Shown: positions 1-16,109 of the stretch, piece by piece
Numbering within the stretch: the first letter of the stretch is position 1
How the letters are laid out: every line of letters starts with the position of its first letter
Source: Candidatus Heimdallarchaeota archaeon
Lineage (GTDB): Archaea > Asgardarchaeota > Heimdallarchaeia > Heimdallarchaeales > Heimdallarchaeaceae
DNA: 16,109 nucleotides
NCBI GenBank assembly: GCA_030668875.1
Contig: DAOVER010000058.1
Span: 1 to 16,109, forward strand
Reading direction: 5' to 3'
The notes under the pieces: model-generated
Databases searched by the model: none
What the model saw: the letters and a program-made list of their open reading frames with translations, nothing else
Told to the model about the DNA's origin: nothing
Position numbers and translations under genes: made by a program

Positions 1-161
1 TACCATTCCCCTTCAGGGTCCTCGTTATGTCTTTTCATCCACTTATAGATGAACTTCCTGCTGACCATAAACGCTCTAGCTAGATGGGTAATGTTTTCGC
101 CATTCAAAGCCTTTTTAACTACAATTTTTCTAAGTTTTACCAGGTTACGTTGGGGTTTCAT
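1..161 (-). CDS. N-terminal HTH of a transposase, IS481-like (truncated by window start)
   Basis: Manual translation from ATG at 161 on the minus strand gives MKPQRNLVKLRKIVVKKALNGENITHLARAFMVSRKFIYKWMKRHNEDPEGEW, open to the window edge. 'LARAFMVSRKFIYKWMKR' matches the A-x-x-F-x-VSR-x-x-x-YKW-x-x-R HTH of IS481/IS3/IS630-type transposases. GGAGG/GTGAT RBS-like sequence lies upstream. Confidence 0.8.
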   Translation of the reverse strand, partial: MKPQRNLVKLRKIVVKKALNGENITHLARAFMVSRKFIYKWMKRHNEDPEGEW

Positions 162-292
162 TGTTAATCACATACCCTCCGTAACCCATTCTTTTAAACT
201 GTTACCAAGGTGGGTTTAGTTAACACTCTTTCTAGAACTATATGAAGATTTATGTGTCCCAAACGAGCGTCTCGGCTTGTGAAACCTTGACA
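1..292 (-). mobile_element. Left end of an IS481-like insertion sequence
   Basis: Transposase 5' end plus a candidate terminus reading 5'-TGTCAAGGTTTCACA from 292 on the minus strand (IS481-family ends typically start TGT). Short GTAACC/GTTACC/GTTAAC motifs lie at about 181-223. The partner end is outside the window, so the boundary is tentative. Confidence 0.5.
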
Positions 293-325
293 TTAGTGAA
301 AATTGCGTTTATGTTTCAGAGTATC

Positions 326-334
326 TTTTAAATA
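326..334 (+). promoter_or_regulatory. Archaeal TATA-box candidate for the MFS gene
   Basis: TTTTAAATA about 30 nt upstream of ATG 363. Confidence 0.45.
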
Positions 335-362
335 CAACTTATCTTTTAGATATTAGATTTGT

Positions 363-1799
363 ATGAAAACTGTACAGGATGTTACGGAAATTGAAGCTAA
401 AAAAACTAGCATGAAAAATGTTTTTCTCTGGTCTAGTTACGATGCTGCTGACACTCTATTTAGTCAAGCTATTCTAAGTATTGCTTTTCAACCTTATATC
501 CTTATCTTGGCATACCAGATGGGGGTGACAGATTATGGTAATGCTTTTATGATGATGTCTATATTTATGGCGGTATCAAATCTGATTGCTGCTTTGTTAG
601 GACCTATAATAGGTGCATTAAGCGATACAATTGGCAAAAGAAAACCTGCTGTTCTAATGTCAGCAGCTTTAATGCTTACTGCGACGTTTGCTTTCATGGC
701 ATGGAGGAATTATTGGTGGGCGATTGTGTGTTTTGTATTTGCAAATGTAGGATATCAATCTGGAAGGCTTTTTTTTGATTCGATGATTCCATTCATTTCA
801 AAAACTGATGAACGAGGGAAAACTTCAGGGATTTCTGGAGCTTTAAGTTTCATAGGAACCTTTGTAGCAATAGGTTTAGGTATGCTTGCCTGGAGCTTAT
901 GGGGAGAATATTTAGAACCTGCTAAACTGTTTTCTGGCAATTGGTTTGTAAAAGATCCTTTTGGGGGTTTAGTCTGGTTATTTGGTATCTCTGCGGTAGC
1001 AATAATACTCTTCTCAATACCGTTCTTATTTAGTAAAGAACGAGAGGGAGAAAACAAAAACAATTTCAAAACGAATTTCAGATTGTCACTGGTTAGTCTA
1101 AAATCCACTTTGAAAGAAATAGGGAGGTATAGAAATGCTTGGTTATTCATTCTTGGTTGGTTTTTAGTTACTGATGCTGCCAATACAGCGATACTCTATA
1201 TGCAATTGGTTATTGTAGATGGAGCAGGAGCAACACCTACTGAGGCGTTGATGGTTATTGCCATGGGTGGGCTACTATCGATGATTGGGGCAATTGTTGT
1301 AGGTTTACTACTAGATAAATTTGGACCAAAGAAGAATTTCTTGATTAACATTATTTCATGGTTCATTGCTGTCACTCTAGTGATTCTCACTGTTGTGGAA
1401 ATTAATGGACAACGCATACTTCCATGGCAAGTTATGTTTGGTGGAGCATTCTTTGTAGGTCTTGGATTTGGAGGTCTGTGGATCATAGGACGACAGTTTG
1501 TATTTGAAATAGCCCCGCCAAAGAAAGTAACACAGTACCAAGGTATAAAACAAATTGCGGGCAGAGTAAGTGCAATACTAAGCCCACTTTTATTTTTAGC
1601 AATTTTTGGTGCTGCTGGAAGTTGGGGATTAAGTATTTCAAACAGATACGCTCTCGCTCTTCTACCTCTGTTAATACTATTTATTATAGGGTTTATTGTG
1701 ATGTGGCAATATGTAGATGTTCATCCTGAATATCTAGCAGGAGAACGAGCGCCTTACAAAAAATTCTCGGATCGTTCTATCAAAAAGAAAAAGGATTAG
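363..1799 (+). CDS. MFS transporter, UMF1/Atg22-like
   Basis: About 12 hydrophobic segments; N-terminal 'WSSYDAADTLFSQAILS' resembles the UMF1/Atg22 W-x-x-YD-x-A motif; MFS motif-A-like loops 'GALSDTIGKRK' and 'GLLLDKFGPKK'. Confidence 0.85.
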   Translation: MKTVQDVTEIEAKKTSMKNVFLWSSYDAADTLFSQAILSIAFQPYILILAYQMGVTDYGNAFMMMSIFMAVSNLIAALLGPIIGALSDTIGKRKPAVLMSAALMLTATFAFMAWRNYWWAIVCFVFANVGYQSGRLFFDSMIPFISKTDERGKTSGISGALSFIGTFVAIGLGMLAWSLWGEYLEPAKLFSGNWFVKDPFGGLVWLFGISAVAIILFSIPFLFSKEREGENKNNFKTNFRLSLVSLKSTLKEIGRYRNAWLFILGWFLVTDAANTAILYMQLVIVDGAGATPTEALMVIAMGGLLSMIGAIVVGLLLDKFGPKKNFLINIISWFIAVTLVILTVVEINGQRILPWQVMFGGAFFVGLGFGGLWIIGRQFVFEIAPPKKVTQYQGIKQIAGRVSAILSPLLFLAIFGAAGSWGLSISNRYALALLPLLILFIIGFIVMWQYVDVHPEYLAGERAPYKKFSDRSIKKKKD

Positions 1800-1827
1800 A
1801 AATTAATAATCCTCTCTCTTAATTTTC

Positions 1828-3096
1828 TTAAATAAATTCTTTAATTATTGGATGAGTAGTTACTGTTTGTATCCATTCTATTTTATCTATTGACTTTTCT
1901 AATAGACTCAGAGTTTTTCCGATATTCCTGATTTTGATGTTAATGAGAAGGTCGTATATCCCTGTTATGTGTGAATAGTTTTCCACGCCTTTCATTTTTA
2001 TTAGCTCATCAGGAACAATTTCAACTCCTTGTTTAACCTTCGCTAAAAGGATAATCCTTGTTTCAGATAAAGCTAAAGCAATAACACCTATAAGGATTAG
2101 AATTGAACCCGATATTTTTAATGTGATGCTTGAGGGGTCGCTAAATCCACTCTCAAGGAGTTCAGGTACCCATATACCAGCAATTAGAACAACTGGAAAC
2201 GTAAATACTACACTTATGCTGCGCAAAGCCCTCACAATTGACATTTTACCCATAGTTAAAGCTCTTGAATAAAGGACTATGGATGCGAATGTGATAACAA
2301 CAGAAAATACTGTTGGAAGCATCGCAGCTTCCCAGTTGTCAACAAAATCAACATATCCACCATTAATTAAGGATGGAATAACAGCTATACTCTGTGCAAA
2401 AGTCATAATTAGAAGGGTCCACAATCTCAAATTGATAGAATCGAATACTTTCCCATTATTATCTTTTGTAGTAAGAGCTTTCTTTTGGAAGTAGATATAA
2501 AACGATGCAAATATTGCAAAAGGTCCAATGACCAGTAATATTCCAGTTATATCTACTCCATTACTACCCCCTGTTAGTGATGCTATTATTACACCGACAG
2601 CAATCATAGCTATTGACTGTATCTCTACCATTACAGGTTTTTCTTTGTCTGTTATGAACTCACCAATTAACAGATAGATTAATACGAATTGACCAAAAGA
2701 CATGATCACTGAAGATCCTTTTCTATTCAGAAGAATAAAATAGATTATGGTGGTTCCTGAAGAGAACAACCCCGCAAGAAGTGTGTATAGACCAATTTTT
2801 CCTTTAGGAAAACGAAATCTTGAGAAATTCTTGTCGATGAAATAACCTAAATTATATCCTCTCTCATTTTCACTTTTCCGCTTAACAGGCAAATGTAATA
2901 GCAAAATTATAACAACTGTTATGACAAACCCAACTACAGCTTGAAAAGCTCCCAGAATGTAAGGATCAAGTAGATGTTTTAAACTGATAATATCATCTAA
3001 TACAACAAATATGCTCATTAGAATTCCGCTTGATAAACCAAGCAGATAGAAAGTACTCTTTCTTCTAAATTTGCTTACTGATCTTGTTTCTGGCAT
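1828..3096 (-). CDS. DMT/EamA-like membrane transporter fused to a C-terminal Lrp/AsnC ligand-binding (RAM) domain
   Basis: About 10 TM segments in two EamA-like halves ('YFILLNRKGSSVIMSF...GEFITDKEKP' and 'YSRALTMGKMSIVRALRSISVVF'). The last ~75 aa (RIILLAKVKQG...HITGIYDLLINIK...IEWIQTVTT) carry the RAM 'TG-x-YD' signature. Confidence 0.8.
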   Translation of the reverse strand: MPETRSVSKFRRKSTFYLLGLSSGILMSIFVVLDDIISLKHLLDPYILGAFQAVVGFVITVVIILLLHLPVKRKSENERGYNLGYFIDKNFSRFRFPKGKIGLYTLLAGLFSSGTTIIYFILLNRKGSSVIMSFGQFVLIYLLIGEFITDKEKPVMVEIQSIAMIAVGVIIASLTGGSNGVDITGILLVIGPFAIFASFYIYFQKKALTTKDNNGKVFDSINLRLWTLLIMTFAQSIAVIPSLINGGYVDFVDNWEAAMLPTVFSVVITFASIVLYSRALTMGKMSIVRALRSISVVFTFPVVLIAGIWVPELLESGFSDPSSITLKISGSILILIGVIALALSETRIILLAKVKQGVEIVPDELIKMKGVENYSHITGIYDLLINIKIRNIGKTLSLLEKSIDKIEWIQTVTTHPIIKEFI

Positions 3097-3106
3097 TAGT
3101 TTTCAA

Positions 3107-3355
3107 TCATCCACTTATTTCTTCCTTTTCTATTACTGCCGTTTGGGTATCAATAATGCCATCTATCATGTGAATTATTTCTGTGGAGATGCGATATTTT
3201 TCTTCAAGATTCTTAGTCGTAATCCTTGCTATTATATCATATTCCCCTGTAACAACTGCAACACGAATGATTTCTGGTATCTTCCTTAATTCATTAACTA
3301 CATGAGAGGTTTTACCTAACTCTACTGAGAAGAAAATATAAGCTGAAATAGTCAT
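3107..3355 (-). CDS. Stand-alone Lrp/AsnC ligand-binding (RAM) domain protein, no HTH
   Basis: 82 aa, 'AYIFFSVELGK...VVTGEYDIIARI...IDGIIDTQTAVI' is a typical AsnC C-terminal pattern; 10 bp upstream of the DMT-RAM gene. Confidence 0.9.
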   Translation of the reverse strand: MTISAYIFFSVELGKTSHVVNELRKIPEIIRVAVVTGEYDIIARITTKNLEEKYRISTEIIHMIDGIIDTQTAVIEKEEISG

Positions 3356-3462
3356 ATAATCTTATTTTAGTCATGGTAAAATAAACTTTCCACTGATGTG
3401 AAAATTTTACTTTTAGATTCTTTTGAACTACTAGACAAAACAACATGGAAAATATGCAAATT

Positions 3463-3497
3463 TTTTTAAGTCCAATGTTATAGCTATTCTAACATTG
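3463..3497 (+). promoter_or_regulatory. TATA-box candidate followed by an operator-like inverted repeat CAATGTTA-N9-TAACATTG
   Basis: TTTTTAAG at 3463-3470 preceded by an A-run; perfect 8-bp arms at 3473-3480 and 3490-3497, upstream of ATG 3510. Confidence 0.5.
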
Positions 3498-3509
3498 TAG
3501 TGAATATAT

Positions 3510-4424
3510 ATGCCAACTAATCTCCATCCTGAGGATAAACTTCGAAAAAAGATGCAAGAGTCTTATGAAGAAGAAGAGGATGTAGACCTAATTTTGGGGA
3601 AGAAAGACTATACAGAAGTAGATATTAAGGAGTTACAAATACGTAATAAAATTCTCCTTGAGGCTTTAAGAAAGGTTAAACTGCTTGTGGAAAGATTACT
3701 AATTCAGAACAGAGAGCTAAAACGAAGAGTAGAAATTTTGGAAGTGGAATTTGATGAGCAAACAAAGAAAGGCGTTCAGATGGTGTCTGTTGCAAGATAT
3801 AAAGAAATGCAAAACAATGCTACAGAACTAGCAAGAAGCATGCCAAAACTACTCAAACTCATAAAATTACTTAATAAGGAAAATAAGTTGGTCAAGGATA
3901 AATATTCTGCTCTGGAGAATGAATTTGAAGATTTAATTGATGAACGGGATGATCTTAAACAAAAGATATTCCAATTGAATGAAACTAATCAGGAACAAGT
4001 TATAACTGAGTTAACAGAGTTATTCCCGTCTGATGCTATTGCTGCAAAAGTGGCAGATGCTATATCCACTTCCAAAGAAGTTGCAATCATTAACAACAAT
4101 ATAGAACCTGATGCTCAAGCAATAGCTACAGCTACAAGTGTTTCTGTTCCAAGTTTTGAAGACCAAGCAAGAACTGACTTAAATCAAGTAGCTGGCTTCA
4201 ATAATGAACAAATTTCAAAACTTGTTGATTTGGTTATGGAAATAAATCACAAAATTGAAAATCTGAGTGGAACAATGGTTATTCCTGCTTCTGTAAGAAG
4301 AAGAGGAAAAGCAAATCTTGATCTAACAGACGCTATTACTGAAGGTGAAATGGGCGATCTGGATGATCCACCCGATAGACCTGATTTAGAGGAAGTTCTT
4401 GATGATATCTTGATTTCTGGTTAA
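3510..4424 (+). CDS. Hypothetical coiled-coil protein with internal 58-aa duplication and acidic tail
   Basis: Heptad-rich L/E/K/R segment at about aa 38-165; aa 40-83 align with aa 98-141; acidic/Pro C-terminus 'DLDDPPDRPDLEEVLDDILISG'. Confidence 0.8.
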   Translation: MPTNLHPEDKLRKKMQESYEEEEDVDLILGKKDYTEVDIKELQIRNKILLEALRKVKLLVERLLIQNRELKRRVEILEVEFDEQTKKGVQMVSVARYKEMQNNATELARSMPKLLKLIKLLNKENKLVKDKYSALENEFEDLIDERDDLKQKIFQLNETNQEQVITELTELFPSDAIAAKVADAISTSKEVAIINNNIEPDAQAIATATSVSVPSFEDQARTDLNQVAGFNNEQISKLVDLVMEINHKIENLSGTMVIPASVRRRGKANLDLTDAITEGEMGDLDDPPDRPDLEEVLDDILISG

Positions 4425-4481
4425 TTTTGAATTGTGCAAAAACATAAAAACACTTACTTCATCCACCTTTTGTGCATAGAT

Positions 4482-4925
4482 ATGACTGACTCTCAGAGAT
4501 TGGAATATGAACTTAGTATGGTTAAATTGGATGATTACAAATTTATAGTTGATTTCAATAAAGATACAATACCTGACCTTTTTATGGATGAATCTGAAGA
4601 TGTTCTAGGTGGGAAAGGAACAGGACCAACTGCATCAATGTTGCTTGCTGCTGCAATTGGAAATTGTTTATCTGCGTCTTTGAGTTTCTGTCTTACTAAG
4701 AAAAAGCATTCAGTGAATGAACTTAAAACGAAAGTTATTCTTTTTCGAGAAAGGAATAAAGAAGGTTTCTGGAGGATATCTGAAGTCAATGTTTCTATTA
4801 CTCCCAATATTGAAAATTCAGAAGATAAATCAGCACAACGTTGTGTGGAGCTGTTCAGGAAATATTGCGTGGTTTCTTCTAGTTTAGAGGAAGGCATTAA
4901 AATAAATGTGAGCATAGAAAAATAG
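4482..4925 (+). CDS. OsmC/Ohr-family protein
   Basis: 'GGKGTGPTASMLLAAAIGNCL' and 'FRKYCVVSSSL' contain the two conserved OsmC-family cysteines. ATG at 4482 preferred over the track's upstream GTG at 4434. Confidence 0.85.
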   Translation: MTDSQRLEYELSMVKLDDYKFIVDFNKDTIPDLFMDESEDVLGGKGTGPTASMLLAAAIGNCLSASLSFCLTKKKHSVNELKTKVILFRERNKEGFWRISEVNVSITPNIENSEDKSAQRCVELFRKYCVVSSSLEEGIKINVSIEK

Positions 4926-5105
4926 TTCTAAATGAGTTAAAGAGAGTCTCAGTTCCTAATTTATCGCATTACTTCGCTTAACGTAGTGCATGTTCTTCAT
5001 AGACTCTCAAGATAAGTTCTGTGAGGGATGTAATATGGATTTTGATTAAGCAGAAGAAATCGTTTATGCATAAAGGTTTTATATAATACAGAAATAATAC
5101 GTCTG

Positions 5106-6104
5106 GTGATTACGATTCCACCCGTAAGGAACCCAACAAGATCATCGAATGTATATACAATAAATGTTCCAGGAAACTTCAAGAGTGCTGTTCTAAAGCA
5201 ATCTAGAGCTTTTGGAGGAGCAAGCGAGATAATTACTCTTTCTTTGGATGATTTAGCTATTAGAATCAGACAAATGAAGAATAAAATTGATATTATTGCG
5301 GAAATGAATGATTATATCAAATTAGAAATATTACTTATGAGACGATATGAAGAAGAATCTAAGGCTAAAAAAGATTCGAAATTATCTTTTAGAATTAAGA
5401 ATCACATGAGTGTTGAAAGCCTACAAATCATCAAGAAAAAGACAGGTTGGTCAACATCTAAATCGGTCAGAGTGGCTCTTCTTTGGTACTTGTATACTAA
5501 TTTTGATGAATTTGTTGCATCTGAGAGTTTTATTCCTCTCTTAAGATGTAAACATTGCGGTTTTGTAACACATGATCAACGAGCTTTAGGAGTACATATT
5601 CAAACCCTTCATGAGACAACATGTCCTTACTGTGGAAAGCATTATCCTCTCACAGAAACTCACCAGTGTGCTCAGATGGAAGCAGCAGGTGTTGATGTTG
5701 GAGAAATTACTCGTTCTCCTTCTCAAACAACTATCGATCGTTTTACATCTGGCCATCTAGCAGATATAGAATTAAATGAATCAAAATTGTTACAAGAGCT
5801 CGGAATGGATGATTTAGGAACACTCAAACCAAACGATAGCCAATCAAGTGACATGTCAAAATCGATTCCTGACAAAACTATATTTGATGAATCAGAATTA
5901 CAACTTGAAAGTATTAAGGATGAGATATCCAAAGTTGGTGGAACTCTAGTTGATTTACCAGATGGAGATGAATTAGCATCTTCAAACGATGATAAAGAAA
6001 CTAAGAAAAAGTCTAAAAAGGATAAAGATGAAACTATAGATAAGCTTCAAAGCGAAATATCTGAAATATTGGATTCATTGAGAGAAGATGGACTTCTCGA
6101 GTGA
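5106..6104 (+). CDS. Putative DNA-binding protein: two RHH-like motifs, C2H2 zinc finger, CCHC-type knuckle, acidic low-complexity tail
   Basis: C148-x2-C151-x12-H164-x4-H169 finger; C173-x2-C176...H186-x-C188; RHH-like segments at aa ~16-50 and ~92-130 ('KLSFRI...KKKTGWSTSKSVRVALLWY'); D/E/S-rich tail. GTG start. Confidence 0.75.
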   Translation: MITIPPVRNPTRSSNVYTINVPGNFKSAVLKQSRAFGGASEIITLSLDDLAIRIRQMKNKIDIIAEMNDYIKLEILLMRRYEEESKAKKDSKLSFRIKNHMSVESLQIIKKKTGWSTSKSVRVALLWYLYTNFDEFVASESFIPLLRCKHCGFVTHDQRALGVHIQTLHETTCPYCGKHYPLTETHQCAQMEAAGVDVGEITRSPSQTTIDRFTSGHLADIELNESKLLQELGMDDLGTLKPNDSQSSDMSKSIPDKTIFDESELQLESIKDEISKVGGTLVDLPDGDELASSNDDKETKKKSKKDKDETIDKLQSEISEILDSLREDGLLE

Positions 6105-6164
6105 TTGGACATTATAACAACAATCAAATAAAAGTATGTTAATAGTATATGTGGAGTAATCTGA

Positions 6165-7019
6165 ATGGCTAGTTCGTTACGTATTCTGCTTTGTGAGGAT
6201 GATGATGATATAGCTTTTCTCATCAAAATCAACATTTTGAAAGTATTTCCAGGGGCAAAAATAGAGATCACTAAGACAAAAGAAGATACTCTACAGTGTT
6301 TATATGATTTGAAATACGATGTTGATGTAATTCTGCTCGATTATTTGTTGGTAAATACGACTGGTTTAGAAATATTAGAAGAGATAAGAAAGATTACCGA
6401 AATACCAGTTATTATAATAACAGGACAAGGCTCGGAAGAAGTTGCAGTTAATGCAATGAAAATGGGTGCTTCAGATTATATAGTTAAACGTGGACGATTT
6501 TTCAATGAAATACCTAATGTAATTGAAAAAGTAACTAAAGTTGAATCTAAATATGATTTAGACAAAATCTTTGTAGCTTTTTATCGCTTCGGTGATAGAG
6601 GAACTGAACCTATTTACATTAATAAAATCCCAGCAGAATACGAAGATGTTCGAGAAACTGTGATTTTATCTCTTGGAGTATTGTTGTACACTCTGTTTGG
6701 AATGTGTGAACTAGATATGCTTGAAACAGGTATGACTCTTTCTGGTCCTGTTAAAATTCCAAAAATGAAACAATACAATTCTACTAGTTTCCTCTATGTT
6801 GTACGCGATAAAAATCAAAAAGATCCTAGACTAAAAGGTAATGATTTCTGCATTGTAGCTTTAGGTTATCCAAATGAGTATTCTGATTTGGTTTATGAAA
6901 TTGATAAAATAAAAAACATACTCAATAATTTCTTTGAAGATATAAAAGATATATCAGAGATAGAAGATAGAGCTGCCAACGTTGAAGAACAAATCTACAA
7001 TGTAGTAAGAAGATTTTAA
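6165..7019 (+). CDS. Response regulator: receiver domain plus C-terminal longin/uDENN-like domain
   Basis: REC residues intact (E11-D12, D59 in 'ILLDY', T86, K108). Output domain aa ~134-284 starts with the hairpin 'IFVAFYRFGDRGTEPIY' and contains 'GPVKIP' and 'DKNQKDPR'. The REC call is firm; the output-domain call is tentative. Confidence 0.8.
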   Translation: MASSLRILLCEDDDDIAFLIKINILKVFPGAKIEITKTKEDTLQCLYDLKYDVDVILLDYLLVNTTGLEILEEIRKITEIPVIIITGQGSEEVAVNAMKMGASDYIVKRGRFFNEIPNVIEKVTKVESKYDLDKIFVAFYRFGDRGTEPIYINKIPAEYEDVRETVILSLGVLLYTLFGMCELDMLETGMTLSGPVKIPKMKQYNSTSFLYVVRDKNQKDPRLKGNDFCIVALGYPNEYSDLVYEIDKIKNILNNFFEDIKDISEIEDRAANVEEQIYNVVRRF

Positions 7020-8182
7020 GTTACCATTTTTTGAAAAGTTTCCTCGTATTTATCCAGAATTTTTACGACTTCTGACTCCCAATTAAATTGGATTGTATAA
7101 GCGTCTTTTGCCCTTTTCTTCATCTTATTTAGTTTTGTTTGATTTTCATAGAGAGATATTATTGCTCTTGCAATTTCCTCTGGAGAAGTAGCATCAATGA
7201 GAACCCCTATATCTTCAAAACCAGTTATAGCTTTTTGTAATCCTTCAAAATTTGAACCAATGAAGGGAACACCTGCTGAACAGTATTCATATAATCTGTT
7301 TGGCATTCGAAGGAAATTATTTTTTCCTGGTTGGAAAAGAATTAGACCTATATCACAGGATCTCATGATAGACAAAGCTTCCTTGTAATCCATCCAACCT
7401 GTAAGGATGAAATAGTCTCCAAGATTTCTTTCATGAATGTCCATTTTCATAGGTTTATAAGCAGCACCAGACCCCATAACTAAGAATTCAATATCACTGC
7501 TTGGTATTTTCTCTCGAATAATCTCAACTGCATCTACAGTTTTATCATACCCTAGGTTACTGTACATTACACCAAAGTGGACAATACGGAATTTTTTTGT
7601 TCTTTTTAAATCATTGGGGATCTCTAACTTGTGTGCTACTTCTATATCAGTTTTAGAAGGATAGTTGGCAATCCAAGAACTTTGAACACCATACTTTCTT
7701 TGTAAATTATCTGAATATGTTTCTCCAGCGGTTACAATTCCATGAACTTTTTTGATATAGAACCTTTCTAACCAAGTATAAGCCCATAAAGCTAGAAAAC
7801 CAAAAGTTTCAGACATTTGTTCTGGAAAATTTTCGTGACTATCATATATCATTATCTTGCTATTTTTTGATAACTTCCCAGAAAGAGGAAGAACATTAAG
7901 GTCATGAAAATGAATAATGTCAAACTGCTGCTTACCAATCATCTTTCTAACATTTTTCCAAAACTCGAAATATTTGAAAAAGATCTTCTTGGTGCTTGGA
8001 ACTCTTAAGATTGTATAACCATCCCGCTTTTCATTTTTAGATAATTTACCAGTTTTATCTATACCTATTACAGTTACTTGATGTCCTTGTTCACTAAGAA
8101 ATCTTGCTTCCTTTTCAACTCTAACATCAGGAGCAACTGTGCTTAAAACCACCATTAAAATATTCCAAGGTTTTTGAGCCAT
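7016..8182 (-). CDS. Glycosyltransferase, GT4 family (GT-B fold)
   Basis: N-terminal 'DVRVEKEARFLSEQGHQVTVIG', 'IIHFHD', and C-terminal 'PNRLYEYCSAGVPFIGS' donor-binding motif. Confidence 0.9.
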   Translation of the reverse strand: MAQKPWNILMVVLSTVAPDVRVEKEARFLSEQGHQVTVIGIDKTGKLSKNEKRDGYTILRVPSTKKIFFKYFEFWKNVRKMIGKQQFDIIHFHDLNVLPLSGKLSKNSKIMIYDSHENFPEQMSETFGFLALWAYTWLERFYIKKVHGIVTAGETYSDNLQRKYGVQSSWIANYPSKTDIEVAHKLEIPNDLKRTKKFRIVHFGVMYSNLGYDKTVDAVEIIREKIPSSDIEFLVMGSGAAYKPMKMDIHERNLGDYFILTGWMDYKEALSIMRSCDIGLILFQPGKNNFLRMPNRLYEYCSAGVPFIGSNFEGLQKAITGFEDIGVLIDATSPEEIARAIISLYENQTKLNKMKKRAKDAYTIQFNWESEVVKILDKYEETFQKMVT

Positions 8183-8294
8183 GAAATTTGTTCAAATTGT
8201 ATATTTATCAAATTTGTGTATTGTAAGAAGTTGAACTAAATTTCCTAAGTTCACGCACGACTAATGTTATATATTATTCTGCTTGAGTAAGGCT

Positions 8295-9590
8295 ATGAGT
8301 GACGATATCTTATTCCCAAAAGGTTTTTTGTGGGGATCAGCTATTTCTGCTTATCAAACTGAAGGTGGAAATTATTCTAACGACTGGTTTGAACATGAAC
8401 AGAAAAAAGATCAAATTAGAAATAATGACAGATGTGGAGTAGCATGCAATCATTATAATTTATTTGAATCAGATCACAAGCTCATAAGCAAATATGGACA
8501 GAATGCTCTCCGAACTGGAATTGAATGGAGCAGGATTATGCCTTCTGAAAATGAAGTCAATAAAGATGAAATTGAGCATTATCATAAAGTCATTGAGTCT
8601 TTAGAACGTAATAAACTTACCAGTTTCATAAATATTCACCATTTTACAGTTCCTTTGTGGTTTTCATTAAAGGGGGGTTTCCTGAAGAAAAAAAACCTGA
8701 AGTTTTTTGAAAAATATTGTGAAATATTAAGTAAAAATTTTCCTGAAGTAAAATATTGGAATACTATAAACGAACCTAACGTTTTTGCATCTATGTATTA
8801 TTTGTATGCTGAAGGACCTCCCTCCAAGCAATCCTTGATAGCATTTCTTAAAGGAACTCGAAATATTCTACACGCTCATGCTATTGCTTACCATAAAATC
8901 AAAGAATACAATCCAAAAAGCTTAGTTGGAATAGTAAAAAACCTTCCGTATTTTATACAAAAAGAAGAAGGAAAGACATGGGCAAAAATCGTCGCAAAAA
9001 TAGCTGATAAATTATTTAATCAAGTAACTCTTGATATGCTCAGAACTGGTAAAGATCCATTTATCCCTTTTGTGAAGAAGAAATGGCTTAAGGATACATC
9101 TGATTTCATTGGTTTCAATTATTACAGTGTTGCAAATTTCGTTCATAAACGTGGAAAATTTGTTGATTTAGAGATGAAACTACCAAACGATAAACAAGTG
9201 ACACAAATGGATTGGGGAGTATATCCATTAGGGCTTTACAAGGGTTTAATGAGAGTTCACAAGGAATTGAAAATTCCTATATATGTAACAGAGAACGGTC
9301 TAGCAACTTTAGATGATGATTTTAGACAAGAATACATTCTAAAGCACCTTATTCAAGTGAAAAGAGCAATTGATGATGGTGCAGATATAGGAGGTTTCTT
9401 CTACTGGGGAGCATTCGATAATTTTGAGTGGAATGAAGGATTTGAACCTCGATTTGGTTTAATTGGAATTGACTACAAAACTCAAGAGAGAATCATTAAA
9501 CCAGCTACTAAAATGTACGGAAAAATAGCTAAGTCAAATAAGATTACAGTTGAGTTATTGGAAAAATTTGATTTGTCAAGATCTAAGTAA
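8295..9590 (+). CDS. Glycoside hydrolase family 1 (beta-glucosidase/beta-glycosidase)
   Basis: 'FLWGSAISAYQTEG', 'RTGIEWSRI', acid/base 'TINEP', nucleophile 'VTENG', 'DNFEWNEG'. ATG at 8295 preferred over TTG at 8283. Confidence 0.95.
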   Translation: MSDDILFPKGFLWGSAISAYQTEGGNYSNDWFEHEQKKDQIRNNDRCGVACNHYNLFESDHKLISKYGQNALRTGIEWSRIMPSENEVNKDEIEHYHKVIESLERNKLTSFINIHHFTVPLWFSLKGGFLKKKNLKFFEKYCEILSKNFPEVKYWNTINEPNVFASMYYLYAEGPPSKQSLIAFLKGTRNILHAHAIAYHKIKEYNPKSLVGIVKNLPYFIQKEEGKTWAKIVAKIADKLFNQVTLDMLRTGKDPFIPFVKKKWLKDTSDFIGFNYYSVANFVHKRGKFVDLEMKLPNDKQVTQMDWGVYPLGLYKGLMRVHKELKIPIYVTENGLATLDDDFRQEYILKHLIQVKRAIDDGADIGGFFYWGAFDNFEWNEGFEPRFGLIGIDYKTQERIIKPATKMYGKIAKSNKITVELLEKFDLSRSK

Positions 9591-9672
9591 TGGTTGAAGA
9601 AGAAAATTTTCTAGTAATAAAGGAAATTTTGAAATAAACAAAGATTAAATAAATCACAAGCGTCAGTATTAT

Positions 9673-9948
9673 TTGAAGTTAGGTGTCAACTGGTTGTATC
9701 AGAAGTATGTTCAATCTTTCATTGATAGCTGCAAGAAAGATAATTCGTTTGTTGTAATGCTAAAATGGGACACAATGGAAGAAGCTCATGAAAAGATAAA
9801 ACAAAAATGCATACTTATTCAATCTGTTGGTAATCTAATTGAGAAATATCAATTTGGTAAAACGCTCCTTTCATACTACAAGACAGGGAAAATTATGCTC
9901 ACTGAAGTAGACCACATTGAAACTGTGCTAGAAAAATTATTCGATTAG
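9673..9948 (+). CDS. Small hypothetical protein resembling the C-terminal extension domain of ThiF/MoeB-like proteins
   Basis: Pattern 'SCKKDNSFVV ... LLSYYKTGKIML ... IETVLEKLF' resembles that small alpha/beta domain; 9 bp upstream of the iscS-like gene. The start may instead be TTG at 9694, behind an AGGTG RBS. Confidence 0.55.
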   Translation: MKLGVNWLYQKYVQSFIDSCKKDNSFVVMLKWDTMEEAHEKIKQKCILIQSVGNLIEKYQFGKTLLSYYKTGKIMLTEVDHIETVLEKLFD

Positions 9949-9957
9949 GTAAAAAAT

Positions 9958-11169
9958 ATGTCAGAAATAGAGAAGTTGCTTGACCAGCATGGAAAAGCAA
10001 TAACTGAAGTCTACCTTGATTGGGAAAATGGGTCAAAAATAGAAAGAGAAGTATTAGACGCAATGATACCTTTTTATCTAGATAGGAAATTTGGCAATCC
10101 TGCAATAACTCACCGTTTTGGGTGGGAAACCTATGATTTCTATATAGGAGCAAAAAAAACAATTGCAAAACCTCTCAATATTAATCCTCAATCACTTGCT
10201 ATTACTCAAAGTTTTACAGAATCAAACAATCTTGCAATACAGGGAATTGTTCGGGCAAATAAGAAAAAGAAAAAAATCATTCTCTCAGAAGTAGAACATC
10301 TTAGTGTTATTCATGCAGCTAAATCTCTTTATGATATAGGTGTAGAAGTAGAGGTTATACCTGTCTCAAATGATGGAGTAGTTAATACAGACATTCTTCA
10401 AGAGAAACTAGATGATGAAACATTACTAACAAGTATACAAACTGTCAACCACGAAATTGGAACTATTCAACCAGTTAAGGAAGCCTTTGAAATTGTTAAA
10501 GATAAAAATGAAGACATCATATTTCATACAGATGCTACATCTGCATTTGGAAGATTACCTTTAGATTATAGCAAATTAGAAGTAGATCTAGCAACTATAA
10601 GTAGTGATAGGATTCTTGGGCCAAAAGGAATTGCAGGTTTATATGTAAAAGAAGGAATTAAGATAAGACCTCTCTATGAAGGTCAATTGAGTGTAGAAAT
10701 TCTATCACCTGATGTGGAAAATTCCCCACTATTAGCAGGTTTTGCTAAAGCAGTAGAATTACAATTTGAAAAGTTTGATGAGATAAATGCAGAGACTTCT
10801 AGACTTAGAGATAAATTATTATATGGTTTTCAAACAACAATTCCTCGGACAGATATCAATGGTCCTCAAGGAAACAACAGAGTATCTGATAATGTAAATA
10901 TAAGCTTCCTTGGATGTGAAGGAGAAGCTCTAACAGTAGAAAGTAGCATGAACGGAATTTATGCTTCAAGTGGAAGTGCTTGTACAAGTAGAGTATTAAT
11001 GCCAAGTCATATCCTCACAGCAATTGGAAGGAAACCAGAAGAAGCTCATGGAAGCTTATTGATGAAGCTAACACGCTTAAATACCGAAGAGGAAATTGAA
11101 TATGTCCTTGAAACAATGCCAAAGGTAATCGAAAGAATAAGGTCGATTACAGGCGGAATATCATTATAA
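9958..11169 (+). CDS. iscS: IscS/NifS-like cysteine desulfurase homolog, probably catalytically inactive (PLP Lys replaced by Arg)
   Basis: Class-V PLP fold motifs 'FGNP', 'TESNNLAI', 'EHLSV', 'NHEIGTIQP', 'HTDA', 'GPKG', 'SSGSAC(342)TS', 'PSHIL'. The canonical SGHK/SSHK reads SSDR (R218, codon AGG at 10609-10611). Confidence 0.9.
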   Translation: MSEIEKLLDQHGKAITEVYLDWENGSKIEREVLDAMIPFYLDRKFGNPAITHRFGWETYDFYIGAKKTIAKPLNINPQSLAITQSFTESNNLAIQGIVRANKKKKKIILSEVEHLSVIHAAKSLYDIGVEVEVIPVSNDGVVNTDILQEKLDDETLLTSIQTVNHEIGTIQPVKEAFEIVKDKNEDIIFHTDATSAFGRLPLDYSKLEVDLATISSDRILGPKGIAGLYVKEGIKIRPLYEGQLSVEILSPDVENSPLLAGFAKAVELQFEKFDEINAETSRLRDKLLYGFQTTIPRTDINGPQGNNRVSDNVNISFLGCEGEALTVESSMNGIYASSGSACTSRVLMPSHILTAIGRKPEEAHGSLLMKLTRLNTEEEIEYVLETMPKVIERIRSITGGISL

Positions 11170-11181
11170 GGAAGAGAAAAA

Positions 11182-11679
11182 ATGTCAAGCAGAATACCTC
11201 TACCATACGCTCCTCGGGTATTAGAATTATTCCAAAACCCAAAAAATCTAGGAAGAATGGAAGATGCAACAATTGTTGCATCAGCTGGAAGTCCAGCATG
11301 CGGAGATATGATCGCGTTTTATCTTAAAATTAATGATAATGATACAATCACAAAATCAAGTTTTGAATCATATGGTTGTGCGTCCAACATAGCAGCTGCA
11401 AGTCAACTGACAATTATGATAGAGAATAAAACATTGGAGGAAGCTTGGAATTTCACTTGGAACGATGTCTCTGAGGCTTTAGGGGGACTTCCAAGTGTAA
11501 AAACTCACTGTGGGAGTTTAGCAGTAGGAGCTTTGAGAAGAGCAATTAGACAATATTATAAAGAAGTTGCAAAAACCTCACCTGAGTGGCTTCCAGGGGT
11601 TCTAACAAAAGATGAAAAACACGCTTTAGAAGAAGAAGCTTTAGCTGAAAAGCTTGGTAAAAAATACAAATTAATCTAA
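11182..11679 (+). CDS. iscU: IscU/NifU-type Fe-S scaffold with C-terminal extension
   Basis: 'NPKNLG', 'AC(40)GD(42)', 'GC(66)A', 'LPSVKTH(109)C(110)': all cluster ligands present; 12 bp downstream of iscS-like. Confidence 0.95.
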   Translation: MSSRIPLPYAPRVLELFQNPKNLGRMEDATIVASAGSPACGDMIAFYLKINDNDTITKSSFESYGCASNIAAASQLTIMIENKTLEEAWNFTWNDVSEALGGLPSVKTHCGSLAVGALRRAIRQYYKEVAKTSPEWLPGVLTKDEKHALEEEALAEKLGKKYKLI

Positions 11680-11757
11680 GTTGCGATTTTCTGTTTTCTC
11701 ATACTTATCATGTAGATGGTTAATTGACTACGTTGTAATGCAATAAAAATTAATTAG

Positions 11758-11811
11758 CAAAGATTTTTAACCTTGAATGTAATTATGAGTATAGTAAAAA
11801 AATAAAAGGTG
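11758..11811 (+). promoter_or_regulatory. BRE/TATA candidate and RBS for the 68-aa membrane protein
   Basis: CAAAGA-TTTTTAA at 11758-11770; AGGTG at 11807-11811, 6 nt before ATG 11818. Confidence 0.5.
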
Positions 11812-11817
11812 TAATAA

Positions 11818-12024
11818 ATGAGTAAAGTATGGTCGATCTTACAAGCTATTTTTGGACTTTTGTTAGTATGGGTTTTACTAGATTATGCAGTTAGTGCAAC
11901 ATCTTTATGGGTTTCTGAATTTCTAGCAGACCTTGGTGGTTTCTTAGGACCACTAGCAATAGTAGCTTACTTAGCTGCTTTAATATTCATATTTGAATTT
12001 GTTAAAGGTTTAACAGCAGAGTAG
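11818..12024 (+). CDS. Small two-TM membrane protein of unknown function
   Basis: 68 aa, two hydrophobic stretches, own promoter/RBS and downstream T-tract. Confidence 0.7.
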   Translation: MSKVWSILQAIFGLLLVWVLLDYAVSATSLWVSEFLADLGGFLGPLAIVAYLAALIFIFEFVKGLTAE

Positions 12025-12037
12025 AAATAGCACACTC

Positions 12038-12053
12038 TTTTTTTCTTTTTTTT
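12038..12053 (+). terminator. Oligo-T archaeal terminator candidate
   Basis: TTTTTTTCTTTTTTTT 13 nt after stop 12024, between convergent genes. Confidence 0.6.
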
Positions 12054-12077
12054 CAATGGAATAGCGCTACTTATTTT

Positions 12078-13034
12078 CTATCCAGTTGCAAAAGATAGAA
12101 GAACAGATCCTCCAACAATTATCGCTACACCTATCACTTGAGGCATTTTGATTTTCTCTTTAAGAAATAAGTATCCAAATAACAAAACAAAGAATGGTGA
12201 AATCGAAGAAAGAGGTGTGCTTATAGCTGTATCAATCCACATATTTCCAATAACAGTGAAAAAAGACACTCCACCTATACACCATGAAACCACCCCTCCA
12301 CCCATTAAAATGCCTAATTCTTTAAAGTGAATATTTTTAAGCATTTTAAGACCTCTATTCTTAATCAATGATGAAATTAATGCGAAAACAAGAGCCACTA
12401 CAACCATTATACCATTTCGAACACCCATCATTGGTATAACTTCTACATCTGTTCCCTCTAACAATCTTCTAGTGAAAAATATTGTACCTCCCCAGAAAAC
12501 TGCGGCAATTAGAGCTAAGATTATCCCTAAGATAAACGATTTCTGGTTCTCAGTTTCACTTGATTCTACTTTAGTTTCTTTTTCCATTTCATTATTGTTT
12601 CTTGAAAAAAAGGTAATTGTCGCTACACCAATTGCAATAAGAATTGCCCCCACTATGATCTCCCAACTTATCACTTCTGTTCCTGTAATTACAAGAAGTA
12701 AAATTGTAACAAAAGGATAAATTGTAGTAATCGGTTGAGAAATGGAAACATCAATCTTTTTCAGAGAAAACAAAGAAAAGAAGTCACCAAGAGCAATAAA
12801 AATAGCTGATAAAATTAACCATAGAAGATTTTCCCCAAGAAATGGTTGAGCTAAAGAACTTGGCGTATAGAAGATAAGTCCAATTATTAGTAATATTGGA
12901 ACAGCTAATAATCCTTTTACATACGTCGCGGTTAAAGGATCGGTGTTTTTCACTCCAACTTTGAATATTACCATGCCTGTACCCCAGGCAAGAGCTGCAG
13001 TAAAAGACAAAATGATTCCTAACGCAACTGACAT
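12078..13034 (-). CDS. DMT/EamA-family transporter
   Basis: About 10 TM, two EamA repeats: 'ALAWGTGMVIFK', 'SLKKIDVSISQPITTIYP', 'AVFWGGTIFFTR', 'PLSSISPFFVLLFGYLFLKEKI'. ATG at 13034 preferred. Confidence 0.9.
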   Translation of the reverse strand: MSVALGIILSFTAALAWGTGMVIFKVGVKNTDPLTATYVKGLLAVPILLIIGLIFYTPSSLAQPFLGENLLWLILSAIFIALGDFFSLFSLKKIDVSISQPITTIYPFVTILLLVITGTEVISWEIIVGAILIAIGVATITFFSRNNNEMEKETKVESSETENQKSFILGIILALIAAVFWGGTIFFTRRLLEGTDVEVIPMMGVRNGIMVVVALVFALISSLIKNRGLKMLKNIHFKELGILMGGGVVSWCIGGVSFFTVIGNMWIDTAISTPLSSISPFFVLLFGYLFLKEKIKMPQVIGVAIIVGGSVLLSFATG

Positions 13035-13155
13035 CAACTTCGGCTTATTGCGTGAGTAAAAAAAGTTTGTTACAAATACAAAATATGTACTAGTTTGTTA
13101 TCAATCAGAACAATAGTTTTTTAATTAGTTCTTCAACTTACAATTGGTTATAATA

Positions 13156-13494
13156 ATGAGCAGTAATATTCCAATAAAAGTAGAACGTAAAGAAGGTATG
13201 GAAAGTTATTATGCTGAAAGCATTCAAATGGTTCATTCTATTGCTGGATTCAAGCTTATTGTTTTCAAGGATAAGGCAGAATATGCATTAGATCCAAGTG
13301 TTGGACCAAGTGCTTTAATTCCAAGATCAATAGTAAAGGAGATTATCACAGAAATTAATTTTTCTCCTCAACAACTAAAAATACTTTCCAAAGTTCTAAA
13401 TGATCAATTGAAAGCATATGAATCTCGATTCGGCACAGTAGCTTTACCTGAACAAACTAAGAAAACAGACAATTCTTCAGCAAGTTTCATCTAG
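13156..13494 (+). CDS. DUF3467-like protein
   Basis: 'YYAESIQMVHS...FKL' and 'INFSPQQLKILSKVLNDQLKAYESRFGTV' fit the DUF3467 pattern (SP-x-x-x-K-x-L...YE-x-x-FG). ATG at 13156 preferred. Confidence 0.7.
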   Translation: MSSNIPIKVERKEGMESYYAESIQMVHSIAGFKLIVFKDKAEYALDPSVGPSALIPRSIVKEIITEINFSPQQLKILSKVLNDQLKAYESRFGTVALPEQTKKTDNSSASFI

Positions 13495-13513
13495 TATTGG
13501 GGAATGAACTTAG

Positions 13514-13897
13514 CTATTCTCCGTTTTTCTCTATTGTATCAATTGTAGAAAGAAGATCGTCTAGACTAAAGGGCTTTCTTAAGAAATGAGGAATGCCTAA
13601 TTCTTTTACTTGATCTTTTGTTATAGTATCATCAGCTGTCGCAATTATTATTTGATTTTTCAGAAGAGGAGATATCTCAATGATTCTTTTAGCAACTTCA
13701 AGACCAGATTTTTCTGGGATCCTATTGTCGATGAGGAAAACTATGTCTTCAATTTTTTCTTTTAATTCTTCGATTTTATCGATAGCAACTGAACCGCTGG
13801 AAGCTATACCTTCAATTTCGATACCTTCTCTTTCAAATAATATTTTGTAAAGATTACTGATATCCTTTTCATCTTCAATAATGTAAACCTTCTTCAT
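13514..13897 (-). CDS. Single-domain response regulator (CheY-like receiver)
   Basis: 'YIIEDE', phospho-Asp in 'FLIDNRIP', 'SGLEV', 'IATAD', 'LRKPF'. Confidence 0.92.
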   Translation of the reverse strand: MKKVYIIEDEKDISNLYKILFEREGIEIEGIASSGSVAIDKIEELKEKIEDIVFLIDNRIPEKSGLEVAKRIIEISPLLKNQIIIATADDTITKDQVKELGIPHFLRKPFSLDDLLSTIDTIEKNGE

Positions 13898-14104
13898 TTT
13901 AACCCCTAATTCTTAAGTTATACTTAATTTAAGCCCTCGCTATTAAATATTTCGCATTTGACTAATTCTCTATTATTATGCTCTAAAGCCATTAGAACAC
14001 ATATTAAAGAGTAATATACGGAAATATAGAATAGTCTAAACATGTGAATAGATAATCTTAATATATTACCTTAAAAGCACTTACTAAGAAGTTGAAGTGA
14101 TATT

Positions 14105-14413
14105 ATGGTAAATGTTCCAACTGATGAGGCTGTAAATTTCAGGTATGATATCGTTACTGTGATAAAAAATTCTGAAATAACAAAAGAAAATCGAAGAGAG
14201 TTTTCAGCAAAAGTGAAAGATCATATCATAAAAGACTGTATAGGTGATAGTCTGGCAATAACAGGAATGAAAGGGATGCTGAAAGTACATTGGCATGCAG
14301 ATATACCAGATGATGTTCTGAAAGTCTTGGAACAATATGGAGAAGTTGTATCTCATGAAGTAGAAGACATGAAAGAACAATATGAAGCTTTCAAAGCTAA
14401 AAAAGCAAACTGA
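14105..14413 (+). CDS. Stand-alone protein resembling the middle domain of FakA/DAK2-DegV proteins
   Basis: 'IGDSLAITG...LKVHWHADIPDDVLKVLEQYGEV...VEDMKEQ' follows the FakA/YloV middle-domain pattern GDSL-x-V-x-G...VKVHVH-x-x-x-P-x-x-VL...YG...I-E-N-M-x-x-Q. Confidence 0.7.
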   Translation: MVNVPTDEAVNFRYDIVTVIKNSEITKENRREFSAKVKDHIIKDCIGDSLAITGMKGMLKVHWHADIPDDVLKVLEQYGEVVSHEVEDMKEQYEAFKAKKAN

Positions 14414-14424
14414 TGATTTAAACA

Positions 14425-14808
14425 ATGTCGAGGATCTTTTTATCATATAACCGATGTAGTGATTGTGGTAAATGCTGTTTCGATTGTGAATTTCTTGACA
14501 GAGAATATGGATGTACTAATCACACATTTAGGCTATCAACAAGATGTGCTTCTTTTCCAATACTTTTCGGTACTCCATCTCTGATGGGTCACAGAGATGA
14601 TAAACTAAGTGATAGAATCTCTAATGAAGAAACAAAAGTGTGGTTTATTTATAATTATCCTGAATGTGTTCTTCAACAAGACGAAATTTTATTTAATAAT
14701 TTACGATGGATTTTAGATGATATAAATAGTGGACAAAACATCTCTTTTTTTCATGTACAACTTGAAGAAAGCGAATTATCGTTAGAAAACAAGAAGCAAA
14801 AATACTAA
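14425..14808 (+). CDS. YkgJ-like (CxxCxxCC) cysteine-cluster protein
   Basis: 'CSDCGKCC', 'CEFLD...GC...R..C..FP' and a late 'PEC': 8 Cys in total; 11 bp downstream of the previous gene. Confidence 0.7.
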   Translation: MSRIFLSYNRCSDCGKCCFDCEFLDREYGCTNHTFRLSTRCASFPILFGTPSLMGHRDDKLSDRISNEETKVWFIYNYPECVLQQDEILFNNLRWILDDINSGQNISFFHVQLEESELSLENKKQKY

Positions 14809-15132
14809 TTACTCTTCGATTTCTGGTTTTTTGTCTTGCTTCTGCTGTTCTTCTTCTGCTAGAACTTCTCTGACGTCAGTTCTTAGGTTTTTGAAAAGAG
14901 GAATGATGATAATTATAATTACAACAAGTGTTAGGAAGATACCTAATAATATCCACGGAGTTTCTAGGATTCCTAAACCTTTATTCAGATCTATCATACT
15001 GAAAACAGCTGAAACAGTCCAGACAATAAAAATGGTACCTAAAAGAAGAATGTTTCGAAGTTTTCTTAATTTACTTATAGATCCTTGATTTCTATTTTGT
15101 TCTACTTCTTCCTTCTTCTCTTCTACTGTCAT
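14809..15132 (-). CDS. Hypothetical two-TM membrane protein
   Basis: 107 aa, two hydrophobic segments flanked by charged termini. Confidence 0.65.
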   Translation of the reverse strand: MTVEEKKEEVEQNRNQGSISKLRKLRNILLLGTIFIVWTVSAVFSMIDLNKGLGILETPWILLGIFLTLVVIIIIIIPLFKNLRTDVREVLAEEEQQKQDKKPEIEE

Positions 15133-15210
15133 ACAGTCAATGAGACGAACTTCTCTTCTTAACCTTTTTCATGAATGATTTTTTTGTACAAAATTTAAAA
15201 AGTTTGGGTC

Positions 15211-15219
15211 TTTTTATAA
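15211..15219 (+). promoter_or_regulatory. TATA-box candidate for tnpB (leaderless-type spacing)
   Basis: TTTTTATAA ending 22 nt before ATG 15241. Confidence 0.4.
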
Positions 15220-15240
15220 GAAAATCTGCATACAAGACTG

Positions 15241-16109
15241 ATGTTAACTAAAGGGAAAAGAATAACAAAGTGGCTAGAAACAACTATCCCTTTAGTACTT
15301 AATCCAGGAACAATGAAACAGCTGTATTTGTGTAAAGCTCAAGCTAAAATCTTGGCTTTTGCACAGCAACTTTTACCTTACAAACAACAAGCTAATTCAG
15401 CTCTGCAATTCCACCATCTAATCTATAAACGGTTCAAGTATCTAGGTATACAGAGCCAAGTACAAGAAGCAGTACAGAGAAGAGTGTATGCAGCAAAACG
15501 AGCTAAAACATTTCATCATTTTCCGATGGAATTTAATTTTCCTCGTAGTGGGAATCTTACTTTATCTGAGAGAGGAAATGCTATAGTTAAAGTCTCACCA
15601 CTCAAGAAGCGTATTGCTCTCCCTATTGTGATGAATGGTGGGTGGAGAAGAGTAGAAGAGCATAGAAAAGGAGGATGGGAAGCACACAGCTGTAAAGTAT
15701 TTAAAAGAAAACAATCCTGGGTAATGCATCTTATTATGCGTAAAGCACTTCCCCCGCCCCAAGAGGTGGAAGGGACCATCGGTGTAGACATAGGAAGGAA
15801 GATCATGGCAGCTATTACAGTCAACCATCCTTCGTTCCCGCTGGTGGAACAATATCTTGGGAAAGATCTGGCATGGAAACAGCACCAGTTCTACAATCGC
15901 AGAAAAACCTTTCAAAAATATGCTGCGCAAGGAGATAAACGTGCACGGCGTGCACTTAGAAGATTAAGAAGAAAAGAAACAAAGTATGTTCAAACCCGTT
16001 GTGCTCAACTAGCACATAAAATAGTAGACCTAGCTGTAATATCCCGTTCAGCTATAGTTTTGGAGAACCTCAAGCATTTACGAAGAATGTGGACGAAACA
16101 AGCTATGAA
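15241..16109 (+). CDS. tnpB: TnpB-family RNA-guided nuclease (IS200/IS605, IS1341-like), truncated by window end
   Basis: Open frame from ATG 15241 to the edge (289 full codons, in-frame stop upstream at 15217): MLTKGKRITKWLETTIPLVLNP...FHHLIYKRFKYLGIQSQ...; RuvC-I 'TIGVD(183)IG', Arg-rich helix 'RARRALRRLRRKE', RuvC-II 'IVLE(275)NLKHLR'. Confidence 0.9.
   Translation, partial: MLTKGKRITKWLETTIPLVLNPGTMKQLYLCKAQAKILAFAQQLLPYKQQANSALQFHHLIYKRFKYLGIQSQVQEAVQRRVYAAKRAKTFHHFPMEFNFPRSGNLTLSERGNAIVKVSPLKKRIALPIVMNGGWRRVEEHRKGGWEAHSCKVFKRKQSWVMHLIMRKALPPPQEVEGTIGVDIGRKIMAAITVNHPSFPLVEQYLGKDLAWKQHQFYNRRKTFQKYAAQGDKRARRALRRLRRKETKYVQTRCAQLAHKIVDLAVISRSAIVLENLKHLRRMWTKQAM

Follow-up and report, generated by a model that had tools for sequence, protein, structure and literature searches.

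The window analysed here, a stretch of 16,109 nucleotides from a Candidatus Heimdallarchaeota archaeon (contig DAOVER010000058.1), carries two adjacent genes on its reverse strand. The sequencing runs listed for this stretch (n = 20) consist of DNA contigs, the majority of them from metagenomes of marine sediment and cold seeps. The upstream gene (positions 3107 to 3355, minus strand) encodes a protein of 82 amino acids that, as judged from the list of open reading frames and its match to PF01037, consists of a RAM domain without an HTH and is referred to as the free RAM. Its TGA stop codon (3109-3107) is separated by a spacer of exactly 10 nucleotides (3097 to 3106, minus strand) from the ATG codon (3096-3094) of a second open reading frame (1828 to 3096, minus strand), which codes for a fusion protein of 422 amino acids. 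The fusion comprises a transmembrane part (residues 1 to 345; positions 2062 to 3096, minus strand), delimited by AlphaFold2, Foldseek and the loop charges, and a RAM domain (residues 346 to 422; positions 1831 to 2061, minus strand), delimited by Pfam, AlphaFold2, Foldseek and a family profile, followed by the stop codon TAA (1828 to 1830, minus strand). Both reading frames lie at the coordinates given in a first-pass annotation of this DNA, which had pointed out the motif VVTGEYDII in the free RAM and HITGIYDLL in the fusion, and the gap of 10 nucleotides that it had noted upstream of the fusion gene was confirmed from the sequence.

Reading the sequence upstream of the free RAM gene revealed a TATA-box-like element, TTTATTTTA (3377 to 3385, minus strand), whose center is located approximately 26 nucleotides upstream of the ATG codon. 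The element is a candidate promoter, possibly giving rise to a leaderless transcript of both genes. Downstream of the fusion stop codon, a T-rich tract and a short inverted repeat, which overlap the 3′-end of a convergent MFS gene, could serve as a putative terminator. Moreover, the spacer of 10 nucleotides implies a single transcript, and thus the two genes are presumably co-transcribed.

The free RAM matches PF01037 (AsnC_trans_reg) with 49.5 bits, above the cut-off of 25, and the Pfam scan yielded no score for any HTH family in either the free RAM or the fusion, in agreement with the earlier description of an HTH-less RAM protein. Among the sequences of the PDB, it best matches the RAM halves of FL11/PH1519 and two stand-alone RAM proteins, 2cvi and 2e1a. 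The Lrp/AsnC regulator Grp of S. tokodaii holds the backbone of its ligand via G99, D102, T132 and T134 (PMC2504300). All four residues are present in the free RAM as G37 and D40 (G-x-x-D) and T70 and T72 (T-x-T), where the equivalence is given by identical spacing and the alignment with FL11, and the roles are taken from Grp. Among 39 orthologues of the free RAM, the glycine and the aspartate are found in all, the first threonine in 36 and the second in 37.

For the RAM domain of the fusion, the Pfam match is borderline: it scores 23.3 bits against PF01037 when the whole protein is used, just below the cut-off of 25, and 27.4 bits when the last 90 amino acids are used alone. However, PF01037 is matched at E<=0.01 by 32 of the 33 members of the fusion family, and the profile of this family matches the stand-alone RAM structures 2cvi, 2e1a and 2zbc with E values of 1e-12 to 1e-11. 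In the AlphaFold2 model of the fusion (pLDDT 77, pTM 0.72), the domain adopts the order beta-alpha-beta-beta-alpha-beta (strand 346-354, helix 362-366, strands 371-376 and 383-389, helix 394-404, strand 409-415) and begins only about 3 residues past TM10, which corresponds to a near-zero linker. Foldseek superimposed it on FL11 (1ri7) with an rmsd of 1.6 A over 78 columns and returned target TM-scores of 0.71-0.73 for 1ri7, 2e1a, 2zbc and 2cvi, with 0.73 for DM1 (2e1a). Hence the C-terminus, proposed to be a RAM domain from the letters alone, folds as one and, taken by itself, scores as one, with the span 1831-2061.

With regard to the ligand-backbone residues, the set in the fused RAM is incomplete. 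Here, G379, D382 and T414 are kept, V412 occupies the position of the first threonine, and R390 is specific for fused domains. Among 39 fused RAMs, the glycine is found in 38, the aspartate in 36, the second threonine in 29 and the arginine corresponding to R390 in 38; the first threonine is found in none, its place being taken by V, I, M, F or L. In addition, the net charge is positive for the fused RAM in 38 of 39 pairs and negative for the free RAM in 35 of 39, an asymmetry that is weak evidence, as the other stand-alone RAMs of the genome are likewise acidic and a basic charge would be expected for any domain apposed to the membrane.

The transmembrane part had been described as a DMT/EamA-like protein with about ten helices. 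The AlphaFold2 model indeed contains 10 transmembrane helices in the DMT fold, and Foldseek matched it to the triose-phosphate translocator 5y78, LicB 7b0k, SLC35 and YddG 5i20 with a probability of 1.00 and target TM-scores of 0.6-0.85, these matches spanning only some 330-345 columns of the membrane part. In contrast, the fusion studied here has no match to Pfam EamA (PF00892) at E<=1, although 21 of its 33 relatives do (best E 5.9e-10), and the profile search retrieved no solved DMT structure from the PDB, the sequence similarity being too low. The assignment to the DMT superfamily therefore stands by virtue of the fold, and not of Pfam EamA. As the odd-numbered loops contain 16 lysine and arginine residues and the even-numbered ones 0, both termini should face the cytoplasm, which places the RAM domain there.

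Across the family, D34, E158, G168, D219 and R224 are invariant in the membrane part. A comparison of 33 fused members with 40 relatives lacking the RAM domain revealed that E158 and R224 are confined to the former (33/33 versus 0/40 in each case). K284 is present in 30 of the 33 fused members, and R278 is likewise invariant or nearly so in the fused proteins only. E158, R224 and K284 are located on the cytoplasmic face of the transporter.

Is the neighborhood of the two genes conserved? In each of the 44 loci where the fused gene is complete, a free RAM gene adjoins the fusion on the same strand, so that the pairing is not due to chance, even though these loci are related to each other and their number overstates their independence. 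The free RAM gene lies upstream in 37 loci, downstream only in 4 and on both sides in 3, with gaps of -26 to +42 nucleotides, while the genes flanking the pair vary from locus to locus. The conservation anticipated for the gene pair was thus borne out in Heimdall and other Asgard families, Thermoplasmatota and DPANN (Woesearchaeota, Nanohaloarchaea). Full-length fusions are present in 131 of 300 sampled Asgard genomes, almost always in a single copy. The nearest relatives without the RAM domain, proteins of about 340 amino acids, had no RAM neighbor in 3 distinct contexts (5 loci, L032-L036). The phylogenetic tree separates a clade of fused RAMs (support 100/99) from a clade of free RAMs (90/92). 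The branching order within one clade mirrors that within the other, and free RAMs encoded downstream of the fusion are orthologous to those encoded upstream. By these sequence relationships, the free and fused RAMs represent two old paralogue clades that are co-inherited.

Two further RAM proteins of the genome (C87:5234-5467 and C40 near 102.5 kb) were considered as partners and rejected, as they are encoded in unrelated contexts and fall outside the free-RAM clade of the module. Likewise, neighboring genes were inspected for hints at the substrate. Peptidase M20 (L009, L012), M29 (L010) and AstE/AspA (L001) next to the pair, and tRNA-synt_1b beside the relatives lacking the RAM domain (L032, L035), would point to amino acids, however, too inconsistently to name a substrate.

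For the fused and the free RAM, structure prediction yielded a complex with an ipSAE of 0.80, compared to 0.14 for the best control, a score that may in part reflect memory of solved RAM dimers. Of 80 solved complexes, 58 attain the mark applied to such models, as do 2 of 110 mismatched pairs. Three runs agreed in 100% of the contacts, and the pLDDT of the partner was at least 92. The model shows reciprocal strand pairing of fused residues 374-378 with free residues 72-77 and of fused residues 416-419 with free residues 33-35, and it supports the formation of a canonical RAM heterodimer; it covered the heterodimer alone and does not separate it from two homodimers. The suggestion of the first-pass annotation that the two domains interact is therefore upheld in part, namely as a RAM-RAM interface in a controlled complex model, in silico only and resembling solved RAM dimers.

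Several known proteins share single elements with the module. The demi-FFRPs DM1 of P. horikoshii (2e1a, 2cvi) and STS042 of S. tokodaii (2zbc) are, like the free subunit, RAM proteins of about 80 amino acids without HTH, with the same fold and the same G-x-x-D and T-x-T residues. DM1 binds amino acids and assembles in vitro with a RAM-bearing partner, forming a hetero-octamer with FL11, and yet the physiological role of stand-alone RAM proteins was called unclear in a review (PMC2995911). A 1.4-Mb Asgard genome contains about nine RAM frames shorter than 100 amino acids. Whereas the known partner of DM1, FL11, is a DNA-binding regulator, the conserved partner co-encoded with the free RAM described here is a membrane transporter. 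The effector domain is common to the module proteins and the Lrp/AsnC regulators FL11/PH1519 and Grp, and the mode of binding an amino-acid backbone is probably shared as well (PMC2504300). In contrast to the latter, which carry an N-terminal winged HTH, the fusion has 10 transmembrane helices in its place and the free protein consists of RAM only. Given that neither protein contains an HTH, they are not transcription factors, and the designations 'Lrp/AsnC family transcriptional regulator' and 'DNA-binding Lrp family transcriptional regulator' are misnomers for the fusion.

As to the transporter, the fold of 10 helices is shared with the solved DMT proteins YddG (5i20), TPT (5y78), LicB (7b0k) and SLC35, none of which, to our knowledge, has a cytoplasmic ligand-binding domain; nor do we know of any DMT/EamA member under direct allosteric control by such a domain. 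In the published literature, of which our coverage was incomplete, we found no description or characterisation of a fusion of RAM to DMT/EamA. Functional links between Lrp-type sensors and exporters are familiar from transcriptional control, as in C. glutamicum, where the amino-acid exporter BrnFE is controlled by Lrp. Similarly, in the PA2577/PA2576 system of P. aeruginosa an Lrp-type sensor controls an exporter at the level of transcription (PMC8707732). Both systems connect a RAM sensor with a DMT or amino-acid exporter, as does the module, and both act through DNA binding and expression, whereas in the module the sensor forms part of the transporter itself, and the control would accordingly be post-translational. 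Tethered and soluble regulatory domains also occur in the RCK gating ring of MthK, in KtrAB/TrkAH and in the C2 domain of MetNI, which mediates trans-inhibition. These resemble the module in that a cytoplasmic ligand-binding domain oligomerises with further copies and regulates flux; however, they are channels or an ABC transporter with unrelated folds, and the analogy is one of layout, not of homology.

Taken together, the module is a conserved archaeal pair of a DMT-type transporter with a cytoplasmic RAM domain and a free RAM of about 80 amino acids, whose architecture, topology, conservation and co-divergence as a pair and motif asymmetry are established computationally. Since the two genes have stayed together in several archaeal phyla, it is probable that a metabolite of the cell directly switches the transporter. 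On balance, we favor the interpretation that the transporter is gated allosterically by a hetero-oligomeric sensor built of RAM domains. In this scheme, the tethered RAM, which is basic, would pair with the acidic free RAM via the usual beta-sheet interface and form a hetero-oligomer beneath the transporter, and a cytoplasmic amino acid or a related small metabolite would bind at the RAM interfaces, with the full G-x-x-D and T-x-T site contributed by the free subunit and only a partial site by the tethered RAM. Canonical sites for the ligand are located between RAM dimers and not within one (PMC2995911); consequently, a single 1:1 heterodimer attached to a transporter monomer would be devoid of a canonical site, and a higher assembly is assumed. 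A change in the RAM assembly would reach the transporter via the near-zero linker and the co-evolved cytoplasmic face (E158, R224, R278, K284), turning transport on or off post-translationally as a protein-level counterpart of the Lrp-type transcriptional control of amino-acid exporters. More tentatively, and with rather less confidence than in the gating itself, we consider a stricter version, in which the free RAM is an obligatory second subunit, the sites are composite (G-x-x-D from the tethered and T-x-T from the free RAM), and their occupancy sets the oligomeric state and the activity of the transporter.

The loss of the first threonine in 39/39 fused RAMs would also be expected if the RAM domains were a constitutive scaffold for oligomerisation or stability, which, for example, joins transporters or caps their cytoplasmic face without sensing a ligand, and RAM-like ferredoxin folds act elsewhere as plain dimerisation modules. 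However, all four ligand-backbone residues recur in the free RAM of different phyla (36-39 of 39 sequences), as do glycine (38/39) and aspartate (36/39) in the fused RAM. Conservation of this kind would hardly be expected if no ligand were bound, which renders a merely structural role improbable. The ability of free RAMs to join full-length regulators, as documented by the FL11-DM1 hetero-octamer (PMC2995911), raises another scenario, namely that the RAM of the transporter holds or releases the free RAM depending on substrate or ligand, and that the released protein joins Lrp/AsnC regulators and alters transcription. Potential recipients exist: the host genome encodes one full-length Lrp with HTH and RAM (C40:92443-92835), and RAM frames of Lrp size are found in 4 of 5 other genomes bearing the module, with none in G010, which is 77% complete. 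Nevertheless, the Lrp gene is unlinked to the module in the window, the free-RAM clade is module-specific and has diverged in parallel with the fused RAM, and the invariants of the cytoplasmic face confined to fused proteins, together with the near-zero linker, fit a tight mechanical coupling to the transporter. We therefore regard such a relay to transcription as unlikely.

Equally, we give little credence to the notion that the fused RAMs pair with each other and thereby dimerise the transporter, while homo-oligomers of the free RAM dock at the interfaces between dimers or act alone, in which case the modelled heterodimer would be an artefact. The RAM dimers of full-length regulators appear to have both N-termini on one side, which would suit two tethered copies (geometry inferred from PMC2995911), and with ligand sites between dimers, a G-x-x-D loop of the fused RAM facing the T-x-T strand of the free RAM would fit the motif pattern. 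Yet this arrangement is a variant of the hetero-oligomeric sensor, with the same function and another stoichiometry, rather than a true alternative.

With regard to the hetero-oligomeric sensor, the conserved and co-diverging transporter partner provides the common stand-alone RAM proteins of archaea with a concrete and testable job. Should the free RAM prove to be indispensable as a second subunit, stand-alone RAM proteins would gain their first physiological role, and the fusion would represent a new class of ligand-gated secondary transporters and the first case of a metabolite acting directly as an allosteric regulator of a DMT carrier. The DMT/EamA carriers form a very large family, among whose members are amino-acid exporters of biotechnological use. 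Moreover, as the module is widespread in Asgard (131/300 genomes) and often mis-annotated as a transcription regulator, the number of transcription factors counted in these archaea is inflated.

The free RAM gene (3107-3355, minus strand; an ORF of 82 aa) and the fusion gene (1828-3096, minus strand; an ORF of 422 aa), together termed the module, are arranged head to tail, 10 nt apart, in a window of ~33% G+C to which MAGs of Candidatus Heimdallarchaeota are most closely related. The free RAM protein comprises a RAM domain alone (PF01037, 49.5 bits vs a cut-off of 25), and among PDB sequences it matches best to the RAM halves of Pyrococcus FL11/PH1519 and to 2cvi and 2e1a, both stand-alone RAMs. 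At the C-terminus of the fusion, PF01037 scored 23.3 bits with the whole protein, slightly below the cut-off of 25, and 27.4 bits with the last 90 residues alone. The AlphaFold2 model of the fusion (21 homologues; pLDDT 77, pTM 0.72) comprises ten membrane helices and, about three residues past the last of them (321-342), a beta-alpha-beta-beta-alpha-beta unit (346-415). Foldseek aligned this tail with the RAM structure 1ri7 (rmsd 1.6 Å over 78 columns) and with 2e1a, 2zbc and 2cvi (target TM-scores 0.71-0.73), and the membrane part with carriers of the DMT superfamily, namely the triose-phosphate translocator 5y78, LicB 7b0k, SLC35 proteins and YddG 5i20. Odd-numbered loops contain 16 Lys and Arg residues vs none in even-numbered loops; therefore, the fusion is N-in/C-in and its RAM domain is cytoplasmic. 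The two-gene layout noticed in the first-pass annotation is borne out. Its description of the membrane part as EamA-like agrees with the DMT fold found by Foldseek but not with Pfam, where the 422-aa protein yielded no EamA match at E≤1. Within the fusion family, PF01037 is matched by 32 of 33 members and EamA by 21 of 33, and the family profile retrieves stand-alone RAM structures at E ~1e-12. The same window encodes an ordinary EamA transporter of 319 aa lacking a RAM domain (12078-13037, minus strand; PF00892 111.6 bits, two repeats), which offers a useful comparison for the fusion within the window itself.

A word-indexed search revealed about 30 relatives of the fusion, the named ones all Asgard and mostly Heimdallarchaeota. 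An exhaustive profile search yielded about 30 clusters (50% identity) of full DMT+RAM length, scoring from 641 down to 135 bits, and, below a score gap, relatives of ~340 aa without the RAM domain (≤102 bits). Named members stem from Heimdall-, Baldr- and Odinarchaeia, Thermoplasmatota, Nanohaloarchaea and Woesearchaeota, and many fusion members carry the database label 'Lrp/AsnC family transcriptional regulator'. A full-length fusion, nearly always single, is present in 131 of 300 sampled genomes of the window's phylum. Loci were taken from assemblies, species genomes, 20 further genomes across the families of the phylum and the window itself, and every ORF was scored with the profiles of the free RAM and the full fusion. 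A directly adjacent free RAM gene on the same strand, at gaps of -26 to +42 nt, accompanies the complete fused gene in 44 of 44 loci, a count that overstates independence, since all loci are related and a few are duplicates. It is located upstream in 37 loci, only downstream in four (one family) and on both sides in three; the two loci without a free RAM neighbour are cut off by contig ends. Around the RAM-less relatives (three relatives, five loci) no RAM gene was found. Fusions from one family within the class of the window (L051:1153-2559 and L052:1144-2556) measure 468-470 aa, with a longer, divergent N-terminal region and a profile match split at about position 70.

The genes flanking the module vary between lineages. 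In the window, an MFS/ATG22-like ('vacuole effluxer') transporter gene (363-1799, plus strand) converges on the 3′-end of the module, which it also adjoins in loci L004 and L005. Since annotations describe Atg22-type proteins as effluxers of amino acids, this neighbour may be thematically linked to the module. A response-regulator receiver (6165-7019, plus strand), whose C-terminal half of ~170 aa has no Pfam match, an OsmC-like protein (4434-4925, plus strand) and a GT4 glycosyltransferase (7016-8182, minus strand) recur near the module in the Heimdall loci L001 and L004. Two further proteins lack a significant Pfam family: one of 304 aa with abundant heptad-like charged repeats (3510-4424, plus strand) and one of 332 aa with a weak C2H2 zinc-finger match (5106-6104, plus strand); L001 contains similar-sized ORFs without a Pfam match at the same place. 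Transposase-like pieces lie at both window ends (3-161, minus strand, and 15241-16107, plus strand), one being an HTH-containing fragment as judged by eye and the other a weak OrfB_IS605 match (22.4 bits, below cut-off). A class-I Trp/Tyr-type tRNA synthetase gene (PF00579) adjoins two RAM-less relatives (L032:2-931 and L035:4104-5129) and lies near one fused member (L012:8249-8453), which may hint at aromatic amino acids or be due to chance.

Mean identity is 39% among free RAMs, 29% among fused RAMs and 23% between the two groups. The maximum-likelihood tree separates a clade of 36 fused RAMs (support 100/99) from a clade of free RAMs (90/92), the latter including the downstream copies and the additional third RAM found in each of three loci. 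The two clades show mirrored sub-topologies, and the two DPANN RAM pairs are long-branch outliers. The simplest reading is that the module arose once, long ago, and that its two genes have since been inherited together, their order flipping occasionally. The third RAM genes overlap the fusion stop codon (L003:7263-7502, L049:2751-3002 and L050:1935-2186) in loci that all belong to the window's taxonomic order, according to the kinship labels. They branch within the free-RAM clade (100/100) and have degenerate motifs (G14 to D/N, Y39 to N/S, first Thr to Met, G66 to Glu).

When 33 fused members and 40 RAM-less relatives were aligned to one profile, D34, G84, D88, G168, D219 and W226 proved common to both groups. 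E158 and R224 occur in 33/33 fused vs 0/40 RAM-less members. K284 (30/33 fused) is essentially absent from RAM-less proteins (commonest S, A, P, H), R278 (29/33 fused) is variable there (commonest Q, K, T, A), and S344-E345 at the end of TM10 is confined to fused members. According to the model helices and loop charges, all fused-specific residues are positioned at cytoplasmic helix ends or in cytoplasmic loops. A linker of three residues must keep the RAM domain in this region, and we read these residues as a putative co-evolved docking surface.

In Grp of S. tokodaii, two subunits contribute to fixing the backbone of the ligand amino acid, one with G99 and D102 and the other, from the neighbouring dimer, with T132 and T134; according to the authors, both Thr are conserved in all known family members (PMC2504300). 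G37, D40, T70 and T72 of the free RAM show identical spacing and are kept in 39, 39, 36 and 37 of 39 non-redundant pairs, respectively. Fused RAMs retain the Gly (38/39), the Asp (36/39) and the second Thr (29/39); the first Thr is replaced in every case by V, I, M, F or L (0/39). They also have a near-invariant Arg of their own (R390 in the window protein; 38/39), at a position variable in free RAMs. This motif pattern suggests composite ligand sites, to which the free RAM would contribute the T-x-T strand.

A complex job with the fused RAM (344-422; 23-row alignment) and the free RAM (15-row alignment) supports binding of the two, without demonstrating it. The ipSAE score was 0.80 vs 0.14 for the best of three controls, with 100% contact agreement between runs and partner pLDDT of at least 92. 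Solved complexes attain this mark in 58 of 80 cases and mismatched pairs in 2 of 110, counts that hold only roughly, since our own alignments were used. The modelled interface is of the RAM dimer type: strand residues 374-378 of the fused RAM pair with 72-77 of the free RAM and, reciprocally, 416-419 of the fused RAM with 33-35 of the free RAM. As RAM dimers have already been solved, the pass may reflect likeness to these rather than an affinity of the pair itself. The score concerns the fused-free heterodimer alone and does not rank it against homodimers. To homomeric pairing of the RAM domains we assign a low probability. Net charge is positive for the fused RAM in 38 of 39 pairs (mean +4.1) and negative for the free RAM in 35 (mean -5.0). 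As an argument this carries little weight, given that the genome's remaining stand-alone RAMs are acidic too and that a membrane-adjacent domain should be basic.

The window's own genome (92% complete) contains five PF01037 matches: the fusion, its partner free RAM, two other free RAMs in unrelated gene contexts and one ordinary Lrp with HTH and RAM domain. We consider it unlikely that the free RAM is sequestered toward Lrp and thereby serves signalling. A purely structural role of the RAM domains, next to the retained ligand motif of the free subunit, likewise deserves little credence. In G001, an Asgard genome of 1.4 Mb, 13 PF01037 matches were counted, about nine of them in open frames of <100 aa; stand-alone RAM genes are unusually numerous for this small genome.

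The free subunit falls among the stand-alone RAM proteins (DM1, STS042) and the fusion has a DMT fold, whereas neither belongs to the Lrp/AsnC transcription factors, since both lack an HTH; the likeness to MthK and MetNI is one of layout only, an analogy. Our literature search for a DMT-RAM fusion found no description. The role of stand-alone RAMs has been reviewed as unclear, with hetero-oligomers suggested to explain their existence, and in the canonical arrangement the ligand binds between RAM dimers (PMC2995911). The reading that we hold to be slightly favoured is a hetero-oligomeric RAM sensor through which an amino acid or related metabolite in the cytoplasm gates the transporter allosterically. 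The assembly could be a 1:1 heterodimer, a (fused:free)n array or a dimer of fused RAMs with free dimers on either side. We propose that the free RAM gene is never lost because the composite sites would need its T-x-T strand. The fusion might plausibly serve overflow export, opening when amino acid is in excess, as in the analogous case of the Lrp-controlled exporter PA2577/PA2576 (PMC8707732); an importer shut by trans-inhibition is also plausible.

What the first reader, a model, noticed from the sequence alone, without database searches (positions are those of the whole stretch)
9958..11169. IscS pseudo-enzyme: PLP site dismantled, mobile cysteine kept
Seen versus the canonical IscS motifs: SGHK becomes SSDR (Schiff-base Lys to R218, His to D217); DAVQ becomes DATS; TSGAT becomes TQSFT; RSGT becomes SPDV; the substrate-carboxylate Arg 26 residues after the catalytic Cys becomes L368; YLDxxATT becomes YLDWENGS. 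SGSAC(342) and the IscU-docking C-terminal region are intact. Known: Archaeoglobus fulgidus IscS has Asp at this Lys, lacks desulfurase activity and donates its Cys as a ligand to the [2Fe-2S] cluster on IscU. Inference: this is a further-degenerated member that may not bind PLP at all and acts as a cluster-stabilising chaperone, implying sulfur comes from sulfide or another donor. AAG to AGG is a single base change, but the other substitutions argue against a sequencing error.
Basis: partly seen in the sequence, partly recalled or inferred. Interest (0 to 1): 0.8.

Follow-up and report, generated by a model that had tools for sequence, protein, structure and literature searches.

The report
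Lysine-less IscS look-alike with new partner
This Heimdall (Asgard) archaeon's only IscS-type "cysteine desulfurase" has lost the lysine and other residues needed to hold its cofactor and cut cysteine. It is nevertheless strongly conserved in a fixed three-gene unit with the scaffold IscU and an undescribed 84-residue cysteine protein, which suggests it helps build iron-sulfur clusters without making the sulfur itself.

Summary
ORF 9958-11169 is an IscS/NifS-fold protein with R218 for the Schiff-base Lys, D217 for His, L368 for the substrate Arg and SPDV for RSGT. Cys342 is kept. It is not an error: codon 218 is AGG, with a synonymous AGA in a co-occurring strain, and dN/dS is about 0.08.

- The protein does not descend from the A. 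fulgidus type (AU test p = 3e-5). It belongs to a separate Bathyarchaeia/Asgard clade whose pocket is remodelled with new conserved residues (N24, H165, Q243, V253, L368, K370).
- That clade ancestrally keeps the Lys. Within Heimdallarchaeaceae position 218 flips among R, K, H and S at least 8 times, and the phosphate-cup positions are among the most variable, so the Lys is dispensable there.
- H114 and D192 stay invariant, so non-covalent cofactor binding is not excluded.

New here: an 84-aa protein of no known family (9694-9948, invariant Cys) is adjacent in nine of ten sampled loci. It co-occurs with this IscS genome by genome (25 of 28 family genomes, none of 52 others).

The genome has one canonical IscU, one SufC-SufB pair and an unlinked, apparently intact SufS-like enzyme. 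Bathyarchaeial operons carry a true SufS.

The scan had noted the Bathyarchaeial form on other DNA.

The parts
9694..9948 (+). Gene for an 84-aa protein of no known family (TTG start). It has an invariant Cys13 and a Y-x-T-G-K motif, and its stop lies 9 bp before iscS*.
   Evidence: Homology to the Bathyarchaeial 89-aa ORF extends upstream of the ATG at 9757 (E 3e-9). The family has 624 members and no Pfam or NCBIfam match. The AF2 model has pLDDT 95 and only weak TBP-like or ThiF-C-terminal-like fold matches. It is single copy in the genome. dN/dS is 0.07.
9958..11169 (+). iscS*: a 403-aa IscS/NifS-fold pseudo-desulfurase.
   Evidence: (NifS model 350 bits against a cut-off of 531).
10609..10611 (+). 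Codon AGG = R218, at the position of the PLP Schiff-base Lys (E. coli K206).
   Evidence: A strain variant carries AGA, also Arg. Heimdall orthologues have R in 22, K in 9, H in 2 and S in 1.
10981..10983 (+). Codon for C342, the mobile-loop Cys (E. coli C328). It is invariant in all 119 clade members.
   Evidence: The loop 341-346 is the only low-confidence segment of the model, as expected for a flexible loop.
11059..11067 (+). Codons L368-M369-K370. L368 replaces the substrate-carboxylate Arg (R354). K370 is a clade-wide new Lys two residues further along the strand.
   Evidence: L368 in 119 of 119; K370 in 118 of 119.
11182..11679 (+). iscU: a 165-aa scaffold with C40, D42, C66, H109 and C110, plus a conserved ~40-residue C-terminal extension (PxWLP...EEKxALEEE).
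   Evidence: It is the only IscU in the genome. dN/dS is 0.05.
11818..12024 (+). 68-aa hydrophobic ORF downstream of iscU. A 72-73-aa ORF is called at the same place in three orthologous loci. Whether it belongs to the unit is uncertain.

Best explanation
iscS* encodes a non-catalytic IscS homologue that acts as the partner of IscU in Fe-S cluster assembly.

Shown:
- It cannot make the internal aldimine and lacks the cysteine-binding Arg.
- It keeps the flexible-loop Cys342.
- It is co-transcribed in a fixed unit with a canonical IscU and an 84-aa Cys-bearing protein, and all three are under strong purifying selection.
- It is the only type I homologue and this is the only IscU in the genome.

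Inferred:
- As in A. fulgidus (IscS-IscU)2, the dimer docks two IscU molecules. Cys342 swings onto the IscU site as a fourth cluster ligand, as a persulfide shuttle, or both.
- Sulfur is supplied in trans. One possible source is the conserved unlinked SufS-like enzyme (P0279), whose equivalent lies inside the Bathyarchaeial operons. The other is environmental sulfide.
- The small protein, with its invariant Cys, is a dedicated accessory factor (sulfur, iron or electron hand-over, or complex stabilisation).
- The remodelled pocket (N24, H114, H165, D192, K370) still binds some ligand or serves a structural or regulatory role.
For: Motif losses are shown. The protein falls below every NCBIfam desulfurase cut-off. 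Its closest structure is the inactive A. fulgidus IscS (PMC8918507).

Purifying selection: dN/dS is 0.076-0.105 for iscS*, 0.047 for iscU and 0.066 for the small gene. A strain variant shows 18 synonymous against 12 non-synonymous codons.

Relaxed constraint falls exactly on the Schiff-base and phosphate positions. Sites 86, 215, 217, 218 and 250 lie at the 77th-90th percentile of variability, and residue 218 changes at least 8 times. C342, H114, D192, L368, N24 and P251 are invariant.

The IscU ligands are intact.

Synteny of small gene, iscS* and iscU holds in 9 of 10 sampled loci from Heimdall, Baldr, 'Asgardarchaeia' and Bathyarchaeia.

Genome-level co-occurrence in Heimdallarchaeia: both genes are present in 25 of 28 genomes of the family (counting the window's own), and the same 3 incomplete genomes lack both. 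Neither is found in 52 genomes of other families.

A true SufS (574 bits against a cut-off of 475) lies in the Bathyarchaeial operon. The SufS-like P0279 keeps its His-Lys, Cys loop and Arg, and is found in 24 of the 27 other family genomes (25 of 28 with the window's own).

An SMS pair is present. SMS is reported to use sulfide (PMC12192291).
Against: No biochemical data exist for any member of this clade. Cofactor content, IscU binding, and the roles of Cys342 and the small protein are all inferred.

H114 and D192 are invariant, 9 of 34 orthologues keep Lys, and all Bathyarchaeial members keep Lys and the phosphate Ser. The clade may therefore still bind PLP or PMP and do chemistry.

The SufS-like P0279 scores below the SufS cut-off (379 against 475 bits) and is not linked to the operon here.

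One clade member (locus L016) has neither IscU nor the small gene adjacent.
Confidence: 0.6

Rival explanations
1. The protein is still an enzyme. The remodelled pocket holds PLP or PMP (or another ligand) non-covalently, or uses the new Lys370. It would act on a substrate other than free cysteine, for example a protein- or carrier-bound thiol or persulfide.
For: The pocket replacements are conserved and not random (N24, H165, Q243, V253, K370 at 90% or more in 119 sequences). H114 and D192 are invariant. A. fulgidus IscS binds PMP without a Lys (PMC8918507). Bathyarchaeial members keep K206 in 80 of 80 and S203 in 80 of 80.
Against: In the Heimdall clade the phosphate-cup positions (S215, S85/F86, D217, V253) are variable or replaced, and residue 218 toggles freely. 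No type I desulfurase works without the aldimine Lys. Bathyarchaeial members also lack the stacking and catalytic His (Pro in 78 of 80) and sit beside a real SufS.
Confidence: 0.17
2. The eroded pocket has become a metal site (His, Asp, Glu, Lys) and the protein delivers iron to IscU. Its role would be frataxin-like or iron-chaperone-like and not sulfur-related.
For: The conserved or new polar residues lining the former pocket are E23, N24, H114, H165, D192, D252, E254 and K370. No frataxin, IscX or IscA gene accompanies the operon.
Against: This is purely compositional. E254 and H114 are also conserved in ordinary desulfurases.
Confidence: 0.08
3. The unit serves a sulfur-relay purpose other than general Fe-S assembly, such as tRNA thiolation or molybdopterin synthesis. 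General Fe-S biogenesis would then be done by SufC-SufB.
For: An SMS pair is present and could suffice (PMC12192291). The small protein's fold weakly resembles the C-terminal domain of ThiF/MoeB proteins (TM 0.62-0.66).
Against: The tight operon with a fully canonical IscU points to cluster assembly. No ThiI, MnmA or MoaD genes are adjacent.
Confidence: 0.1
4. The Lys-to-Arg change is a sequencing or assembly error or a very recent pseudogenisation (AAG to AGG).
For: The change needs only a single base.
Against: Independent contigs of four runs read AGG, and a strain variant reads AGA, also Arg. 22 of 34 orthologues from other samples have Arg. The frame is intact and dN/dS is about 0.08.
Confidence: 0.01

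Closest known systems
Archaeoglobus fulgidus IscS (IscS2; PDB 4HVK, 4EB5/4EB7 with IscU, 4R5F D199K)
   Same: It has the type I desulfurase fold. The Schiff-base Lys is replaced, the substrate Arg is replaced by Leu, and the Gln at O3' is lost. The loop Cys is kept and IscU is adjacent. It is the best sequence and fold match. It is reported inactive, with its Cys ligating the [2Fe-2S] cluster on IscU (PMC8918507, PMC13066941).
   Different: It belongs to a different clade, and one clade holding both is rejected (p 2.8e-5). A. fulgidus keeps SGAT, RSGS and Asn155 and binds PMP. This protein has TQSFT, SPDV and H165, a new K370, an N-terminal extension and a dedicated 84-aa partner gene. By earlier notes of this scan, A. 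fulgidus-type genes sit with TusA and DsrE. Here TusA and DsrE homologues are elsewhere in the genome.
Methanosarcina acetivorans IscS1 (Lys-less paralogue noted in PMC7585200)
   Same: It is a Lys-less IscS next to an IscU in an anaerobic archaeon, and it is proposed to act like A. fulgidus IscS.
   Different: M. acetivorans also has active IscS2 and IscS3. This genome has no other type I homologue. IscS1 is uncharacterised (inclusion bodies).
MIS (minimal ISC system, MisS-MisU) of archaea
   Same: A desulfurase-fold gene and an IscU-type scaffold occur without chaperones or carriers (PMC12192291, PMC13066941).
   Different: MIS is described as having an active cysteine desulfurase. Here that component lacks the catalytic residues, and a third conserved gene is part of the unit. 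In Bathyarchaeia a fourth gene, SufS, is also present.
Bathyarchaeia-type iscS*-iscU-sufS-orf89 operons
   Same: They belong to the same protein clade and carry the same pocket signature (ENxS, D/S for Gln, V for Thr243, L for Arg354, K370), the same IscU with a C-terminal extension, and the same small-protein family.
   Different: Bathyarchaeial members keep the Lys (80 of 80), have Pro for the stacking His, and carry SufS in the operon. Heimdall members lose the Lys, keep the His, place the small gene first, and have the SufS-like gene unlinked.

Membership tests
Type I cysteine desulfurase (IscS/NifS, EC 2.8.1.7) | Fold-type I / class V aminotransferase fold, dimer-type architecture | tested here: met
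   Pfam PF00266 matches at E 3e-48. The AF2 model has pLDDT 91 and TM 0.86-0.90 to IscS and NFS1 structures.
Type I cysteine desulfurase (IscS/NifS, EC 2.8.1.7) | Schiff-base Lys in the S-x-H-K motif | tested here: not met
   The motif reads SSDR, with R218 at the K206 position. Lys is present in 116 of 116 canonical representatives.
Type I cysteine desulfurase (IscS/NifS, EC 2.8.1.7) | Substrate alpha-carboxylate Arg (E. coli R354) | tested here: not met
   The residue is L368. Arg is present in 116 of 116 canonical representatives.
Type I cysteine desulfurase (IscS/NifS, EC 2.8.1.7) | Nucleophilic Cys on a flexible loop (SSGSAC) | tested here: met
   C342 sits in SSGSACTS. The loop has low pLDDT.
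Type I cysteine desulfurase (IscS/NifS, EC 2.8.1.7) | Score above the curated NCBIfam equivalog cut-offs | tested here: not met
   The NifS model scores 350 against a cut-off of 530.75. The IscS models score 283 against 548 and 280 against 643.
Type I cysteine desulfurase (IscS/NifS, EC 2.8.1.7) | [quoted passage not shown] | not testable with these tools
   This needs purified protein.
A. fulgidus-type inactive IscS | Lys and substrate Arg lost, loop Cys kept, IscU adjacent | tested here: met
A. fulgidus-type inactive IscS | Common descent with A. fulgidus IscS (same clade) | tested here: not met
   The tree places the A. fulgidus-like representative P0137 outside the Bathyarchaeia + Asgard clade. 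The AU test rejects one clade (p 2.8e-5). The A. fulgidus sequence itself was not in the tree; its 50%-cluster-level look-alike was used.
A. fulgidus-type inactive IscS | Cys donated as ligand to the [2Fe-2S] cluster on IscU; PMP or PLP bound non-covalently | not testable with these tools
   This needs a structure and spectroscopy.
Bathyarchaeia/Asgard remodelled-pocket IscS-like clade (unnamed) | Signature N24, H165, Q243, V253, L368, K370 and an N-terminal extension with L7 and H11 | tested here: met
   All are present in the window protein and at least 90% conserved in 119 members. The clade has SH-aLRT 99 and is set apart by a drop from 413 to 312 bits.
Bathyarchaeia/Asgard remodelled-pocket IscS-like clade (unnamed) | Adjacent IscU with C-terminal extension and an adjacent 84-92-aa Cys protein | tested here: met
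MIS (MisS-MisU) | An active cysteine desulfurase plus an IscU-type scaffold as a self-contained pair | tested here: not met
   The scaffold is present. The desulfurase component lacks Lys and Arg, and a third gene is conserved in the unit.

The most novel reading that the evidence does not exclude
The small Cys protein, the pseudo-IscS and IscU (with a type II SufS in trans or in cis) form an undescribed Fe-S assembly machine of Bathyarchaeia and Asgard archaea. In it the dead desulfurase has been converted into a persulfide-relay and cluster-ligand subunit. Its former PLP pocket has been rebuilt for a new ligand, and the 84-aa protein is a new kind of dedicated accessory factor. In Heimdallarchaeaceae this conversion has gone as far as making the Schiff-base Lys dispensable.
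Probability: 0.3. Interest if true: 0.8.

Novelty: new variant of a known kind. Interest (0 to 1): 0.6.

Why it matters
How anaerobic archaea obtain sulfur for Fe-S clusters is an open question. The MIS system is described as the least studied biogenesis system (PMC13066941), and the role of the inactive A. fulgidus IscS is unresolved (PMC8918507).

This locus shows a second, independent lineage of non-catalytic IscS. It is widespread in Bathyarchaeia and several Asgard lineages, has a rebuilt rather than merely decayed pocket, and has an obligate small partner of no known family.

In Heimdallarchaeaceae it is the only type I homologue and pairs with the only IscU. The K/R/H/S toggling at the catalytic position is a natural mutagenesis experiment showing that the Lys is not needed. 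This gives concrete proteins to express and assay: three from the operon plus one SufS-like enzyme.

Tried and rejected
- Complex prediction of IscS* + IscU with the small protein as partner gave no verdict (score 0.00; controls not run). It is not evidence either way.
- The small protein has no Pfam hit at E up to 10. Its NCBIfam hits at that threshold are chance-level (E 0.004-0.015) and its protein-atlas feature hits are below 0.9. Foldseek against the PDB gave nothing at E 0.001 or better. The VIA-wide best Z of 7.0 (TBP, CYTH, RNase H3 N-terminal domain) is in the range of common arrangements. No family was assigned.
- No RNA sequencing run that holds the stretch was listed, so expression could not be examined.
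- Garcia et al. 2022 (the MIS/SMS paper) is not held in the library. Its statements were taken second-hand from PMC12192291 and PMC13066941.
- Literature searches found no description of the remodelled Bathyarchaeia/Asgard clade or of the small protein. This is absence from that library only.
- Model coordinates are not exposed. Spatial clustering of the new pocket residues, and whether K370 can reach the cofactor site, could therefore not be checked.
- TusA and DsrE homologues exist in the genome but are not near the operon. The TusA-DsrE-IscS arrangement seen elsewhere in the scan does not apply here.
- Sequencing error and pseudogene were rejected.

Full report
**What is there**

The window comes from a 3.2-Mb, 92%-complete genome of a Heimdallarchaeaceae archaeon. 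Names come from the sources of the nearest proteins. The DNA is held by marine-sediment metagenome runs.

ORF 9958-11169 (+) encodes a 403-aa protein with a full-length class V aminotransferase domain. It scores far below every curated desulfurase cut-off: 350 bits against 531 for NifS, and 283 against 548 for IscS. Its nearest solved relative is the catalytically inactive IscS of Archaeoglobus fulgidus, by sequence (E 1e-84) and by fold (TM 0.87-0.95, 38-40% identity).

Twelve bases downstream lies iscU (11182-11679). Nine bases upstream ends a small gene.

I took E. coli IscS from NC_000913 and aligned it.
- K206 to R218, H205 to D217, Q183 to S195.
- TSGAT to TQSFT, RSGT to SPDV (T243 to V253).
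- R354 to L368.
- YLDYSATT to YLDWENGS.

C342 is kept in SSGSACTS. In addition, N155 becomes H165. H104 (H114), D180 (D192) and T76 (T87) are retained.

It is not an error. The codon is AGG. Independently built contigs of four runs agree, and a co-occurring strain carries the synonymous AGA. Those runs may be the assembly's own source. However, orthologues from other samples and studies also have Arg.

Selection is strongly purifying. dN/dS is 0.076-0.105 against three orthologues, compared with 0.047 for iscU and 0.066 for the small gene.

**Where it belongs**

A search of 5.8 billion proteins found about 36 orthologues at 61-94% identity, all from Heimdallarchaeota sources. Identity then steps down to 48-54% for a very large set from Bathyarchaeia, Baldrarchaeia, 'Asgardarchaeia' and Nitrososphaerota sources.

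In the 50%-representative library this whole set collapses to a few clusters. It is separated by a gap (413 to 312 bits) from all other type I desulfurases.

A maximum-likelihood tree gives the combined clade SH-aLRT 99 on a long stem (0.38). The Heimdall subclade gets 100 on a still longer stem (0.58). The A. fulgidus-like representative (SSND motif) lies elsewhere, and forcing it together with the Heimdall clade is rejected (delta lnL 133, AU p 2.8e-5). The Lys loss here is therefore independent of the A. fulgidus case.

**The pocket is rebuilt, then partly decays**

Across 119 clade members the following are at least 90% conserved and essentially absent from 116 canonical representatives:
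- N24 (for Ala11), H165 (for Asn155), Q243 (for Gly233).
- V253 (for Thr243), L368 (for Arg354), K370 (for Ser356).
- An N-terminal extension with L7 and H11.

This is a new conserved constellation, not random erosion.

Bathyarchaeial members keep K206 (80 of 80) and the phosphate Ser203 (80 of 80), but have Pro for the stacking His104 (78 of 80) and Tyr for His205.

Heimdall members keep His114 and Asp192 invariantly. Their Schiff-base and phosphate half is under relaxed constraint. Position 218 is R in 22, K in 9, H in 2 and S in 1, with at least 8 changes on the tree. Positions 86, 215, 217, 218 and 250 lie at the 77th-90th percentile of variability within the clade.

But the pattern of free K/R/H/S exchange in an otherwise tightly conserved protein that uniformly lacks the substrate Arg argues that the Lys has no catalytic role in this subclade. 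Whether a B6 vitamer still binds non-covalently, as PMP does in A. fulgidus IscS (PMC8918507), remains open.

**A conserved partner gene**

The ORF upstream is a real gene of 84 codons (9694-9948, TTG start). Similarity to an 89-aa Bathyarchaeial ORF extends upstream of the first ATG (E 3e-9).

The family has at least 624 members of 84-92 aa, with no Pfam or NCBIfam model and only 'hypothetical' names. It has an invariant Cys13 and a Y-x-T-G-K motif.

Its AF2 model is confident (pLDDT 95; topology beta-beta-alpha-beta4-alpha). It has only weak fold neighbours: TBP, the RNase H3 N-domain, and the C-terminal domains of ThiF/MoeB-family models. It is single copy in this genome.

It is adjacent to the IscS* gene in nine of ten loci sampled:
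- Upstream in five Heimdall loci and one 'Asgardarchaeia' locus.
- After iscU in Baldrarchaeia.
- After sufS in two Bathyarchaeia loci.
 The exception is locus L016.

In 80 Heimdallarchaeia genomes, counting the window's own, both genes occur in 25 of the 28 genomes of the window's family. The same three incomplete genomes lack both. Neither gene occurs in 52 genomes of six other families, which have only 30-42%-identical type I homologues. Where coordinates are listed, the two genes abut.

**Rest of the Fe-S and sulfur inventory**
- The IscU here is the only one in the genome. It has all ligands (C40, D42, C66, H109, C110) and a clade-conserved C-terminal extension.
- The genome has one SufC-SufB pair, an SMS-type system. 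SMS was shown to use sulfide (PMC12192291).
- No second type I desulfurase exists.
- There is a type II SufS-like protein on another contig. It keeps the His-Lys, the R-S-G-x-x-C loop and the C-terminal Arg. It is found in 24 of the 27 other family genomes at 70-95% identity (25 of 28 with the window's own).
- In Bathyarchaeia a bona fide SufS (574 bits against a cut-off of 475) sits inside the operon.
- TusA and DsrE homologues exist but are unlinked.

**Most likely mechanism (about 0.6)**

IscS* is a non-catalytic subunit that docks IscU and uses its mobile Cys342 as a cluster ligand, a persulfide shuttle, or both. Sulfur comes in trans from the SufS-like enzyme or from sulfide. The small Cys protein is a dedicated accessory.

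Shown: the residue losses, the conservation, the synteny, the co-occurrence and the gene inventory. Inferred: the complex, the role of Cys342, the sulfur route and the role of the small protein.

The rivals are a still-active enzyme with altered chemistry (0.17), a non-Fe-S sulfur relay (0.10) and an iron-binding role for the pocket (0.08). Error or pseudogene is excluded.

**Comparison with the known**

The concept of an inactive IscS paired with IscU is established for A. fulgidus and suggested for M. acetivorans IscS1 (PMC8918507, PMC7585200). This protein works like those but is not of their lineage.

It fits the two-gene MIS outline, except that the 'desulfurase' is not one and a third gene is obligatory. 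I found no description of this clade or of the small protein in the searchable literature.

Earlier first-reader notes of this scan had spotted the Bathyarchaeial iscS*-iscU-sufS-orf operons on other DNA. Follow-ups had described the separate TusA-DsrE-IscS(K-less)-IscU type. The present case links the Heimdall Lys-less form to the former.

Noticed in passing
G000 contig C34:87915-89012 (locus L002 1459-2685, minus strand): A second pseudo-desulfurase candidate: a 408-aa SufS-like protein (208 bits to the SufS model). It reads S-S-S-T-N-G where S-x-H-K should be, but keeps an R-S-G-A-L-C loop.
   Followed up: partly
window 11182-11679 (residues ~128-165 of IscU): The IscU of this module carries a ~40-residue C-terminal extension (PxWLP...EEKxALEEExLA). 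It is conserved from Heimdall to Bathyarchaeia, Methanomethylicia, Brockarchaeota and Thermoprotei sources. Its role is unknown.
   Followed up: partly
window 11818-12024: A 68-aa hydrophobic ORF lies downstream of iscU. A 72-73-aa ORF is called at the same position in orthologous loci L010, L013 and L014. The one translated (L010) is also hydrophobic and may be a small membrane protein.
   Followed up: partly
L017 4001-7231 (Bathyarchaeia): A four-gene operon: iscS* (Lys kept, stacking His replaced by Pro), iscU, a true sufS and an 89-aa homologue of the small protein, with overlapping or abutting genes. The Baldrarchaeia locus L019 instead has a multi-4Fe-4S ferredoxin-type gene after the small gene.
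   Followed up: partly
L013 5443-7212 (94%-identical relative of the window): In the closest relative the EamA transporter gene that follows the operon is split into 114-aa and 79-aa pieces next to an IS605 OrfB/TnpB gene. In the window (12078-13037) it is intact.
   Followed up: no
window 9640-9655: An A/T-rich AAAGATTAAATAAATC element lies about 40-55 bp upstream of the TTG start of the small gene. It may be an archaeal TATA box for the three-gene unit.
   Followed up: no
L001 180-1103 (G000 contig C12, upstream of the SufS-like gene): A 307-aa Cys-rich ORF of unknown family lies immediately upstream of the conserved SufS-like gene. It was not examined.
   Followed up: no
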